A stretch of 63,880 nt of DNA, the filler included, from an uncultured Methanosarcinales archaeon (GTDB lineage: Archaea; Nanobdellota; Nanobdellia; Woesearchaeales; CAZKBD01): the NCBI GenBank assembly GCA_964550945.1. It is 11 parts of 11 records of this genome, joined end to end, with 100 filler letters (N's around TTAATTAATTAA, not from the genome) between each part and the next. Parts side by side here need not be neighbours in the genome. Positions count along the whole stretch, not along the records: positions 31,904 to 37,669 come from CAZKBD010000101.1; 10 more parts are not named here. One strand, given 5' to 3'. Shown here piece after piece: positions 1-63,880 of this stretch (position 1 is its first letter; the number at the start of each line of letters is the position of its first letter). The notes below the pieces were generated by a model. It saw nothing but the letters and a program-made list of their open reading frames with translations. It searched no databases and was not told where the DNA came from. A program made the translations under genes and the position numbers.

Positions 1-276
1 AGCAATATGGCACAATTTGCTTAGATTATAACAAATCAATCCTGTCCCAAAATCCCTATTTCTCAATATAAAATGCACCAAAGTGATTTTATTCCGGGTT
101 TTTGAATCTGTTTCTAGTTGTTACTCTTTAATTGATTCTGGAAATAAAAAACTTTATATAAAGAGTGAGCTAAGGGTTATACTCAGAGCAAATAATTATC
201 AAATATTTGTTTGCTCTTCGTAATAAGCAAAGGCAATATTCATGTTCAAAAATTTGTTGCCTTTGCTATAATTAAA

Positions 277-1107
277 ATGAAATACAATATCGGATTTATC
301 GGAGCAGGGAAGATGGCTGAAGCATTGATTTCAGCTATTTTGAAGAGCAAGCTTTCTAAAAGCATGATTGCCAGTGATGTTGATGGCAAAAGATTAGAAT
401 ATATCAAAACTAAACACAAGATAAATATCACAAAAAACAACAAAGAGGTTATCCATAGTTCAGATATCGTTGTTTTAGCAGTCAAGCCTCAGATTATCAA
501 CAGTGTCCTAGAAGAGATTAAAGAAACTAACAAGCTCATAGTTTCTATTGCAGCAGGCATTACAATCAAGCATCTTGAATCCAAACTAAAAAAAGCTCGA
601 GTTATAAGGGTAATGCCTAATACGCCTTGCTTAGTAGGAGAGATGGCTGCTGGATTCAGCAAAGGAACCAAAGCAAAACAAGAAGATGTTTTGATAGTCG
701 AAGAGATACTAAACTCGTCAGGCAAAGCATTCTACTTAAATGAAGATATGCTGGATGCAGTTACTGCTTTAAGCGGCTCTGGGCCTGCGTTTATTGCGCG
801 ATTGCTTGAGTGGATGATTGAAGGAGCAAAGAAAGAAGGGCTTAAAGAAGATGTTGCTCAAGAACTAGCTTATCAGACTGCTATTGGAACTGGCAGATTA
901 CTGCAGGAAAAAGGAATAACTCCTAAAGAGCTGGTTGATATGGTAAGCTCTCCAAATGGGACAACAGTTGCTGGAAGGGATGTTTTGGAAAATTCAGATG
1001 TCAAGGAGATATTGATGAAAACAATTGAAGCTGCTGCAAAAAGGAGCAAAGAATTAGGAAAACGAAAACCTCAAGGCAATAGCAGAAGCTTCAAAAGAGA
1101 TTATTGA
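277..1107 (+). CDS. proC: Pyrroline-5-carboxylate reductase, C-terminus extended into a repeated sequence
   Basis: IGFIGAGKMA, VLAVKPQ, RVMPNTP, TALSGSGPAF, VSSPNGTT motifs; likely ATG at 277; the family-typical end (KRSKELGK) reads on for 14 extra residues. Confidence 0.95.
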   Translation: MKYNIGFIGAGKMAEALISAILKSKLSKSMIASDVDGKRLEYIKTKHKINITKNNKEVIHSSDIVVLAVKPQIINSVLEEIKETNKLIVSIAAGITIKHLESKLKKARVIRVMPNTPCLVGEMAAGFSKGTKAKQEDVLIVEEILNSSGKAFYLNEDMLDAVTALSGSGPAFIARLLEWMIEGAKKEGLKEDVAQELAYQTAIGTGRLLQEKGITPKELVDMVSSPNGTTVAGRDVLENSDVKEILMKTIEAAAKRSKELGKRKPQGNSRSFKRDY

Positions 1108-1162
1108 GTTTCTTGAATGTGGCTGTGAATGTTCTGAGTAGCTTTTAATATAGTTTATATAA
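1064..1162 (+). repeat. 99-bp dispersed repeat, copy 1
   Basis: Identical to 17508..17606 except one C/G mismatch. Confidence 0.95.
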
Positions 1163-1255
1163 CTTGTAGTTTACCACTGGGGATATCAGGGTTTCCTCTT
1201 GAGTTATAACAAAAGTTTAAATAAAGAGGCAGACTCCATAGGAAACGGGGGTTGT

Positions 1256-2047
1256 ATGAATAAAACTATATTATTTATTGTTATTGTATTAATCGTTGCT
1301 CTATGTCTAATTAATGGGTGCTCAAACAGTGACATTGAATCTTTTGTGAAAACTATCCCCCAGATACAGGAAGTTCTTAGTGAAAATCCTAATGCAAATA
1401 TTGTTATAACCTACTGGAGTGAAGAAGAGATAAAAAGTAGTATCACAGAGATTAATACTATGTGTCAAAAACAGGTAACACCAACTGATATGTATAAAGC
1501 TATTGTGAAAGAAGATGAAATAAAGATTACGTCTTGGATTAAAGCTGACGATAGGCAGGTTTTGTGTATTGTTAGACAAGTTGGGGAAGAAAAACCAACA
1601 GAGCCCGAGATTAATGAAACAATTAAGGAGAATGAATCTATAGGGGTAAATGAGAGCATTAATGAATCAAAACTAATGGTTTCAACTAATAATGTAGCAT
1701 ACAATCTCAATGAAACAATCAATATTACTGTGATCAACAATTTATTCTCCGCTATCTATTATGGCGGTTGTAGCGGTAAAGCACATAAATATATCTATAT
1801 AGAAAAAAAAGAAAATAGTGATTGGGAAGAATATTTGGACCAAAATCAAGTATTTGCTTGTACTGCTACCATAGAAAGTCCTCCGAGGGAATTCAAATCA
1901 GGTGAAATGCTGTCCTTTTTGTGGTATCCAGCTCCAACAGGTTTGTATAGGGTCAGATTCGACTATTTAGTGGAGGCAGTTAACGATTGGCAACCCGAAT
2001 ATTTTGGTTGGCAATCTGTATACTCAAACGAGTTTGAAATTAGATAA
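1256..2047 (+). CDS. Secreted or lipoprotein-like hypothetical protein
   Basis: ATG at 1256 after GGGGG; hydrophobic N-terminus ending in INGC; beta-rich C-terminus. Confidence 0.7.
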   Translation: MNKTILFIVIVLIVALCLINGCSNSDIESFVKTIPQIQEVLSENPNANIVITYWSEEEIKSSITEINTMCQKQVTPTDMYKAIVKEDEIKITSWIKADDRQVLCIVRQVGEEKPTEPEINETIKENESIGVNESINESKLMVSTNNVAYNLNETINITVINNLFSAIYYGGCSGKAHKYIYIEKKENSDWEEYLDQNQVFACTATIESPPREFKSGEMLSFLWYPAPTGLYRVRFDYLVEAVNDWQPEYFGWQSVYSNEFEIR

Positions 2048-2089
2048 TATATAGAACAACTAGTTAAATAAAAAAAGAGGCGAGTTAGG

Positions 2090-5000
2090 ATTACCAAGAT
2101 AAAGAAATTTAGTTTATTGATATTATTATTCATTATTATAAATACCCTTTTGTTACCTTTATCCAAATCACATGACAATGAATCAAACAATATCTCTATC
2201 CAAACTGTAGATAACGAGACTAACGAAATAGGAGAAGAAGCAGGAGAGTCTGGTGAAGTAATACCAACAAATCACGAACCAATATGGGACTCAGAATTAA
2301 CTAATATTGAGATAGAAAAAAATAAAAATGTAACAATTAATTTAGACGAGCATTTCTATGATGAAGATAATGATGCATTAAGTTATTCCAGTTCCCAGCC
2401 AGATGATATTAATGTTCTAATTAATAATAATTTTATAACCTTAGTTCCCTTCCTTAATTTTATTGGTTTAAGAACAATTAACTTTTTTGCTTCAGATACT
2501 AATTCCATAGCAGCCAGCGATGAAATTAGTGTAAATATTATTGATACTAAAATTAATGAAATTATTAAAAATGAAACGCAAATAGATAAGACCGGAAAAC
2601 CAATTGAAGATTTAGAAGTAAAAGTAAATATTGATAAAAATTTAAGAGACACTATCGTTGAATATCTTCTTGGAGGAATTGATCCAGATAATCCAATAAC
2701 TGTGGATATATATTTTAGTAATCAGGTTCAGGACAATTTAATTCGAGATATCCAAAAAAGATATAACGAACAAACGGAAAGTCACAGGAATTCTATCAAA
2801 AATATCCTTCAAAAGTATAAACTAAACAAAACTAAAGAAGAGGAAAACAACCCCATTGCCGTGAGAATTGATGAATACGATTTAGTAGCAATATTTAATC
2901 ATACCAAAGAAATTAAAAATATTGAAAAAACGGCCAGAAATGATATCAGACAAACACTTACCGTAGGGATTTTACAAGAACAACAGCCTTTTGTAGATTA
3001 TATTGAAAGTAGGGGAGGGGTGATTATAAATCAATTAAAGTCTTATAATATGATGACAGTAAAAATTAACATGTGGGTGGTAGAAGATTTAATAAATAAT
3101 AATGAAATTGCTTCAATGTATCTTAATGTACCATTTGAAAACACATCCTGTCTGGATGTTAGTCCGGAGGCAATATATGCTGATCTTTTATGGGATGATA
3201 ATAACTATCCAGCACCAGGACCGGCGCCTCTTTCTTACGTAGCTGTTATTGATACGGGAGTTGATACCAGTCATCCTGCTTTAATCAATCTATCAGATGG
3301 CTCGACTCCTAGGGAATGGTACGAAGAATGTTGGTATGATCACAATGATAATGGAATTTGTGATGACAGCACAACTGATGATAGTGGGTACCATGGAACT
3401 CATGTTGCAGGAATTGTATCATCATCAGACAACACTTACAAAGGAGTAATGTATGACGTCAATACTATGATAAATGGAAAATTTTCTGGTGCATTAGGTT
3501 CGGAAAAGGACGATTTTGAAAATGCGATTGATTGGTCCGCTTACGAAGAATATGCAGATGTAATTAGTATAAGTCATGGATGGAAAACATCTGATGATGG
3601 TGTAGAAGCTAACGGGGAAGGAGAACTCACACATTTTGTCGATGCAATTGCCGATAATTTAGATGTTTTGATTGTTCTAGCCGCGGGTAATGAAGGCTCA
3701 GGTTCAGAGACTCTTCGTCATCCAGCAGATGCTTATAACTGTATGACGGTTGCTAACATGGATGATCAAGGAAGTATTACAAGAACGGGTGATACGATTG
3801 CAACTAGTAGCAGTAGGGGTCCCACTGCTGATGGGAGAAAAAAACCAGATATTGCTGCACCTGGAACTAATATTATGTCAACAAATGCATACTGGGAAGG
3901 TCAAGCCGATTTTGTTTCTTATAGTGGAACAAGTATGGCAACCCCTCACATTTCTGCAGCTGCAGCATGGTTTATGGACTATGGTTTAACTGCATTAGAA
4001 ACTAAAGCCTTGCTAATCAATACAGCTGACGACTGGGGCACAACAGGGTGGGATGACACCTATGGTTGGGGTTATGTTCAATTATGGCGTGCTCATTCAC
4101 ATATGGATGATACGCGTTATGAAGATGAATTTGAAGACGACGTCCCTATCTTTTATCAAATAGATGATTCCGAAGAAGGGGGTAAAGCTACTTTAGTGTG
4201 GAGAAGGCATATAGGCTATGATGAAGGCGAAAATAACTATACGGATGTGTATGATTTAGAGAATATTGACCTATATTTATACGATGAATCCGATGGATCT
4301 GAGGGTGATAGTTCAGATGAGGACAAAGAGAATGTACAACAGGTTGTATCAGATGATAATTATGACTCTGTTGTTATAAAAGTTAAAGCTGATGATACAT
4401 GGGGTGGTTATGAAAACTTTGCTATTGCAACAGAAGAAGATGCAGATTACACAATAACTCCACCAACTATAAGTGCATCCATCTCGAACCCAAGTACCAA
4501 ACAAATTGGACAACTTTTTAATATCACCGCTCAGGTAACGCCAACTGGGGATTTAAATGCTCATAGTGTGAGTGTAACTGTGAACTTACCTTCTGGATTA
4601 ACAATCATTTCTGGTTCAAATCCACAGTCTCTAGGTACAATAATTGATGGCTCTCCTGAAACTGCTATTTGGACAGTTAACTCATCACAAGAAGGCATAA
4701 AGAATTTTGATGTTGATGTTACTTCATCTTCTTATGATGAAATTTATGATGCTTCTGATTCCAGCTCAATAGATATAACTTCACCAGATACAACCCCTCC
4801 TTCAATAACTATTTTATCCCCCACCAATAACACCGAATATTCAACAAGTTCAGTAGATCTAAACTGGTCAGCAAATGAAACATTAAGCTGGTGTGCATAC
4901 AGATTGGATAATGGAGCTAATGATACGAGTATCTGCGAGCCTGAATGGAGTTATCAAGAAAATGCTGATTCTAGTCATTGTGCCGAAACATGGGACAGTA

Positions 5001-6778
5001 CTTATACTTGTGGAAATGTTTATGATGGAAATTGGAATACTTATGGTTTTGGTGCTCTTATAGGGTATCTATACATTAATTATACAAAACCCCTAAGCGC
5101 TCAGCCTTCAAGTTTGTGGCAAATAAAAAACAATAGTGGAGCATTTAATCTAACAATAGGGAGCAATTGCTGGAATCAAGGAATAATGCAGTTCAAAATT
5201 CAATCTAGAGGAACTACACCTCCATTTGGTAATCTATTTCTTTGTTGGGATGGTTCAAATTGGACAACACTAGGAGGTGGAGGAATAGGTGGAGGAGCAT
5301 CATCATCTTATGTTTATGAGGATGCAATGTGGTGGTATCTGGATAATCCAAGAAATAAAACTTTAATGAACATATCCAATGGAAATCATAATATCATTAT
5401 TTATGGCAATGACACATCAGGAAATATGGGGCAGAGTAGTTATGTTTATTTTACAATAGGAAGTTTAAAGTCAGATGGTGAATCTTGCACATCTAATGGC
5501 GAATGCCAGTCAAACTACTGCGATAATGATGGTGTGGGTTGGAGTGATGATTACAAGTGGTTTTCTGTAGAAAGCACTTATTATGACAACCAAGATCATA
5601 AATGTGAAGAGAAAGCAAGAACAGCTAATGATGACTGGTGTGATGAAAAGAGAAATGAAGATTTAAACACTTGTGACAAGACTGGAGCAACATACAAAGA
5701 AGATACTTGTTCAGATACTTGCGTTATTTCTGATAAAAGTATTTTTGAATGCACTGATTCAGGTTGCTCATGTACTGCTTCAGAATGTGACGGATTAACT
5801 GCAGGGAACAATATTAGTAAGTGCACTTATGGAGCAACATCTTATTTTGCAGATAAATGCACATCAACAGCTGGCGGAGAAGACAGGGGAGACAATATTT
5901 GCAGGTCATCAGCTTTTGCTGCTGGATGCATAGCCTCAACTTTCTGCAACAGCAAAAGCCCTGGCGATGAAAGCACGTCTACTGATGAATGTTGTTATGG
6001 TTCCTGTACAAGTTTGGATTGTGACAGCGATGACGATACCAGCGGAAGTGATGGCACTTTAAAAGAGTCAGAAGCGACATCTAGTTCTTGCACAAGTGTT
6101 TGTTCGTCTTATTCAACATGCTGTGATCAACAATCAATAACCTGCTCTGCTAATTACGAATGTGACTACTTTCACAGTTTAATTACCAATGAAGATGAAA
6201 CACCAAACAACATATGTTATAAGCCTAATTCTGGAGCTTGGAAATTTGCTTCAAATGCAGAAGCAACAGAGAGTGCTTGCAGTGATGGTTATGATAATGA
6301 TTGTGATGGGGATGTTGATAGTAATGATTCTGATTGTGGCGAATTTAGTTGCGGAGATTCAATAACTGAGAATACTGTTCTAACTAATGATCTTACAAAC
6401 TGCCCTAGTCATGGGCTAGTTATTGGTTCTGATGGTATCACTCTTGATTGTGCTGGTCATTCGATTGATGGTGATGCTTCTGAACCTGATTATGGTATTT
6501 TTCTTAATAATTCAAATGGAATCACTATCAAGAATTGTGTCTTGTCTGATTTTTACTATGGAATTAGTGTGCCATATTCTAATAATAATAACATAATCAA
6601 CAATACTATAAACAATAATGATAATGGAATTATTTTAGAGTCCTGTAATAATAATAGTATAACTAGTAACAAACTTAGTGGTAATGATTATGGAATCTAT
6701 TTAATATCATGTTTTAATAGTACTATCACAGATAATGATGTTATTGGAAATGGTGCTTATGGTGCATACATGAAATAA
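2090..6778 (+). CDS. Large secreted multidomain S8 subtilase (Ig-like, S8, Cys-rich, NosD/beta-helix-like tail)
   Basis: Catalytic motifs VIDTG, HGTHVAG, AAGNEG, SGTSMATP; N-terminal signal; start ATT 2090 or TTG 2117. Confidence 0.9.
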   Translation: MTKIKKFSLLILLFIIINTLLLPLSKSHDNESNNISIQTVDNETNEIGEEAGESGEVIPTNHEPIWDSELTNIEIEKNKNVTINLDEHFYDEDNDALSYSSSQPDDINVLINNNFITLVPFLNFIGLRTINFFASDTNSIAASDEISVNIIDTKINEIIKNETQIDKTGKPIEDLEVKVNIDKNLRDTIVEYLLGGIDPDNPITVDIYFSNQVQDNLIRDIQKRYNEQTESHRNSIKNILQKYKLNKTKEEENNPIAVRIDEYDLVAIFNHTKEIKNIEKTARNDIRQTLTVGILQEQQPFVDYIESRGGVIINQLKSYNMMTVKINMWVVEDLINNNEIASMYLNVPFENTSCLDVSPEAIYADLLWDDNNYPAPGPAPLSYVAVIDTGVDTSHPALINLSDGSTPREWYEECWYDHNDNGICDDSTTDDSGYHGTHVAGIVSSSDNTYKGVMYDVNTMINGKFSGALGSEKDDFENAIDWSAYEEYADVISISHGWKTSDDGVEANGEGELTHFVDAIADNLDVLIVLAAGNEGSGSETLRHPADAYNCMTVANMDDQGSITRTGDTIATSSSRGPTADGRKKPDIAAPGTNIMSTNAYWEGQADFVSYSGTSMATPHISAAAAWFMDYGLTALETKALLINTADDWGTTGWDDTYGWGYVQLWRAHSHMDDTRYEDEFEDDVPIFYQIDDSEEGGKATLVWRRHIGYDEGENNYTDVYDLENIDLYLYDESDGSEGDSSDEDKENVQQVVSDDNYDSVVIKVKADDTWGGYENFAIATEEDADYTITPPTISASISNPSTKQIGQLFNITAQVTPTGDLNAHSVSVTVNLPSGLTIISGSNPQSLGTIIDGSPETAIWTVNSSQEGIKNFDVDVTSSSYDEIYDASDSSSIDITSPDTTPPSITILSPTNNTEYSTSSVDLNWSANETLSWCAYRLDNGANDTSICEPEWSYQENADSSHCAETWDSTYTCGNVYDGNWNTYGFGALIGYLYINYTKPLSAQPSSLWQIKNNSGAFNLTIGSNCWNQGIMQFKIQSRGTTPPFGNLFLCWDGSNWTTLGGGGIGGGASSSYVYEDAMWWYLDNPRNKTLMNISNGNHNIIIYGNDTSGNMGQSSYVYFTIGSLKSDGESCTSNGECQSNYCDNDGVGWSDDYKWFSVESTYYDNQDHKCEEKARTANDDWCDEKRNEDLNTCDKTGATYKEDTCSDTCVISDKSIFECTDSGCSCTASECDGLTAGNNISKCTYGATSYFADKCTSTAGGEDRGDNICRSSAFAAGCIASTFCNSKSPGDESTSTDECCYGSCTSLDCDSDDDTSGSDGTLKESEATSSSCTSVCSSYSTCCDQQSITCSANYECDYFHSLITNEDETPNNICYKPNSGAWKFASNAEATESACSDGYDNDCDGDVDSNDSDCGEFSCGDSITENTVLTNDLTNCPSHGLVIGSDGITLDCAGHSIDGDASEPDYGIFLNNSNGITIKNCVLSDFYYGISVPYSNNNNIINNTINNNDNGIILESCNNNSITSNKLSGNDYGIYLISCFNSTITDNDVIGNGAYGAYMK

Positions 6779-6824
6779 GGGGACGCCCCTTATAATCCCC
6801 TCCCGCCTTCGCTACTCGTCAACT

Positions 6825-6924
6825 NNNNNNNNNNNNNNNNNNNNNNNNNNNNNNNNNNNNNNNNNNNNTTAATTAATTAANNNNNNNNNNNNNNNNNNNN
6901 NNNNNNNNNNNNNNNNNNNNNNNN
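6825..6924. other. Artificial contig linker
   Basis: N-run + TTAATTAATTAA + N-run. Confidence 0.99.
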
Positions 6925-6990
6925 AAAAAATCCGACCCGAGCCTATAAGGCGAGCATACCACCAGTCTATTTGACTGGTCGGATTTTTTT
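6925..6990. repeat. Palindromic repeat element at contig start (partial)
   Basis: AAAAAATCCGACC...GGTCGGATTTTTT inverted arms with inner ACCAGTC/GACTGGT hairpin. Confidence 0.6.
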
Positions 6991-7090
6991 GATTATCTTG
7001 TCCAAATATTCTGAGTTATTACCATTACTTTCTCTGAAAAACAACAAAATTTGCGTAAAAGTAGTGGTAAGAAATATTCAAAACCAAAAG

Positions 7091-7123
7091 CTTTAAATAT
7101 AAAGTATTACTAGTAATACTTTA
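7091..7123 (+). promoter_or_regulatory. TATA box followed by a perfect 24-bp palindromic operator
   Basis: CTTTAAATA then TAAAGTATTACTAGTAATACTTTA (7100..7123), just before ATG 7128. Confidence 0.7.
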
Positions 7124-7127
7124 CAGC

Positions 7128-7283
7128 ATGCCAAAAATTGGTATAACAAAAGATAAAATCTGCATTTCTATAGATAGACCACTCCATGAATCCCTAAAGA
7201 AGCATTGTGATAAAAATCTAGTCAAGCTATCCACTTATATAGAATACCTGCTAAAAAAAGGCTACCAAAATGAAAGGAAATAA
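7128..7283 (+). CDS. Small ribbon-helix-helix (CopG-like) regulator, 51 aa, absent from ORF track
   Basis: MPKIGITKDKICISIDRPLHESLKKHCDKNLVKLSTYIEYLLKKGYQNERK; overlaps next gene start. Confidence 0.75.
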   Translation: MPKIGITKDKICISIDRPLHESLKKHCDKNLVKLSTYIEYLLKKGYQNERK

Positions 7284-8283
7284 GGCTCAAATAACTGCTT
7301 ACATAATCTTTGCTTTAGTCATGGCAATCTTGATAGGAGTTATTTATTATATGATGTTCTACAGCAAATCAGCGCCCCTGTCTGATAACCTGATTTCTCA
7401 GGATCAGCCATCTGATATCAGCGCTGTTAAAAATTATGTTCAAGCATGCATTGATGAAGTCAGTGTTCCCGGCATATACCTTCTTGCAAGCAAAGGAGGC
7501 TACATCTATTCTTATGATAATATATTGAATGCAGAGAATATGCAGGTTGCTTATCATTTGGAGCTAGGAAATGATGTTAGTCCAGTAAAAGAGTTTATGG
7601 AGCAGGAGCTAGCCGAGTTTATCAAGGCATCCCTTCCATTATGCATTGACTCTAACTCATTTCCAGATTATGAGCTTGAATTCGGAGAAATCCAGCCAAA
7701 GATCAATATTGCATCCGATGATGTTTCAGTTGAAGTCGAATACCCCCTTACCATCAAAAAAGCGAATTATAAAGCGACCCTGTCCAAGTTCGAGTCAAAT
7801 TATCCTATAAGGCTTGGCCATATTTTAAACATAAAAAATGATATCCTCTCAGGGATAAAGGATAACAACACGATAGACCTTACCTATTTAGGCTCTTTGG
7901 ATGTTGAAGTGACCTTATTGCCTTATGATAAGCAGAATATTGTTTACTCAATTTATGATGAAGATTCTACTATCGATTCAGCTTACTTTATGTTCAATTT
8001 TGCGGTTAAGGTTGAAGGAAACTCTGCTCCGATACTTGAGTTTATACCTGATTTTGTTCTGGCAAAAGGAAATCATTTCGATTATAATGCAAAAGCTAGT
8101 GATCCAGATAACAATAATCTCTCATACTATTCTGGCAATGAAATGATAAACATTGATGTTAACACAGGAGTTATCTCATTTTTTCCTGACACTGTTGGAG
8201 ACTACTCATCAAATATTTGTGTTAAGGATACATATCTAGCGGAAGATTGTATGAATGTTAAGTTTATGGTGAAAGATGAATAA
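7270..8283 (+). CDS. Class III signal-peptide (pilin-like N-terminus) protein with C-terminal Ig/cadherin-like domain
   Basis: MKGNKAQ|ITAYIIF hydrophobic stretch; NSAP..ASDPDNNNLSY..IDVNTGVISF. Confidence 0.75.
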   Translation: MKGNKAQITAYIIFALVMAILIGVIYYMMFYSKSAPLSDNLISQDQPSDISAVKNYVQACIDEVSVPGIYLLASKGGYIYSYDNILNAENMQVAYHLELGNDVSPVKEFMEQELAEFIKASLPLCIDSNSFPDYELEFGEIQPKINIASDDVSVEVEYPLTIKKANYKATLSKFESNYPIRLGHILNIKNDILSGIKDNNTIDLTYLGSLDVEVTLLPYDKQNIVYSIYDEDSTIDSAYFMFNFAVKVEGNSAPILEFIPDFVLAKGNHFDYNAKASDPDNNNLSYYSGNEMINIDVNTGVISFFPDTVGDYSSNICVKDTYLAEDCMNVKFMVKDE

Positions 8284-11200
8284 ACGACAATTATCTATCA
8301 TGTGGATTTTTGTTTTGATTGTTCTATCTCAGATAGCTATTGCACAATGTCCTGACCCAAACGACCCTTCTTGTGAAGAATTTAATCAAGTAGATCCTTC
8401 AACATGGGATGAAACTAATATCGACCAAGTTCCTGTAGACCAGCTCTCAAGCCATCCTGATGTTGCTATAAAATATTGGAGTAACATCGATACAGGCAAA
8501 AAGGAAGAGTTATTTGCTAGAGATTTTGATAGATTTAAGGGCGCAGGAAGAGCTGACGCTTATTTTACAGAGAAGATTGGAAATAGAAAACCCATCTCAG
8601 GCCTGGATGCTGTCTCAGGAGTCTCCTATTCCAGTGGAGTTTTGATTAACGGTGATGCAAGGCTTGATCAAAACCATTTTCCAGCTGAGGCAATATCAGC
8701 AAAGGCAATCGAAGGGGGTTTTATATTTATTTATGGCAATCAGAATGAGATTGAGGTATTGCATGGCTCAATAAGCCAGGATAACAAGCTTGAGGATGGA
8801 TCTGTTGTTAAATTTTCCGGAGCAGGACAGAGCGCAAGAGTTGAGGACAATAAAGTCACACTTTCCGGCGCATCAATAACTGTTAGAAGCAATAATATCC
8901 ATGTCATCGGTGAATCTGCTCATGCAGAGATAATCCAAGATGGTGAAACAGCAGAAGTAATTTCTGGTAAATTTGAGTATAAAGATGGGGCTGTTGTTCT
9001 AGAAAGTTTCGATGGAAAACAAAGCACATTTGAGAATAAATTAACCAATCTGAAAGTTTCAACAGTAGGATATCCTTTAGTTGTTGTTCCACAAGGCAAT
9101 AAAATTCCTTCTGGGTTTGATCCTGATATCCATAACATGGTTATCTACGCTGAGGACTTTTTACAAACTAATGGGGCTGTTGAAGTTTCTTACAAGGATT
9201 TTCACATAACCTCAAAGCCAGAAAAGGATTCTGATTCAGTAAATTCAATATTTAGGTTTCAAAATGGTGAGACATTCGCTTATGGCAGTATTGTTGTTGA
9301 AACTTCCCAATATAAGTATCAGGGATTGAAGGACTCTTCAACATACACCAAGCAGCAAAACGGAATATCTAATTTTTATTGCGGAGACGAAGAAGGAGAC
9401 GTCGCGATATTCACAAACAAAATAATGCTCGGCGACCTAGCAGCAGAACAGGGGTTTGTTGTTGATGAAATTACTCTAGCAGATGGTAAAAAAATAACAG
9501 ATCTTGGGATAACCGCTGTAATCTCAAAAAAAGATGAAAAATACAGCTTAAATCTTGATAAAGGCAGCCTATTATTAGCAGCTGAGATCGAGAAGGATCC
9601 CTACAAATTTGCTTTGGTAAACGATTTTACATTAACATTGGGAGATAGCCAGCAAGCATCATTTGTGATGTCCCCAGATTTAGGCATGGTATATGATGCA
9701 GGCGATGGCAATCCTGTAAGAAGCTTGTCACCTAGAAAAACACATTATTATCTAGGGTCTGATCTGCCGACAGTCGCCAATATTGCTCAAAGAGGCATAG
9801 AAAGACATGAGCAGGATACAGCAATCAACAGAATATTGCTTCAGAAGGCTTATTCTCTTTTGCAGAATGAGAAAGATGAGGTTGAAAGCTTTGAGCAGAT
9901 GAAGAGTTTTATTGACAATATGGGCAGCGGCTCTAAATACACTTACAAGGCTGCTTTTGTTTTAGATAATATCGGGCATCTAGACTCAAGAAGTCTTGAC
10001 AAGGAATTTTATGCGCGAAATCTTTTAGAAGTTGAAACCTCCATAAATAATTTTGCGTTCTTTTCAGCGCAGTTCTCACCTGCAGATGTTAAGGATTATC
10101 TGTCATTAAAACACGATATTGGAACAAGAAATCAGCTTTTTAACTCTGTTCAGGAATCCAAAGATGAGCTGCAATTAAGGCTAGCCACATACATAAGGTT
10201 GAATGAAATCAAGGGAAGTGCTGATTTTGGTATCTCTGATAGCAAAGTAGCAGATGCTTGGCGATCGCTATATTATCTTGAAAATATTGACGGCAATGGA
10301 AATTATATGGACACAGGCCCTTCTGAATCTAAAATCAACCTGTTGTCAAATTTAGCAGTCGCTTCAGCAAACACAGGAAGGATTAGCGATTCAATTAATA
10401 TCCAAAACAACATCCGGAAAATGGCAGCTGATTTAAGATTAAAGTATACTACAGAACTTGAAAGCATCGGATCAGCTACTGATAAATCAGCTGAGGCAGC
10501 GGATTTAAAAAGGAAATTAGGTGCTCTAGACGGCTTTGAAAATTCAGATTATCCAAGGTTTATTACTGGTAGGAATTTGAAAAATATCAGGGATTCTATC
10601 TTGTTTAGGGAGGAATTATTAAGTGATGTTGAGAATGAAAGAACGCCTTTATTTGACAGGGATACTGGAATTGACTATAGCAGTAATCCTTACTTATACC
10701 AGGGCATTGGATTGCTTCAGTCAGTCTCTGGAGGTTATTTTCTAGCTGCAGCTAATGCTTTGGGAATGTCTGATGAAGCGCTTGGCTATGTTTCAAAGAT
10801 GCGCGATATAGATAAGCAGTACATGAGCGGTTATAATCTTGTTGATACCATGATCAATGATTTGGGCTATAATGGGGAAGAAGCCTACAGGATAATCAGC
10901 AGCGGTTCTGAAGAAGAGCTTAAGACACTATCTGACCAGCTGTCTATACACATTATAACAGACGATAAAAGGTTACAAGGTTCTATTGGGACTGCAGAAT
11001 TTGATGAATACATGGGGGCAAGAAGAGATTATCTAACCAACAAAGGAGGGATCATAGATAATCCTGACCAAGGCACTATCACAGATCTTAATGGCAAAAC
11101 TTTGCTGAGTTATGATGATGTATCTGGCTCTTATTTCGATGCAAATGGAAATGCAGTTGATCTAGTGGAATTTGCAAAACAGAATCCTGATTTTGCATAT

Positions 11201-12484
11201 TTAGTTGCAAGCTTGTACACTACGGATTCAGATGGCCTTAATTCTGGAGAGGAATTAAAAGGCAAGCTATCCAGTTCCAAAGGAAGAACTCAAGGATCGC
11301 TAGCTATGCTTACTGCGCAAGACAGGCAGGAAGGAGTAAACTATCTCAGGGAAAACTGGGAGAATGCTAAGGCCATTTTGAATAGTGAAGAATTTGGCTC
11401 TGATATGAAACGGATTATGGGCCTTGATGTTGAGGAGGCGGATTCCAATCTATATTCTAAATCTGCTCTTGACATTGAGAAGGGCATACAAGAACAAAAA
11501 TTCAATGAAAAAAGAGAAGAGTTTAGAATGAAGTTATTAGGATCTGAAGAAGCAGCCAGAGTTGCAAAATATGTTGATGAGACAATAAGCCCTTTAACTG
11601 TAATTCCTGTAGCTGCTGGCGCAACAGCAGGAACCACAACCTTTAGGGCTGCAGCAACAGCTGCTGCTAAAGATATAATTCTCCTGGGTACTGGGGACGC
11701 TGTAGCAGCAGCATTGTTTGAATCATCCGGCATTAATGTGGAAGAACATCCATTTGTGATTGCTGGTGTAGGAATTGGCGTATCAAGCTTAATAAGTGCA
11801 CGTAATCTAGCAAAATTATCCAAGAGTGTAACCGCTACTTTTGAGGATAAATTAGATGAAGCAACTAGCTTAATGGATAATCAACGAATAGCGGCTCAAA
11901 TAGATGTGCAACCTGTAAGTGAATCAAGTAAATTCATGAACAATGGCGAATGGGTTGATCTAGATTATGGCGTTCAAGTTAGGGAAACTAATCTAGGTTT
12001 CGAGAAAAGACTAAAACCTCACGATGAAAGTTTAAAGAACAGTATTGTAATTGACTATTTTGGGAGAAAAAGCCTTGTTGATCAAGAAAGAGCGCTTAAA
12101 ACACTTGCTGATAAAGGGGTGCAACCTGACTTGGTTGTGCAATCATTTGAAGATACTGGGACTCTAATTACAAAAAAAGTAACAACAGGTGCTGAGGCAG
12201 ACATACCTTTTATACAGATGATGACATTTGAAAAAAGAGCTGCAGCAGCCTTAAGACAGCCAATTACTGATATGCGCCCAAGAAATTTAGGTGTTTATAA
12301 TGGTCAAGTAGTCACATTTGATCCTGTGATGGGCAAGGAGCAAAGGTGGCTAGTATATGGCGCAGGAGCTACAGCTGTTCTCATGCACTCAGTAGCTAAA
12401 TATAAAGATTACATGTATGAACAATCATTAATGGAGGCTGAAATAACATCACAACAATCTGAAGAGCCTGCAAATAGTCCTTAG
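8276..12484 (+). CDS. 1402-aa secreted protein with possible C-terminal kinase-like domain
   Basis: Signal peptide; beta-rich N-terminal half; Ala/Gly hydrophobic helices; tail TDMRPRNLGVYNGQVVTFDP. Confidence 0.7.
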   Translation: MNKRQLSIMWIFVLIVLSQIAIAQCPDPNDPSCEEFNQVDPSTWDETNIDQVPVDQLSSHPDVAIKYWSNIDTGKKEELFARDFDRFKGAGRADAYFTEKIGNRKPISGLDAVSGVSYSSGVLINGDARLDQNHFPAEAISAKAIEGGFIFIYGNQNEIEVLHGSISQDNKLEDGSVVKFSGAGQSARVEDNKVTLSGASITVRSNNIHVIGESAHAEIIQDGETAEVISGKFEYKDGAVVLESFDGKQSTFENKLTNLKVSTVGYPLVVVPQGNKIPSGFDPDIHNMVIYAEDFLQTNGAVEVSYKDFHITSKPEKDSDSVNSIFRFQNGETFAYGSIVVETSQYKYQGLKDSSTYTKQQNGISNFYCGDEEGDVAIFTNKIMLGDLAAEQGFVVDEITLADGKKITDLGITAVISKKDEKYSLNLDKGSLLLAAEIEKDPYKFALVNDFTLTLGDSQQASFVMSPDLGMVYDAGDGNPVRSLSPRKTHYYLGSDLPTVANIAQRGIERHEQDTAINRILLQKAYSLLQNEKDEVESFEQMKSFIDNMGSGSKYTYKAAFVLDNIGHLDSRSLDKEFYARNLLEVETSINNFAFFSAQFSPADVKDYLSLKHDIGTRNQLFNSVQESKDELQLRLATYIRLNEIKGSADFGISDSKVADAWRSLYYLENIDGNGNYMDTGPSESKINLLSNLAVASANTGRISDSINIQNNIRKMAADLRLKYTTELESIGSATDKSAEAADLKRKLGALDGFENSDYPRFITGRNLKNIRDSILFREELLSDVENERTPLFDRDTGIDYSSNPYLYQGIGLLQSVSGGYFLAAANALGMSDEALGYVSKMRDIDKQYMSGYNLVDTMINDLGYNGEEAYRIISSGSEEELKTLSDQLSIHIITDDKRLQGSIGTAEFDEYMGARRDYLTNKGGIIDNPDQGTITDLNGKTLLSYDDVSGSYFDANGNAVDLVEFAKQNPDFAYLVASLYTTDSDGLNSGEELKGKLSSSKGRTQGSLAMLTAQDRQEGVNYLRENWENAKAILNSEEFGSDMKRIMGLDVEEADSNLYSKSALDIEKGIQEQKFNEKREEFRMKLLGSEEAARVAKYVDETISPLTVIPVAAGATAGTTTFRAAATAAAKDIILLGTGDAVAAALFESSGINVEEHPFVIAGVGIGVSSLISARNLAKLSKSVTATFEDKLDEATSLMDNQRIAAQIDVQPVSESSKFMNNGEWVDLDYGVQVRETNLGFEKRLKPHDESLKNSIVIDYFGRKSLVDQERALKTLADKGVQPDLVVQSFEDTGTLITKKVTTGAEADIPFIQMMTFEKRAAAALRQPITDMRPRNLGVYNGQVVTFDPVMGKEQRWLVYGAGATAVLMHSVAKYKDYMYEQSLMEAEITSQQSEEPANSP

Positions 12485-13191
12485 TACTGCCCTGCAAAAT
12501 ATGCAAACTGCCAAAATATCCTAATTAATGAAGATTGAACAACATCTGTTTTTCCAAAGTGCAAATTAGTAATTTTGGAAGGATCCCTTATGTATTCACG
12601 AAGTCTTTTCGGCAATCCATCACCTATAGCGCTTTGGTAAAATCCCTTATCTATTTCTGTAAATGCATCCCCTAAATTCATTGGTAAATGCGCATCTGGA
12701 TTACTCACAACAGGTAACCCGTTATCTGTTGCGAAATGAAGAGCTTTAAGATTTGTATTAGGAGACTGAGTTGCATTATACTCCAAAGCATCCAATAATC
12801 CTTCTTCGTGAAGTCTTCTGAGGTTCTTTTCTCCCATAGCCAAAATTGCATAGGGATGGGCTGCAACAACCATCCCGCCCTGAGATATAATATCTTTGGC
12901 GGTGTCAATAATTGGTCTGCCTTTTTTTATTGGTTGTTCAATAAACCATGCCAACAAATGTCCTTGTCTAGTGCTTATTTCCTGTCCTCGATAAACAGCT
13001 AAGTTATTACCTTGGTAATTTATTTCTGTGTGATTTTCCCCTCTTGAGATATGATATCCTTGGCTACTTAATGTGTCTTCAAGACGACTATTCCTATGCA
13101 GCATTTCAAATGGTTTTGTGGTATCATGGTCAGTTAATATCAAGAAATCATATTCATTTTCAAATGCAGCTTGGATATACTTAAGCATTCT
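12481..13191 (-). CDS. PHP-domain metallophosphoesterase, probably 5'-truncated by contig end
   Basis: LTDHD, GQEIST..GHLL, AAHPY, NPDAH motifs; first HxH motif missing. Confidence 0.85.
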   Translation of the reverse strand, partial: RMLKYIQAAFENEYDFLILTDHDTTKPFEMLHRNSRLEDTLSSQGYHISRGENHTEINYQGNNLAVYRGQEISTRQGHLLAWFIEQPIKKGRPIIDTAKDIISQGGMVVAAHPYAILAMGEKNLRRLHEEGLLDALEYNATQSPNTNLKALHFATDNGLPVVSNPDAHLPMNLGDAFTEIDKGFYQSAIGDGLPKRLREYIRDPSKITNLHFGKTDVVQSSLIRIFWQFAYFAGQY

Positions 13192-13291
13192 NNNNNNNNN
13201 NNNNNNNNNNNNNNNNNNNNNNNNNNNNNNNNNNNTTAATTAATTAANNNNNNNNNNNNNNNNNNNNNNNNNNNNNNNNNNNNNNNNNNNN
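13192..13291. other. Artificial contig linker
   Basis: N-run + TTAATTAATTAA + N-run. Confidence 0.99.
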
Positions 13292-13704
13292 GGAAACTCT
13301 CTGTCTAATATTGGGATTGCGGCAAATGCAGCTACTGCATGCATGCTCGGAAAAGAATAATCTGGAAAATTGATTATTGGAAGGAACATCTCGAAAAAAG
13401 GCCTTGGCCTTTTGATGATAATCTTCAGTAAAAAAGACAGGATTATTGCTGTGCCATAACTTATCCATAAAGTAGGGATCCACTCTCTTTTTCTTTCCTG
13501 CCAGAGAAATAATGAGGTGATTAAGATCAGCACAATGAATATGTCTCCAAAATGGGTTATGCTGCTGAAGAACATGTCAAAAACCGCATTTTTCATCTTT
13601 TCAGGAAAAATGAATGAATAGCCATCAATGAAAAAACTAATAAAAGATAAAACTATTAACAAAATAAATATTAAAAAGTGATTTTTGGTTTTCATATTCT
13701 CCAA
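13292..13704 (-). CDS. PAP2-family phosphatase, 3'-truncated
   Basis: KIIIKRPRP and YSFPSMHA motifs with TM helices. Confidence 0.9.
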
Positions 13705-13792
13705 ACTTCCGACAGGTTTTTTTCCGATATCTGCATCCTTTCAGGATGCATGACTGTGCCTTGCTTCAGAGATATATTATTGTGTATGAGTT

Positions 13793-14833
13793 TCATTGTA
13801 CATCTTTGCTGATCAACCCATTGATATTCTTGTTTGGCCAGATCTTGCAGCCTGGCTTGATCTCAACTTCAATTGCTTTTACATTATCTGCCAAGATAGC
13901 ACCTAAATGAGCCACTTTAACTGGCTTATCTTTAACTATTGATATAACATCATTTCCTGACATTATTTCCCCATCGAACTCGCAGTTTTCTCCTATAATG
14001 GAATCTTCAACCAATGAGCCTGATCTTATTTTGGAGTTTTTATATACTATTGAATTTTTTATTATTGAGCCTTTTTCTATCACGCAATTATCATCAATAA
14101 AAGAGTTTTCAACTTTCCCATCTATGGTTGCATTTTTTCCAATAATGTTTTTTCCTTTTCTTAGTAAATGGTCTGCTTTCAACAGATCCCACGGATAGCC
14201 GATTGGAATCCAGAAATCTGCTTTCTCAATGCCAATGCCCTCTGCCCTTATCTCTTTGATTAAGTCTGTTACCTCATATTCCCCTCTTTTAGATTTTTTT
14301 AGCCTTTCCAAATGCTTAAACACTTCATTGTCAAATATGTACAAAGCGCAATTAGCAAGGTCAGAAACAAACAACTGCGGCTTTTCAACAATCTCCCATG
14401 CTTTGGCTTTTTGCGGGATTACGACCCCAAACCTTTCTGGGTTGCCTACTTTCTTTGCAAGAATGCAGTATTTGTGCTTTAAGCATCTTTTTATATCTGC
14501 TTTGCTGTATAAATCATCTCCCATCAACAAGATAAACTTGTCTTTTATCAAATCTTTGCACAGCAATAGGGCATGGCCTGTTCCAAGCTGTTCTTTTTGT
14601 TCGATTGTTTTTATTTTGAATTTATATCCGTCTTCTATGCCATTTATGAATTCAACAAGCATATCTTTCTTATAACCTGCTACTAAAATCACTTCATCAA
14701 CTATACCCTTTAATTGTTCCAGATTATGCTCCAGCAATGTTTTGCCTGCAATTTTCAACAAGGGTTTTGGCTTTGCCACTGTCAATGGATAGGTTCTTGT
14801 TGAGCTTCCTGCTGCCAATATTATTGCCTGCAT
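13793..14833 (-). CDS. Sugar-phosphate nucleotidyltransferase (archaeal GlmU-like)
   Basis: ILAAGSSTRTYPLT..KPKPLL, EQLGTGHA, IVEKP, C-terminal hexapeptide repeats. Confidence 0.9.
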   Translation of the reverse strand: MQAIILAAGSSTRTYPLTVAKPKPLLKIAGKTLLEHNLEQLKGIVDEVILVAGYKKDMLVEFINGIEDGYKFKIKTIEQKEQLGTGHALLLCKDLIKDKFILLMGDDLYSKADIKRCLKHKYCILAKKVGNPERFGVVIPQKAKAWEIVEKPQLFVSDLANCALYIFDNEVFKHLERLKKSKRGEYEVTDLIKEIRAEGIGIEKADFWIPIGYPWDLLKADHLLRKGKNIIGKNATIDGKVENSFIDDNCVIEKGSIIKNSIVYKNSKIRSGSLVEDSIIGENCEFDGEIMSGNDVISIVKDKPVKVAHLGAILADNVKAIEVEIKPGCKIWPNKNINGLISKDVQ

Positions 14834-14834
14834 T

Positions 14835-16100
14835 TTAGAAAATAGCTGTGCTTATTTTTTTAATTTTTTCTTTGATATAAACATGATCTATCACTTCTTT
14901 GATAAGCTCATCAGGAGTTAAAAATTCCCTTTTGATCTCTGCGTAAAGCCTGTTATCCTTTTCAAATGTCTTTTTGTATTTCTGCTTGAACCTTTTCACA
15001 TGGTGCAAAGCTTTTAGAGGAGGGCCTGACCTAAGTTTTTTTAGGGAAAGCTCTTGTTTCTTTATTATAAAATAGACTATCGCTTTGCTTTCTTTATCCC
15101 ACTCCCAGCCATTTTCCAGAATAACAAAATCATGCTCTTTCAGCTTAATGGTGATATAGCTAAAGGCTTTTACTAATTTAGAGCCAATAACATCTTCTTT
15201 GCCGCTTTTTGGCTCTATTTCAAGAATGATAAGATAATCTGATCTGGCCAGCTTTTTTAGATAATCCAATGTCAATGGTTTTTTTACAAAAAATTCTGGC
15301 GAAGGATTTTTTATGAACTCTCTGCATTTTTTCCTGAAACTGTCAAATCTTTCTTTAGTCACTGCAGCTGCCGCATTTCTGCCTTTCTGCACAGGGTCTA
15401 TAATTATTAAAGGCGAATGAAGCTTTGATCTATTCAGCTCGTCAAAGACGTTTTTGTTTTTAAAATAGCCTTCAACATCTATGACCACCTTGTCTTTCCA
15501 ATTCGCTGCATTTTTTATCAAATTAAGAAAACCGCCATAGGATATTGTTAGTATCTCGCATATATAGCCTGAGAATCCTCCAATATAGCTTTCAGCGCCA
15601 TAGACATCAGCAGCTTTACAGAATTGCTTTGTTAACCTGATGTCATCTGCTAGTTTGCTGTGCTTTTTAACCCATGTTGCATGCAATGGGCTGACATCTG
15701 TGATATTCTTTGCCTGCTCTGCCTTTTTTATATTTAGGATAGGAACAATCTCAAAAATAAAATCATGCAGCTTTACCTGAAAATAGTCCCTTGAGCCATG
15801 CAGCTTATTAATATTAGGGAATACCTTTTTGAGGGCTTTTTCAAGAATCCCTGAAAGCTCAGCGCTCTGGCTTTTATATTTGGTATAGTCGAACAAAACA
15901 AATAAATCGGCATCATGCGTTTTTTTTAGCCATGTTTTTTTAGCTCCTGAGCCGCCTAGAATTGCCTTGGCATTTTTTAATTTTTTATTTATTTTCTTTA
16001 AAACATCGTCAATTTTTGCCAATAGCTCTTTTTCCTCTTTTTTTGTTGGCTTTATATCCTTCTTTACTGTTTCCAATATATTTTTGATTTCTTTTTGCAT
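14835..16100 (-). CDS. cca: Archaeal class I CCA-adding enzyme
   Basis: GGSGAKKTWL..HDADLF, YGAESYIGGFSGY, IIIDPVQKGRNAAAA, GPPL. Confidence 0.95.
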   Translation of the reverse strand: MQKEIKNILETVKKDIKPTKKEEKELLAKIDDVLKKINKKLKNAKAILGGSGAKKTWLKKTHDADLFVLFDYTKYKSQSAELSGILEKALKKVFPNINKLHGSRDYFQVKLHDFIFEIVPILNIKKAEQAKNITDVSPLHATWVKKHSKLADDIRLTKQFCKAADVYGAESYIGGFSGYICEILTISYGGFLNLIKNAANWKDKVVIDVEGYFKNKNVFDELNRSKLHSPLIIIDPVQKGRNAAAAVTKERFDSFRKKCREFIKNPSPEFFVKKPLTLDYLKKLARSDYLIILEIEPKSGKEDVIGSKLVKAFSYITIKLKEHDFVILENGWEWDKESKAIVYFIIKKQELSLKKLRSGPPLKALHHVKRFKQKYKKTFEKDNRLYAEIKREFLTPDELIKEVIDHVYIKEKIKKISTAIF

Positions 16101-16206
16101 AATGGGCTAGGGGGCGGTTCTATATAAAAGCTTTTTGGGTTGTTTGGATTTTGGTTAACCATAAATTATTTAAACATACGCGCTTCTTATTGTCAAAAAA
16201 GAGGCC

Positions 16207-17397
16207 ATGATGGATGCTTTAATCATTTTGTTTCATATAACGGCAATCTTACTGCTGGGAGTCCTTTGCTCGATGATTTCCCGCAAACTTAGGCTATCTG
16301 GAGTGATATTACTCCTTCTTTTGGGCGTATTGCTTAACAGGTTAAACTATAACGGCATATTTGGGCTTCCAGTATCATTTCTGGCTTCTCTCGCGATATT
16401 TGCTTTAGTGATGGTTGTTTTTGATGAATCGTCAAAGTTTAAACTAAAGAAGTTTGGCAGGGTTTCTTTAACAGCTCTAAAGTTAACAATAACCTGCTTT
16501 GTGTTAAACTTAATATTGTTGACATTCTTCGCAAGATTTGTAGTTGGCATCAGAAGCATACCTCTTGCTTTATTATTTGCTGTTCTTGTTTCTGGAACTG
16601 ATACATCAGTTATCCTATCCAAATTTGGAGCAGTAAAATCGAAGATTATTGATGTTCTTAAGATGGAGTCTTTATTGAGCACTCTTTTAACTGTTCTGTT
16701 GCCATTTGTACTATTGGATGTGTGGAGCGGCTTTAGGGCAGGAGAGTTGGCGGCTAACATATTCAATCAGGTTGTTTGGCTGATACAGCATCTTATCATA
16801 GGCATTGGCGCTGGCGTTTTGATAGGCATTGTTGTATTAAAAATTATTAAAAAATCGTATTCAGAGCTGTTATCTCCTTTGGCTGTAATCAGCGCAGCGC
16901 TGCTTTCTTATATAATATCAGAGACTCTTGGAGGAAGCGGCGTTGTAGCGGTAATAACATTTGGAATATTCTTTGGCAACATATACATAAAAGAGAAAGC
17001 TGAGCTAACCAATTTCAGCTCTATATTTGTGAAATTTCTTGGGATTGTAGTGTTTATCCTTATAGGCTTGATTCTTGGCTTTCCATTGGATCTAACTTTC
17101 TTCTTAAGCTCCTTGATACTATTCGTGATATTTTTGGCAGTAAGGCTTGGCTCTGTCTTATTTGTCTTTAAAAAAATGAATATCAGGGAAAAATTGTTTA
17201 TAACATTAAATGCACGGAAGGGATTAGCTGCTGCGGTTGTTATATTCATGCTAATAACATCGATAGGGAACATTTGCGCAGCCAGCTTAACTGATTCTAT
17301 TGAAATACTTCATCTGGCTTTGGCATTCATCGCTTATTCTATCTTGTTGTCAGCGATCACTCTTCGATTTTCAAAATATTTCATTGGTGTGAAATGA
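16207..17397 (+). CDS. Cation:proton antiporter (CPA1/NhaP-like)
   Basis: About 12 TM helices; SGTD, KMESLL, GGSGVVAV, RKGLAAAV. Confidence 0.85.
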   Translation: MMDALIILFHITAILLLGVLCSMISRKLRLSGVILLLLLGVLLNRLNYNGIFGLPVSFLASLAIFALVMVVFDESSKFKLKKFGRVSLTALKLTITCFVLNLILLTFFARFVVGIRSIPLALLFAVLVSGTDTSVILSKFGAVKSKIIDVLKMESLLSTLLTVLLPFVLLDVWSGFRAGELAANIFNQVVWLIQHLIIGIGAGVLIGIVVLKIIKKSYSELLSPLAVISAALLSYIISETLGGSGVVAVITFGIFFGNIYIKEKAELTNFSSIFVKFLGIVVFILIGLILGFPLDLTFFLSSLILFVIFLAVRLGSVLFVFKKMNIREKLFITLNARKGLAAAVVIFMLITSIGNICAASLTDSIEILHLALAFIAYSILLSAITLRFSKYFIGVK

Positions 17398-17585
17398 TAA
17401 GATTCGGGCCTGGTGGAACTGCCTATGTTGTCACAAAGCACTCTGGCCTTGATAACAATAGCTTCAATCATTTAGCTTTGTACGATGCAGATTACTATAA
17501 GATCATGGAAAACCTCAAGGCAATAGCAGAAGCTTCAAAAGAGATTATTGAGTTTGTTGAATGTGGCTGTGAATGTTCTGAGTAG
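17394..17585 (+). pseudogene. Chimeric ORF: endonuclease IV-like start (MIRFGPGG) fused to an unrelated fragment
   Basis: MIRFGPxG is typical of archaeal Endo IV/TIM-barrel N-termini; ATGA overlap with antiporter stop; ends in the 99-bp repeat. Confidence 0.5.
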
Positions 17586-17606
17586 CTTTTAATATAGTTT
17601 ATATAA
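17508..17606 (+). repeat. 99-bp dispersed repeat, copy 2
   Basis: 98/99 identical to 1064..1162. Confidence 0.95.
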
Positions 17607-17689
17607 ACACTTCCTGTTAATTTCTATCTAGTTACAATAAAGGCTTAAATAGAAAATTCCATTTTTAGTGCTAAAGGGGGGTGTTTTGT

Positions 17690-17878
17690 ATTAGTTTTAG
17701 TGAGAGAAGCCAATTTAATCTCTTGGCTCTTGTAGCTATATTCTTTAGTTCTATTATTGTCAGTGCTGTTGTTTTGAACCAGACCATTAGCGATTCTAAT
17801 GAAACCAATGCACCTGCTCTGCCTGATGATTTTGTTGAAATTGACAAATTAAAGATAAAGATACAAGGATGTGTTTAA
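17690..17878 (+). CDS. Short secreted-protein fragment, possible remnant
   Basis: RSQ-hydrophobic N-terminus and NETN like the neighbouring subtilase; early stop; start ATT 17690 or GTG 17681. Confidence 0.45.
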   Translation: MSFSERSQFNLLALVAIFFSSIIVSAVVLNQTISDSNETNAPALPDDFVEIDKLKIKIQGCV

Positions 17879-18117
17879 AAAATTAATCAAAACTCAAAGT
17901 CATAGTAGATTAAATTGGCTTTAAGGGTTATAGGGTAAGGACACTCCCTTTTTCAAGTTTCTTACCCATAACCCCCTATTTGATTGTATTGAATAACAAA
18001 CAAAAAAGAGTCGAAAAAACAGTTTGATTAGGTGTAAATTTATCAATTTATCGTCGATAAAAATAAAAAGGTTTAAATAGGAGTTAGAGTTTGCTGTTAA
18101 ATGTTGGGGTGGAAAAG

Positions 18118-19541
18118 ATTACAAAAAGAGGTCAGTTAAAGACTATCATTTCACTACTGTTACTAATTTCTATATTCTTCATTACTGTTTTTGGTATAAA
18201 CCAAAACGAAACAAACAGCTCTTTAGGAGAGGATGGTTTGAATGTAGCTTCTGATTTGGATATAACTCCTGATATTAGTCTTATTGTTGAGAACGATACA
18301 TATAATGCGCCTGTTGATGTTGCTAATCACCCAGAAGATAATAGTGCTAATGAGAGTTTAGATGCTATAACCGGCTCTGTTATCACCGAAGGCAGCGAGA
18401 GCGAGCTTAATCAAAGTGAACTTATCTTAAATGAGAGTATTCCTTCTAAGAATATAACTAATCTTACACTGCCTCTAGAGAATGTTACAATAGCTGAGAT
18501 TAGTGTTACTGATAATTTGAGCGCAGCAAGTGAGTTAAGCATGACAAAAAAAGACATAAAAAATTTAATAAACCTGCACAAAGACAAACTAAACGAAAAA
18601 ACAGAAGAATACCTCGAAAATATTAAAAATAAAGAAGAAAGAAATGAATATTTGGTAAGTTATAAAAAATCATTTAATAAAGACAAGATAAAAGACATTG
18701 AAGAGGAATATCTAGGATTTAATATTGCAAAAATAGGAAGCAATATAACCGATATTGAAGACTTAATTGATGATTCAGATATAGAATATATAGAGCTTGA
18801 CCAGGGTATAGAATCATTAGAGGATAACATCCCATATAATATACAAAAGACAAAAGCTCCTTCTGTTTGGGATATAACGAAAGGAAACGGTGTTAGAATA
18901 GCAATTTTAGATACAGGTATTAGCCAGCATGATGATTTAGCTGTTTCTGGAGGATATTCGGTTATAAGCGATAATTATGATGATAACAATGGCCATGGAA
19001 CTGCTGTCGCAGGCGTTGTTTCTGCTCTGTTAAATGAATATGGATTAGCTGGTGTAGCTCCGGAAGCTGATATTTACGCTGTTAAAATAATGGAAGATTC
19101 TACAGGGCATTTATCAGATGCTATTGAAGGCATTGAATGGGCTATCGACAACAATATGGACATCATTTCCATGAGCTTTGGCATGGAAAGCTATTCACAA
19201 ATATTTAAAGAAGTTATAGAAGAAGCTTATGATAATAATATTTTATTAATAGCTGCAACAGGCAATAATGGAGAAAATAATATTTTGTATCCTGCTGCCT
19301 ACTCTGATGTTATTGCAGTTGGTGCTGTAGACGAAAACAATGAAAAAGCACTTTTCTCAAATTACGGATTTGAACTCGAATTGGTTGCTCCAGGAGTTAA
19401 TATTAACACCACTTATTTGGATGATGGTTATACAGTTGCTAGCGGAACTTCTATTGCTGTCCCTCACGTTGTTGGGGCAGCGGCTTTAATCAAGTCATAT
19501 AATCAAATCTTAACAAATTCCCAGATAAGAGCAAAACTAAG
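18118..19541 (+). CDS. Secreted S8 subtilase, 3'-truncated
   Basis: ILDTG, GHGTAVAG, AATGNNG, SGTSIAVPHV; start ATT 18118 or TTG 18091. Confidence 0.92.
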
Positions 19542-19641
19542 NNNNNNNNNNNNNNNNNNNNNNNNNNNNNNNNNNNNNNNNNNNNTTAATTAATTAANNN
19601 NNNNNNNNNNNNNNNNNNNNNNNNNNNNNNNNNNNNNNNNN
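19542..19641. other. Artificial contig linker
   Basis: N-run + TTAATTAATTAA + N-run. Confidence 0.99.
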
Positions 19642-20032
19642 TGAAACACAAGATTGCGGTTATTATGTTCATTAAGTGTTCTTTGTAAGCCTTGCGGTTG
19701 GTGCTGGGGCAGTCAATTATTGCATTGTCCGGCTTTAGATAATCTATGATCTCAGCAGATTTTTGCGCCTCCAGCCAGTTCAGGTTCAACTCATCAGAAT
19801 TGAGAGCATCATCAATCTCATTGGGTTGTATTATTATAATCTTGTATTTCAGAATATGTTTTATTATCTTATCAAATAACTGGTCGCGTTGTTTTGGCGT
19901 CAACAGTTTAGAATCCTTGACCCCCATTTTTTTTAGTTTAGGCTCGTCTTCCTCATTAATAAGAACGCCGCACATTACCATAGGGCCTATCACAGGGCCT
20001 CTTCCGGCTTCATCAATACCGCACAATAGCAT
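19642..20032 (-). CDS. rnhB: Ribonuclease HII, 3'-truncated
   Basis: GIDEAGRGPVIGP, VKDSKLL, LNWLE, IIDC. Confidence 0.96.
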
Positions 20033-20148
20033 AGATTCTAGCTTTTATGTTATCATTTATATTCTTTTTTGTTTTTTAACATACAACGTTAGATGAACCC
20101 ATTCAAAATAATAAACTATATAAACCACCAACACAAACAAGGCTAGGT

Positions 20149-20487
20149 ATGACAGAAGAAATTATTCAGTTCATAGGATTAAATGATCTGGAAATGCCAG
20201 AGCAGGCTCTAGTGAATAAGCTAGCGACTAGCTATCATGAAAAGATCAGAAGGCAATTAAGTAATATGACTTCTTTAGTAGTGCATATAAAAATTCATAA
20301 AAAAACAGGAACACACCATAAGTATAGCCTCCATGCCAGAGCGCTTGCTCCTTCAAAAATGTTTGAATCAACAGCAACAGACTGGGACTTGGCAAAGGCA
20401 TTGCACAAAGTGTTTATTGAGATGGAACGTGAGATCCAGCACAAGTTAAAAACCGATTCACAGCACCATAAGTCATACGAGAGGTAA
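20149..20487 (+). CDS. HPF/RaiA-like ribosome hibernation domain protein
   Basis: LVVHIK..G..HKYSLHAR..FESTATDWDLAKALHKVFIEMEREI pattern. Confidence 0.6.
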   Translation: MTEEIIQFIGLNDLEMPEQALVNKLATSYHEKIRRQLSNMTSLVVHIKIHKKTGTHHKYSLHARALAPSKMFESTATDWDLAKALHKVFIEMEREIQHKLKTDSQHHKSYER

Positions 20488-20490
20488 AAA

Positions 20491-20802
20491 ATGGTTAAAG
20501 ATGTTTATCCAGCAGAAGAGCAAGGCATTGAAAAAGAAGAGACAGAAGAGAAAGTTAAGCAAGACATGGAAGAAGGCGAAAAAGAAGCGGATGTTTACAC
20601 AAAAGAAGGCCGTGAGAAATTAAGCGAAAATGACGAGATAAGCCCTGGAGAAGAAGGCTTTACTGAAGGTGAAGACGATATTGAATGCAAGAACTGCGGC
20701 CAGTTAATAGACCAGGAAGATGCCATAATCGCAACAGACAGCGATGGAAAGAAACACTATTTCTGCAGCGAAGAATGCGCTGAAGAGTTTGAAGAAAAAT
20801 AG
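20491..20802 (+). CDS. Acidic protein with TRASH/YHS-like zinc finger
   Basis: CKNCG..GKKHYFCSEEC. Confidence 0.7.
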   Translation: MVKDVYPAEEQGIEKEETEEKVKQDMEEGEKEADVYTKEGREKLSENDEISPGEEGFTEGEDDIECKNCGQLIDQEDAIIATDSDGKKHYFCSEECAEEFEEK

Positions 20803-20890
20803 CGGAGAGTGGATTTGAACCACTGACCTATGGGTTTCTTACGAAAGAAGTTATGAGCCCATCGGGCACTCCTGACTGCCCTACTCCGCT
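20800..20890 (-). tRNA. Initiator tRNA-Met(CAU) with a 16-nt anticodon-loop intron; CCA not encoded
   Basis: Minus strand AGCGGAG...ATGGG CTCATA[ACTTCTTTCGTAAGAA]A CCCAT...GGTTCAAATCC..CTCCGCTA; A1-U72 pair and three G-C pairs in the anticodon stem. Confidence 0.93.
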
Positions 20891-20939
20891 GTGGAAAAGA
20901 AAAAATTCTACTAGGTTTATAAATGTTTTTAAATAGCAG

Positions 20940-21803
20940 ATGATTTTATTAGCAGCAATGATAGAAAAGATAAAAGATAGATTAAGGAAATTAACTGGCC
21001 ATAATACTGTTGAGCTTACTTCAAGAGGCAACATTGCTATATTTGCAGCTTTGTATCTGGCAAGGCAGTCTACTCTAGACAAAAACCATAAAATAACCAA
21101 AAACATTGTTCTTATCCCAGACCAGGGCGGCTGGTTTACCTATAAAAAATACCCAAAGATGCTTGAATTAGAGCCAGTTGAGATTAAAACAGATAATGGG
21201 GTCATTGATACAGGCAATTTAAAAAAAATAATCAAAGATGATAAAAAAATATTATGCGTGCTATATTCAAATCCTGCTGGTTATTTTGCAGAGCAGCCTT
21301 ATAAAGAAGTTTTTGATAGTTTAAACAAGAGTGACATAATAACTATCCTTGATATAACCGGCTGCATTGGTGATGGAGCTGAATATGGGGATTATGCAGA
21401 CGTCCTTGTTTGCTCGTTTGGCGAGTACAAGCCAGTTGATGGGGGTTATGGTGGTTTTATCTCGATAAAAAATAAAGAGATTTATGAAAAAGGAAAAGAG
21501 ATATTCAATACAATCTCATTTGATGAAAAATATTCAGAAAAGTTATTGGAAAAATTAAATAACTTAAAAGAAAGGCACGATTATTTCAATAAAATAAGCA
21601 AAAAAATAAAAAATGATTTAAAAGATTATGGCATCATTCATAAAGATAAGAGAGGTATTAACGTGATTGTAAAGTACAAGACAGAGCAAGAAAAAGAAAG
21701 ATTAATAAATTACTGCAAAGAAAATAGTTATCCTTACAGGTTATGCCCGATGTACATAAAAGTGAATGAAAAAGCGGTTAGTATTGAAGTGCAACGATTA
21801 TAG
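20940..21803 (+). CDS. PLP-dependent DegT/DnrJ-like aminotransferase-family protein
   Basis: TSRGNIAI, ILDITGCIG, CSFGEYKPVDGGYGG. Confidence 0.7.
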   Translation: MILLAAMIEKIKDRLRKLTGHNTVELTSRGNIAIFAALYLARQSTLDKNHKITKNIVLIPDQGGWFTYKKYPKMLELEPVEIKTDNGVIDTGNLKKIIKDDKKILCVLYSNPAGYFAEQPYKEVFDSLNKSDIITILDITGCIGDGAEYGDYADVLVCSFGEYKPVDGGYGGFISIKNKEIYEKGKEIFNTISFDEKYSEKLLEKLNNLKERHDYFNKISKKIKNDLKDYGIIHKDKRGINVIVKYKTEQEKERLINYCKENSYPYRLCPMYIKVNEKAVSIEVQRL

Positions 21804-21815
21804 AGGTGATGAAAA

Positions 21816-22229
21816 ATTTTAAAACAGCCTGAATCAGTGGAAGAATGTGTTTATTTTTCAAACAGGACAATAGGCAATGGCAAAGCAATGGCATGGGTCT
21901 ATAGGGTTGATTGCCCAAAATGCCACAAATCAAAGATGGGCAAGCCAGTGGAAAAAGGGAAAATAAAGATAAGAGCAGATGAATACAAATGTCCTGAATG
22001 CGGCTATACTGAAACAAAAGAGCAGCATGAGCCTAGGCTAAAAGTTGAGGTGATTTATACATGCCCCCATTGCGGAAACCAGGGAGAAGCAACAACTGAA
22101 TACAAAAGAAAAAGCTTTGAAGGGGTTCCTGCTTTTGTGTTCCAATGCGGAAAATGCGGTAATAAGATAGGACTGACAAAGAAGATGAAGAAAACGAAAA
22201 AGGGCGAAGAACCGAGTGAAGAGTCATAA
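21816..22229 (+). CDS. Multi-zinc-ribbon protein
   Basis: Four CxxC pairs; frame opens at 21813; ATT 21816 follows GAGGTG. Confidence 0.8.
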   Translation: MLKQPESVEECVYFSNRTIGNGKAMAWVYRVDCPKCHKSKMGKPVEKGKIKIRADEYKCPECGYTETKEQHEPRLKVEVIYTCPHCGNQGEATTEYKRKSFEGVPAFVFQCGKCGNKIGLTKKMKKTKKGEEPSEES

Positions 22230-22322
22230 GTGCGCTCACTAAAATCCTTCCTTTTTCGTGGCAAAACCGCAACATTTATATATTACCTGCTCACCTCATA
22301 CTATCAAGAATTCTGATAAAGA

Positions 22323-22967
22323 ATGGTAGAAGATCAAGATATCAAAAAAACAGGCACAACGACAGTTGCAATCGTTTGCAAAGAGGGCATTGTGTTAGCA
22401 GCTGATAAAAGAGTCACTTCTGGTTATTTATTAGCCTACAAAAAATTTGAGAAGATTGCAAAAATAACTGACAATATAGCTGTGACAATGGCTGGAACAG
22501 TCTCAGATGTCCAATTGTTAACAAAACTGATACGAGCTGAGCTTCAATTAAAAAAGATAAGAACAAATAGAGAATGCACAGTAAAAGAAGCAACTAATCT
22601 GTTAGCATCGCTGGTTTACCAAAATATCAGGAAATTAAGTTTAATACCAGGAATAAGCCATTTTATTGTTGGAGGCATAGACATTTCTGGTTTGTATGCT
22701 TATGATGTTGGTGCTGATGGCTCTGTGACAGAATGCGATGAGTACACAAGCTCTGGCTCAGGTTCAGTGATGGCATACGGCGTTTTAGAAACACTCTACA
22801 AAAAAGACCTATCTGTTGATGAGGGTGTTAAGCTTGCGGCAAAATCAATAAACGCAGCAGTACAGAGGGATATAGCATCTGGAAATGGTATTAACATTGT
22901 GACTGTAACAAAAGATGGGGTTAAGAATGTATTGTCAAAGGATGTTTCAGTTAAGATAGAAGCTTAG
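22323..22967 (+). CDS. psmB: Proteasome beta subunit
   Basis: KTG|TTTVAI, AADKR, SSGSGS, RDIASG. Confidence 0.97.
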   Translation: MVEDQDIKKTGTTTVAIVCKEGIVLAADKRVTSGYLLAYKKFEKIAKITDNIAVTMAGTVSDVQLLTKLIRAELQLKKIRTNRECTVKEATNLLASLVYQNIRKLSLIPGISHFIVGGIDISGLYAYDVGADGSVTECDEYTSSGSGSVMAYGVLETLYKKDLSVDEGVKLAAKSINAAVQRDIASGNGINIVTVTKDGVKNVLSKDVSVKIEA

Positions 22968-23012
22968 ATCAATAAAAAATATTGTGCTAAAATTCTTTAA
23001 ATGGTGAATTAA

Positions 23013-24905
23013 ATGGGCGAAATAATAAAAGAAATCTTGAAGTATTTGCCACAGGATAGGATAAGTGACGCTTGTTTTGAAGGCGCTAATATAGTTCTAT
23101 ATACAAAAGACAAGGATTTTTTTCTGGATAACAATGGAGTGATTAAGAAGGTTGTTGATGATATCAAAAAAAGAGTCGAATTAAGGCCTGATCCAAGCGT
23201 AACAATGGATATGGAGAAAGCAGAAAAAGAGATAAAAAAGATTATTCCTGAGGAAGCTGCTGTCGATAATATAATATTTGACTCGCAGCGCTCGATTGTG
23301 ATAATAGAGGCTGAAAAGCCAGGCTTAGCAATAGGCAAACAAGGGGCATTTCTGCGAGAGATAAGGAATAAAACCTTATGGGTGCCTATAATAAGGCGAA
23401 AGCCGGCAATAAGATCAAAACTTATAGAGAACATTCGTGCTGTATTATACCAGCATTCAGATTACAGAAGAAAATTTCTCGATAAGGTTGGCCACAGAAT
23501 TTATGACGGCTGGCTCAGAGAAAAAAAGCATGAATGGATAAGAGTTAGCTATCTTGGAGGAGCAAGGCAAGTTGGCAGGTCATGCTTATTCCTGCAGACA
23601 CCTGAATCAAGGATATTGCTGGACTGCGGGATTAATGTAGCATCAGACGATGAAGCCTATCCTTTGCTTGAGGCTCCGGAATTCAACATCAAGGATCTGG
23701 ATGCTGTGATAGTTTCTCACGCTCACCTTGACCATTCTGGATTTGTCCCTTATCTATTCAAATTCGGCTATAGGGGCCCTGTTTATTGTACTGCTCCAAC
23801 AAGAGATATAATGTCCCTTCTGCAGCTTGATCTGATAAAGATTGCCAGAAACGACGGAAAAGAGCCAGTATACACCCAAGATGACATAAAGGAGATGGTC
23901 AAGCATACTGTTACACTAGAATATGAAGAAGTAACTGATGTAACGCCTGATGTGAGATTAACTCTGTATAATGCAGGGCATATGTTAGGATCTTCAATGG
24001 TCCATTTGCATATTGGAAATGGGCTGCACAACATGCTCTACACAGGAGACATGAAGTATGGCAGAACAAGATTATTGGAGCCTGCATCAACAGTATTTCC
24101 TAGATTGGAAACATTGATGATGGAAAGCACTTATGGTGGTGAAGATAATATCCTGCCGCCAAGAGAGCAGCAAGAGCAGCATCTAAAAGAGATCATACAG
24201 GAAACAATAAAAAGAAAAGGCAAGATTCTTATTCCAGTGCTTGGAGCAGGTCGAGCCCAGGAAGTCATGGTTGTATTGGATACAATGATAAAATCAAATG
24301 AGCTTGAGAATATCCCTGTTTTCATCGATGGAATGGTTTGGGACATCACAGCAATTCATACAGCTTATCCAGAATTTTTAAATAATATAGTGAGAAAGCT
24401 CATATTCCATAAAGACCAAAACCCTTTCTTGGCTGATTGCTTCAAAAGAGTTGGCTCTAAAAAAGAAAGGACCCAGATAATTGAGGAGACAGGCGCTTGC
24501 ATCATATTAGCAACCTCTGGAATGCTGGTAGGCGGGCCGTCTGTGGAATATTTAAGGCAATTATCTGACAACCCAAGGAACACACTTGTCTTTGTCTGCT
24601 ACCAGGGAGAAGGCTCATTAGGCAGGAGGCTCCAGCGTGGCGAAAGAGAATTCCAGATTGGCAGCTCATTAAATCCAGAAGTGATGCACATTAAAATGGA
24701 TATCCAGACAATAGAAGGCTTCTCAGGCCATTCAAGCAGAAAAGAATTGATGAATTTTGTGTACCATTGCAATCCTAAGCCTAAAAAAGTCATTGTTAAC
24801 CATGGTGAATCTTCGAGATGCTTGAATCTTGCAAGCTCTATCCACAAAATCGCCAGAATCGAAACTTCAGCCCCAAGAAATCTCGAAGCAGTCAGGATAA
24901 AATAA
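23013..24905 (+). CDS. fttA: Beta-CASP ribonuclease aCPSF1 (FttA)
   Basis: N-terminal KH region; LGGARQVGRS, SHAHLDH, NAGHMLGS, MESTYG, FSGHS, NHGE; follows psmB. Confidence 0.96.
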   Translation: MGEIIKEILKYLPQDRISDACFEGANIVLYTKDKDFFLDNNGVIKKVVDDIKKRVELRPDPSVTMDMEKAEKEIKKIIPEEAAVDNIIFDSQRSIVIIEAEKPGLAIGKQGAFLREIRNKTLWVPIIRRKPAIRSKLIENIRAVLYQHSDYRRKFLDKVGHRIYDGWLREKKHEWIRVSYLGGARQVGRSCLFLQTPESRILLDCGINVASDDEAYPLLEAPEFNIKDLDAVIVSHAHLDHSGFVPYLFKFGYRGPVYCTAPTRDIMSLLQLDLIKIARNDGKEPVYTQDDIKEMVKHTVTLEYEEVTDVTPDVRLTLYNAGHMLGSSMVHLHIGNGLHNMLYTGDMKYGRTRLLEPASTVFPRLETLMMESTYGGEDNILPPREQQEQHLKEIIQETIKRKGKILIPVLGAGRAQEVMVVLDTMIKSNELENIPVFIDGMVWDITAIHTAYPEFLNNIVRKLIFHKDQNPFLADCFKRVGSKKERTQIIEETGACIILATSGMLVGGPSVEYLRQLSDNPRNTLVFVCYQGEGSLGRRLQRGEREFQIGSSLNPEVMHIKMDIQTIEGFSGHSSRKELMNFVYHCNPKPKKVIVNHGESSRCLNLASSIHKIARIETSAPRNLEAVRIK

Positions 24906-24942
24906 AAACCCTTAAAAACAACTGCTCTTTTCTATTTCGTTT

Positions 24943-25836
24943 ATGGAACAACTTGGAGATTTCAGGAAAGCTGGAAATATAGCGGCAGAAGCCCTTGAAT
25001 ACGGCAGGAATTTGATTAAAAAAGACGCTTCTTATTTTGATGTTCTTAAGAAGATTGAGGAAAAAATAAGAAAGTCAGGCGGCGATTTTGCTTTTCCTCC
25101 TCAAATAAGCCTTGATGAAACAGCTGCTCATTTTCTTATCGAGAAAAAAGAGGAGGATATCATCTTTAAAGGCCAACTGGCAAGCTTGGATATTGGCGTT
25201 CATGTTAATGGAGCCATTGGTGATAATGCCTGCACTGTAGATTTATCCGGGAAACATTCTGAATTAGTAAAAGCAAGCGAAGAAGCATTAAAAGAAGCGA
25301 TAAAAACAATTGAGCAAGGCAATTTACAATTAGGAAAGATTGGCAAAGTTATACAAGAGACAATTGAAAGCTTTGGCTTTAAGCCAATAAGGAATCTTAG
25401 CGGACATGGCCTAAACGTTTACAATATCCATGCTCCTCCTACGATACCTAATTTTGATACAAAAGATGATATTGAATTAGAAAAAGATCATGTTTATGCA
25501 ATAGAGCCATTTGCAACAACCGGAGCTGGCTTAATATATGAGAAAGGCGACCCTAAAATATTTGCAATGCTTGGAAAAAAATCAGTAAGGATCGGTTTTG
25601 TGAGGCAGATACAAAAAATAATTGAAGAGTTTGATGGCCTGCCTTTTACAACAAGATGGATTGCTGGCTATTCTGAAGCGCAGATTAAATATGCTCTAAA
25701 CCAGTTCAAGTTATTAGACATACTGAAAGAATACCCGCCATTAGTTGAAAAAGAGAATGGATTAGTAAGCCAGGCTGAAAAGTCATTATATATTGGCAAA
25801 GACGGAAAAGTTGAGGTTTTGACAAAGATTTCTTAG
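24943..25836 (+). CDS. map: Type II methionine aminopeptidase
   Basis: AAHF, LDIGVHVNGAIGD, NLSGHGL, AIEPFAT, VSQAE. Confidence 0.96.
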   Translation: MEQLGDFRKAGNIAAEALEYGRNLIKKDASYFDVLKKIEEKIRKSGGDFAFPPQISLDETAAHFLIEKKEEDIIFKGQLASLDIGVHVNGAIGDNACTVDLSGKHSELVKASEEALKEAIKTIEQGNLQLGKIGKVIQETIESFGFKPIRNLSGHGLNVYNIHAPPTIPNFDTKDDIELEKDHVYAIEPFATTGAGLIYEKGDPKIFAMLGKKSVRIGFVRQIQKIIEEFDGLPFTTRWIAGYSEAQIKYALNQFKLLDILKEYPPLVEKENGLVSQAEKSLYIGKDGKVEVLTKIS

Positions 25837-25866
25837 TGTACTATTTTGTATATCAGTTTAAAAAAC

Positions 25867-25966
25867 NNNNNNNNNNNNNNNNNNNNNNNNNNNNNNNNNN
25901 NNNNNNNNNNTTAATTAATTAANNNNNNNNNNNNNNNNNNNNNNNNNNNNNNNNNNNNNNNNNNNN
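25867..25966. other. Artificial contig linker
   Basis: N-run + TTAATTAATTAA + N-run. Confidence 0.99.
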
Positions 25967-26094
25967 GGTGCTTACAGAGGAGAAACGCAAAAGTTTACTT
26001 GGAAATGCATAGTTATTATTTTACCTTCTGTACCAGTAATAAACCATCAAGAAAAGTTAGTTGCATATTATTCGCAATTCATGAATTATTCTTT

Positions 26095-26943
26095 TTATTT
26101 AAATTCAACTGCAAATCTATAATCTCTCTCTTTTAAGTCTAGGATAAGTTTTATGGGGACACTAGTTGTTTCAGGAGGTCCACCAGAATAGCCATCTAAA
26201 CCAGGACATCCTTTTTCAATATGGACTGTATGCATACCTTCAGTAGATAAATATGCAATATTATACCTTGATTTCAAAGCATCTTCAGCTAATTGCTCAA
26301 GTTGTAATTTTGGAAAAGCCACAAATTCCGCATTATAATCAAGACTTCCACAACTGTCCCTTAACACCCATATTGTTGTATCTTCTGTTCTAAATTGGGG
26401 TAAGAATCTCAACTCTCTCGCATTTTCACTCATTGTGCTTACTCCTTCAATTTCAAGCCGCGGAGTACCATAAGTCTTATGTAATCTTCTTAATACACTG
26501 TCAATAGTCTGTATCTCACCAACTTCTCTGGTGTAATACACTACTCCCAGAACATTAACGCTACCAAATCTCGATTGCAATTCAAGAAGGTATTTATTCC
26601 AAACTCCTAAATTACCTGCAAAATAATCATCTATAACCCTTCCCTCTTCCTCACATAATTTTTGTGGTTGCCTAGGTAAGGCCAATGCAGCCCCACCAGT
26701 TGTTATCTCACGTGCTAAATTAATTATTCTAAGATCAGTTTGTTGCGCATGTTCATACTCCCAAGTATTTGGTTCGCTAGGTGGATCACTACCTATTCCT
26801 CCTGTGTTAAGCGGAGATGTAGCATACATTTCTTGGCTGAAATCGCCAGTAGTAAATGCCACCCGCTTCAATTTGAACCTTTCAATAGAAATATCATGAG
26901 GTCTTCCAGTACCAGCCCATTGATCATAGGTCCTTTCTTCCAT
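26095..26943 (-). CDS. Hypothetical protein
   Basis: Long ORF; TTTAAATA box about 25 nt before ATG 26943; no recognised motif. Confidence 0.65.
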   Translation of the reverse strand: MEERTYDQWAGTGRPHDISIERFKLKRVAFTTGDFSQEMYATSPLNTGGIGSDPPSEPNTWEYEHAQQTDLRIINLAREITTGGAALALPRQPQKLCEEEGRVIDDYFAGNLGVWNKYLLELQSRFGSVNVLGVVYYTREVGEIQTIDSVLRRLHKTYGTPRLEIEGVSTMSENARELRFLPQFRTEDTTIWVLRDSCGSLDYNAEFVAFPKLQLEQLAEDALKSRYNIAYLSTEGMHTVHIEKGCPGLDGYSGGPPETTSVPIKLILDLKERDYRFAVEFK

Positions 26944-27017
26944 TTTTAACAAGGAAAGTGGAAAGATTATTTAAATTTTACTATAATAATCACTAAAGAA
27001 TAGCAAAAAATAGTTTT

Positions 27018-27290
27018 TTACCTTTCAAACTTAGAGATGCTCTTCTCTATACTGTTGAATGGAAATGGCCTGTAGTTTGAAACAAATGTCATATACCTTA
27101 AAAAGATATATGTTTGGGTGTTCCATATCTCAGAGAATTTTGCAATGCCTCTTTTGCGCTTCTTCGTAAAAATAACAATAAACCAATGCACTATCGCTAA
27201 AATCTGGATCAGCCCCTTCCACAGCCCTAGTATGATCCCGCTGACTATACACACCAGAATCCTCATCCAAGCCTCTTTTCTTTCGTTCAT
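27018..27290 (-). CDS. Small membrane protein (DUF4389-like)
   Basis: IVHWFIVIFTKKR..YMTFVSNYRPFPF; AGGTGA RBS. Confidence 0.75.
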   Translation of the reverse strand: MNERKEAWMRILVCIVSGIILGLWKGLIQILAIVHWFIVIFTKKRKRGIAKFSEIWNTQTYIFLRYMTFVSNYRPFPFNSIEKSISKFER

Positions 27291-27392
27291 ATCAGATCAC
27301 CTTCTTTTTGATTGTTGAATACTTCTTTGTTAAATCTATTTAAAAGCTTTTCTGATTTCTAAGATACAGATAGAAAAAGTGGATTACAAGAG

Positions 27393-28601
27393 TTAGATTA
27401 AAGTGTAAAGGTTAATACTTTTTTCTTTTAAGTATTTTAAAATCTCCATTTTCACACCACCATTAACCCAAGGAGTAGTCCCATCAAATAGGCTAACCTT
27501 TACCTGCCCTCTTCCATTGGTTAAACCGCTCTCTTCCCTAACTGTACTTAAGACGCCTCCACAGATTTCTTCAAATTCTGCAATATCCATATTAATTCCT
27601 TTTCTGGCTAAAAAAGCAGTTAAATCAATTTCAGGCACTGCAACTGCACCTTTTGAAATGGACCCCCCTACATGCTGCAAAATTGCGTAATCAGTTATGG
27701 GCATCAGCATTTCTGGAGCAGCGTTTGGATCAACCACTGGAAGTCTCAAATCAGGCAATCGTCTCAAAGCTTCTATGTACCTTTCAGCTAATTTGGTGTT
27801 TGATGAACACCAATAATCAGGATCATTTGCGATAATCTGGTTTACCATACCTTTAAAGAGGGATGTTCTGAAAAAATCTTTTGGAGATGTAGCAGCTATA
27901 AATATCAATAAATCATGCTCTAACTCGCAACCTTTTCCAGCATAATGAAAATCTGGATTGTCTAGCCTGCCCTTAGCAAATTGTAAACCCACGTATGATC
28001 CAGGATCTTCTCCTCTAATTCCATCATCATTTGCTAATCTTTCCAGATCTGATCTTGCCCCTCCATATCTCATTAGCCCTAATGATTCTGTAGCCATTGC
28101 TCGTATGTCTCTTGGCCTAACATCCCCTTGGAAATGAAAATCAGTAACAAATACATTATGTCTGGAACTAAATGGCGGGTCATCAGTGCATGGATGCACC
28201 ATTCCTTGCTCTGGATTATTTAGCCATCTTAACAGAACTTCACCAACCGGTTCATATTGCCTCTCTGCTAATAACCTAGCTGCAGCACGTCTCTCGTAAA
28301 AAACTAAATCGCTTTCTGGCGCATTTGCAATATACGTTTGAAACAATTCCTCGCTTGTTTGATCTCTCCACATATCAACAAAAGTAACTAATGAAACTTT
28401 GCCAAACCCAATGCTCCCCTCATCATATCTGGGCCTTAATTGACCAAGAGCAAGTTCTTTTGCTTTATCTGGGCTAAGAGCGCTTATATGAACCACACCA
28501 CCTCCACTATAATCTTCGTGATGGAAAGGTGTCGTACCAGATGATGTGCTTGTACTTACAGAATAGGGTACTCTAAATAGTTCATTATATTTTTGATCCA
28601 T
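27393..28601 (-). CDS. Hypothetical protein with HEAT-repeat-like segments
   Basis: RRAAARLLAE and IRAMATESLG..LERLA helices; own TATA box. Confidence 0.6.
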   Translation of the reverse strand: MDQKYNELFRVPYSVSTSTSSGTTPFHHEDYSGGGVVHISALSPDKAKELALGQLRPRYDEGSIGFGKVSLVTFVDMWRDQTSEELFQTYIANAPESDLVFYERRAAARLLAERQYEPVGEVLLRWLNNPEQGMVHPCTDDPPFSSRHNVFVTDFHFQGDVRPRDIRAMATESLGLMRYGGARSDLERLANDDGIRGEDPGSYVGLQFAKGRLDNPDFHYAGKGCELEHDLLIFIAATSPKDFFRTSLFKGMVNQIIANDPDYWCSSNTKLAERYIEALRRLPDLRLPVVDPNAAPEMLMPITDYAILQHVGGSISKGAVAVPEIDLTAFLARKGINMDIAEFEEICGGVLSTVREESGLTNGRGQVKVSLFDGTTPWVNGGVKMEILKYLKEKSINLYTLI

Positions 28602-28676
28602 ATTTGTAGGGATTATACCTAAATATTTAAATCTTCCTATCTGATACCATCATACAGTTAGAACTAGATTGTGGTT

Positions 28677-29048
28677 TCATTTTCTGTTCCTGCTATAAAA
28701 CCAATAAAACACTAAATATATCAGGATCCATATGCACACTGAATAAGCTAATGTCAGGCCTATTTGGGTAAATTGAGGGTATTGGTCTTTTAATGCTACA
28801 AGAATTATTCCTGTGATTGCTGCTGCCATAACAAAAAGGTTGGATGCGGCCCTGTAAGACTTATGCGATATTTCAATAATTGCCTCGTCTATTGCCAGCT
28901 TTCTTCTGCAGAAGTATAAAATTAAGATAGCTACTAACACAGAAACAGCAGGAACAATTATGTCCTGGAAGACAAAAGAGACTCCAATAATGATTCCTAA
29001 GATTATTGTAAGGATTATTACACATCGTTTATAGGTTTTTAGCTGCAT
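28677..29048 (-). CDS. Four-TM membrane protein (DUF2178-like)
   Basis: Four hydrophobic segments with a DE..I..KS loop. Confidence 0.65.
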   Translation of the reverse strand: MQLKTYKRCVIILTIILGIIIGVSFVFQDIIVPAVSVLVAILILYFCRRKLAIDEAIIEISHKSYRAASNLFVMAAAITGIILVALKDQYPQFTQIGLTLAYSVCIWILIYLVFYWFYSRNRK

Positions 29049-29060
29049 TTTATTTTCCTC

Positions 29061-31628
29061 CTAGCCATTTTCAAGTATCTCAACAACCTTTTCGTAAGTT
29101 TCAGGATATCCAACTATTTTATTGTGAAGGTCTGAGTTGAATAAGTCTGTACAGCTGCCTTTGATATAAATATTTTTTGCATAATCAAGCGCTGCATTCT
29201 CTTTGACAACTATTCCGTCACCATCAAAACCATCCATGCTGCAGCCAGTGCCAATAATATCATAAAATTTGATATTCTTAGGTATTTTGCCAGGATCATT
29301 CAGGCGCTTCATTAATATGCTGTTTTCAGCCATCTCATCACATTCCTTTTTCGAGCCGGTGATGACACAATATTTTTTGATGTTTTCTTTTATGCCTTTG
29401 TTTGGAGTTGCTATCATAATCAATTTATCCACATCATTTTCCCCAAACAAGGAGATATAATCCCGCACTATAAGGCCTCCCATCGAATGGGCTATGATGG
29501 TTACTTTTTCTTTGCCAGTCCTGAATTTTACCAAATCAATAATCTCTTTTAACCTGATAGCATAATTCTCTACGCCCTCTGATTTTTCTGTGGCTATTGC
29601 ATATCTTCCAAGGTCATAAAATCTTGTATAATAGAAGCTTCCCCTTAAAGCCAAAGGAAGGCTGGTTTTACCCCAATCTGCGTAAGGGATTTCTTCCTCT
29701 CCTGAGATTAAATCAATTTGGCCTGCATTGATATAGCCTTGGTCTTGCAATTTAAGTTGTATTTCTGTGAACCTGTCAAGAGACTCTTCAGGAGAGCTTG
29801 CTTTTCTGAAAGCATGGCCATGGACAAATATTATGGGATATTGTTTTGATGATTTAAGGCACTCTTCGCTTAAGCAACAATCCCTGCAGTCATTAAAGAT
29901 GCAGCATTTTGGATTGTTTGCAGGCAAATCCACAATAATATCTGAAGAGATATTTTCGAAATTGTATTGTATAGGAGAGACTTCAAGGCCAGCTATTTTG
30001 AAGGAGACATTAAATGAATTATGTATATTGCTGCAATATTGTATTTCATAATCTTCAAGTAAATTCGGGAAACTGAGTTTTATTAAAGGATAGATATTAG
30101 TTACATTTTCAAAAGTTGTTGTAATCTCAGTGGTTTGCCTGATTTCTTTCTGGACCAAAAAGGGATAAAGAGATTCGTTTGCTGTGTTTGAAACTTCTGT
30201 GAAAATTGAGTTGTCAACTTGGGTTATTAGGTTTGATTGGTATAAATTTAAGGTTTCCTCAAAAGTGTTATTGCTGATTAGATGATAGTGGTTGCTATTC
30301 AAGATACTATCTGCACTGGAATTGATACCCTCAATTGATTGTTTTAATCTGCTTATAAGCTCACAATTTTCCTTTATTAGTTCTGGCTCGTTTATTATTG
30401 AGCTGACATTTTGGTCTGATGTACCAGCTAAAGGGTTTATATTTTTGTTTAGTTCAGCTATAATCTTATTGCTCCTAAAAATGTGAAACATTCCATAAAG
30501 GTAAACATAATTCAAATCAGCCAGATAAGATGTTTTGATTTTGGCGGACAAGTTTGAAATGCTGTCTATCTCAGAATTGATTTCGTTATAGCCTGAATTT
30601 TTGTTCTCTAATGCTGTTTTTGTGCTGTTTAGCCTGATAAGGAATTTGGTTATTTCCTCTGCTTTTTCGTCATTGTTTGTTTTTTTGTAGTAATCATAAA
30701 TTGATTCAAATTCATTGCTCTGATTAATCAGGCTTTTCAGCTCTTGGATATTGGCATTGTAGAGGGCAATAATTGAGCTAGCCTTATCATAATAGATTTT
30801 TAGTTTATTGTTAAACTGGTTTAAGTCATCAATTGAACTGCCTGGGAAAACTTTGGAAAGCCCATTATAGTTTTCTTTTTCCCATAAATCATTTATTCTA
30901 GATGATTGCATAGCAATTGATGTAAATCCTTCTGATAAGCCAGTATCTTCACTTTGGACAAGAGTGCCCATTAAGATAGTTTTTTTTAGCAAAATATCCG
31001 CATCTGAAACATTTTCTAAATAAGATGTAATCTTGTCCCTAAGATTGGATTTAAGCTTTTTTTCTTCATCTGTAAGGCCATAGTTTAATGTTATGAAAGA
31101 GGTCTTGTATTTTTTTGCTTCCTGTGTATCGCATAAGAGGCTTTTGATGTTATTACAAATGGCTTTGAATACGTATATCTGCTGGCCTGAGCCCGGAATA
31201 TTTCCGCTAAAGAGAATTTTTTTGGTTATCTCCTGGTTTGAGCTCAGATAGTTATTATCCTTGAAAAGTGTCTTATTGGTCGCTATATTGATAAGCTCAT
31301 ATTCGCAGTAGGATCTGCATGACCTGAAATTTTTATTTGTTATTGTGAAATCAATTGTTTCGCTATCATTGTGCGCCAGATAAAGTGATTTTTGCAATGG
31401 CTCAAGCCCTATCTGGAGCTCATCCTTCAAGATGAAGCTGATCTTAATGCCAAAAAAAAGCGCAATTACGAACAAGATGATTATTGCAGCAGAAATTATT
31501 AGAGTCCATTTCAATATTTTGCTCTTTTTGACTGTTTGTTCTATGCCTTTCTCTATATGGAGAACTTCTTTCTCTATGCTGATAACCGCATCCTTGATAT
31601 CAGTCTTTTCCCTCTTTTTTTTCCGCAT
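29061..31628 (-). CDS. Membrane-anchored protein with C-terminal alpha/beta hydrolase (lipase-like) domain
   Basis: IIFVHGH, IAHSMGG, IATPNKG, DGDGIV, DLH; N-terminal TM and long helical stalk. Confidence 0.85.
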   Translation of the reverse strand: MRKKKREKTDIKDAVISIEKEVLHIEKGIEQTVKKSKILKWTLIISAAIIILFVIALFFGIKISFILKDELQIGLEPLQKSLYLAHNDSETIDFTITNKNFRSCRSYCEYELINIATNKTLFKDNNYLSSNQEITKKILFSGNIPGSGQQIYVFKAICNNIKSLLCDTQEAKKYKTSFITLNYGLTDEEKKLKSNLRDKITSYLENVSDADILLKKTILMGTLVQSEDTGLSEGFTSIAMQSSRINDLWEKENYNGLSKVFPGSSIDDLNQFNNKLKIYYDKASSIIALYNANIQELKSLINQSNEFESIYDYYKKTNNDEKAEEITKFLIRLNSTKTALENKNSGYNEINSEIDSISNLSAKIKTSYLADLNYVYLYGMFHIFRSNKIIAELNKNINPLAGTSDQNVSSIINEPELIKENCELISRLKQSIEGINSSADSILNSNHYHLISNNTFEETLNLYQSNLITQVDNSIFTEVSNTANESLYPFLVQKEIRQTTEITTTFENVTNIYPLIKLSFPNLLEDYEIQYCSNIHNSFNVSFKIAGLEVSPIQYNFENISSDIIVDLPANNPKCCIFNDCRDCCLSEECLKSSKQYPIIFVHGHAFRKASSPEESLDRFTEIQLKLQDQGYINAGQIDLISGEEEIPYADWGKTSLPLALRGSFYYTRFYDLGRYAIATEKSEGVENYAIRLKEIIDLVKFRTGKEKVTIIAHSMGGLIVRDYISLFGENDVDKLIMIATPNKGIKENIKKYCVITGSKKECDEMAENSILMKRLNDPGKIPKNIKFYDIIGTGCSMDGFDGDGIVVKENAALDYAKNIYIKGSCTDLFNSDLHNKIVGYPETYEKVVEILENG

Positions 31629-31663
31629 ATCACAATATATAACCTAGAGGGGTATATAAATTC

Positions 31664-31803
31664 TGTCAAAAATCACCCCTTAGAGAAGGGTGGTATGAAA
31701 AGTTGAACATAAAAAGCTAACCAACATGGTGATTTTTGAGCATGCTCAGAAACTTCCCATATCACAAAGGAAGATTGGCTTTCAGCCACTAGTTATAAAC
31801 TGG
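31664..31803. repeat. Palindromic REP/MITE-like element at contig end
   Basis: TGTCAAAAATCACC...GGTGATTTTTGAGCATGCTCAGAAA; 31770..31803 matches 55279..55312 at 31/34. Confidence 0.75.
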
Positions 31804-31903
31804 NNNNNNNNNNNNNNNNNNNNNNNNNNNNNNNNNNNNNNNNNNNNTTAATTAATTAANNNNNNNNNNNNNNNNNNNNNNNNNNNNNNNNNNNNNNNNN
31901 NNN
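31804..31903. other. Artificial contig linker
   Basis: N-run + TTAATTAATTAA + N-run. Confidence 0.99.
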
Positions 31904-32020
31904 AAATTTAAAGAAAATACTTAATGAACAGGTTTTTGTAAAAAACGCAAAAGTCTATAAAACGAAAGGTTTATATAACAGTTTATTATATTTTATTATA
32001 AATTATAATAAGGTGATAAA

Positions 32021-32263
32021 ATGGTACAGGCAATTGTTAATTTAGGTGAACGTGAGGATAGGGTTCTTACCATAGTAAAAGGTAAGTTCGGTCTAAAAAA
32101 TAAATCTGATGCAGTTAATCTAGTTATAGAGAAATTCGAGCAGGAACTTCTTGAACCTAGGCTGAGGCCAGAATATAAAGAAGAACTATTAAAGATCGAT
32201 AAAGGAAAATTCAAAAGATTTTCTAGCATTGAAGATTTAAGAAGAGAGATTGAGAATGTATAA
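32021..32263 (+). CDS. Antitoxin (DUF2683-like, RHH-type)
   Basis: MVQAIVNL..DRVLTIVKGKFGLKNKSDAVN..RFSSIEDLRREI; overlaps toxin start. Confidence 0.8.
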   Translation: MVQAIVNLGEREDRVLTIVKGKFGLKNKSDAVNLVIEKFEQELLEPRLRPEYKEELLKIDKGKFKRFSSIEDLRREIENV

Positions 32264-32636
32264 TTTTGAAACATCAGAAACCGCTACTCGCAATCCCTTT
32301 GCTTCAGCTCAGGGTAAGAAGGCGGTTTCTGAGTGTGCTCAAGAACACGCCCCCCATTTTAGTGGGGCGGTTCTTGACAGAAGCAACAGGCTTATCAAAA
32401 TTTTAAAGAAACTCTTAAAAAAAGACAGGGTGCGTTATGAAGCGACTATGAAAAAGATTCAAGAAGTTATTAATTCTGAGGACCCCAACCATTACAAAAA
32501 TTTGAGTTATGACTTGAGTGATTTTAAAGGTGTTCATATCGACACCCATTTTATTCTTATTTTTAAGGTTGATAATTCTGCAAAATTAATCAAATTTGAA
32601 GATTTAAAGCACCATGATGATGCTTATGAACGGTGA
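32256..32636 (+). CDS. RelE/ParE/YafQ-family toxin carrying a 36-codon in-frame insertion
   Basis: LKKLLKKD..HYKNLSYDL..VHIDTHFILIFKV..HHDDAY. Confidence 0.85.
   Translation: MYNFETSETATRNPFASAQGKKAVSECAQEHAPHFSGAVLDRSNRLIKILKKLLKKDRVRYEATMKKIQEVINSEDPNHYKNLSYDLSDFKGVHIDTHFILIFKVDNSAKLIKFEDLKHHDDAYER
32272..32379. mobile_element. 108-bp double-hairpin palindromic element inside the toxin gene
   Basis: TCAGAAACCGC/GCGGTTTCTGA and TCAAGAAC..GCCCC/GGGGC.GTTCTTGA arms; ends resemble the TGTCA...TGACA family. Confidence 0.75.
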
Positions 32637-32693
32637 TATTTGAGAGGCACGGCAATTGAATATAATCGCTTGTTAAACTCTTTCCCAGTTACG

Positions 32694-32829
32694 TAAGTTC
32701 TGGCGGATTTCGTTTCGAAAAGTAATTTTTAGTGGCTCGTGTTCAATCAAGCGAACAAAGTGAGCAATCAAGAACATACATTAAGGGGGGCATTTCTAAA
32801 CAACGAAAACGAACGAGGGGGGTGGGGTG
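32694..32829 (+). repeat. Left multi-block inverted repeat of the radical SAM cassette
   Basis: Blocks TAAGTTC, TAATTTTTAGTGGCT (32723..32737), TAAGGGGGGCATTTC (32782..32796) and AGGGGGGTGGGG, mirrored at 36774..36849. Confidence 0.8.
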
Positions 32830-32844
32830 GACGACTAATTTTAG

Positions 32845-33858
32845 TCATTTCCCATAAGCATACTGCCACATTATTCTGAATGATTCTATGAGTCCATCAA
32901 TATCTTTACGTGCCAGCAGTTCATTATCTACCATAAATACATTTCTACTATCTGGAAATACTCTTTGGCAAGCACTTAACATCATTCCCTCAGGTGAACT
33001 AGAAAGCTGTGCTGAATATATTCCCTGGCAATATTCCCTGCAGTTATTTGCCTTACAGTTATCAGTTACTACATAAACTGCTTTTCTTGGTACATTGACT
33101 TTCATTGTACCATCTGTTAAAAAAGGCCTTCCTTTATCAGAATAACCTAACTCCCATCTATCACTTCTTAAAAAAACTTCAGTTACCTCTTGTGGGTCAA
33201 CATAAAGTCGATCAAATGAATCCTCTATAGCTTGAGTTTTATACACTCCAAAATAAAAAGCGTTTCTTGCCCCTATACTTTCTGCTCGTTTTAACAAGAC
33301 CTCGAGCTGTTCATAAGATGAAATTCCATCTGTGTTTAGGCATACATGTACGTGCACATCTATCCCGCTTTCAACTGCATTCTGCATAGCCCTAAATGCA
33401 TCATCTAAGCTAAACCCGGTCCCATTATACGCCATGTATTTCTCATTTGTCTCTGCTGATATAGACATATTAATTCGCCTAAGCCCTGCAGCAGACAAGT
33501 CTTGACAGAATTGCCTATCCACTAATCTTGAACCATTGGTTACAGCCCAAAATTGATTAACGCCTTCAGTTCTAGATATAGCAGATACTACATCAAGCAA
33601 GTAGTCTCTATCGAGCAAGAGCGGCTCTCCACCACTAATCTGAAAATTATGACAATCTGTAGCCACCATTGCTTTTGTAATCAATGCTAGGTCCTGCGGG
33701 GGCATAGTAGGTGTTGCTTTATTTACTTCAGGTGAAACAGGCCAACCGCAAAAACTACATCTAAAATTGCAGTAATCTGAGATAAAAATTCTGAGAAGTT
33801 TATCAGGTACAACATTTACAGGTATTTCTTGTTGGATATCTGTTTTTCTTTGGCTCAT
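32845..33858 (-). CDS. Radical SAM enzyme, MoaA-like
   Basis: LRIFISDYCNFRCSFC, SGGEPLL, VTNGS, AGLRRINMS; C-terminal Cys cluster CKANNCREYC..C. Confidence 0.9.
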   Translation of the reverse strand: MSQRKTDIQQEIPVNVVPDKLLRIFISDYCNFRCSFCGWPVSPEVNKATPTMPPQDLALITKAMVATDCHNFQISGGEPLLLDRDYLLDVVSAISRTEGVNQFWAVTNGSRLVDRQFCQDLSAAGLRRINMSISAETNEKYMAYNGTGFSLDDAFRAMQNAVESGIDVHVHVCLNTDGISSYEQLEVLLKRAESIGARNAFYFGVYKTQAIEDSFDRLYVDPQEVTEVFLRSDRWELGYSDKGRPFLTDGTMKVNVPRKAVYVVTDNCKANNCREYCQGIYSAQLSSSPEGMMLSACQRVFPDSRNVFMVDNELLARKDIDGLIESFRIMWQYAYGK

Positions 33859-33879
33859 TTTATTATCTCATTTAATTTA

Positions 33880-35367
33880 TTATTTAGTTTCTTCGAAAGT
33901 TATTGCTTTTCCATGGGGAATGAGATTAGCAACATTAAACCCAAGCAGGAACTGCCCTTTAAAATCATGAGTTTTCATAAGCGTAATCACTTGGTCAAAC
34001 ATTCTAACTTGCCTCTCTAATCTACATTCCTCGCATCCTAAAGTGGCATCCATTACTTGTTGTGTTCTTTCTGCTAAAATTTGGGATAAGTCTCCAGTTT
34101 GTTTAACTCTATCTTCTTGAGTTCTGGTTGGATTCCACCCATCAACATACCAAAAATCTGAATTTCCAAAATTTTGGCTGCTTCTGCAACTTAAGATCCT
34201 AGCGCCAGTTTTTCTAGGAGCATCTGTTGTTATTATTGTTGGGTTCCACAGAGCAGATCCACACACTTCATTATTTTCTCTGGTTGTTGCATCAAAATAA
34301 ACATTTCTTTCAGGAGCATCCAGTCTTAAAGTTCCAGGATACCTTATTATTGTTCTTCCACAATCAACAGATCTAAGATCATCAAAAAATTCCCCAGTTA
34401 CTCTTTGTTGTGCTTCAGTAAATTCAATCCCCCATTTTCCATAAGAAGGCTCTACAGGATTGATATATACATAATCAATGCCTAGTTGTATGAATCTACC
34501 CATCATATAACTATAGCTCCCAGTATTTTCTGGTAATATCAAGGTTGCTACACCAACTAAAACATCATCTCTTCTTCCGGCTTGTTCTAAACTAGCCATC
34601 AATCTTTCTAGATTACCAAGAACTTTTCCAAAAGTTGTTTTGCCATTTGTTCCTTGGTATTGATCGTAAGCAGCATCGTTAAGTCCTTTTATAGAAACAG
34701 TTATCATTGCAATGTCATCTGCTATTGATCTTATTATACCTCCATCTTTATCTCTTGGTAGCCTTAGATTAGATGTCAGGAAAATTCTCATACCCTTTTC
34801 TTTCAGATAATCTAATATTCTTAGTATATCTGGATGTTCTGTTGGTTCGCCATCTCCAGAAACGACAGCAGAAATAGAGTCAAGCCTAGAGCCCATTGAA
34901 TAGACCTGTTCTATTATGTTCTCGATAGCTTCATAAGGAATGAACCTTTCACTAACCGGTTTTCCTTTGAATCTATCTAAATTATGAAACTGACAGATAT
35001 GACAACTTGAATTACAAACGCCACTCGGATAAAGATAGAATCTAGGTATCACAAGATTTCCTTCTCCATAGAATTCTTCAATCGCCCTGAAAGTATCAAA
35101 AGGGCTACCTGGATAGAAGCTAGAAGGGTGTATTCTTACAGAACCAACTACGGCTCCGTCTACTACGTATACTGCTGAGTGATAGGGTGTTTTAAAAAAA
35201 TGTTGCGTAGGATCCTGCATAAGATTTGCTAATACTAAAGTTTGCTCTGGTGATATGCTTATGATACTTCCTTTCCTAATCTGGTAAACCTGACTCGTTT
35301 CACCTAACAATACCGTTCTTCTTTCATCAACTGCTTGAACCATTTTCTTTGTTATTGAACATTTCAA
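33880..35367 (-). CDS. Radical SAM enzyme with SPASM/Twitch-like tail
   Basis: CNSSCHIC, SGDGEPT, C-terminal C..C..CEECR. Confidence 0.9.
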   Translation of the reverse strand: MKCSITKKMVQAVDERRTVLLGETSQVYQIRKGSIISISPEQTLVLANLMQDPTQHFFKTPYHSAVYVVDGAVVGSVRIHPSSFYPGSPFDTFRAIEEFYGEGNLVIPRFYLYPSGVCNSSCHICQFHNLDRFKGKPVSERFIPYEAIENIIEQVYSMGSRLDSISAVVSGDGEPTEHPDILRILDYLKEKGMRIFLTSNLRLPRDKDGGIIRSIADDIAMITVSIKGLNDAAYDQYQGTNGKTTFGKVLGNLERLMASLEQAGRRDDVLVGVATLILPENTGSYSYMMGRFIQLGIDYVYINPVEPSYGKWGIEFTEAQQRVTGEFFDDLRSVDCGRTIIRYPGTLRLDAPERNVYFDATTRENNEVCGSALWNPTIITTDAPRKTGARILSCRSSQNFGNSDFWYVDGWNPTRTQEDRVKQTGDLSQILAERTQQVMDATLGCEECRLERQVRMFDQVITLMKTHDFKGQFLLGFNVANLIPHGKAITFEETK

Positions 35368-36680
35368 AAAAAATAATTGCCAACTGGTCTATCCCTAATT
35401 TTTGTCTGATCCGGATGTTCTATCGTATTGTTAACCCATGACTGCCTACAGCTCTCCGGATTACAAAATCTACCCATCCTACGGTAAAAAAAATATTGTA
35501 AAATTCCTATTCTTGTTCTTTCTTGTTCAGGTATACCCTGGAGAGTGTTTCCCAAAGAAAATTCAGGAAATGCCGGAAGCAGGAAGTCAGGATATTCGGT
35601 GCCATCAGCCCTGAATACTCTATGTATTAACGCATTGTAACAATTACTAAATGGCCTTGCAGTGTGAACAAATGGGTCTTTTTTAGCTCTTTCCACTAAC
35701 GTTTGAAAATTGGTTGCCGTATACAGGAAATCTGTAAACTTATCATCAGTTTCTGCCTTACTCAAGACTTTAGCAACTTCTCCTCTTACTCCGTCAATTA
35801 CTTCTTGCGGCAAATAAACGCCACCTGCCATTATAGAACCTGCTTGTTCAATAGGTGGGGAGATAGGCCTAAACTGGATATTGAACCTTTTTTGTATTGA
35901 TGTGGGTTGTTGCTGATACCATTCAAACCATATTTCAAGAAAATCAAAGATTTCATGAGAATTTTCTTTCCTATACAGAAAGCCAACTCCGACATATTGG
36001 ATAGGTGTATCAGTAAGCATACGTCTTACATTAGCTACTACTGCATCATATTTGTCTTTTCTTTTAATACGCCTATAAGTTTCGGCGTTTGAAGCGTCAA
36101 TAGAGCTTCTTTGCCATAAAATGTGGTCGGTCCATGTACCTTCCGGCATTCTGGTGTTGTTGTTAATAAGACCAATCTGAGCATCAGGAAGTTCTTCGTG
36201 GATAAAAAGTATAACCTCATTCATGGTGTGCCCCTGAGAGCTATAAACATTTGGTTCGCCGCCGCCTGTTACAGTTATTGCTCTTGGAGAAAGTCCTTGA
36301 AGAATCATAGGAATTTTATCAAAGCCTACTGTTGCTCCGGTTTTGTGGAGATAATGGCAATCAACACAGTCTAAATCGCACCTGTCAGTAATATGAAATT
36401 CAAGTTGGCCTATTGGATATGCCGAATTCATGTCCTTTACAAGTTCATCAACTGATCTTCCATTCATTGAAACAATTGCTCTAGCAGCCTCTTCTACAGA
36501 GACAGCTCTTTGCTGCAATGAAGAAAGAACTTCAAACCTCCCCTTATGAATTTCATCAGAATCACCAGCAAATCCCCATTTTTTAGCAATGGCGACCTTT
36601 CGTTCAATAAGGGATAAATGATTAAATACCCTATATGGGTTTCTTAATACCTGATTTACTGAAGATTGAGTTTCTTCCAT
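35364..36680 (-). CDS. Radical SAM enzyme with degenerate SPASM-like tail
   Basis: ITDRCDLDCVDC, TGGGEPN, SIDASNAETY, C-terminal C..ADG..CNPESCR. Confidence 0.9.
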   Translation of the reverse strand: MEETQSSVNQVLRNPYRVFNHLSLIERKVAIAKKWGFAGDSDEIHKGRFEVLSSLQQRAVSVEEAARAIVSMNGRSVDELVKDMNSAYPIGQLEFHITDRCDLDCVDCHYLHKTGATVGFDKIPMILQGLSPRAITVTGGGEPNVYSSQGHTMNEVILFIHEELPDAQIGLINNNTRMPEGTWTDHILWQRSSIDASNAETYRRIKRKDKYDAVVANVRRMLTDTPIQYVGVGFLYRKENSHEIFDFLEIWFEWYQQQPTSIQKRFNIQFRPISPPIEQAGSIMAGGVYLPQEVIDGVRGEVAKVLSKAETDDKFTDFLYTATNFQTLVERAKKDPFVHTARPFSNCYNALIHRVFRADGTEYPDFLLPAFPEFSLGNTLQGIPEQERTRIGILQYFFYRRMGRFCNPESCRQSWVNNTIEHPDQTKIRDRPVGNYFF

Positions 36681-36773
36681 TATATTTTAGATGAATATAA
36701 TCGTATATTTAAATCTATTTATATATAACTACTATTAAGAAGTAATTATTACGGAACTTAAACCACCAAAACG

Positions 36774-36849
36774 CCCCACCCCCTATGACTAACTAAACGA
36801 CGAAATGCCCCCTTATCAGTCATTTAGCCACTAAAAATTATTGAACTTA
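36774..36849 (-). repeat. Right multi-block inverted repeat of the radical SAM cassette
   Basis: Minus strand TAAGTTC aa TAATTTTTAGTGGCT ... TAAGGGGGCATTTC ... AGGGGGTGGGG. Confidence 0.8.
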
Positions 36850-36867
36850 ATCTGTGTTAGTTGCGTC
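36840..36867 (-). other. Xer dif-like recombination site (11-6-11)
   Basis: GACGCAACTAA CACAGA TTAAGTTCAAT versus E. coli dif GGTGCGCATAA TGTATA TTATGTTAAAT (right arm 9/11, left arm 6/11). Confidence 0.55.
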
Positions 36868-36943
36868 TGCGAAGCAGACCGAGGGATAGTGCAACGGTTT
36901 TTGCGAAGCAAAAAATCCCAAAGAGTTGCCGATCCAAAAATTA

Positions 36944-37531
36944 TTATGACTTGTGAGCTTTTCCCATAGTACTTTTGAACTCGTTAAAATCATAAGGAAA
37001 TAGGTTGATGAATACACCTAAAACCATACTCTTTTCTTCAAAACCTATTGAAAGTGAAGGGTTTCTCATTAACTCATTAGATTGTGTATCAAGATACTCT
37101 AAAACTAATGATTTACATTTTAGACTAGGAGACAAACCTGCTTCCTGATTTTCGTTAAGTGAACTAAATACAAATCTTATTTTATCAGACTTATTATTAA
37201 TCTTGTCTGGAAACCAAATTGAGATCTCTTTTATTATATTATTTCTTACAATTGGTAAAATTATGCGTTTATTAGTCACTAAAATGGAAGCCCTATGTAT
37301 GTTTGGAAACATAATCCCTTCAATTAGATTAGGATTGTCTAAATGATGTTTATTGGTTGAATACCAGACAGCTGGAAAGAACTTCATCTTTATCTCATCC
37401 TTTTCAATTAAGAATTTATCCTCCTGTCTTAAATTATCTAACTGCATCGGTTCCAAATCATACTCTTTGGCTATTATTTTTTGTTCTCTTCTAAACTTCA
37501 ATGGGTATAACCAACACCATAAAAGGAACAA
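36944..37531 (-). CDS. Hypothetical membrane-associated protein, start uncertain
   Basis: Frame stays open upstream through a hydrophobic segment without ATG; ILVTNKRIIL resembles PH-like domains. Confidence 0.5.
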   Translation of the reverse strand: MFLLWCWLYPLKFRREQKIIAKEYDLEPMQLDNLRQEDKFLIEKDEIKMKFFPAVWYSTNKHHLDNPNLIEGIMFPNIHRASILVTNKRIILPIVRNNIIKEISIWFPDKINNKSDKIRFVFSSLNENQEAGLSPSLKCKSLVLEYLDTQSNELMRNPSLSIGFEEKSMVLGVFINLFPYDFNEFKSTMGKAHKS

Positions 37532-37669
37532 AGCACAAACAAGAAATATAAAAATTGGAATAACTGAAAATAATGAAGACTTTTTTACATATTCATTAAT
37601 TATCCCACTTAAAAGGATGTGGGACAGGATTAGCTAATTTCTATGCTGTTTCTTATAGAAGTTGAATAC

Positions 37670-37769
37670 NNNNNNNNNNNNNNNNNNNNNNNNNNNNNNN
37701 NNNNNNNNNNNNNTTAATTAATTAANNNNNNNNNNNNNNNNNNNNNNNNNNNNNNNNNNNNNNNNNNNN
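37670..37769. other. Artificial contig linker
   Basis: N-run + TTAATTAATTAA + N-run. Confidence 0.99.
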
Positions 37770-37886
37770 TAACCACACCTGCCAAAAGCTAAACTGCAGC
37801 TATGATGAGCAATTCTCTAACCACACCTGCCAAAAGCTAAACTGCAGCTATGATGAGCAATTCTCTAACCACACCTGCCAAAAGCT
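37770..37886. repeat. 48-bp perfect tandem repeat, about 2.4 copies, at contig start
   Basis: Unit TAACCACACCTGCCAAAAGCTAAACTGCAGCTATGATGAGCAATTCTC. Confidence 0.9.
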
Positions 37887-38068
37887 TAATTGCGCTTTTT
37901 TTCAAAGTAGGGTAAACCGTAGATGTGTTAACGATAAGCCTTTGATCTTTAAGCTAGCCGTGGAACTAGTGATAATATCTTTAATTATTCTTTTGTTGGT
38001 TTTAGATGTAAGGAAATACGAGTCAAAGAAAAAAGCATTAAATCCAAAAAAAGAAATATCGAGTAAAA

Positions 38069-39280
38069 ATGATGAGAAACCCAAAAAAACATAGCAAATC
38101 TGGAATGGCAACCAGGGTAATATTTTATTTAATCCTACTAGTTATTTTAGTCAATTCGAGTTATGCTATCAGCTTAGGTATAAGCCCTTCTAGAGTAGCA
38201 TTTAAAGAAATGCTGAGGGATGGCTATGCAGAGAGGGAAGTGAGCCTAACTACAAATTCAGAAGATGACCTTAGCGGGCATTTTACAGTCAGTGGGGAAA
38301 TTGCAGGTTGGGTAAGATTTGAGCCAAACAGCACTACATTTAGCGCTTCCTCATCTAGCCCATATCGTTTGAAAATTATTGTTCAGACTCCTAATGATAC
38401 AAAAAGTGATAGTTATCGTGGAGAAATAAAATTCGTGACAGACAGAAAAGGCAATCTGACTGGAAGAGCTGGCGGCTTAGTAAAAGCTGCAGTAAAATTA
38501 AACCTAGACGTTGAAGTAACGGATACCGAAAGGGTTTTGTGCAGCGCAGGAGCTTTTAGTTTTAAAGATATAGAAGAAGGGTATCCTCTTGAATTATCCT
38601 ATACAATAATTAATGGCGGAAATGTAAGAATAAGGCCGGTTATTAGGTTTGGCATTTGGGACCAAAGCCAAGAAAAACTGGTTCTGTCTGATGAGTTTAC
38701 TGGCGAGGAAATATTGCCGACTACTGAAAAAAAGTTTACAAAAAAAATACCAAACAAGAACTTAGATGCTGGCCAATACTGGGTGAATGTTGCTGTTGAT
38801 GAATGCAGTTTTGGAGGCCTTCTTACTTTCAGCGTTGTTGAAAAGGGGGCTATAATAGATAAAGGCGCGTTAGAGAAAATTACTAACAAGCTGTGGGTAT
38901 ATGTTGAAGAGCCTGTGGAGATTGCCGCTGTGTTTAAAAATACCGGGCCGCGAATTGTTTCTGCCAAACTTATTGGCAATGTAAAACTGGAAGACGAGAT
39001 TGTTGAGGTGATAGAAACTGAAGAAGTGGATGTTAACAGTGAAGAAACGATTGAACTGAAACATTATTTTACACCTAAAACCTCAGGCAGGTATGTTGTT
39101 TCAGGAAGGGTTGCTTACAATAAGAAATTGACTTATGAGAAAGGAAGCATAATAAATGCCAATTACAGGCCAGAGGAGAAGAAAAGGTTCAATATGCTTA
39201 TTTTGATAATCTACCTTGTTATTGTCGTTACAATCATCTTTATTTTGAGGAAGATCATGAAAAAAAAGAAGGGGTTTTAA
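38069..39280 (+). CDS. Secreted Ig-like-domain protein with C-terminal membrane anchor
   Basis: Signal peptide, SLGISPS, repeated NxGN beta domains, C-terminal TM plus KKKK. Confidence 0.75.
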   Translation: MMRNPKKHSKSGMATRVIFYLILLVILVNSSYAISLGISPSRVAFKEMLRDGYAEREVSLTTNSEDDLSGHFTVSGEIAGWVRFEPNSTTFSASSSSPYRLKIIVQTPNDTKSDSYRGEIKFVTDRKGNLTGRAGGLVKAAVKLNLDVEVTDTERVLCSAGAFSFKDIEEGYPLELSYTIINGGNVRIRPVIRFGIWDQSQEKLVLSDEFTGEEILPTTEKKFTKKIPNKNLDAGQYWVNVAVDECSFGGLLTFSVVEKGAIIDKGALEKITNKLWVYVEEPVEIAAVFKNTGPRIVSAKLIGNVKLEDEIVEVIETEEVDVNSEETIELKHYFTPKTSGRYVVSGRVAYNKKLTYEKGSIINANYRPEEKKRFNMLILIIYLVIVVTIIFILRKIMKKKKGF

Positions 39281-39283
39281 TGA

Positions 39284-39691
39284 TTATTCGCTCCCGTATA
39301 CCGGCGGTTTTTTTATCTCCTTTGACCACATAAAGCCTATACCATTTAATTCTTTTGTAAACTTATCGCTAATCCTGTATGTTTTTTTATAAAGGTCATA
39401 GTCAATAAGGCCCATACTTTTCATAGGCGTCAAAATCCGATCATAGAATTGCCTTTTATTGTATGAAAGCTTAACTTTTTTTCCTTTATATGGCCCTTCA
39501 TCAAGCACTGTTATGAAACTGCCTTCATGCAGCTTTGTCGCCAATATGGACATATCAGTCTTTGTGATCTCATTGCCCTTTTCTTTCATATAATTAATCA
39601 GCACTTTCCCAACAATTTTTTGCTGGTTGGTTGCGAATATTATCTCGTATATATCCTCAGGCAGATGGAATATATCAAACAGCATTACCAT
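39284..39691 (-). CDS. Hypothetical, winged-helix-like protein
   Basis: RQFYDRILTPMKSMGLIDYD..YRIS pattern; GGGGG RBS. Confidence 0.6.
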   Translation of the reverse strand: MVMLFDIFHLPEDIYEIIFATNQQKIVGKVLINYMKEKGNEITKTDMSILATKLHEGSFITVLDEGPYKGKKVKLSYNKRQFYDRILTPMKSMGLIDYDLYKKTYRISDKFTKELNGIGFMWSKEIKKPPVYGSE

Positions 39692-39833
39692 AATAAACCC
39701 CCAATTACTAAATAATTTATACCAGTATATAAAGATTACGCTTTTATATACTAAGAAAAAGATAACTCTATATGATAGTGCGGAGAGTAAAACTGGAGTA
39801 TCTTTTTCTGGGATATAGGCATACTAAGGCATA

Positions 39834-40667
39834 CTACAAACTAAAAAACAGAGGGGTAATAAAAATCTCTAATAAAGCCGCAATAAACAACATAAAAACC
39901 GCGCCAATAACCAAATCAACAGAATCAAGAACAATATGCTTGAACTTATGATCACCAAAATCGTGCCTTATTATGGCAACAGATATTATGCCGCCAGCCA
40001 ATCCAGCCATAAAATAAGCCAGGATCTCTGGAATGCCATGGATAAGGTACCTCAAAAAACCTAAAGAGGCTATTAAGAAATTGCCGCTTTTTATGCCTAT
40101 TCCTATAAAACTGCCAATAGCGACTCCAATAACCGAAGCATTCCAAGTAAGAATAAATATTGCCCCAAAGCCAAAGAAAAAAGCGAATATAAGGCTAAAT
40201 ATCATAACCCTTATGTTGTTAAAAAAAATTTTACTGAAGGTTGACAATAGATCAACAGCGTTGCCTGTTACCCCATAACTCATCACCTCAATCCTGTTTA
40301 TATCTCTTGTTTGCACACTAAACAAGGAATTTGCTAGATCTGGAGGCAAGAACACATACCATAAAGAGAAGGATACCACAAATCCTAAGAATAAAAACAT
40401 AAAAAAGGATAGTGCTTTTCCGTGCTCTTTTAATAAATAGCTTTCCTTTTGGATAATCAAGTCTTTTTTTTCTTCAAGTTTTATAGCCCCATAAATTATT
40501 GGAACGCTACAGAATGCTGTTAAAAAAATTGCCACTAAGCTGGCATCTTCTTTGAATATGTAATAGCTGAAGATGACCGCAAATGAGGAGTATATCACAC
40601 CTATAATAAACATCTCCCACGGCTTTTTTTCAGCTTTTATAGGGTTAATCAAGCTTTCTAAGACCAT
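39834..40667 (-). CDS. SpoIIM/DUF95-family membrane protein
   Basis: IFFNNIRV, ILTWNASVIG, IHGIPEILAY, AALLEIFITP. Confidence 0.85.
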   Translation of the reverse strand: MVLESLINPIKAEKKPWEMFIIGVIYSSFAVIFSYYIFKEDASLVAIFLTAFCSVPIIYGAIKLEEKKDLIIQKESYLLKEHGKALSFFMFLFLGFVVSFSLWYVFLPPDLANSLFSVQTRDINRIEVMSYGVTGNAVDLLSTFSKIFFNNIRVMIFSLIFAFFFGFGAIFILTWNASVIGVAIGSFIGIGIKSGNFLIASLGFLRYLIHGIPEILAYFMAGLAGGIISVAIIRHDFGDHKFKHIVLDSVDLVIGAVFMLFIAALLEIFITPLFFSL

Positions 40668-40879
40668 AAGCAAATAGTTCATGCTCCCATTTATATTTCT
40701 TTCTTTTAATTTTTCAAACAAGCGATTTAATAATTAATTAATCAGTAAATTACTATCATTTATTAATAAAACTCATAAAAACTATACATTATTACATTAG
40801 TTAATTAAAAATGGAAAGATTTATATACAAGATGTTTTCATAATTAGATTGGTATACATTACACTATACCGGTTTAGCA

Positions 40880-41551
40880 ATGGAAATGGAAACATTATTC
40901 ACGGAGCAGAAGTGGAACATACTGAAAGCGCTCTCAAAAGGAAAATATTCCCCATTGCAATTGGCGCAAACGTCAAATACCACAATAGCCAACATTAGCC
41001 AACAATTGAGATTGTTAGAGATGACTAAATTAGTGAAGAAAGAAAAAATACCCAATCGGGAAAAAGGCAAGCCGAGATCTTTATTTTCTTTAACAAATGA
41101 TTACAGTTACCTAATCCTTGTAATGAGGGAATTTGCTGGTAAGAGATTATTGGAGCTAGATGATTATCATAAATCAATACTAAGGATATGGTTCCTTGAA
41201 GATTCAAACATTCATTATTATGTGGAAAAATTCTATTGGAAAATTGAAGATTACTTAGACCAGATTAAAGCCATTTTGATTAATCAGGAGAAGGAAGAGA
41301 TAGAAGCAATAATAATTGCTGAAAAGCCAAAAGAACTTGAAAAAAAGATTGGCGCAGTAACAATAAAGAAAGATGATGATGAAAGCAGGATAATTAAAAC
41401 ACGGGCTTTCACTATAGAAGAATTCAAGAAGCTAGCAAAGCAAGGCAAAGAGCCATTTTCTTCTTTAGGGCCTAATCAAGCAATATATGATCCAGAGGGT
41501 ATAATAATTGAGATAAATAAACTGGGGGTGGTTCAAAAGAATGAATCATGA
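40880..41551 (+). CDS. ArsR-like winged-HTH regulator
   Basis: ILKALS..SPLQLAQ..TIANISQQLRLLE..LV..GKPR. Confidence 0.8.
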   Translation: MEMETLFTEQKWNILKALSKGKYSPLQLAQTSNTTIANISQQLRLLEMTKLVKKEKIPNREKGKPRSLFSLTNDYSYLILVMREFAGKRLLELDDYHKSILRIWFLEDSNIHYYVEKFYWKIEDYLDQIKAILINQEKEEIEAIIIAEKPKELEKKIGAVTIKKDDDESRIIKTRAFTIEEFKKLAKQGKEPFSSLGPNQAIYDPEGIIIEINKLGVVQKNES

Positions 41552-41741
41552 TTTATGCTTATAATTTTGAGGCATAGGAAGAAGAAAAAAGGACCATCTA
41601 AAACGCCTCGTTAACCCTTTTTCGCTCCTTGCCTCAATTTTTTAACACAGAAAGATTCATGCTTACTGTGAATGTGAAAGTAAATGTAAAAGTTGAATGT
41701 GACTGTAAACGAAAATGTAATTGTAATTGAGGAGGGTGTAA

Positions 41742-42518
41742 ATGAAAACAATAAAAATGAGGAAAATGATGAAAGTGTTTTTTGCCTTTTTAGTTTTGGC
41801 ATTTATGGCAGCTATAGTGACAGCAGCTCCGTATGGACCAAGGTCTGTTGACGTGTTAGGCAACGACAGAAGGACAGAATTTAATGAGAGTGTTTCTTCA
41901 ATACAAGCTCAAGCAGGAAATGTAAGTTTGTTGATGGTAAACACAAGCACGCTAACAGGCAGATGGCAGGGTTACTATGGGAACATTAGTGGCATAGTTA
42001 CTTTGCAGAGTGCAAATGGATTTAGGATGTATGAATGGGGCAATGATGCTGGTATTTCAGTTGCTGGAGAAGTATATGCATCCAACAATACAGTGGGAGA
42101 CTGGACAAGAGTGCTTTGTGTAAACCTGACTGGAAACAGCACAAACACGTCTACGTATGGCCCAAATGCGACAATTATAGAGGCAATGTATGGCGCCGGT
42201 ATTAGTGATATTGATGGAGTAGACGAGACTTTTACTGGCATAGAAGAGATTACTGTGGGCAATTCTAATCTGATTAATTGTCCAACAGCAATGCTGTACA
42301 ACGGAAGCGGGTCTGTGAATGCACTGAATTGGAACGTGACGCTGTTGTATGAAAATTCTACAGCAATAGAAACAACTCGTTCAATAATCTATGGAGCAAT
42401 CATTCAAAATAATGAAAACAGCTTTAACAATAAAACGACTGATTTCCAGATGATTGTTGGAGAGAATGGAGGGATTAGTGCAGCAACAACATACTACTTT
42501 TACGTTGAGTTGACGTAA
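41742..42518 (+). CDS. Secreted beta-rich protein, tandem paralog 1
   Basis: Signal peptide; QAQAGNV, RWQGYYGNI, MYEWGND, FQMIVGE, YYFYVEL. Confidence 0.8.
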   Translation: MKTIKMRKMMKVFFAFLVLAFMAAIVTAAPYGPRSVDVLGNDRRTEFNESVSSIQAQAGNVSLLMVNTSTLTGRWQGYYGNISGIVTLQSANGFRMYEWGNDAGISVAGEVYASNNTVGDWTRVLCVNLTGNSTNTSTYGPNATIIEAMYGAGISDIDGVDETFTGIEEITVGNSNLINCPTAMLYNGSGSVNALNWNVTLLYENSTAIETTRSIIYGAIIQNNENSFNNKTTDFQMIVGENGGISAATTYYFYVELT

Positions 42519-42586
42519 ACAACATTTTTTTATTTTTTTATTTTTGAAAAAGAAAACGAAAGAGAGAAAGAGGCACTTTAAACTGA

Positions 42587-43339
42587 ATGAGGGTGGACAG
42601 GAAGAAGGTAATTTTAGTTTTTTTAATATTTATCTTAGAGGCAGCAATAGCAGTAGCAGTGCCATATGGCCCCAGGTCAGTTACAGTTGAACAGAGTGAT
42701 AGGAAAACAGAATTTAACGATAGTGTTGCAACAGTCCAAGCACAGGCAGGAAATGTAACTCAATTAAGGATTAATGTGACTATGTCAACAAAAAGATGGC
42801 AGGGCTACTATGGAAATATTACTGGACTTGTCACATTGCAGGATGCAAGCGGATATAGGATGTATGAATGGGGCAATGATGTTGGTGTTTCAGTTGTTGG
42901 GGAGGTTTATGCAGCAAATTATACTGTATCGGATTGGAGCAAGGTTTATTGCGTAAATCTAAGTGGCCCAGGAAATAGCACATTTGGCCCTAATACAACT
43001 ATCCTAGAGGATATGTATGGGGCAAATCCTAATGATAAAGATGGAATAGATGAAACTTTTACAACTTATATGAATGTAACTATTGGCAGCACAACACTTT
43101 TGAATTGCCCAGCAACGAGAACATATAACGGCAGCGGCGCTGAAAATTCAATACATTGGAATGAAACATTGTTGTGGGAGAACCATAGCAGCGGCTTGAA
43201 TACTGTTGTTTATACAGCATTTGTCGAGCAAAATGAAAATGGATTTAACAACAAGACATGGGACTTCCAGATGATTGTTGGAGAGGATGGGGACACTTCA
43301 GGAACTGCAACTTATTATTTTTATGTGGAGCTGGTGTAA
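42587..43339 (+). CDS. Secreted beta-rich protein, tandem paralog 2
   Basis: Same motifs as 41742..42518. Confidence 0.8.
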   Translation: MRVDRKKVILVFLIFILEAAIAVAVPYGPRSVTVEQSDRKTEFNDSVATVQAQAGNVTQLRINVTMSTKRWQGYYGNITGLVTLQDASGYRMYEWGNDVGVSVVGEVYAANYTVSDWSKVYCVNLSGPGNSTFGPNTTILEDMYGANPNDKDGIDETFTTYMNVTIGSTTLLNCPATRTYNGSGAENSIHWNETLLWENHSSGLNTVVYTAFVEQNENGFNNKTWDFQMIVGEDGDTSGTATYYFYVELV

Positions 43340-43351
43340 TAGAGGTGTAAC

Positions 43352-43522
43352 ATGAAAGAAAAAAATAAACTAGAAATTATAGCAATTGGGTTACTTGGCC
43401 TTTTGATATTAGCAGGGGCGTTTATAGGTGTGGTGTTTGAATCATTTGATGTAGAAGGAGCCACAAACTTAACTACAGTCACAAAGGTTTTAGTGGGAAA
43501 CACCCCTCCCAATTTGACTAAT
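43352..43522 (+). CDS. Secreted protein, 3'-truncated
   Basis: GAGGTG RBS, signal peptide, VGNTPP Ig-like start. Confidence 0.65.
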
Positions 43523-43622
43523 NNNNNNNNNNNNNNNNNNNNNNNNNNNNNNNNNNNNNNNNNNNNTTAATTAATTAANNNNNNNNNNNNNNNNNNNNNN
43601 NNNNNNNNNNNNNNNNNNNNNN
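43523..43622. other. Artificial contig linker
   Basis: N-run + TTAATTAATTAA + N-run. Confidence 0.99.
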
Positions 43623-43723
43623 TAGGACTTTGACCTTATGCTGCTAACCCTTTTTTTGGATGAAGCTTTTGGAATAATAAAATATTTAAACTGCGGGCTA
43701 TAAATCAGTTTAGGTGATATTTT

Positions 43724-44182
43724 ATGCCAAAAGACGAGAAGATTGATAATAAGAAAAGAAGCATACATCTAGGAGACTATCCTGAATATGTCAGTCTGGG
43801 AAATAAGGTTGATGCTGCTCACGAGCTTATTGAAGAAGAAAAAAGGCTTTTAGTTGATGATTACAAGAGAATAAAACAATTGAAAAAAGAGGAAAATGCA
43901 GAAGAAGAAGCAATAAAACATTTCGAAAAAAAACTGCATTCTCTTATTAAAGTTGTGGTTGAGCTTGAAGGATACACACAGGAGATAGAAGAAGGAAACG
44001 CCATATTGAAACATAACAGGAGTGTTGAAGAGCTTGGCAAGCAACTGTCAGTCAGCATAGATGAAGTGGAAAAATTTTCCCAGTCAATCTTGGATGAGGA
44101 AAGCAAAATATTAAAATTGGCAAAAAGAATAAAGAGCATACTAACCAAAGCAAAGAGATTCCAAGAACTGATCAGAGATTAA
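43724..44182 (+). CDS. Coiled-coil hypothetical protein
   Basis: E/K-rich heptads; AGGTGA RBS. Confidence 0.7.
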   Translation: MPKDEKIDNKKRSIHLGDYPEYVSLGNKVDAAHELIEEEKRLLVDDYKRIKQLKKEENAEEEAIKHFEKKLHSLIKVVVELEGYTQEIEEGNAILKHNRSVEELGKQLSVSIDEVEKFSQSILDEESKILKLAKRIKSILTKAKRFQELIRD

Positions 44183-44490
44183 TGCAGCCGGGCAAATAAT
44201 TCTTCAAATGATTCTTTGATATTGCTAAAGAATAAAACAAAAAGGAATATAAGATAACCTATTGTAAATATCAAAAGGCCCAGAGCCAGTTGTTGAGTAT
44301 CTTTTGGCGGGGCAAGCATTATACCTGATTGAGAGATAATAATTGTTTTATTAGTCAATTTGAGATAGGTAAGCCAGACAAAACTTACAAGAGCAGGCAT
44401 AACAAGGAATAGGGATTTTATTATTCTTTGAGGGAATGTGTTTATTATCCTAATCTTTTTATTAGCTGCTTTTTTTTTAGCATTGCGCAA
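44179..44490 (-). CDS. Two-TM membrane protein
   Basis: TTG start 6 nt after GAGGTTG; two hydrophobic segments. Confidence 0.6.
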   Translation of the reverse strand: MRNAKKKAANKKIRIINTFPQRIIKSLFLVMPALVSFVWLTYLKLTNKTIIISQSGIMLAPPKDTQQLALGLLIFTIGYLIFLFVLFFSNIKESFEELFARLH

Positions 44491-44893
44491 TGTTCTCAAC
44501 CTCAAGCTGTTTTTTAGGGCAAAGCGTTTCCTGGATTTTTGGGGTGACTATCAATTTAGTTGGCTTATCTACAGAAATCTGGATCTTTGTGACAGCTGCA
44601 ACAGGAATCTCCAAGTCAATAGGCGTTGCGCTTATTATGCCCCCAACAGCAGAAATCTTTAATCCTGTGATTATGGCTTGGCCATCATTTTCTATGGTTG
44701 CATAAAAGATGTTATCAGAAATACAAGCCATTGGCATTCCATTAAGGGTTATTAGCTTCAAAGAAGCGTCATCACACGAGCCTTGCGGGCTTATATCATA
44801 ATTTTTTCCCCAGCCCATCACTAATATTCCTAAGACTGTCGCAAATATGATAAGGATAACAGTGGAGATTAATGGTGAAATGGCTTTCTTCAT
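44477..44893 (-). CDS. Archaeal type IV pilin/archaellin-like protein
   Basis: Class III signal MKKA|ISPLISTVILIIF. Confidence 0.85.
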   Translation of the reverse strand: MKKAISPLISTVILIIFATVLGILVMGWGKNYDISPQGSCDDASLKLITLNGMPMACISDNIFYATIENDGQAIITGLKISAVGGIISATPIDLEIPVAAVTKIQISVDKPTKLIVTPKIQETLCPKKQLEVENIAQC

Positions 44894-45180
44894 TTTAATT
44901 CCTTTAAAAATTCATTAATTCGCTTTTCTTCCTTTTGGATTATAATGACATAGGGGATTGTGCCTGCAATAAGGATTATAATGCCGCAGATAACCAATAC
45001 ATTCAGCAAAAAGGAATTGATAAATTCAAAGGCAAATCCTATAATCCCAACAACCATAAAAGTGAAGTAAAGCATTAGGCTTTTGTCAAGAACTAATTTT
45101 GATTTTTCGCGATTGATTCTTGATTTTTCTATCTCAAGATATATCCGTTCAGTTGTTTTTAAACCTATTTTTTGTGGCAT
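44890..45180 (-). CDS. Two-TM membrane protein
   Basis: Two hydrophobic helices; ATGA overlap with the pilin. Confidence 0.65.
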   Translation of the reverse strand: MPQKIGLKTTERIYLEIEKSRINREKSKLVLDKSLMLYFTFMVVGIIGFAFEFINSFLLNVLVICGIIILIAGTIPYVIIIQKEEKRINEFLKELK

Positions 45181-45283
45181 TGATATTTTATTGTGATATT
45201 TTATATTTAAAGGTTGTGATTTCAAATTGCAACTAAGCCGATTTCAAAACCTTTAAATAAAACATATCACTTTTTAGGTTTTT

Positions 45284-46570
45284 ATGAAATCTTTTTTTGG
45301 GGGGGTCCACCCAGATTATAATAAAACCACAGAACACAAGAAGATAGAGGTAGCTGTATTGCCAAAAAAGGTGATTATTCCTTTATCTCAGCATACCGGC
45401 GCTCCTTGCGAAGCTTTGGTTAAGATTGGAGATATTGTCAAAGCAGGCCAAAAGATTGCTGAAAGCAAAGCATTTGTTTCTGCTCCTGTTCATGCTTCTA
45501 TTTCCGGCAAAGTGATTGAGATAGCTAAAAAACCACATCCAATTGCAGGAGAGTCTTTGGCAATTGTTATAGAATCTGATGGCAGGTTAGAGTATGACAA
45601 ATCCGTAAAGCCAAGAGATAATGTTGATGATATTGACAGGAAAGAGCTGATCAACATCATCAAGGAAGCCGGAATTGTCGGGTTAGGAGGAGCTGCTTTT
45701 CCAACGCACGTAAAACTAAGCCCGCCACCTGAAAAGAAGATTGACACCATCATATTAAATGGCGCTGAATGCGAGCCTTACTTAACTTGCGACCATAGGC
45801 TGATGATTGAAGAGACTGGAAAGATCATCTCTGGCTTAAGATTGATAATGAAAGTTTTGGATGTTAAAAAGGCATTTATTGGAATTGAGAGCAACAAAGA
45901 GAATGCTATTGTGTTTATGAAGGACAAATCAGGCAATATTGAAGTTGTTCCTCTAAAAACAAAATACCCTCAAGGAGCAGAGAAGATACTCATTTATGCC
46001 ATTACAAAAAGAAAAGTGCCTTCTGGCGGGTTGCCAATGGATGTTGGTGTTGTTGTACAAAATGTTGGAACTGCAAAAGCAGTTTATGATGCTGTTTATA
46101 ACGGAAAGCCTTTGATCGAGAGATGTATAACCGTAACAGGAGCTGTCAAAGAGCCAAAAAATCTATTGGTTAAGGTTGGGAATTTATTTGATGAATTAAT
46201 CGCTCAATGTGGTGGTTATAAAGGCGAGCCAGCTAAATTGATATCTGGCGGCCCGATGATGGGCATTGCCCAATACACTGATGAAATTCCAGTGATAAAA
46301 GGCACTTCTGGCATATTGGTTTTGGATAAAAAAGAGGAATATGAGGAAAGGCGCTGTATAAGATGCGCAAAATGCGTTGATGTTTGCCCTGTGAATCTTA
46401 CACCTAACATGATAATGGCAAATGCAAAGAATGACAGGATTGATGCTGCCAAATCATTTAATGCTCTTGATTGTTTTGAATGCGGTTGTTGTGCTTTTGT
46501 ATGCCCAAGCAAGATCCCATTAGTCCAGTATATAAAATATGCAAAAGCAGAGATCATGAAGAAAAAATGA
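45284..46570 (+). CDS. rnfC: Rnf complex subunit C
   Basis: GGVHP, PLSQHTGAP, GIVGLGGAAFPTHVK, NGAECEPYLTCD, CIRCAKCVDVCP, CFECGCCAFVCP. Confidence 0.97.
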   Translation: MKSFFGGVHPDYNKTTEHKKIEVAVLPKKVIIPLSQHTGAPCEALVKIGDIVKAGQKIAESKAFVSAPVHASISGKVIEIAKKPHPIAGESLAIVIESDGRLEYDKSVKPRDNVDDIDRKELINIIKEAGIVGLGGAAFPTHVKLSPPPEKKIDTIILNGAECEPYLTCDHRLMIEETGKIISGLRLIMKVLDVKKAFIGIESNKENAIVFMKDKSGNIEVVPLKTKYPQGAEKILIYAITKRKVPSGGLPMDVGVVVQNVGTAKAVYDAVYNGKPLIERCITVTGAVKEPKNLLVKVGNLFDELIAQCGGYKGEPAKLISGGPMMGIAQYTDEIPVIKGTSGILVLDKKEEYEERRCIRCAKCVDVCPVNLTPNMIMANAKNDRIDAAKSFNALDCFECGCCAFVCPSKIPLVQYIKYAKAEIMKKK

Positions 46571-47496
46571 AATTTACAATATCAGCCTCACCGCACGTAA
46601 AATCGAAGAATTCAATAGAGAAGGAGATGTTTTATGTTATACTAGCTTTGCTTCCAGCTGCTGCATTTGGAGCTTATCTTTTTGGGTTTAATTCAGTTTG
46701 GATCATTATAATCAGCATATCTTCAGCTTTATTAACAGAAGCGTTGATACAAAAATTAAGAAAAAAACAAGTTACAGTATATGATGGCTCTGCTTTTTTG
46801 ACTGGATTGTTGTTAGCATTATGCTTGCCTCCAACTGTTCCTTTATGGATACCCTCAATTGGAGCTGCTTTTGCAGTTGCAATTGGAAAACATGTTTTTG
46901 GCGGATTAGGAAATAATATATTCAATCCAGCTTTAATCGGCAGGGCTTTCTTAGTGGTATCATGGCCTGCTTTAATGGCAAGATACATAAGCCCTGATGG
47001 GATAACTAGCGCAACTCCTTTAACCCTTGCAAAGGAAACTATTGCGAATGTTTCATACAAAGACCTGTTTTTAGGCTATATTGGCGGCAGCATTGGAGAG
47101 ACATCAGCTGTATTATTATTGATAGGCGCATTATTCTTATTATGGAAGAAAGTGATAAGTTGGAGAATCTCCTTAACATATATTGCAACAGTGTTCATCC
47201 TGTCATGGATACTTGGCAAGGATCCTTTATTTCATCTACTGGCAGGAGGCCTGATCATTGGAGCATTTTTCATGGCAACTGACCCAGTCACTAGCCCAAT
47301 AACTAAATTGGGGAGAGTGATATTTGGCTTTGGCTGTGGCATTTTGACAGTAATACTCAGGATGTTTTCAAGCTATCCTGAAGGGGTTATGTTTTCAATC
47401 TTGCTTATGAACTCTGCAACACCATTCATTGACAGGCTTACTAAACAAAAGCCGTTTGGCTATAAAAAACCAGAAAAGAAAAAAGAAGGAAAATGA
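46567..47496 (+). CDS. rnfD: Rnf complex subunit D
   Basis: SPH, FGGLGNNIFNPA, DGITSATPL FMN site, FFMATDPVTSP. Confidence 0.96.
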   Translation: MKFTISASPHVKSKNSIEKEMFYVILALLPAAAFGAYLFGFNSVWIIIISISSALLTEALIQKLRKKQVTVYDGSAFLTGLLLALCLPPTVPLWIPSIGAAFAVAIGKHVFGGLGNNIFNPALIGRAFLVVSWPALMARYISPDGITSATPLTLAKETIANVSYKDLFLGYIGGSIGETSAVLLLIGALFLLWKKVISWRISLTYIATVFILSWILGKDPLFHLLAGGLIIGAFFMATDPVTSPITKLGRVIFGFGCGILTVILRMFSSYPEGVMFSILLMNSATPFIDRLTKQKPFGYKKPEKKKEGK

Positions 47497-48020
47497 ATGA
47501 GATAGTTAGATTTGGAATAACTTTGTTTATTGTAACATTCGTAGCTTCACTAGCTCTCGCTTTAACTAACCAGTACACTCTTACAAAAATAGATGAGCAA
47601 AAAAAGCTGGCAGTCACAAACTCTTTAAACAAAGTGATTAGTGCAGATGATTTTATTGAAAAAGAAGGATATTACGAAGTATACAAAAATAAAGAAGTCG
47701 TTGGCAAAGTTTTGAAAGTAGAATTGCAAGGTTACTCTTCTATCATTAGCGCACTAGTTGGAGTAGACACCCAAGGAAAGATTACAGGGATAGATGTTGT
47801 TAGCCAGCAAGAAACGCCTGGCTTAGGAACAAAAATAGCAGAAGAATCTTTTTTGAAACAGTTTATTGGAAAAGAAAAAAAAGAGTTAACGCTAAAGAAA
47901 GATGGTGGAGGGATAGACGCGGTTACAGGAGCAACAATCTCATCAAGGGCAATTGTAGAGGGGATTAAAAGGGTTATGGAAGAATACCCTTATGATACAC
48001 TAACAAGAGTTTCGCCCTAG
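47493..48020 (+). CDS. rnfG: Rnf complex subunit G
   Basis: N-terminal TM, ETPGLG, DAVTGATISS FMN site. Confidence 0.95.
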   Translation: MNEIVRFGITLFIVTFVASLALALTNQYTLTKIDEQKKLAVTNSLNKVISADDFIEKEGYYEVYKNKEVVGKVLKVELQGYSSIISALVGVDTQGKITGIDVVSQQETPGLGTKIAEESFLKQFIGKEKKELTLKKDGGGIDAVTGATISSRAIVEGIKRVMEEYPYDTLTRVSP

Positions 48021-48025
48021 CGGCA

Positions 48026-48682
48026 ATGATACAGAAGCAGGCAGTACAAATGAAACAAGGTAACATTTACGAGCTTGTAAAAGGATTTTTCAAGGAAAAT
48101 CCGGTGTTCTGCATAGTCTTGGGATTATGCCCTACCCTAGCAGTATCAACATCTTTAGATAATGCAATCGGCATGGGCGCAGCAGTTACATTTGTCTTAG
48201 TGTTTTCTAACCTGTTTATTTCAGCAATTAGAAAACATGTTCCAGACAAGATAAGAATCCCTGGGTTCATAGTTATAATCGCTTCTTTTGTCACTATCAT
48301 TTACTTGCTGATGCAGGCATTTACTCCAGATTTAAATAAATCTCTTGGCATCTATGTTCCATTAATAGTTGTCAATTGTATAATCTTAGGGAGAGCAGAG
48401 GCATTCGCCCAAAAAAATAATATGCTTAAATCCGCGCTAGATGGCATGGGCATGGGTGTTGGATTTACCTTGGCTTTATTTTTGATTAGCGGAATAAGGG
48501 AGTTTTTAGGAACAGGATCACTAAAATTGTTCGGCGCTGCTTTAATTTCAGCTCCAATAAACCCTGCGATGATATTTATACTTCCTCCAGGAGCATTGCT
48601 TTTGATGGGGTTGTTATTAGGCCTGTTTGCATATATAAGAAACAAGAAATATGAGAGAACATGCTGTGAAGTGAAAAAATGA
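48026..48682 (+). CDS. rnfE: Rnf complex subunit E
   Basis: ENPVF..LGLCPTLAVS, PLIVVNCIILGRAE; alternative start 48050. Confidence 0.96.
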   Translation: MIQKQAVQMKQGNIYELVKGFFKENPVFCIVLGLCPTLAVSTSLDNAIGMGAAVTFVLVFSNLFISAIRKHVPDKIRIPGFIVIIASFVTIIYLLMQAFTPDLNKSLGIYVPLIVVNCIILGRAEAFAQKNNMLKSALDGMGMGVGFTLALFLISGIREFLGTGSLKLFGAALISAPINPAMIFILPPGALLLMGLLLGLFAYIRNKKYERTCCEVKK

Positions 48683-49260
48683 GCCATACATTAATATCAA
48701 TCATTATCGGCGCAATCTTCGTAAATAATTTCATACTCACAAGATTCCTGGGATTATGCCCTTTTTTCGGAGTTTCAACAAAAACCAAGCCAGCAATCGG
48801 GATGGGGATTGCGCTGACATTTGTTACAGCATTGGCTGCAATCGTGTCATGGCTGATGTACACATTTGTTTTAGTTCCTTTTAAGATAGAATATATGCAA
48901 GTGATTGTGTTTATACTGGTTATAGCGGTGTTAGTCCAGTTTGTTGAGCTCTTTTTAAAAAAGACAAATGAAAGCTTATACAAGGCTCTAGGCATATACC
49001 TTCCTTTAATCACTACAAACTGCATTGTTCTAGGCGTTGCATTGATTAATGTCCGGCAGAGCTATTCATTTATAGAATCATTAGTATTTTCAATAGCTGC
49101 TGGCCTTGGCTTTACGTTAGCAATCCTATTGATGTCAGGCATAAGAGAAAGATTAGAGTTGAGTGATGTTCCAAAGCCATTCCAAGGATTGCCAATCGCA
49201 TTTATTGTTGCTGCTTTGATGTCAATGGCATTTCTAGCATTTTCAGGGATGATAAGATGA
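48679..49260 (+). CDS. rnfA: Rnf complex subunit A
   Basis: VNNFILTRFLGLCPFFGVS, LGIYLPLITTNC, IRERL. Confidence 0.96.
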   Translation: MSHTLISIIIGAIFVNNFILTRFLGLCPFFGVSTKTKPAIGMGIALTFVTALAAIVSWLMYTFVLVPFKIEYMQVIVFILVIAVLVQFVELFLKKTNESLYKALGIYLPLITTNCIVLGVALINVRQSYSFIESLVFSIAAGLGFTLAILLMSGIRERLELSDVPKPFQGLPIAFIVAALMSMAFLAFSGMIR

Positions 49261-49367
49261 TTGCAGAGTCAATTATACTGCTGAGCCTTCTTGGGCTGGT
49301 TTTTGGTATTTTTCTAGCCATTGTCTCAAAAAAATTTGAGGTAAAAAGAAACCAAAAAGTAGAGGAA
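49257..49367 (+). CDS. rnfB: Rnf complex subunit B, N-terminal fragment, absent from ORF track
   Basis: MIAESIILLSLLGLVFGIFLAIVSKKFEVKRNQKVEE; ATGA overlap with rnfA. Confidence 0.85.
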
Positions 49368-49467
49368 NNNNNNNNNNNNNNNNNNNNNNNNNNNNNNNNN
49401 NNNNNNNNNNNTTAATTAATTAANNNNNNNNNNNNNNNNNNNNNNNNNNNNNNNNNNNNNNNNNNNN
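49368..49467. other. Artificial contig linker
   Basis: N-run + TTAATTAATTAA + N-run. Confidence 0.99.
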
Positions 49468-50157
49468 CATTCTAACCAATTTGTCTTTGTGTTTTTTGTT
49501 TCTAAAGTCTATCAAACCTACCCACATTCTAAGATTTCTAACTCCATTAAGCTTAATGCTATAGATAACAGTATCTCTATAACCTCTCTTATCAATTCTT
49601 TTTTCTCTATAGTAATTCCTTAGAATAAACCCCTCTCTTTTAAGAAAAGCATAAACCTCTGCAACCAAAGGATGACTCTTTGACGCAAAACTTATTATGG
49701 GATAGTTACCTCTGAAATGTATTGAACCATCAGTATCAATCAACCCCTTTATAAAGTGGAGCATGTAATCCTCATTTGAGATTATCCAACTAGGTATAGT
49801 AATCTGTTCTTTCTTGCCCTTTTTGAATCCAGCCTCAACCAGGTAATTTATCAAGCCTTTGGAGATCAATCTTAGATACATCGAATTTTGACTTTTTATT
49901 CTAAAAAAAGAAGATTCAAGGCTAAACAATCTTTTTACTAGTTCCCTGACATACCCAGTTAGATAATTATCATCAAATCTTGAGTCTCCAGCAATTTCAA
50001 GTAAATATTTATATTGATAAGGGTAATAATTAATATATCCATCTCCAGTAAGTATGCCTATGAACTCGGCTAATTCTTTAGAAGGGTTTTTAGGTAAAGT
50101 TAAACCTCTTTTTATGTCATTGTGGCTTAATTTTACGTTTGTTAGATCAAATTCCAT
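49468..50157 (-). CDS. Free-standing two-motif LAGLIDADG endonuclease-like protein, 3'-truncated
   Basis: LAEFIGILTGDG and FIKGLIDTDG. Confidence 0.88.
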
Positions 50158-50223
50158 CTTGCTTACCTCTTGAACCTCATCTAAAATGAGATTTCCTTCA
50201 TTATTTTAAAGGAAATCTCAATG

Positions 50224-50314
50224 AAAAAAGAGGACGTTAAGCGAAACTCCGTAATTGATTTTTGTGTTTTTAAAACCAAAAATCATTATTTGGGAGTTTT
50301 GCGTGTCCTCTTTT
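50224..50314 (-). ncRNA. Candidate rod-shaped small RNA or long palindrome
   Basis: Nested arms AAAAGAGGAC/GTCCTCTTTT, AAACTCC/GGAGTTT, TGATTTTTG/CAAAAATCA; TATATAAA upstream and T6 downstream on the minus strand. Confidence 0.35.
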
Positions 50315-50378
50315 GTAGAAATAAAACCAGTTTATATACCCTACGCGTCCATGTCCAGTGCTAATGGTCAGATCTTCT

Positions 50379-52562
50379 TTACTCCATTCCCAAAGTTGCT
50401 CCCATTATTGAGCTGGCAATGAAATTAAATATCATCATAATGACAAAAGCAATGAAACAATAAAGAACAGTGCTCTTTGTTAGATTCTTGCCAAGCTCGA
50501 ATCTTTCATTAAGAGCATCAGCGCCATTCTGGATCCCATTAGCCATGATCGTCAGTATATAAACAACCTGGATGACATATATTCCGACAATTACCTGGAA
50601 ATAATATGTTGGAATGCTGCTTTTAAACATTGTTCCAATCGCACCCAATCCGCCGCCAGCCTCGCCAGTATTGCTGAATTCAGCAATCTGATGGCTCAGC
50701 TTTCCTATGATGTTAGTGACCATTGAAGTAATTCCGACAACTATCCCTGCAATAGCAGGCGTTAAAAACTTAATCTGGGATGTCATTGAGCTTGAAATGT
50801 CTGCCATTAAATCCTTAAGCCTCTCATTAACTTTATGTATCTCCTTGATATACCTGGAGACATTCATCAAAGCCTGCGCAGCAACTTCTGGCCCTTTCTT
50901 AACGCCTTCAATCAAAACCTTCATCGAGCCCTCAATTAAGTTAGATGGGAAATATACCAAAGCGCCATGCACAGGATCAAAAATTGCTTGTTGTACACTC
51001 ATTCCCAAACGCTTTATATTTGAGCTGACTAAGCTGAAAAAATTGCCAGAAACAGTGCCTTCCATAGAATCAGCCACTTTGCCGCAGGCCATTTCTGCAG
51101 GGATACCATCACCAAGCCTGTTTCCAAGCTGGAACAAGGCAGACGCAAATTCCTGCTCAAGCTGCTTTGCCCTGTTTCTTATCTGGATAACATTCTTGCT
51201 TCTTAGATTGTAATACAACCCCAGGCCCATTCCCATCCCAATTACTACAGCCAGGCTTAATATAGATGCGCCAATCCCGAAAGGCCCGATCATCTTGCCA
51301 GCTTCCTCCCTGTACTCTAACATGCAAAACTGCTTGCCGCATTCTGTTGATGCATCATCCCTCCCAACCCCGAAATCAGGTATTCCAACTGCATGCATAA
51401 TCATCGGGCTGATGCCTACAAACAAACAGATTAGAAAAAATACCATTGCAACCCATACAGGATTGAGCTTTATCTCAGACTTGCCGATCTTAATCAAAAC
51501 ATTCCTGTATTTTTGCAGCTCAGGATTTTCTGATATATCAGTGTCTCCATAGCCTGTAGGCCTTGTTGATAATATATTCTTGCCCAAATAATAAACAGCT
51601 ATTGGCAGAGCCACATTATATAATGTAGCAATATGGTACCATTTAACGCCCTCCATAAAACTAACAACTAATGGCAGGATAACCAATCCAAGAATAGGCA
51701 AAATCACTCCAATCATGTGCAGCATGGTGATAGGAGATTTTAAGTTATGGGCATAATGCATCATCTTTTCATAAGTCTCGCTCAAAATAACATCTAATGC
51801 CTTGTCTATAGAATTTAATCTTCTTTCTTCACTTCCTTCATACAGGGAAGCTTCAATTAGATGGAAGCTTTCAATAAATTCGATATTATATTCCTTCCAT
51901 GTCTCTAGATAAAATTCTAAGCTCTCTTTTACAGATTCATACTCTTCAGTCTCAACATTCCAAAGAACTTTTCGAAGGTCCAATGATAAAGGTGGCGAAA
52001 GATGCTCAGCTGCAAACTCAATAGCCAGCTCTAAATTAGAGGTGTGCCTCATGTAAGTTACCACATAAAACACGCATAACACCATCTGGTTGCTTGCCTT
52101 TAATCGCCAACTGTTGGCTATGTACTCCGGCATCTTGCTGAATGGAAAAATCAAGGACAATCCAACTATAAAAAAGAAGAAAATGAAGAACGTGCTAGCA
52201 AAAATTGCATAAGAAATCAAGGATCCGAAAAATATTATCGCTATAGGGATCAATAATGAAAATGAAATAGCTCCTGTTGGAGTGATGTTCAGATGGCATA
52301 TGTCGATAGCAGAAGTTAATCTGGCTTCTTTCTTCTTGTCAGGCTTGACTTTAAGTACTTTTTCGCTGAAGTTGCATAGCTTTTCATATAAGCTCAAATG
52401 AGCAGGCATGAATTCTTCTCTAAACTCATTATATTCCCTGGAAGCAAGCCTTTTTTCTTCTTTGATAGCTCTTGCATCGCCGCTTTTTATTCCCAGTTCT
52501 GCCTCTATTCTTTTTGTATACCTCTCTTTAAGATCACCTATCTCCTCTTTTTTTGTTTCCAT
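50379..52562 (-). CDS. Type IV pilus/T2SS platform membrane protein (TadC/ArlJ-like)
   Basis: Two T2SSF-like repeats (SNLELAI, LGDGIPAE), multiple TMs, directly after the ATPase. Confidence 0.85.
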   Translation of the reverse strand: METKKEEIGDLKERYTKRIEAELGIKSGDARAIKEEKRLASREYNEFREEFMPAHLSLYEKLCNFSEKVLKVKPDKKKEARLTSAIDICHLNITPTGAISFSLLIPIAIIFFGSLISYAIFASTFFIFFFFIVGLSLIFPFSKMPEYIANSWRLKASNQMVLCVFYVVTYMRHTSNLELAIEFAAEHLSPPLSLDLRKVLWNVETEEYESVKESLEFYLETWKEYNIEFIESFHLIEASLYEGSEERRLNSIDKALDVILSETYEKMMHYAHNLKSPITMLHMIGVILPILGLVILPLVVSFMEGVKWYHIATLYNVALPIAVYYLGKNILSTRPTGYGDTDISENPELQKYRNVLIKIGKSEIKLNPVWVAMVFFLICLFVGISPMIMHAVGIPDFGVGRDDASTECGKQFCMLEYREEAGKMIGPFGIGASILSLAVVIGMGMGLGLYYNLRSKNVIQIRNRAKQLEQEFASALFQLGNRLGDGIPAEMACGKVADSMEGTVSGNFFSLVSSNIKRLGMSVQQAIFDPVHGALVYFPSNLIEGSMKVLIEGVKKGPEVAAQALMNVSRYIKEIHKVNERLKDLMADISSSMTSQIKFLTPAIAGIVVGITSMVTNIIGKLSHQIAEFSNTGEAGGGLGAIGTMFKSSIPTYYFQVIVGIYVIQVVYILTIMANGIQNGADALNERFELGKNLTKSTVLYCFIAFVIMMIFNFIASSIMGATLGME

Positions 52563-52563
52563 C

Positions 52564-54852
52564 TTATAAATTCATCTTTTTAACTGATCTTTTCATCCAT
52601 TCATTCCATTCAAAAAATATCTTCTTTGAATCTAGTGAGCCAACCTCTTCCTTAATATGGTCAGATATCCTGTGGAACTCATCATTGCAGCTTATCACAA
52701 AACCAGCTTCAAGCAGATCAGGCATATTTTTTTCTTTTGCAAAATTAACCAATGTTTCCTTTACCTTTGCTCTCAGCATGACATTATCCCATACAGCATC
52801 CCAATTGCCAGCCCATTCCTTTACATTTCCGGCAATTGCTTTCAGAATCTCACTCTCTCCATTTATTAAATCATCACTGGGTTCTAGCTGGTCATTCTTT
52901 GTTTCATATTTCATTAAATCTACAAAGCCGCCTTCAAGCAAAGGATCTTGTTCCCATTTTTTTCTTACTTCTGTAATTTGAGTAACCCTTCTCCACCTAT
53001 GCAATCCATCAGCGCTCCTTATAGGATTAGTGACTATTATGACATCTGTTGCCTTAAAGCTAGTCCTGGGCACTTGAAGGTCATTTACAACCCTGTCAAA
53101 GACTCCATAAGGACTATCTCCGTGAATAGTGCCTGCAACAACATTAGCCATTGCCCCTACTCTCATAGCTTCATACAATGCTTGAGCTTCCTTGCTCCTT
53201 ACCTCGCCTATTATCAGGCTGCTGTCACCCATTCTTAGGGTTGTTCTTATGCCTTCATCAGCTGGAACTTCAGCAGAGCCTTTTGACATTGCAGCTGCAA
53301 CCTTCATTGGCTGTATGTTATACCCTAATTTTCTCATAGCTGTAACAGGCAGTTCTAAAGTATCCTCTATAGTGATAATCCTGAACTTTCTCATGATCTC
53401 TGTCATTATAGCTCCAAGCAATGAGCTTTTTCCTGCGCTTCTTGTTCCTGCAACCAGTAATGTTCTTGAGCCGTCAACCAAAAAACTTATAATCCCGGCT
53501 GCTAAAGGGTTAATCATCTGATTGCTCATAAACAAAGGCAAAGTCCAAGGCTTATCCCTATGCCTTCTGAATGCATACGCCAGGCCATTGGGGTTTAAAG
53601 GCTCTGAAATAACAGCTACTCTTGCTCTTGCCTTAGGCAATGTGATTTCAGTATCCAAAATAGGATTAGCTTCATCCAATGGCCTTCCAGAAATCATCCT
53701 TAATTTAGAAGCCCAGCTCTCAGCCTCAGTTCTTGTCGGTATGATATTTGTCTTGCAGTCGCTGTAATCCTGATGCACAATAAACATAGGGGTCTCTCCC
53801 ATTGGGCTGTTTATTGTGACATCCTGCACTTTTTCATCGCTTAACAGGACTTCAATCAAGCCAAAGCCCACAGTATATCTTACAAGTATCTCTGTTAATC
53901 TCCTTACATCCTTTTCACTAATCCTGATTTTTTTATATTCTGCAAGCTCTTCAATTAGGTCATGGCCAACATTATAGAAAACCTGCCTCATTCGTTCAGG
54001 CTCAACAAATTCGTTTCTCTTAGGCTTATGCTCAGCCATTACCTTTCTTGCAGTATCAAGTATTTCATAATCCTCTTCAGAAAGCCTGAACTCAGGAGGA
54101 TTTATATGATAAAGATACTGGATTGTGTCAGGCAGCTGGAAAATTGTAACCTCTGTGTCCCCTAGGTTATAGCTGTCAAGCTCTTCTCCTTCTGACGGAA
54201 AAGCAGCCATCAGCTTTGTAAACATGAAATCAGGCTTGATTGTAGGGCTGAAAATCCTCCTATAAACTGATCTATCGCCAGGCTGGTAACCAGCCAAATA
54301 AGGCTTTGTTATATTAATCAATTTTGTTCTGTCAAGCAAAGCAACAACTTTGTCCAACAACCCGATGTACAATTGGGAACATTCAATATAATCCCTGTCA
54401 ACACTTCCTTCAATGTTTATCCTTTGTTCTCTTGACAGCCTTTTCAGTTCAATATAGGCAGTTACAGGATCGCTTCTTAACAGATTCGAGATTATGTTGT
54501 TTACAGCCGCATACCATTCATTCGCGTATCTCGCGCATTTTGAATCAGCAGCCAACGCTTGATAGCTTAGAAAATCCTTTCTTTTTGACAAATGCCTGTA
54601 CAGCCTTGCAACATCCTGAAGCAGCATAATTTGGTTATAATCATATTCATAATTCCTTTTCTGGTAGTAGACAACCTTCGTTATGCTGCCTACCTCAATA
54701 AGTATGTCGCAGGTCTTGGCCATCAAGACAGGATCGTCTTCTAGAGAAGGCACACTCGAGTAGTCATCTAAGTCAATCCTTAGAATAACCTCTTCACCCT
54801 CTCTTATTATGTCATAAGAGAACGGCTCTTTTTTCTCAGGAAACAGCGTCAT
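52564..54852 (-). CDS. Type II/IV secretion ATPase (ArlI/TadA/VirB11-like)
   Basis: Walker A GTRSAGKS, IEDTLEL, IIGEVRSKEA, GTIHG. Confidence 0.93.
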   Translation of the reverse strand: MTLFPEKKEPFSYDIIREGEEVILRIDLDDYSSVPSLEDDPVLMAKTCDILIEVGSITKVVYYQKRNYEYDYNQIMLLQDVARLYRHLSKRKDFLSYQALAADSKCARYANEWYAAVNNIISNLLRSDPVTAYIELKRLSREQRINIEGSVDRDYIECSQLYIGLLDKVVALLDRTKLINITKPYLAGYQPGDRSVYRRIFSPTIKPDFMFTKLMAAFPSEGEELDSYNLGDTEVTIFQLPDTIQYLYHINPPEFRLSEEDYEILDTARKVMAEHKPKRNEFVEPERMRQVFYNVGHDLIEELAEYKKIRISEKDVRRLTEILVRYTVGFGLIEVLLSDEKVQDVTINSPMGETPMFIVHQDYSDCKTNIIPTRTEAESWASKLRMISGRPLDEANPILDTEITLPKARARVAVISEPLNPNGLAYAFRRHRDKPWTLPLFMSNQMINPLAAGIISFLVDGSRTLLVAGTRSAGKSSLLGAIMTEIMRKFRIITIEDTLELPVTAMRKLGYNIQPMKVAAAMSKGSAEVPADEGIRTTLRMGDSSLIIGEVRSKEAQALYEAMRVGAMANVVAGTIHGDSPYGVFDRVVNDLQVPRTSFKATDVIIVTNPIRSADGLHRWRRVTQITEVRKKWEQDPLLEGGFVDLMKYETKNDQLEPSDDLINGESEILKAIAGNVKEWAGNWDAVWDNVMLRAKVKETLVNFAKEKNMPDLLEAGFVISCNDEFHRISDHIKEEVGSLDSKKIFFEWNEWMKRSVKKMNL

Positions 54853-54853
54853 T

Positions 54854-54997
54854 TTACTTTGATTCCTCCTCCTTTAGCTTTTCCAAAGCAATCTCGATCA
54901 AATGTGATTTATTCCTGAACCTGTTTTTATCTTCCAGCATGTCATCTAACCATTTTATCAGCTTTTCATCAATCGTTGCTGAAATAGGCCGTTTCAT
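54854..54997 (-). CDS. Small ribbon-helix-helix regulator, 47 aa, absent from ORF track
   Basis: MKRPISATIDEKLIKWLDDMLEDKNRFRNKSHLIEIALEKLKEEESK. Confidence 0.8.
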   Translation of the reverse strand: MKRPISATIDEKLIKWLDDMLEDKNRFRNKSHLIEIALEKLKEEESK

Positions 54998-55129
54998 AAC
55001 ATATTATAAAATATATTTTATATTATTTACTAGATTTTATAACATACTTTAGTTTAGAACTATATAAATGTTTTGTTTGAAATAATATAAAAAAAAGAAC
55101 GAGCTATTTACTCGCCAATATTAGCTTCC

Positions 55130-55229
55130 NNNNNNNNNNNNNNNNNNNNNNNNNNNNNNNNNNNNNNNNNNNNTTAATTAATTAANNNNNNNNNNNNNNN
55201 NNNNNNNNNNNNNNNNNNNNNNNNNNNNN
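55130..55229. other. Artificial contig linker
   Basis: N-run + TTAATTAATTAA + N-run. Confidence 0.99.
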
Positions 55230-55340
55230 GTTAAAACCCCTTGAGCGTGCGCATTAGCGATTTCTGACATGTCAAAAAGAAGATGGGCTTTCAGCCACCA
55301 GTTAAAAACTGGTGGAAAATTTCTGACATTTCAGAAATGT
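55230..55340. repeat. Palindromic REP/MITE-like element at contig start
   Basis: TTTCTGACATGTCAAAAA, CCACCAGTT/AACTGGTGG hairpin, TTTCTGACATTTCAGAAA. Confidence 0.75.
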
Positions 55341-55369
55341 TTTTATAAAGTTAAGTATCTCTTGTTGTT

Positions 55370-55711
55370 ATGGGCCTGAGTATTGATGGTATTAATGATG
55401 TCCATTATTCTCCAGATAGAAGAATGGTAGCATATCCAGCGCAGTTAACATCTGGACATCCATCTGAAGCACAATTGAGAATACCAGTTGCGACATTAAG
55501 GAGAATGGGAGATAGCCCATTGTACACCCTAGTTGGCGTAGGCTATTATCATTCTGTTTCTGAAGCAGTTGCAGCCGCACAATTAGATACGCCTAAGACG
55601 TTAGCTACTTTAGCTGAACATTTGGTTTCGCAGCAAATACTTTATGGCCCTGATGCTCGGAAAGCAACAAGCGCGCCTGAAACAGGCAAAGTTCTTGACA
55701 AAGCAGCGTAA
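55370..55711 (+). CDS. Hypothetical protein
   Basis: ORF with TTTATAAA about 20 nt upstream. Confidence 0.55.
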   Translation: MGLSIDGINDVHYSPDRRMVAYPAQLTSGHPSEAQLRIPVATLRRMGDSPLYTLVGVGYYHSVSEAVAAAQLDTPKTLATLAEHLVSQQILYGPDARKATSAPETGKVLDKAA

Positions 55712-55751
55712 TTTCGATAGTTTTTTAAATGTTGTTGCTTAAAAATAACTT

Positions 55752-56639
55752 ATGATTATAGTTGGCTGCTCTAAAGGGAAAGATATAGCGAAAAAAATAG
55801 CTAAAAAACTAAAAAAGCCTTATTCTGAATTAATTGTAAAGAGATTCCCAGACAATGAATCATACATAAGGTATAACTGCCAGGTAAAAAATAAAAAAGT
55901 GATTCTTGTCCAAAGCTTCCATAACAATATAAATGACCAGCTTATTGAAGTTTGGTTTGCTGCAAGGACCGCTCATGAGTTAGGCGCTAAAGAATGCTGG
56001 CTTGTAGCCCCTTATTTCCCCTATCTGAGGCAAGACAAGCGCTTTAAGCCAGGCGAAGCCAGAAGCGTGCATGTAGTTGCTGAATTTATTGACAAGCTGT
56101 TCAAACGGATTATAATCTGCGATCCTCATCTGCACAGGGAGAAAACCTTAAGCCACATATTCACAATAAAAACAGCAAAGATTACTGCTAACCCATTGAT
56201 TGCCAGCTACATAAAACGGCATATTAAAAACGCATTGATCATAGGGCCAGACTGGGAAAGTTATAAGTGGGCAGAAAGAACCGCTGAAATGATTGGCTGT
56301 GAATCGGCAATAATGGAAAAAAAGAGGTATTCTGGAAGAAAGGTTGATGTTAGGTTAACCTCAAAAGACAAGAATATTGATGTAAAAAGAAAAAACATAG
56401 TTCTTGTGGATGATATGATCTCAACCGGCCACACAATATTAGAGACAGTTAAGCTATTAAAAAAGTTAGGGGCAAAAAAGTTCACTTGCATATGTGTTCA
56501 TGGCATTTTTGTTGAGAATGCTTTGGAAAAGCTAAAAAAAGCAGGCGTTAAATTAATATCCACAAACACAATTCCAAACAATACCAGCAAGATTGATGTT
56601 AGTGATTTGATAGCAGATGAGATAAATAAGATAGGTTAA
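55752..56639 (+). CDS. prs: Ribose-phosphate pyrophosphokinase
   Basis: RFPDNE, PYFPYLRQDK, DPH, LVDDMISTGHT, STNTIP. Confidence 0.95.
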   Translation: MIIVGCSKGKDIAKKIAKKLKKPYSELIVKRFPDNESYIRYNCQVKNKKVILVQSFHNNINDQLIEVWFAARTAHELGAKECWLVAPYFPYLRQDKRFKPGEARSVHVVAEFIDKLFKRIIICDPHLHREKTLSHIFTIKTAKITANPLIASYIKRHIKNALIIGPDWESYKWAERTAEMIGCESAIMEKKRYSGRKVDVRLTSKDKNIDVKRKNIVLVDDMISTGHTILETVKLLKKLGAKKFTCICVHGIFVENALEKLKKAGVKLISTNTIPNNTSKIDVSDLIADEINKIG

Positions 56640-57337
56640 GCTGCTCTACTATCTTTAGTACCTAGAATATTTTTCAATTCTCTCCACAAATCCATTAAAG
56701 TAGAAGTCAATGGGGGAGGATGAGGACAATCAAGCCCCAATGATTCCATAGCCATTCGATAATCAGTGTCCTTTGGTGCTCCAAACCCTTCATATGTGAT
56801 CCCAGAAGGGAATGCCCTGGCAACAGGATTAAACTCTCTTCTTATGTCTATTCTAGCAGCAAAACCATAATGTGCCAAAAGCTCATTAAACATTTGTTCA
56901 AATAAATCAAGTCTGGGTTTTACTGGATAGTTTGTTCTGTCAATCTGTTCTCCAACAATAGGGGTTGTCTGATTAACAGATGCCCAGCCCAAATGCCCAT
57001 TAGGCAATTGTACCATTTCCCCATTATCCCTGCTAAATACATCAACATGATATGTGGCACGACTCTCATAAAAGAATGCAACTTCTTCATAACGAACACT
57101 AACCTCCCTAAGAGTACAATAAGCTGGAAAGAAACTAGTGCTAGGATCGTGTGCGTTTTGCACCATTGCCTCTAAAAGTAGAACTCCAGTATCTTTGTTA
57201 TGGACATTAAGCAAAGAATCCGCTGCAGGATGCCCTTTAGTGACAGTAACTGAATAATCTCCTAACACCTTCAAATATCTGAGCTCAGGAAAACCTTGCT
57301 CCTGCCCTATGTTCACATCCACTCTCTGAGCATCCAT
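56636..57337 (-). CDS. Hypothetical protein
   Basis: 233-aa ORF, no recognised motif. Confidence 0.6.
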   Translation of the reverse strand: MDAQRVDVNIGQEQGFPELRYLKVLGDYSVTVTKGHPAADSLLNVHNKDTGVLLLEAMVQNAHDPSTSFFPAYCTLREVSVRYEEVAFFYESRATYHVDVFSRDNGEMVQLPNGHLGWASVNQTTPIVGEQIDRTNYPVKPRLDLFEQMFNELLAHYGFAARIDIRREFNPVARAFPSGITYEGFGAPKDTDYRMAMESLGLDCPHPPPLTSTLMDLWRELKNILGTKDSRAA

Positions 57338-57388
57338 AAATAGTGTTAAAACATATCAGAATTAATAAACATTTATATTCTCTGGAAC

Positions 57389-58834
57389 TCAATAACTCTT
57401 CGCAAACAATCCAATAATCTTTGCTTCTTTCCCGCATTGCAAGCATTTCCCAGAAATCTTTTTCGGCTGGCCTAAAGGCAATGTTACGCATTTAGCTCCT
57501 TCTGTTTTATCCTTGATAATATCCTCACACTCTGTTGTATTGCAGAAAGGAGCCCTGACAACCTTATTGCCTTTTATTATTTTTAAGAATTCGTTCCATG
57601 TTTTTGGCTCTTCTATCATCTCATCCATTAATTTTTTAGCTTTATTAAACAAAGATTTATGGATATTTTCAAATAATTCTTCAACTTTTTTATCAATATC
57701 CTTAAACTTAACAAATTCTTTATTTGAATTATCCCTTCTTACAATAACAACATGCCCTTTTTCCAGATCCTTAGGCCCAAGCTCAATCCTTATTGGAACG
57801 CCTTTAATCTCCCATTCATTGAACTTCCAGCCAGCGCTATATTCTTCTCTATCATCCAAAACAACAGAATGATCCTTTAGTGATTTTTTAATCTCTTCTG
57901 CTTTTTTCAGAACATTTTCTTTTGTATCCTTGAACAGTATAGGAACAATGACAAGCTGCACAGGAGCTAATTTTGGCGGCAAAACCAGACCCTTATCATC
58001 TCCGTGAATCATTATCATAACGCCGAGCATTCTTGTAGTAATCGCAAAAGTATTTTGCCATGCAAACTGCTCTTTCTCATCTTTATCCAGGAATTTTATT
58101 CCAAATGCTTTGGCAAACTTCTGGCCGTCATGATGAAAGTCAGGGCCCTGAATAGCCTTTCCATTAGGCAGTATCAATTCAAAAGCTAATGTGTATTCTG
58201 CGCCTGCAAATTTCTCTTTCTCGGTTTTTTTACCTAATATGCTAGGCAGAGCCATGTAATTCTCAAGAACATCCTGGTAAATATCCAGAATCTGCTTGGC
58301 TTCTTTTTCTGCTTCTTCTTTTGTCGCAAAAACAGTATGCCCTTCATTCCATAGAAACTCCCTGGTCCTCATAAAAGGTATTGGATGCTTGAATTCCCAT
58401 CTCACAACATTATTCCATTGGTTTAACCTCAAAGGCAGGTCCCTCCACGACCTTATCCAGTTTGCATAACTTTCATACATAATTGTTTCAGAAGTGGGCC
58501 TTATGGCTAATCTCTCATCTAGTTTTGTATCTCCGGCATGAGTGACCCACGCAACTTCTGGCGTAAACCCCTTAAAATGCTCTGCCTCTTTATTCAGCAA
58601 CCTTTCTGGGATAAACAATGGAAAATAAGCATTTTTAATGCCGGTTTTTTTGAATTCACTATCTACTCTCTCCTTTATCTTTTCCCAGATAGAATATGAG
58701 CTTGGCTTAAAAATAATGCACCCAGAAACAGAGCTGTAATCAGCTAAATCGCTCTTTTTAATTAATTGGGTGTACCACTCTGATAAATCGTCTGACTTTT
58801 TGACTGATAACCCTATTTCTTCCTTTTTTGCCAT
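57389..58834 (-). CDS. proS: Prolyl-tRNA synthetase, archaeal/eukaryotic type
   Basis: AIRPTSET, VRWEF..PFMRTREFLWNEGHT, HGDDKGL, terminal AKSY. Confidence 0.97.
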   Translation of the reverse strand: MAKKEEIGLSVKKSDDLSEWYTQLIKKSDLADYSSVSGCIIFKPSSYSIWEKIKERVDSEFKKTGIKNAYFPLFIPERLLNKEAEHFKGFTPEVAWVTHAGDTKLDERLAIRPTSETIMYESYANWIRSWRDLPLRLNQWNNVVRWEFKHPIPFMRTREFLWNEGHTVFATKEEAEKEAKQILDIYQDVLENYMALPSILGKKTEKEKFAGAEYTLAFELILPNGKAIQGPDFHHDGQKFAKAFGIKFLDKDEKEQFAWQNTFAITTRMLGVMIMIHGDDKGLVLPPKLAPVQLVIVPILFKDTKENVLKKAEEIKKSLKDHSVVLDDREEYSAGWKFNEWEIKGVPIRIELGPKDLEKGHVVIVRRDNSNKEFVKFKDIDKKVEELFENIHKSLFNKAKKLMDEMIEEPKTWNEFLKIIKGNKVVRAPFCNTTECEDIIKDKTEGAKCVTLPLGQPKKISGKCLQCGKEAKIIGLFAKSY

Positions 58835-58901
58835 TTTTTTATTGCTCAGATTAAGTTATCTCCTTTTTGACAGGATAGGAATAACAGCATCAGCTTGTGC
58901 T

Positions 58902-60779
58902 TCAGCACCAGCTATATGTGTTATCTTTTCTGCAGCTCTCAGTTTTTATCAATTCAAACTCTGCCTTTAGATCTTCAACTTCTGTCTTCAAGTCCTGGAT
59001 AAATAAAATACTGGCAGCAGCAACATCATCATAATCCACTGAAGGATATGCCGTTTCATCTATTATTGCCTGCCTGGTTGAATTAACCTCAATGTAATTG
59101 CCTTCTTCATCCATTATCATGCTTGTCTCATTAACTTCGCCATATATAGGAACCTTGATATCATAGACAACCTTAGGCAATAATGGCTGCACATCTTCTG
59201 CAATTAATCCAATCCTTTCTTTGCTGTCACCCTTAAAATTATAGATAACAGGGTTTAGCTTTAAATAATTTTCCCAAAGAGCAGCATCAATTGTGATATT
59301 CTGTATATTTTCCTTAAACGCCTTTGAAGATGAGCAGCTTGACAATACTCCACCATTTATGCATAAGTCAGTTGCAGATGCAGCTGCTAAACTTGTTACA
59401 TTTATCTGTCCGACAACTGTAAGAGCTTGTGCTGGTGATGTAGTTCCAATGCCTACATTGCCTCCCATTATTGCCATAGCATTTGGCTGATTAATCACAT
59501 ATTCAGTGGAGCTTAATCCAATGCCCAATGAATATGTGGCATTTGCTATTATCCTAGTTCCTATTGCTGTTGAGTAATTTCCTGTCGCTTTTGTAATGTA
59601 TCCCATGGCTGTTGACCCATATCCTGACGCCCTTGTGTCATATCCCATGGCTGTTGCAAAGGTTCCTGATGCGTTTGTGTAACCCCCAATTGCTGTTGAT
59701 GCATCTCCTGCTGCTTTAGTCTCCAATCCTGCTGCTGTGGACCACTTTCCTGATGCTATTGTATTATATCCGCCCATTGCTGTTGAGTAGTTTCCTGATG
59801 CAGTTGAGTAGTATCCCATTGCTGTTGATGCTTGTCCTGTTGCATCTGTGCTATATCCAATTGCTGTTGAATACGCTCCTGATGATTTTGTGTAGTATCC
59901 TACAGCTGTTGAGAATTGCCCTGATGCATTTGAGTAGTATCCCATTGCTGTTGAGTCGATTCCTGATGCAGTTGTGTGGCTTCCCGTTGCTATTGCATTA
60001 TTTCCTGTTGCGCTATTTGAAGAATCTCCAATAGTTGCTGCTCCACCGCTTGTAACCTCAACATCTAGTGTTGCTCCTGGCGCTATTGTTCCTATGCCTA
60101 CACTTCCGTTTTCATTAATCACCATAGGGGTTGATTCTGCGCCAGCGCCATTCCTGTTTAAAAACTCTATTGTGCTGCCATATAATCCAGAGGTGTTTGA
60201 ATCTAAATGCCATCTTAGCCTTCCAACAATTTGAAAATCAGAGCCATTGTAGGCTGCTGCTGAGAATGTTCCTGCTGTATCACCAAGAACTAATGCTGTT
60301 GGCGCTGCTTCTGTCCCTCTTGCGCTTCTGGCATAAATAAATGCGCCATTTCCAGATGTTGGCCTGTAGCCAGTTGCATACATAGAAACTGCTGAACCGT
60401 CTTGAACGACTTCAAAGGCTGTAGATGGAGATAATGTGTGTATTCCTACCCTGTTTGTTGCAGCATCTACATAAAGAGTATTTGAATCAACTGCCATGCT
60501 GTTTGATACATTAAGGCTGTTTAACTTAGCGTTTGTGTTGTTCGCTATTTTAGTTCCGTCTGTTGTTGTTATTCCTGTCAAAGCACTGCCATCTCCGTAA
60601 AACTTGGTTGAGTTTACATCCCCATCAACAACTAAATCACCTGTTTTTGCTGTAATATTCTCTGCCATGGCTAGAGCTATCGCTAGGTTAAATGCTAAGA
60701 TTACTGAGAAAAGAAGCTTGAATAGTGATTGGTTATGGAAAATGCTTTTATTTTCCATATTTGATTTGTTTTTTTCCAT
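58902..60779 (-). CDS. Secreted adhesin-like protein: YadA-head-like 14-aa repeats plus Peptidase S74-like chaperone domain
   Basis: About 11 ASGxxSTAMGYxTx repeats; VGIGTxxP linkers; SSSKAFKENI..LNPVIY..IGLIAEDV..VDY then coiled coil. Confidence 0.85.
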   Translation of the reverse strand: MEKNKSNMENKSIFHNQSLFKLLFSVILAFNLAIALAMAENITAKTGDLVVDGDVNSTKFYGDGSALTGITTTDGTKIANNTNAKLNSLNVSNSMAVDSNTLYVDAATNRVGIHTLSPSTAFEVVQDGSAVSMYATGYRPTSGNGAFIYARSARGTEAAPTALVLGDTAGTFSAAAYNGSDFQIVGRLRWHLDSNTSGLYGSTIEFLNRNGAGAESTPMVINENGSVGIGTIAPGATLDVEVTSGGAATIGDSSNSATGNNAIATGSHTTASGIDSTAMGYYSNASGQFSTAVGYYTKSSGAYSTAIGYSTDATGQASTAMGYYSTASGNYSTAMGGYNTIASGKWSTAAGLETKAAGDASTAIGGYTNASGTFATAMGYDTRASGYGSTAMGYITKATGNYSTAIGTRIIANATYSLGIGLSSTEYVINQPNAMAIMGGNVGIGTTSPAQALTVVGQINVTSLAAASATDLCINGGVLSSCSSSKAFKENIQNITIDAALWENYLKLNPVIYNFKGDSKERIGLIAEDVQPLLPKVVYDIKVPIYGEVNETSMIMDEEGNYIEVNSTRQAIIDETAYPSVDYDDVAAASILFIQDLKTEVEDLKAEFELIKTESCRKDNTYSWC

Positions 60780-60873
60780 TTTTACACCTCACGCAGCGAA
60801 AATCCTCTGGATTTTCTGGCGTAAAAAACTAAAAAGTTTTTTACGGATTTCCATTTTCTATTAAACTCCCAGT

Positions 60874-60973
60874 NNNNNNNNNNNNNNNNNNNNNNNNNNN
60901 NNNNNNNNNNNNNNNNNTTAATTAATTAANNNNNNNNNNNNNNNNNNNNNNNNNNNNNNNNNNNNNNNNNNNN
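60874..60973. other. Artificial contig linker
   Basis: N-run + TTAATTAATTAA + N-run. Confidence 0.99.
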
Positions 60974-61109
60974 AGTTTCATATACGAAAGAAACTCACCG
61001 TAGGGAAATAGTTTTGGGATAACACAAATTCAAGTTTTGTCAAAAAATTTATAAAACATTCAGTATTTCTGAATCTATTTTAGAGTAGTTACCTTAGGAG
61101 GAAATAAAA

Positions 61110-62255
61110 ATGATTGTTGGTGTTCCAAAAGAAACCAAAACTGATGAGAACAGAGTTGCATTAACCCCTCCAGGAGTTGAGCAGCTGGTTAAAGCAGGCC
61201 ACCAAGTTTTAGTGCAAAAAGGAGCAGGGATTGGCTCTGGTTTTAGCGATAAAGAATATGAAACTAAAGGGGCAAAAATAGTAACCTCTCCTGATGAAGC
61301 ATTTCAATCTGGATTGGTCTTAAAAGTAAAGGAACCTCAAGAGCAAGAATTGGATTTGTTAAATCCTGATGGGATTCTATTAACCTATCTTCATCTGCCT
61401 GCTAATAAGCCTTTAACAGAAAGGCTCATGCAATCTGGAATTATTGCTGTTGCATATGAAACAGTCCAATTAGCTAATGGTATCCTTCCTTTATTGGCTC
61501 CAATGAGCCAGGTTGCAGGCACAATGGCTCCTGCAATTGCTGAGAGCTATTCTCCCAAGTTAGCAGGAGGAATACCTACTGTTGATCCAGCCACCTATCT
61601 AATCTTAGGAGGTGGAGTTGCTGGAGAGTTTGCTCTCATAAGGTCCCTTCAGCTTGGGGCTCAGGTTGTGATTGCAGAAACTAACCCATCAAGGCGCCAA
61701 TATCTAAGGGTGCGCTATCAAGATGCAGAAGTAATCAACCCGAAGGTGTCATTGATACAGTTTTATATCCCCACAGCTGACGCCGTAATCGGCACTGTGA
61801 ATCTTCCAGGTGGAAGAACACCTAACCTACTATCTTATAACAATATCGCACTAATGAAGCCAGGCGCAGTTCTCGTTGATGTTTCTATTGATAATGGGGG
61901 CTGCACTGATGTTAGCCAGCCAACAACACACACTGATCCAGTAAGGTACATAAGCCTAGAAAACCCTCATTGGTCAACAAACACTCTTTACAATGCCAGG
62001 CTATCATACGGCGCTAATTTTGTAATAGGCTATTTTGTTGCAAATATGCCGGGAATACATCCTAATACTTCAACAGTTGCTCTTACTAATGCTACGTTGC
62101 CTTATGTTCTAAAATTGGCAAATAATGGAGTAGGTGCTTTTAGGGAAGATCCTTATTTAGCAAGAGGAGTTAATGTTTATCATGGGGTTGTAACATGCCG
62201 GCCACTGGCAGAAGTGCATAATCTGCAATTTAGGCCATTAGTGGAATTATTATGA
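61110..62255 (+). CDS. ald: Alanine dehydrogenase (bacterial type)
   Basis: GVPKE..ENRVALTP, LKVKEP, YLHL, LLAPMSQVAG, GGGVAG, DVSIDNGGC, VANMPG. Confidence 0.93.
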   Translation: MIVGVPKETKTDENRVALTPPGVEQLVKAGHQVLVQKGAGIGSGFSDKEYETKGAKIVTSPDEAFQSGLVLKVKEPQEQELDLLNPDGILLTYLHLPANKPLTERLMQSGIIAVAYETVQLANGILPLLAPMSQVAGTMAPAIAESYSPKLAGGIPTVDPATYLILGGGVAGEFALIRSLQLGAQVVIAETNPSRRQYLRVRYQDAEVINPKVSLIQFYIPTADAVIGTVNLPGGRTPNLLSYNNIALMKPGAVLVDVSIDNGGCTDVSQPTTHTDPVRYISLENPHWSTNTLYNARLSYGANFVIGYFVANMPGIHPNTSTVALTNATLPYVLKLANNGVGAFREDPYLARGVNVYHGVVTCRPLAEVHNLQFRPLVELL

Positions 62256-62277
62256 TTTACGCTTTTAGGGAGTCATT

Positions 62278-63486
62278 ATGGCTGTAACATTCGAAGCAAA
62301 AACCCAGGATATAGAACTTAGGCCAGATCAAAGTCCAGAACTTCTTTGTAGAGACTCTAGATTAGTTCATTTATTGCAGTATGATACAGGAGAATTAGCA
62401 CAATTGGCAACAATTGCCCGTATAGGTGGCGGGATTGAGCAATTGGCTTTGAAATTTACTAATAAAGAAGGTGTGGATGAACTTGTTGATGTTATGTTTG
62501 GCCATAATGATTTAGTTAGAGAAGCCAAAGGCTTGCCAAGGCAACAATTTGTTAATCCATTTGATCTTAGTGATGCAGATATTGTCAATGCAAATGGCCT
62601 TCGGCAGCAACTTCCAGCAAGAGTCGGAGCTGCTTTCTGTGAACCTTTCAACAGGGTTGACCATGGAGTAGGCCAGGTATATGATAAACGTACAAATACT
62701 TGGCGCCCAATATACTTTGGTAAAAATGATACTAATGAATTTTTCATACACGGCTACTTAAGATTCCTAACACATTGGTTGATGGATAAACAATCATTGG
62801 ATGATCATGCTTATGCTACAATGCGAACTCTTATTGGAATAGCTATAAATGAATTCCCTCAAGGCGCATACGTAGATAACAAATTCGTCCTGTCTGATAG
62901 CAGTTTTGTAGAAAAAAGAGAGATTGTTAACCTAGCTGGCCAGCCAATTCCATCAGCACCAGGAAGGCATTGGTCTTGGCTTCTTGGTAATGCAAGATTG
63001 GAAGATCTTATGCTCCTAACAACCACAGACAAAGTCTATGCTACTGATTGCCGCAATGTTCCAACAGGAAAAATCGTAAATGATAGAACGTATGTGCCGG
63101 TTGATAAAAGATTTGAAGGAGAATTTAGAGTAGCTGGAATTGAAGAAACGTTCAGATACGCTATTAGATTAGATGGATACAAAATTGATGTAACCTATCA
63201 TTATGATGGCAGGCCAGCAGCAATATTGCTTGATACAAAAACGCGAAGAGCTTTGTTAATTAGCGTGCATGATGATGAGACTCCGGGAATGGCAACATGG
63301 AATGATGGAGATGAACAGAGGTTTGTTTTGGTAGCTCCCATCAAACATGCCCATTCTATTTATGCCGGGCAACTAAGTGGCCCTTTTAGAAATAGGGTTT
63401 TGCTGCCAGGTGAAAAAATGTATACTCATCATGAGTTTACAGCATTCAGATATGAAGGACTGATTTTTGATACCCTAAGAAAATAG
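62278..63486 (+). CDS. Galactose mutarotase/aldose 1-epimerase-like protein (divergent)
   Basis: GAAFCEPFNRV, FIHG, PGRHWSW, VLLPGE motifs. Confidence 0.6.
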   Translation: MAVTFEAKTQDIELRPDQSPELLCRDSRLVHLLQYDTGELAQLATIARIGGGIEQLALKFTNKEGVDELVDVMFGHNDLVREAKGLPRQQFVNPFDLSDADIVNANGLRQQLPARVGAAFCEPFNRVDHGVGQVYDKRTNTWRPIYFGKNDTNEFFIHGYLRFLTHWLMDKQSLDDHAYATMRTLIGIAINEFPQGAYVDNKFVLSDSSFVEKREIVNLAGQPIPSAPGRHWSWLLGNARLEDLMLLTTTDKVYATDCRNVPTGKIVNDRTYVPVDKRFEGEFRVAGIEETFRYAIRLDGYKIDVTYHYDGRPAAILLDTKTRRALLISVHDDETPGMATWNDGDEQRFVLVAPIKHAHSIYAGQLSGPFRNRVLLPGEKMYTHHEFTAFRYEGLIFDTLRK

Positions 63487-63601
63487 ACTTAGGCAGATAA
63501 CCTTCTTAAAAGAGTTCAGACAATTTAAGAGCGAATGAAACATAGCATTTATTTTCTATAAACGAAATCTTTTTAAATAAGCTGCAGTTCTTATAAGTTA
63601 T

Positions 63602-63880
63602 ATGAAAATACCCAAGCTGATTAAGAGATATTGCCCTTATTGTAAAAAGCATACAGAGCATACGGTTAGCCAGACAAAGAAAGGGAAACCTAGCTCTCTT
63701 ACTTATGGCTCAAAAGTCAGAGCTCGAAGAAGAGGAAAAGCAAGAGGCCATGGCAACATGGGAAGATACTCAAAGCCAGCTATTTCTAAGTTTAAGATGA
63801 CTGGCAAGAAAGCAACCAAGAAGACAGATTTAAGGTACCAGTGCAAATTATGCAAAAAAACCCACGTCCAGAGAAAAGGC
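63602..63880 (+). CDS. rpl44e: Ribosomal protein eL42 (L44e), truncated by window end
   Basis: MKIPKLIKRYCPYCKKHTEH..KATKKTDLRYQCKLCKK. Confidence 0.95.
   Translation, partial: MKIPKLIKRYCPYCKKHTEHTVSQTKKGKPSSLTYGSKVRARRRGKARGHGNMGRYSKPAISKFKMTGKKATKKTDLRYQCKLCKKTHVQRKG

Follow-up and report, generated by a model that had tools for sequence, protein, structure and literature searches.

Textbook integrons use DNA hairpins together with the I2 domain that is specific to their integrase, IntI; recombination takes place on single strands and is resolved by replication, and the hairpin sites, attC, have extrahelical bases close to the L box. The attC sites are 57 to 141 bp in length and have an unpaired spacer (PMC5027507). 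Integrons and CALINs have been reported in archaea by Ghaly et al. 2022 (PMC9668308), and Data S1 of that study records six Woesearchaeales genomes with 2 to 12 attCs and no IntI. The prevailing view derives integron integrases from Xer-like recombinases of double-stranded DNA that acquired the I2 helix, through intermediate steps that are speculative (PMC7790495). IntI relatives without the insertion are known among the integron-like simple tyrosine recombinases (Smyshlyaev et al., 10.1101/542381), a subgroup that the available text of that source links to IS91 and IS3 elements rather than to attachment sites or cassette arrays. The dif site of the archaeal XerA/dif system occurs once per chromosome and consists of 11-6-11 imperfect inverted repeats (Cortez et al. 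2010, PMC2958812). The Acinetobacter pdif or xrs modules, like IMEX, carry adaptive genes between dif-like sites in a module without a recombinase; as far as the accessible text of PMC11705084 goes, xrs pairs are mostly inverted, depend on host XerCD and are not excised. A hairpin-free archaeal cassette system was not found described in the literature searched, where Woesearchaeales attC clusters are already published (PMC9668308).

The locus analyzed here lies in a window of 63,880 nucleotides taken from one Woesearchaeales assembly of 177 contigs that is 92% complete. Unrelated contigs are strung together in the window, and the cassette sits on contig C101 (window 31904-37669), both ends of which are repeats common to other contig ends. 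The following elements delimit the array:

32672..36850, minus strand: complete cassette of 4179 bp, which begins with the TT of its start arm (short type, S) and closes with the AAC of its long (L) end
36840..36867, minus strand: upstream junction, a dif-like 11-6-11 site with no hairpin, in which 6 nt (36851-36856) separate the preceding cassette's end arm (36857-36867) from the start arm of the 4179-bp cassette (36840-36850)
32655..32683, minus strand: downstream junction, a dif-like 11-7-11 site in the same orientation as the upstream one (end arm of the 4179-bp cassette, 32673-32683; 7-nt spacer, 32666-32672; start arm of the next cassette, 32655-32665)
36857..36945, plus strand: end of the preceding cassette, of the long type and containing two GCGAAGC mini-hairpins (fold z -3.3)
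36944..37614, minus strand: gene of the preceding cassette, with an N-terminal hydrophobic stretch and no Pfam match
32021..32665, plus strand: following cassette, with a DUF2683 gene and a YafQ/RelE-type toxin gene, oriented against the array; its far end is lost
32263-32380: mobile insertion of 118 bp that interrupts the following cassette
31904..31956, no strand assigned: terminal repeat that recurs at 6 further contig ends and truncates the array; likely an insertion-sequence end
37615..37669, no strand assigned: terminal repeat that recurs at 4 further contig ends and truncates the array; likely an insertion-sequence end

The two flanking junctions are direct repeats, and inversion is confined to the inner arms and blocks. 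At each junction the end of one cassette (…AAC) is joined to the start of the next (TT…CAAT), and thus C101 represents part of an array, with three cassettes, that is truncated by probable insertion-sequence ends. The frame of the preceding-cassette gene is open as far as the 37615 repeat, and the gene therefore lacks its start. Both junctions are simple, with no attC hairpin between cassettes. An earlier note, made from the sequence alone, had recognized the 11-6-11 dif-like site on the right at 36840-36867, which is present as claimed, but had taken the recombination sites to be inverted and the left core to be degenerate; the sites are direct, as junctions within a cassette array, and the true left boundary is the 11-7-11 site at 32655-32683. 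The left TAAGTTC (32694-32700), proposed as the partner of the right arm, falls within a variable hairpin stretch of the long end (32684-32722; fold not beyond shuffles, z -0.6) and is not that partner; comparison of 14 long ends places the real arm from 32673. A weaker site at 36718-36745 found no support: 69 of 3.9 million genome 28-mers score as high, a TATA-like box overlaps its position, and the site is present in 1/40 short ends (the window's own) and 0/14 long ends. Both were rejected as recombination arms. The downstream spacer is one base above the usual length, and the arms of the cassette's own start and end match at 6/8 positions, so this copy may be inactive.

From these sequence comparisons and those with relatives below, we consider it likely that the locus is a 4.2-kb cassette in an array fragment, with two direct hairpin-free 11-6/7-11 sites, that would be moved by an integron-like, XerA-sized tyrosine recombinase of the clade termed C below, without I2. 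If the two direct sites recombined, the cassette would leave as a circle closed by a junction of inverted arms around an asymmetric spacer, and the circle would insert at an attachment site, another junction or secondary sites. The substrate is probably double-stranded DNA, because simple junctions cannot fold into an attC hairpin. For the window cassette, the enzyme would have to be supplied in trans, unless it has been lost: full-length recombinases of all clades are missing from the source assembly, which encodes just a catalytic-domain protein of 215 aa, on contig C24.

Both C101 junctions are spanned without differences by contigs of sequencing run X1, and the left one also by contigs of run X3; these runs belong to the same study and are possibly the source of the assembly. 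The survey used contig-level data from 3 of 5 runs, with no RNA run among the five. No excised circle or empty junction was seen in the contigs of the three runs, a form of data that cannot show absence. One joint between the two ends was present; one of its sides spans 21 bases and is 90% similar, and the joint likely originates from another organism's cassette. An Rfam search of C101 gave a single chance-level match (E 0.58), a viral collection gave 0 matches to the short or long end, and a sigma-70 promoter scan, a model irrelevant to archaea, stayed below shuffle level and was discarded.

The ends belong to a family spread across the order. A 27-mer of the ends was found in 19/401 genomes of the order, one of them unpublished (G244), with 0 control matches, and a 25-mer matched 34 GTDB loci, with archaeal titles throughout. 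(G244 also contributes one hairpin, L053, to the hairpin and junction counts, and the unpublished G111 and G131 enter one tally; no conclusion depends on these three.) Eleven complete pairs of short and long ends enclose unrelated cargo of 1.2 to 7.8 kb, including restriction-modification, HEPN/nucleotidyltransferase, MazF, P-type ATPase, protease and Dam genes, and many copies stand alone beside housekeeping genes. In genome G001, ~5 kb comprising two cassettes lies between pheS and a TrmB-like gene (names from reading translations) and is absent from the congeneric G136. This was the informative one of four empty-site comparisons; G032 versus G154 was rearranged, and two further comparisons had no shared flanks. 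The earlier expectation that the blocks recur across genomes, around variable cargo and at a gene-content breakpoint is thus borne out by the 11 pairs and the empty site.

Family members share a conserved boundary triplet. G directly precedes TT in 14/14 long ends and 30/40 short ends, and 8 of the remaining 10 short ends have AAC across the 6-nt spacer. Each cassette starts with TT-N4-[TG]CAAT and ends in a complementary arm plus AAC; start and end are perfectly complementary within the cassette in 11/13 pairs from hairpin arrays and 10/20 pairs from simple junctions, and in either set 0/10000 shuffles reach the observed score. Inverted multi-block ends around variable cargo, together with the solitary copies, could also describe a non-autonomous transposon (MITE-like or mobile-insertion-cassette-like) whose long terminal inverted repeats are served by a DDE transposase in trans. 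This reading, already disfavoured, is very improbable. The flanking six bases are identical in 0/11 pairs, and hence there is no target duplication; the boundaries lie at the G|TT or AA|C triplet; the ends border on attC-like hairpins and on tyrosine-recombinase genes (within 2.5 kb at 8 loci); and by eye no transposase is present in the cargo of the 11 pairs.

Inside the cassette arms, the two ends carry further conserved blocks:

36774..36840, minus strand: short-end inner blocks, B (36826-36840), C (36802-36815) and D (36774-36784)
32684..32827, plus strand: long-end inner region, with B (32723-32737), C (32782-32796) and D (32816-32827)

Of four inverted blocks previously reported in the same order at both ends, B (15/15; plus strand on the left, minus on the right), C and D held up, and the left TAAGTTC did not; the spacers, described as unrelated, do differ between the two ends but are conserved across genomes within each end type. 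A single inverted 15-mer is not significant, arising in 43/300 local shuffles of the contig, whereas the ordered block set is: profiles built from other genomes' ends, window excluded, recovered the window's two ends at E 2e-14 and 7e-33, against 0 reversed-genome matches with the short-end profile and one (E 0.29) with the long-end profile. Block C/D variants agree between a cassette's two ends in 19/22 comparisons (p 0.00015, for features picked after seeing the data). The duplex energy of the window's two ends is -35.7 kcal/mol, compared with -22.4 for the best shuffle; other family ends pair equally well or better, so its own partner is not singled out. The inverted inner blocks B-D would likely help to pair the two ends, through protein bridging or strand pairing.

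In relatives, the arrays adjoin divergent XerA-like recombinase genes and run away from the gene in one polarity, with a recombinase-linked attachment site 70 to 230 bp upstream of the gene. The proposal of a tyrosine-recombinase cassette with dif-like sites is supported. No junctions of opposite polarity were counted beside recombinases, and both window junctions share polarity too. The recombinases separate into three paralogue clades, A, B and C, of which clade B adjoins symmetric dif-like sites. Among loci chosen from top matches, in which kin are not independent, clade A (17 loci) has 22 hairpin (attC-like) and 0 simple junctions, and clade C has 16 simple and 1 hairpin junction at 8 discovery loci and 3 simple and 1 hairpin at 8 further loci, or 19 simple and 2 hairpin overall (hairpin sites at L131 and L233). 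Simple junctions number 21 in 3.3 Mb versus 1, 1 and 0 in controls. A strict hairpin scan gave 36 matches versus 0, 0, 0 and 0 in controls and superseded a looser anchored scan with 10 to 24 control matches. In clade-A hairpins the central spacer is paired at 148/164 positions, in matches partly selected on pairing, and a TT that recurs beside L' may form a bulge.

The source genome carries both junction types, with hairpins on contigs C137 and C163. The simple junctions could accordingly be decayed attC-like hairpins whose interiors were lost by slippage between stem-base TTA repeats, and the cassette would then be a relic, no longer mobile, of an array of the hairpin type. Partial deletion of the hairpin interior was seen at 15 junctions, versus 3, 1 and 2 in controls, and such intermediates show that hairpins can decay toward simple sites; the 7-nt spacer, the 6/8 arm match, the flanking insertion-sequence ends and the missing enzyme are all consistent with this origin, as are the intact hairpins of the source genome. 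Nevertheless, we consider decay improbable here. Beside intact clade-C genes, 3 to 8 simple junctions follow one another, and the cassette ends there mostly match well (L133, L083 and L196), and clade-A arrays contain 0 simple junctions in 137 kb. Junction type thus sorts by enzyme clade, which argues against random decay.

The attachment site beside the recombinase, with the first cassette at G|TT, was detected at 26/29 loci in relatives rather than on C101, a set biased toward clade A, with a matrix trained on clade-A upstream regions; because of that training, the figure of 20 of 21 clade-A rows carrying the site is partly circular. As a prediction test, a clade-C attachment motif was found at 27 places in 301 genomes versus 3 in the control, and at 8/27, the training locus among them, a full clade-C-like recombinase lies alongside. 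Clades A and C align to IntI4 (2A3V) in two pieces with ~50 residues absent, so that I2 is missing, and 0/151 genomes of the order pass the TIGR02249 cut-off for IntI. The recombinases score highest with the archaeal XerA model and align end to end with PaXerA (4A8E) and TaXerA (5HXY).

That best score, the 11-6-11 geometry and the host-side arm of the clade-C attachment site, which resembles the arms of clade-B dif-like sites, are points in favor of cassettes that hijack housekeeping XerA/dif in the manner of pdif modules or IMEX, with blocks B-D as accessory-protein sites. We judge this unlikely. In six genomes (G017, G018, G084, G105, G134 and G141), a cassette-type paralogue, whose AAC site is asymmetric, coexists with a second paralogue whose dif-like site is nearly symmetric and has no AAC; a loose dif pattern found no convincing site in the source genome; and the junctions are direct and of one polarity, unlike the mostly opposite, non-excised xrs pairs of the available PMC11705084 text. 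The dif-like sites next to clade-B genes in relatives differ from the cassette junctions, yet resemble one arm of the clade-C attachment site. Of the host-XerA system proposed in the earlier note, the tyrosine recombinase and the dif-like sites stand; the associated enzyme is in most cases a distinct XerA-like paralogue that has an attachment site of its own. Two genomes speak for the hijack: in the single-contig G096, the cassette-linked clade-C enzyme is the sole XerA-sized recombinase, and in G097 an array adjoins a clade-B enzyme. The division between cassette paralogue and housekeeping XerA is not sharp in either.

The cassette system favored here, with its I2-less clade-C enzyme, resembles integrons (IntI, attI and attC) in the recombinase gene beside an attachment site, the polar array, the AAC/GTT triplet and the start-end complementarity, and for clade A alone also in arrays with attC-like hairpins. 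It differs in enzymes without I2, the domain by which Ghaly et al. 2022 (PMC9668308) define IntI, in the hairpin-free window junctions and in the ~100-bp inverted inner ends of the cassettes. Clade-A hairpins differ from attC in a length of up to 222 nt and may differ in a central spacer that is largely paired, among matches partly selected on pairing; the Woesearchaeales attCs of Ghaly et al. enter this comparison as the counts of Data S1. Archaeal XerA/dif shares the 11-6-11 imperfect inverted repeats and the end-to-end enzyme alignment, but cassette sites are many, variable, asymmetric and in arrays, and a separate paralogue clade adjoins the symmetric dif-like sites. Adaptive genes between dif-like sites, in a module without a recombinase, are shared with the xrs modules of the accessible PMC11705084 text, from which the archaeal sites differ in being direct, polar and tied to an adjacent recombinase.

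More tentatively, and with less than even confidence, DPANN archaea may possess two sister gene-capture platforms built on I2-less recombinases and drawing on a shared cassette pool, one using attC-like hairpins and the other plain double-stranded dif-like junctions. The hairpin-free form would be a present-day example of the double-strand "proto-integron", a hypothetical stage between Xer/dif and IntI, and the reusable inverted ends would serve as a cloning vector for unrelated genes, including an operon with bacterial homologues. With Xer-sized enzymes beside polar arrays, with or without hairpins, the Xer-to-IntI transition becomes directly testable with purified proteins. The recombinases are candidate enzymes for the attC clusters without an integrase that have been described in Woesearchaeales. 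Because standard integron finders depend on an IntI domain and an attC fold, they may overlook a gene-acquisition route of small-genome archaea that would bring them defence, toxin-antitoxin and metabolic genes.

The cargo of the window cassette comprises three genes and a putative promoter:

35364..36680, minus strand: cargo gene 1, a 438-aa radical-SAM-like protein; named homologues mostly bacterial
33880..35367, minus strand: cargo gene 2 of the 4179-bp cassette, a 495-aa radical SAM protein
32845..33858, minus strand: cargo gene 3, a 337-aa radical SAM protein, MoaA-like, far below cut-off
36706..36713, minus strand: TATA-like box, 26 bp upstream of the first cargo gene

At E<=1e-30, cargo gene 2 was found only in the source genome among the 401 genomes of the order. 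A metagenome scan for relatives of cargo protein 1 gave 243 pattern matches, none confirmed, and thus the same operon was unseen in another context. PADLOC returned only weak viperin-profile matches on the cargo, which are taken as reflecting the shared radical-SAM core. The TATA-like box is likely the cassette's own promoter, to judge from its position. At another locus, L073, an end similar to that of the preceding cassette (36857..36945) precedes an attC-like hairpin.

The inverted-block cassette on contig C101 of this genome (G000) is a real feature. Its parts, and an insertion nearby, lie in the window as follows:

32672..36850 (-), cassette of 4,179 bp with three radical SAM-type cargo genes; short end right, long end left
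32655..32683 (-), left junction, 11-7-11
36840..36867 (-), right junction, 11-6-11
32723-32737, 32782-32796 and 32816-32827 (+), blocks B, C and D of the long end
36826-36840, 36802-36815 and 36774-36784 (-), blocks B, C and D of the short end
32263-32380, folded insertion of 118 bp within a YafQ/RelE-type toxin gene; fold z -5.9

Blocks B, C and D were found where the earlier note had placed them. A single inverted 15-mer is expected by chance in 43/300 shuffles; end profiles from other genomes matched the two window ends at E values of 2e-14 and 7e-33, and the reversed genome held no comparable match. The left block A had been wrongly assigned, as 14 long ends place the arm (recombination-site half) 48 to 51 bases outside block B, in this cassette at 32673, and an additional weaker site proposed at 36718-36745 was unsupported. 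The sites had also been described as inverted, which holds for the inner-end blocks and not for the recombination sites, which are direct repeats. Tyrosine recombination between direct repeats leads to excision, not inversion. Excision is therefore predicted for this cassette, the inverted blocks B to D being inside the ends.

The window strings together contigs that are unrelated to one another, and the cassette lies entirely on C101 (31904-37669), both ends of which are repeats in common with the ends of other contigs. The G000 assembly (177 contigs, 1.97 Mb) has a completeness of 92%. Repeats of 55 bp, in families of up to 8 members, are common to many of its contig ends and are likely unassembled insertion sequences. 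At locus L026, a repeat of the same style adjoins a transposase, which we take to be IS1182-like. The preceding cassette has its long end to the right of 36856, and its gene is interrupted by the contig-end repeat; to the left of 32666 a toxin-antitoxin cassette starts. The 118-bp insertion, which we assume resembles an IS200/IS605 end, has complete or partial copies on ∼10 other contigs and is missing from a contig of read-archive run X3.

In 40 relatives, strong DNA matches were located on the flanks, and none of the strong ones on the cargo. The short end was present in 19/401 genomes of the order and at 34 GTDB loci. None of the viral contigs searched matched the cassette ends. Most public records with this end bear the titles Woesearchaeota or Nanoarchaeia, which points to the order Woesearchaeales; many carry the title "uncultured Methanosarcinales" yet look like the Woesearchaeota group, and we infer that these are likely mislabelled deposits. 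Short and long ends face each other around 1.2 to 7.8 kb in 11 loci (window included), with genes running from the short to the long end in 8 of them (by eye). Their cargo bears no relation between loci, so the earlier suggestion that the blocks flank variable cargo was borne out: the same ends enclose unrelated genes. The first cargo protein of the window has 47 homologues, the named ones in Nitrospirae, Margulisbacteria, Prevotellaceae and one Bathycorpusculum, and the second occurs in 1/401 genomes. An empty site was identified in one of four comparisons, the other three being uninformative: in G001, pheS and a TrmB-like gene (names read from translations) lie ∼5 kb apart with two cassettes in between, and the two genes are adjacent in the congeneric G136. 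Further cassette ends in G000 are on C137, C163, C65, C128, C112, C16, C19, C166, C99 and C45, with intact attC-like hairpins at two. Four genomes have this short end on a cassette with a Bro-N gene, each time next to different neighbours (L061, L062, L065 and L025; 68 to 77% identical), and a 2.3-kb Dam module is common to L075 and L079 at 93%, with different adjacent genes. Cassettes of 98 to 180 bp without a gene were also seen (L083:113-270, L020:5637-5898 and L133:13668-13766).

Block variants at one end of a cassette vary together with those at its other end in 19/22 cases (a post hoc count). In hairpin-array cassettes, a private inverted match joins a cassette's own two ends in 10/11, scoring 11 to 18 points and beating the ends of all other cassettes (L121, L119, L128, L131, L077 and L020). 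Window block B is a shared, widespread version of these matches. The pattern points to cassette ends that may be paired with or copied from each other, the alternative being protein binding. Blocks C and D are separated by a linker that is A-rich in 30/32 scorable short ends and T-rich in 11/13 long ends (one of the two exceptions is N-filled). Because this pattern is exchanged between the two window linkers (32797-32815 and 36785-36801), it suggests that the cassette interior was once flipped through exchange inside block C.

Read from short to long end, a cassette starts with TT-N4-[TG]CAAT and ends with the complementary arm plus AAC. A G directly precedes the arm TT in 14/14 long and 30/40 short ends, and AAC lies six bases out in 8 of the other 10. 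Start and own end complement each other perfectly in 11/13 hairpin pairs and 10/20 simple pairs, and 0/10,000 shuffles reached either score. These are the two main kinds of cassette-cassette junction. Hairpin junctions (82 to 222 nt) have an attC-like layout, numbering 36 in 3.0 Mb versus 0 in four controls under a strict scan; their inner box has compensatory changes, though matches were chosen on pairing. In simple junctions, the AAC of one cassette is followed by 5 to 6 bases and the TT of the next (21 in 3.3 Mb versus 1, 1 and 0 in controls). Fifteen intermediates have part of the hairpin deleted. Both window junctions are of the simple type in the same orientation, the left one having a 7-nt spacer and arms matching at 6/8 positions.

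Counting a short G000 protein, 106/121 genomes of the order had XerA-like genes (E ≤ 0.001). At 8 loci, such a gene (258 to 276 aa) lies ≤2.5 kb outside a short end and is transcribed away from it, and 26/29 genes examined have a conserved upstream site whose far arm is a cassette start. FastTree divided 50 selected proteins into three groups, and IQ-TREE (46 rows) supported the B+C split and clade C, leaving the root of clade A open. The conserved site precedes 20 of 21 clade A rows (the site matrix was trained on such rows). Among 21 clade B rows, 7 are preceded by a near-symmetric dif-like site (5 identified by script and 2 by eye), and 1 has a cassette site; several of the 8 clade C rows carry an attachment site of a second type. 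In the direction leading away from the gene, 17 clade A loci (137 kb) contained 22 hairpins and 0 simple junctions, and 8 clade C loci (70 kb) contained 16 simple junctions and 1 hairpin. Eight loci found later by the clade C motif (31 kb) added 3 simple junctions and 1 hairpin. The linkage of junction type to clade is imperfect, and the loci were taken from the top matches and include related, non-independent genomes. No junction of opposite polarity occurred at any of these three sets of loci. The full layout is present in a single-contig genome (L133), with gene, attachment site and 9 further junctions across 14 kb. Clades A and C are without the IntI4 stretch containing I2, an additional IntI-specific domain, and 0/151 genomes passed the IntI cut-off.

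A clade C tetramer would excise the cassette between direct sites, and insertion would follow at the attachment site, at a further junction or at some secondary site, the substrate probably being double-stranded DNA. The anatomy, polarity, end complementarity, variable cargo, single empty site, enzyme adjacency and I2 absence were observed; we regard the reading as a whole as likely. The system would work like an integron; it falls outside that class on I2 and, at the window junctions, on attC. The sites resemble pdif sites in shape and differ in orientation. The comparison drew on parts of the literature on integrons and Xer systems (PMC9668308, PMC5027507, PMC2958812, PMC8371274, PMC11705084, 10.1101/542381, PMC7790495, PMC4792948); the integrons of PMC9668308 entered it through their description. 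A literature search covering few subscription journals returned no account of an I2-less XerA-like enzyme operating on cassette arrays. The present analysis contributes a division along enzyme clades between systems with hairpins and systems without them, and a family of ends common to cassettes whose cargo is unrelated.

Several points weigh against this reading, among them the imperfect clade linkage and, in the window, the 7-nt left spacer and the 6/8 arm match. No full-length recombinase was found in the G000 assembly, in which C45 has an attachment-like site with no recombinase alongside. The only tyrosine recombinase of G000 is the following:

L001:1474-2121 (contig C24), 215 aa, catalytic domain only, on a very long branch

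In two other genomes, G096 and G097, a dedicated enzyme is less clearly distinct from a housekeeping one, and the tree leaves only partial room for the housekeeping XerA as the cassette enzyme. A recombinase match in G097 lies inside a 227-aa open frame. In G032, a fragment resembling a tyrosine recombinase C terminus (L019:8150-8300, by eye) is located just past the array.
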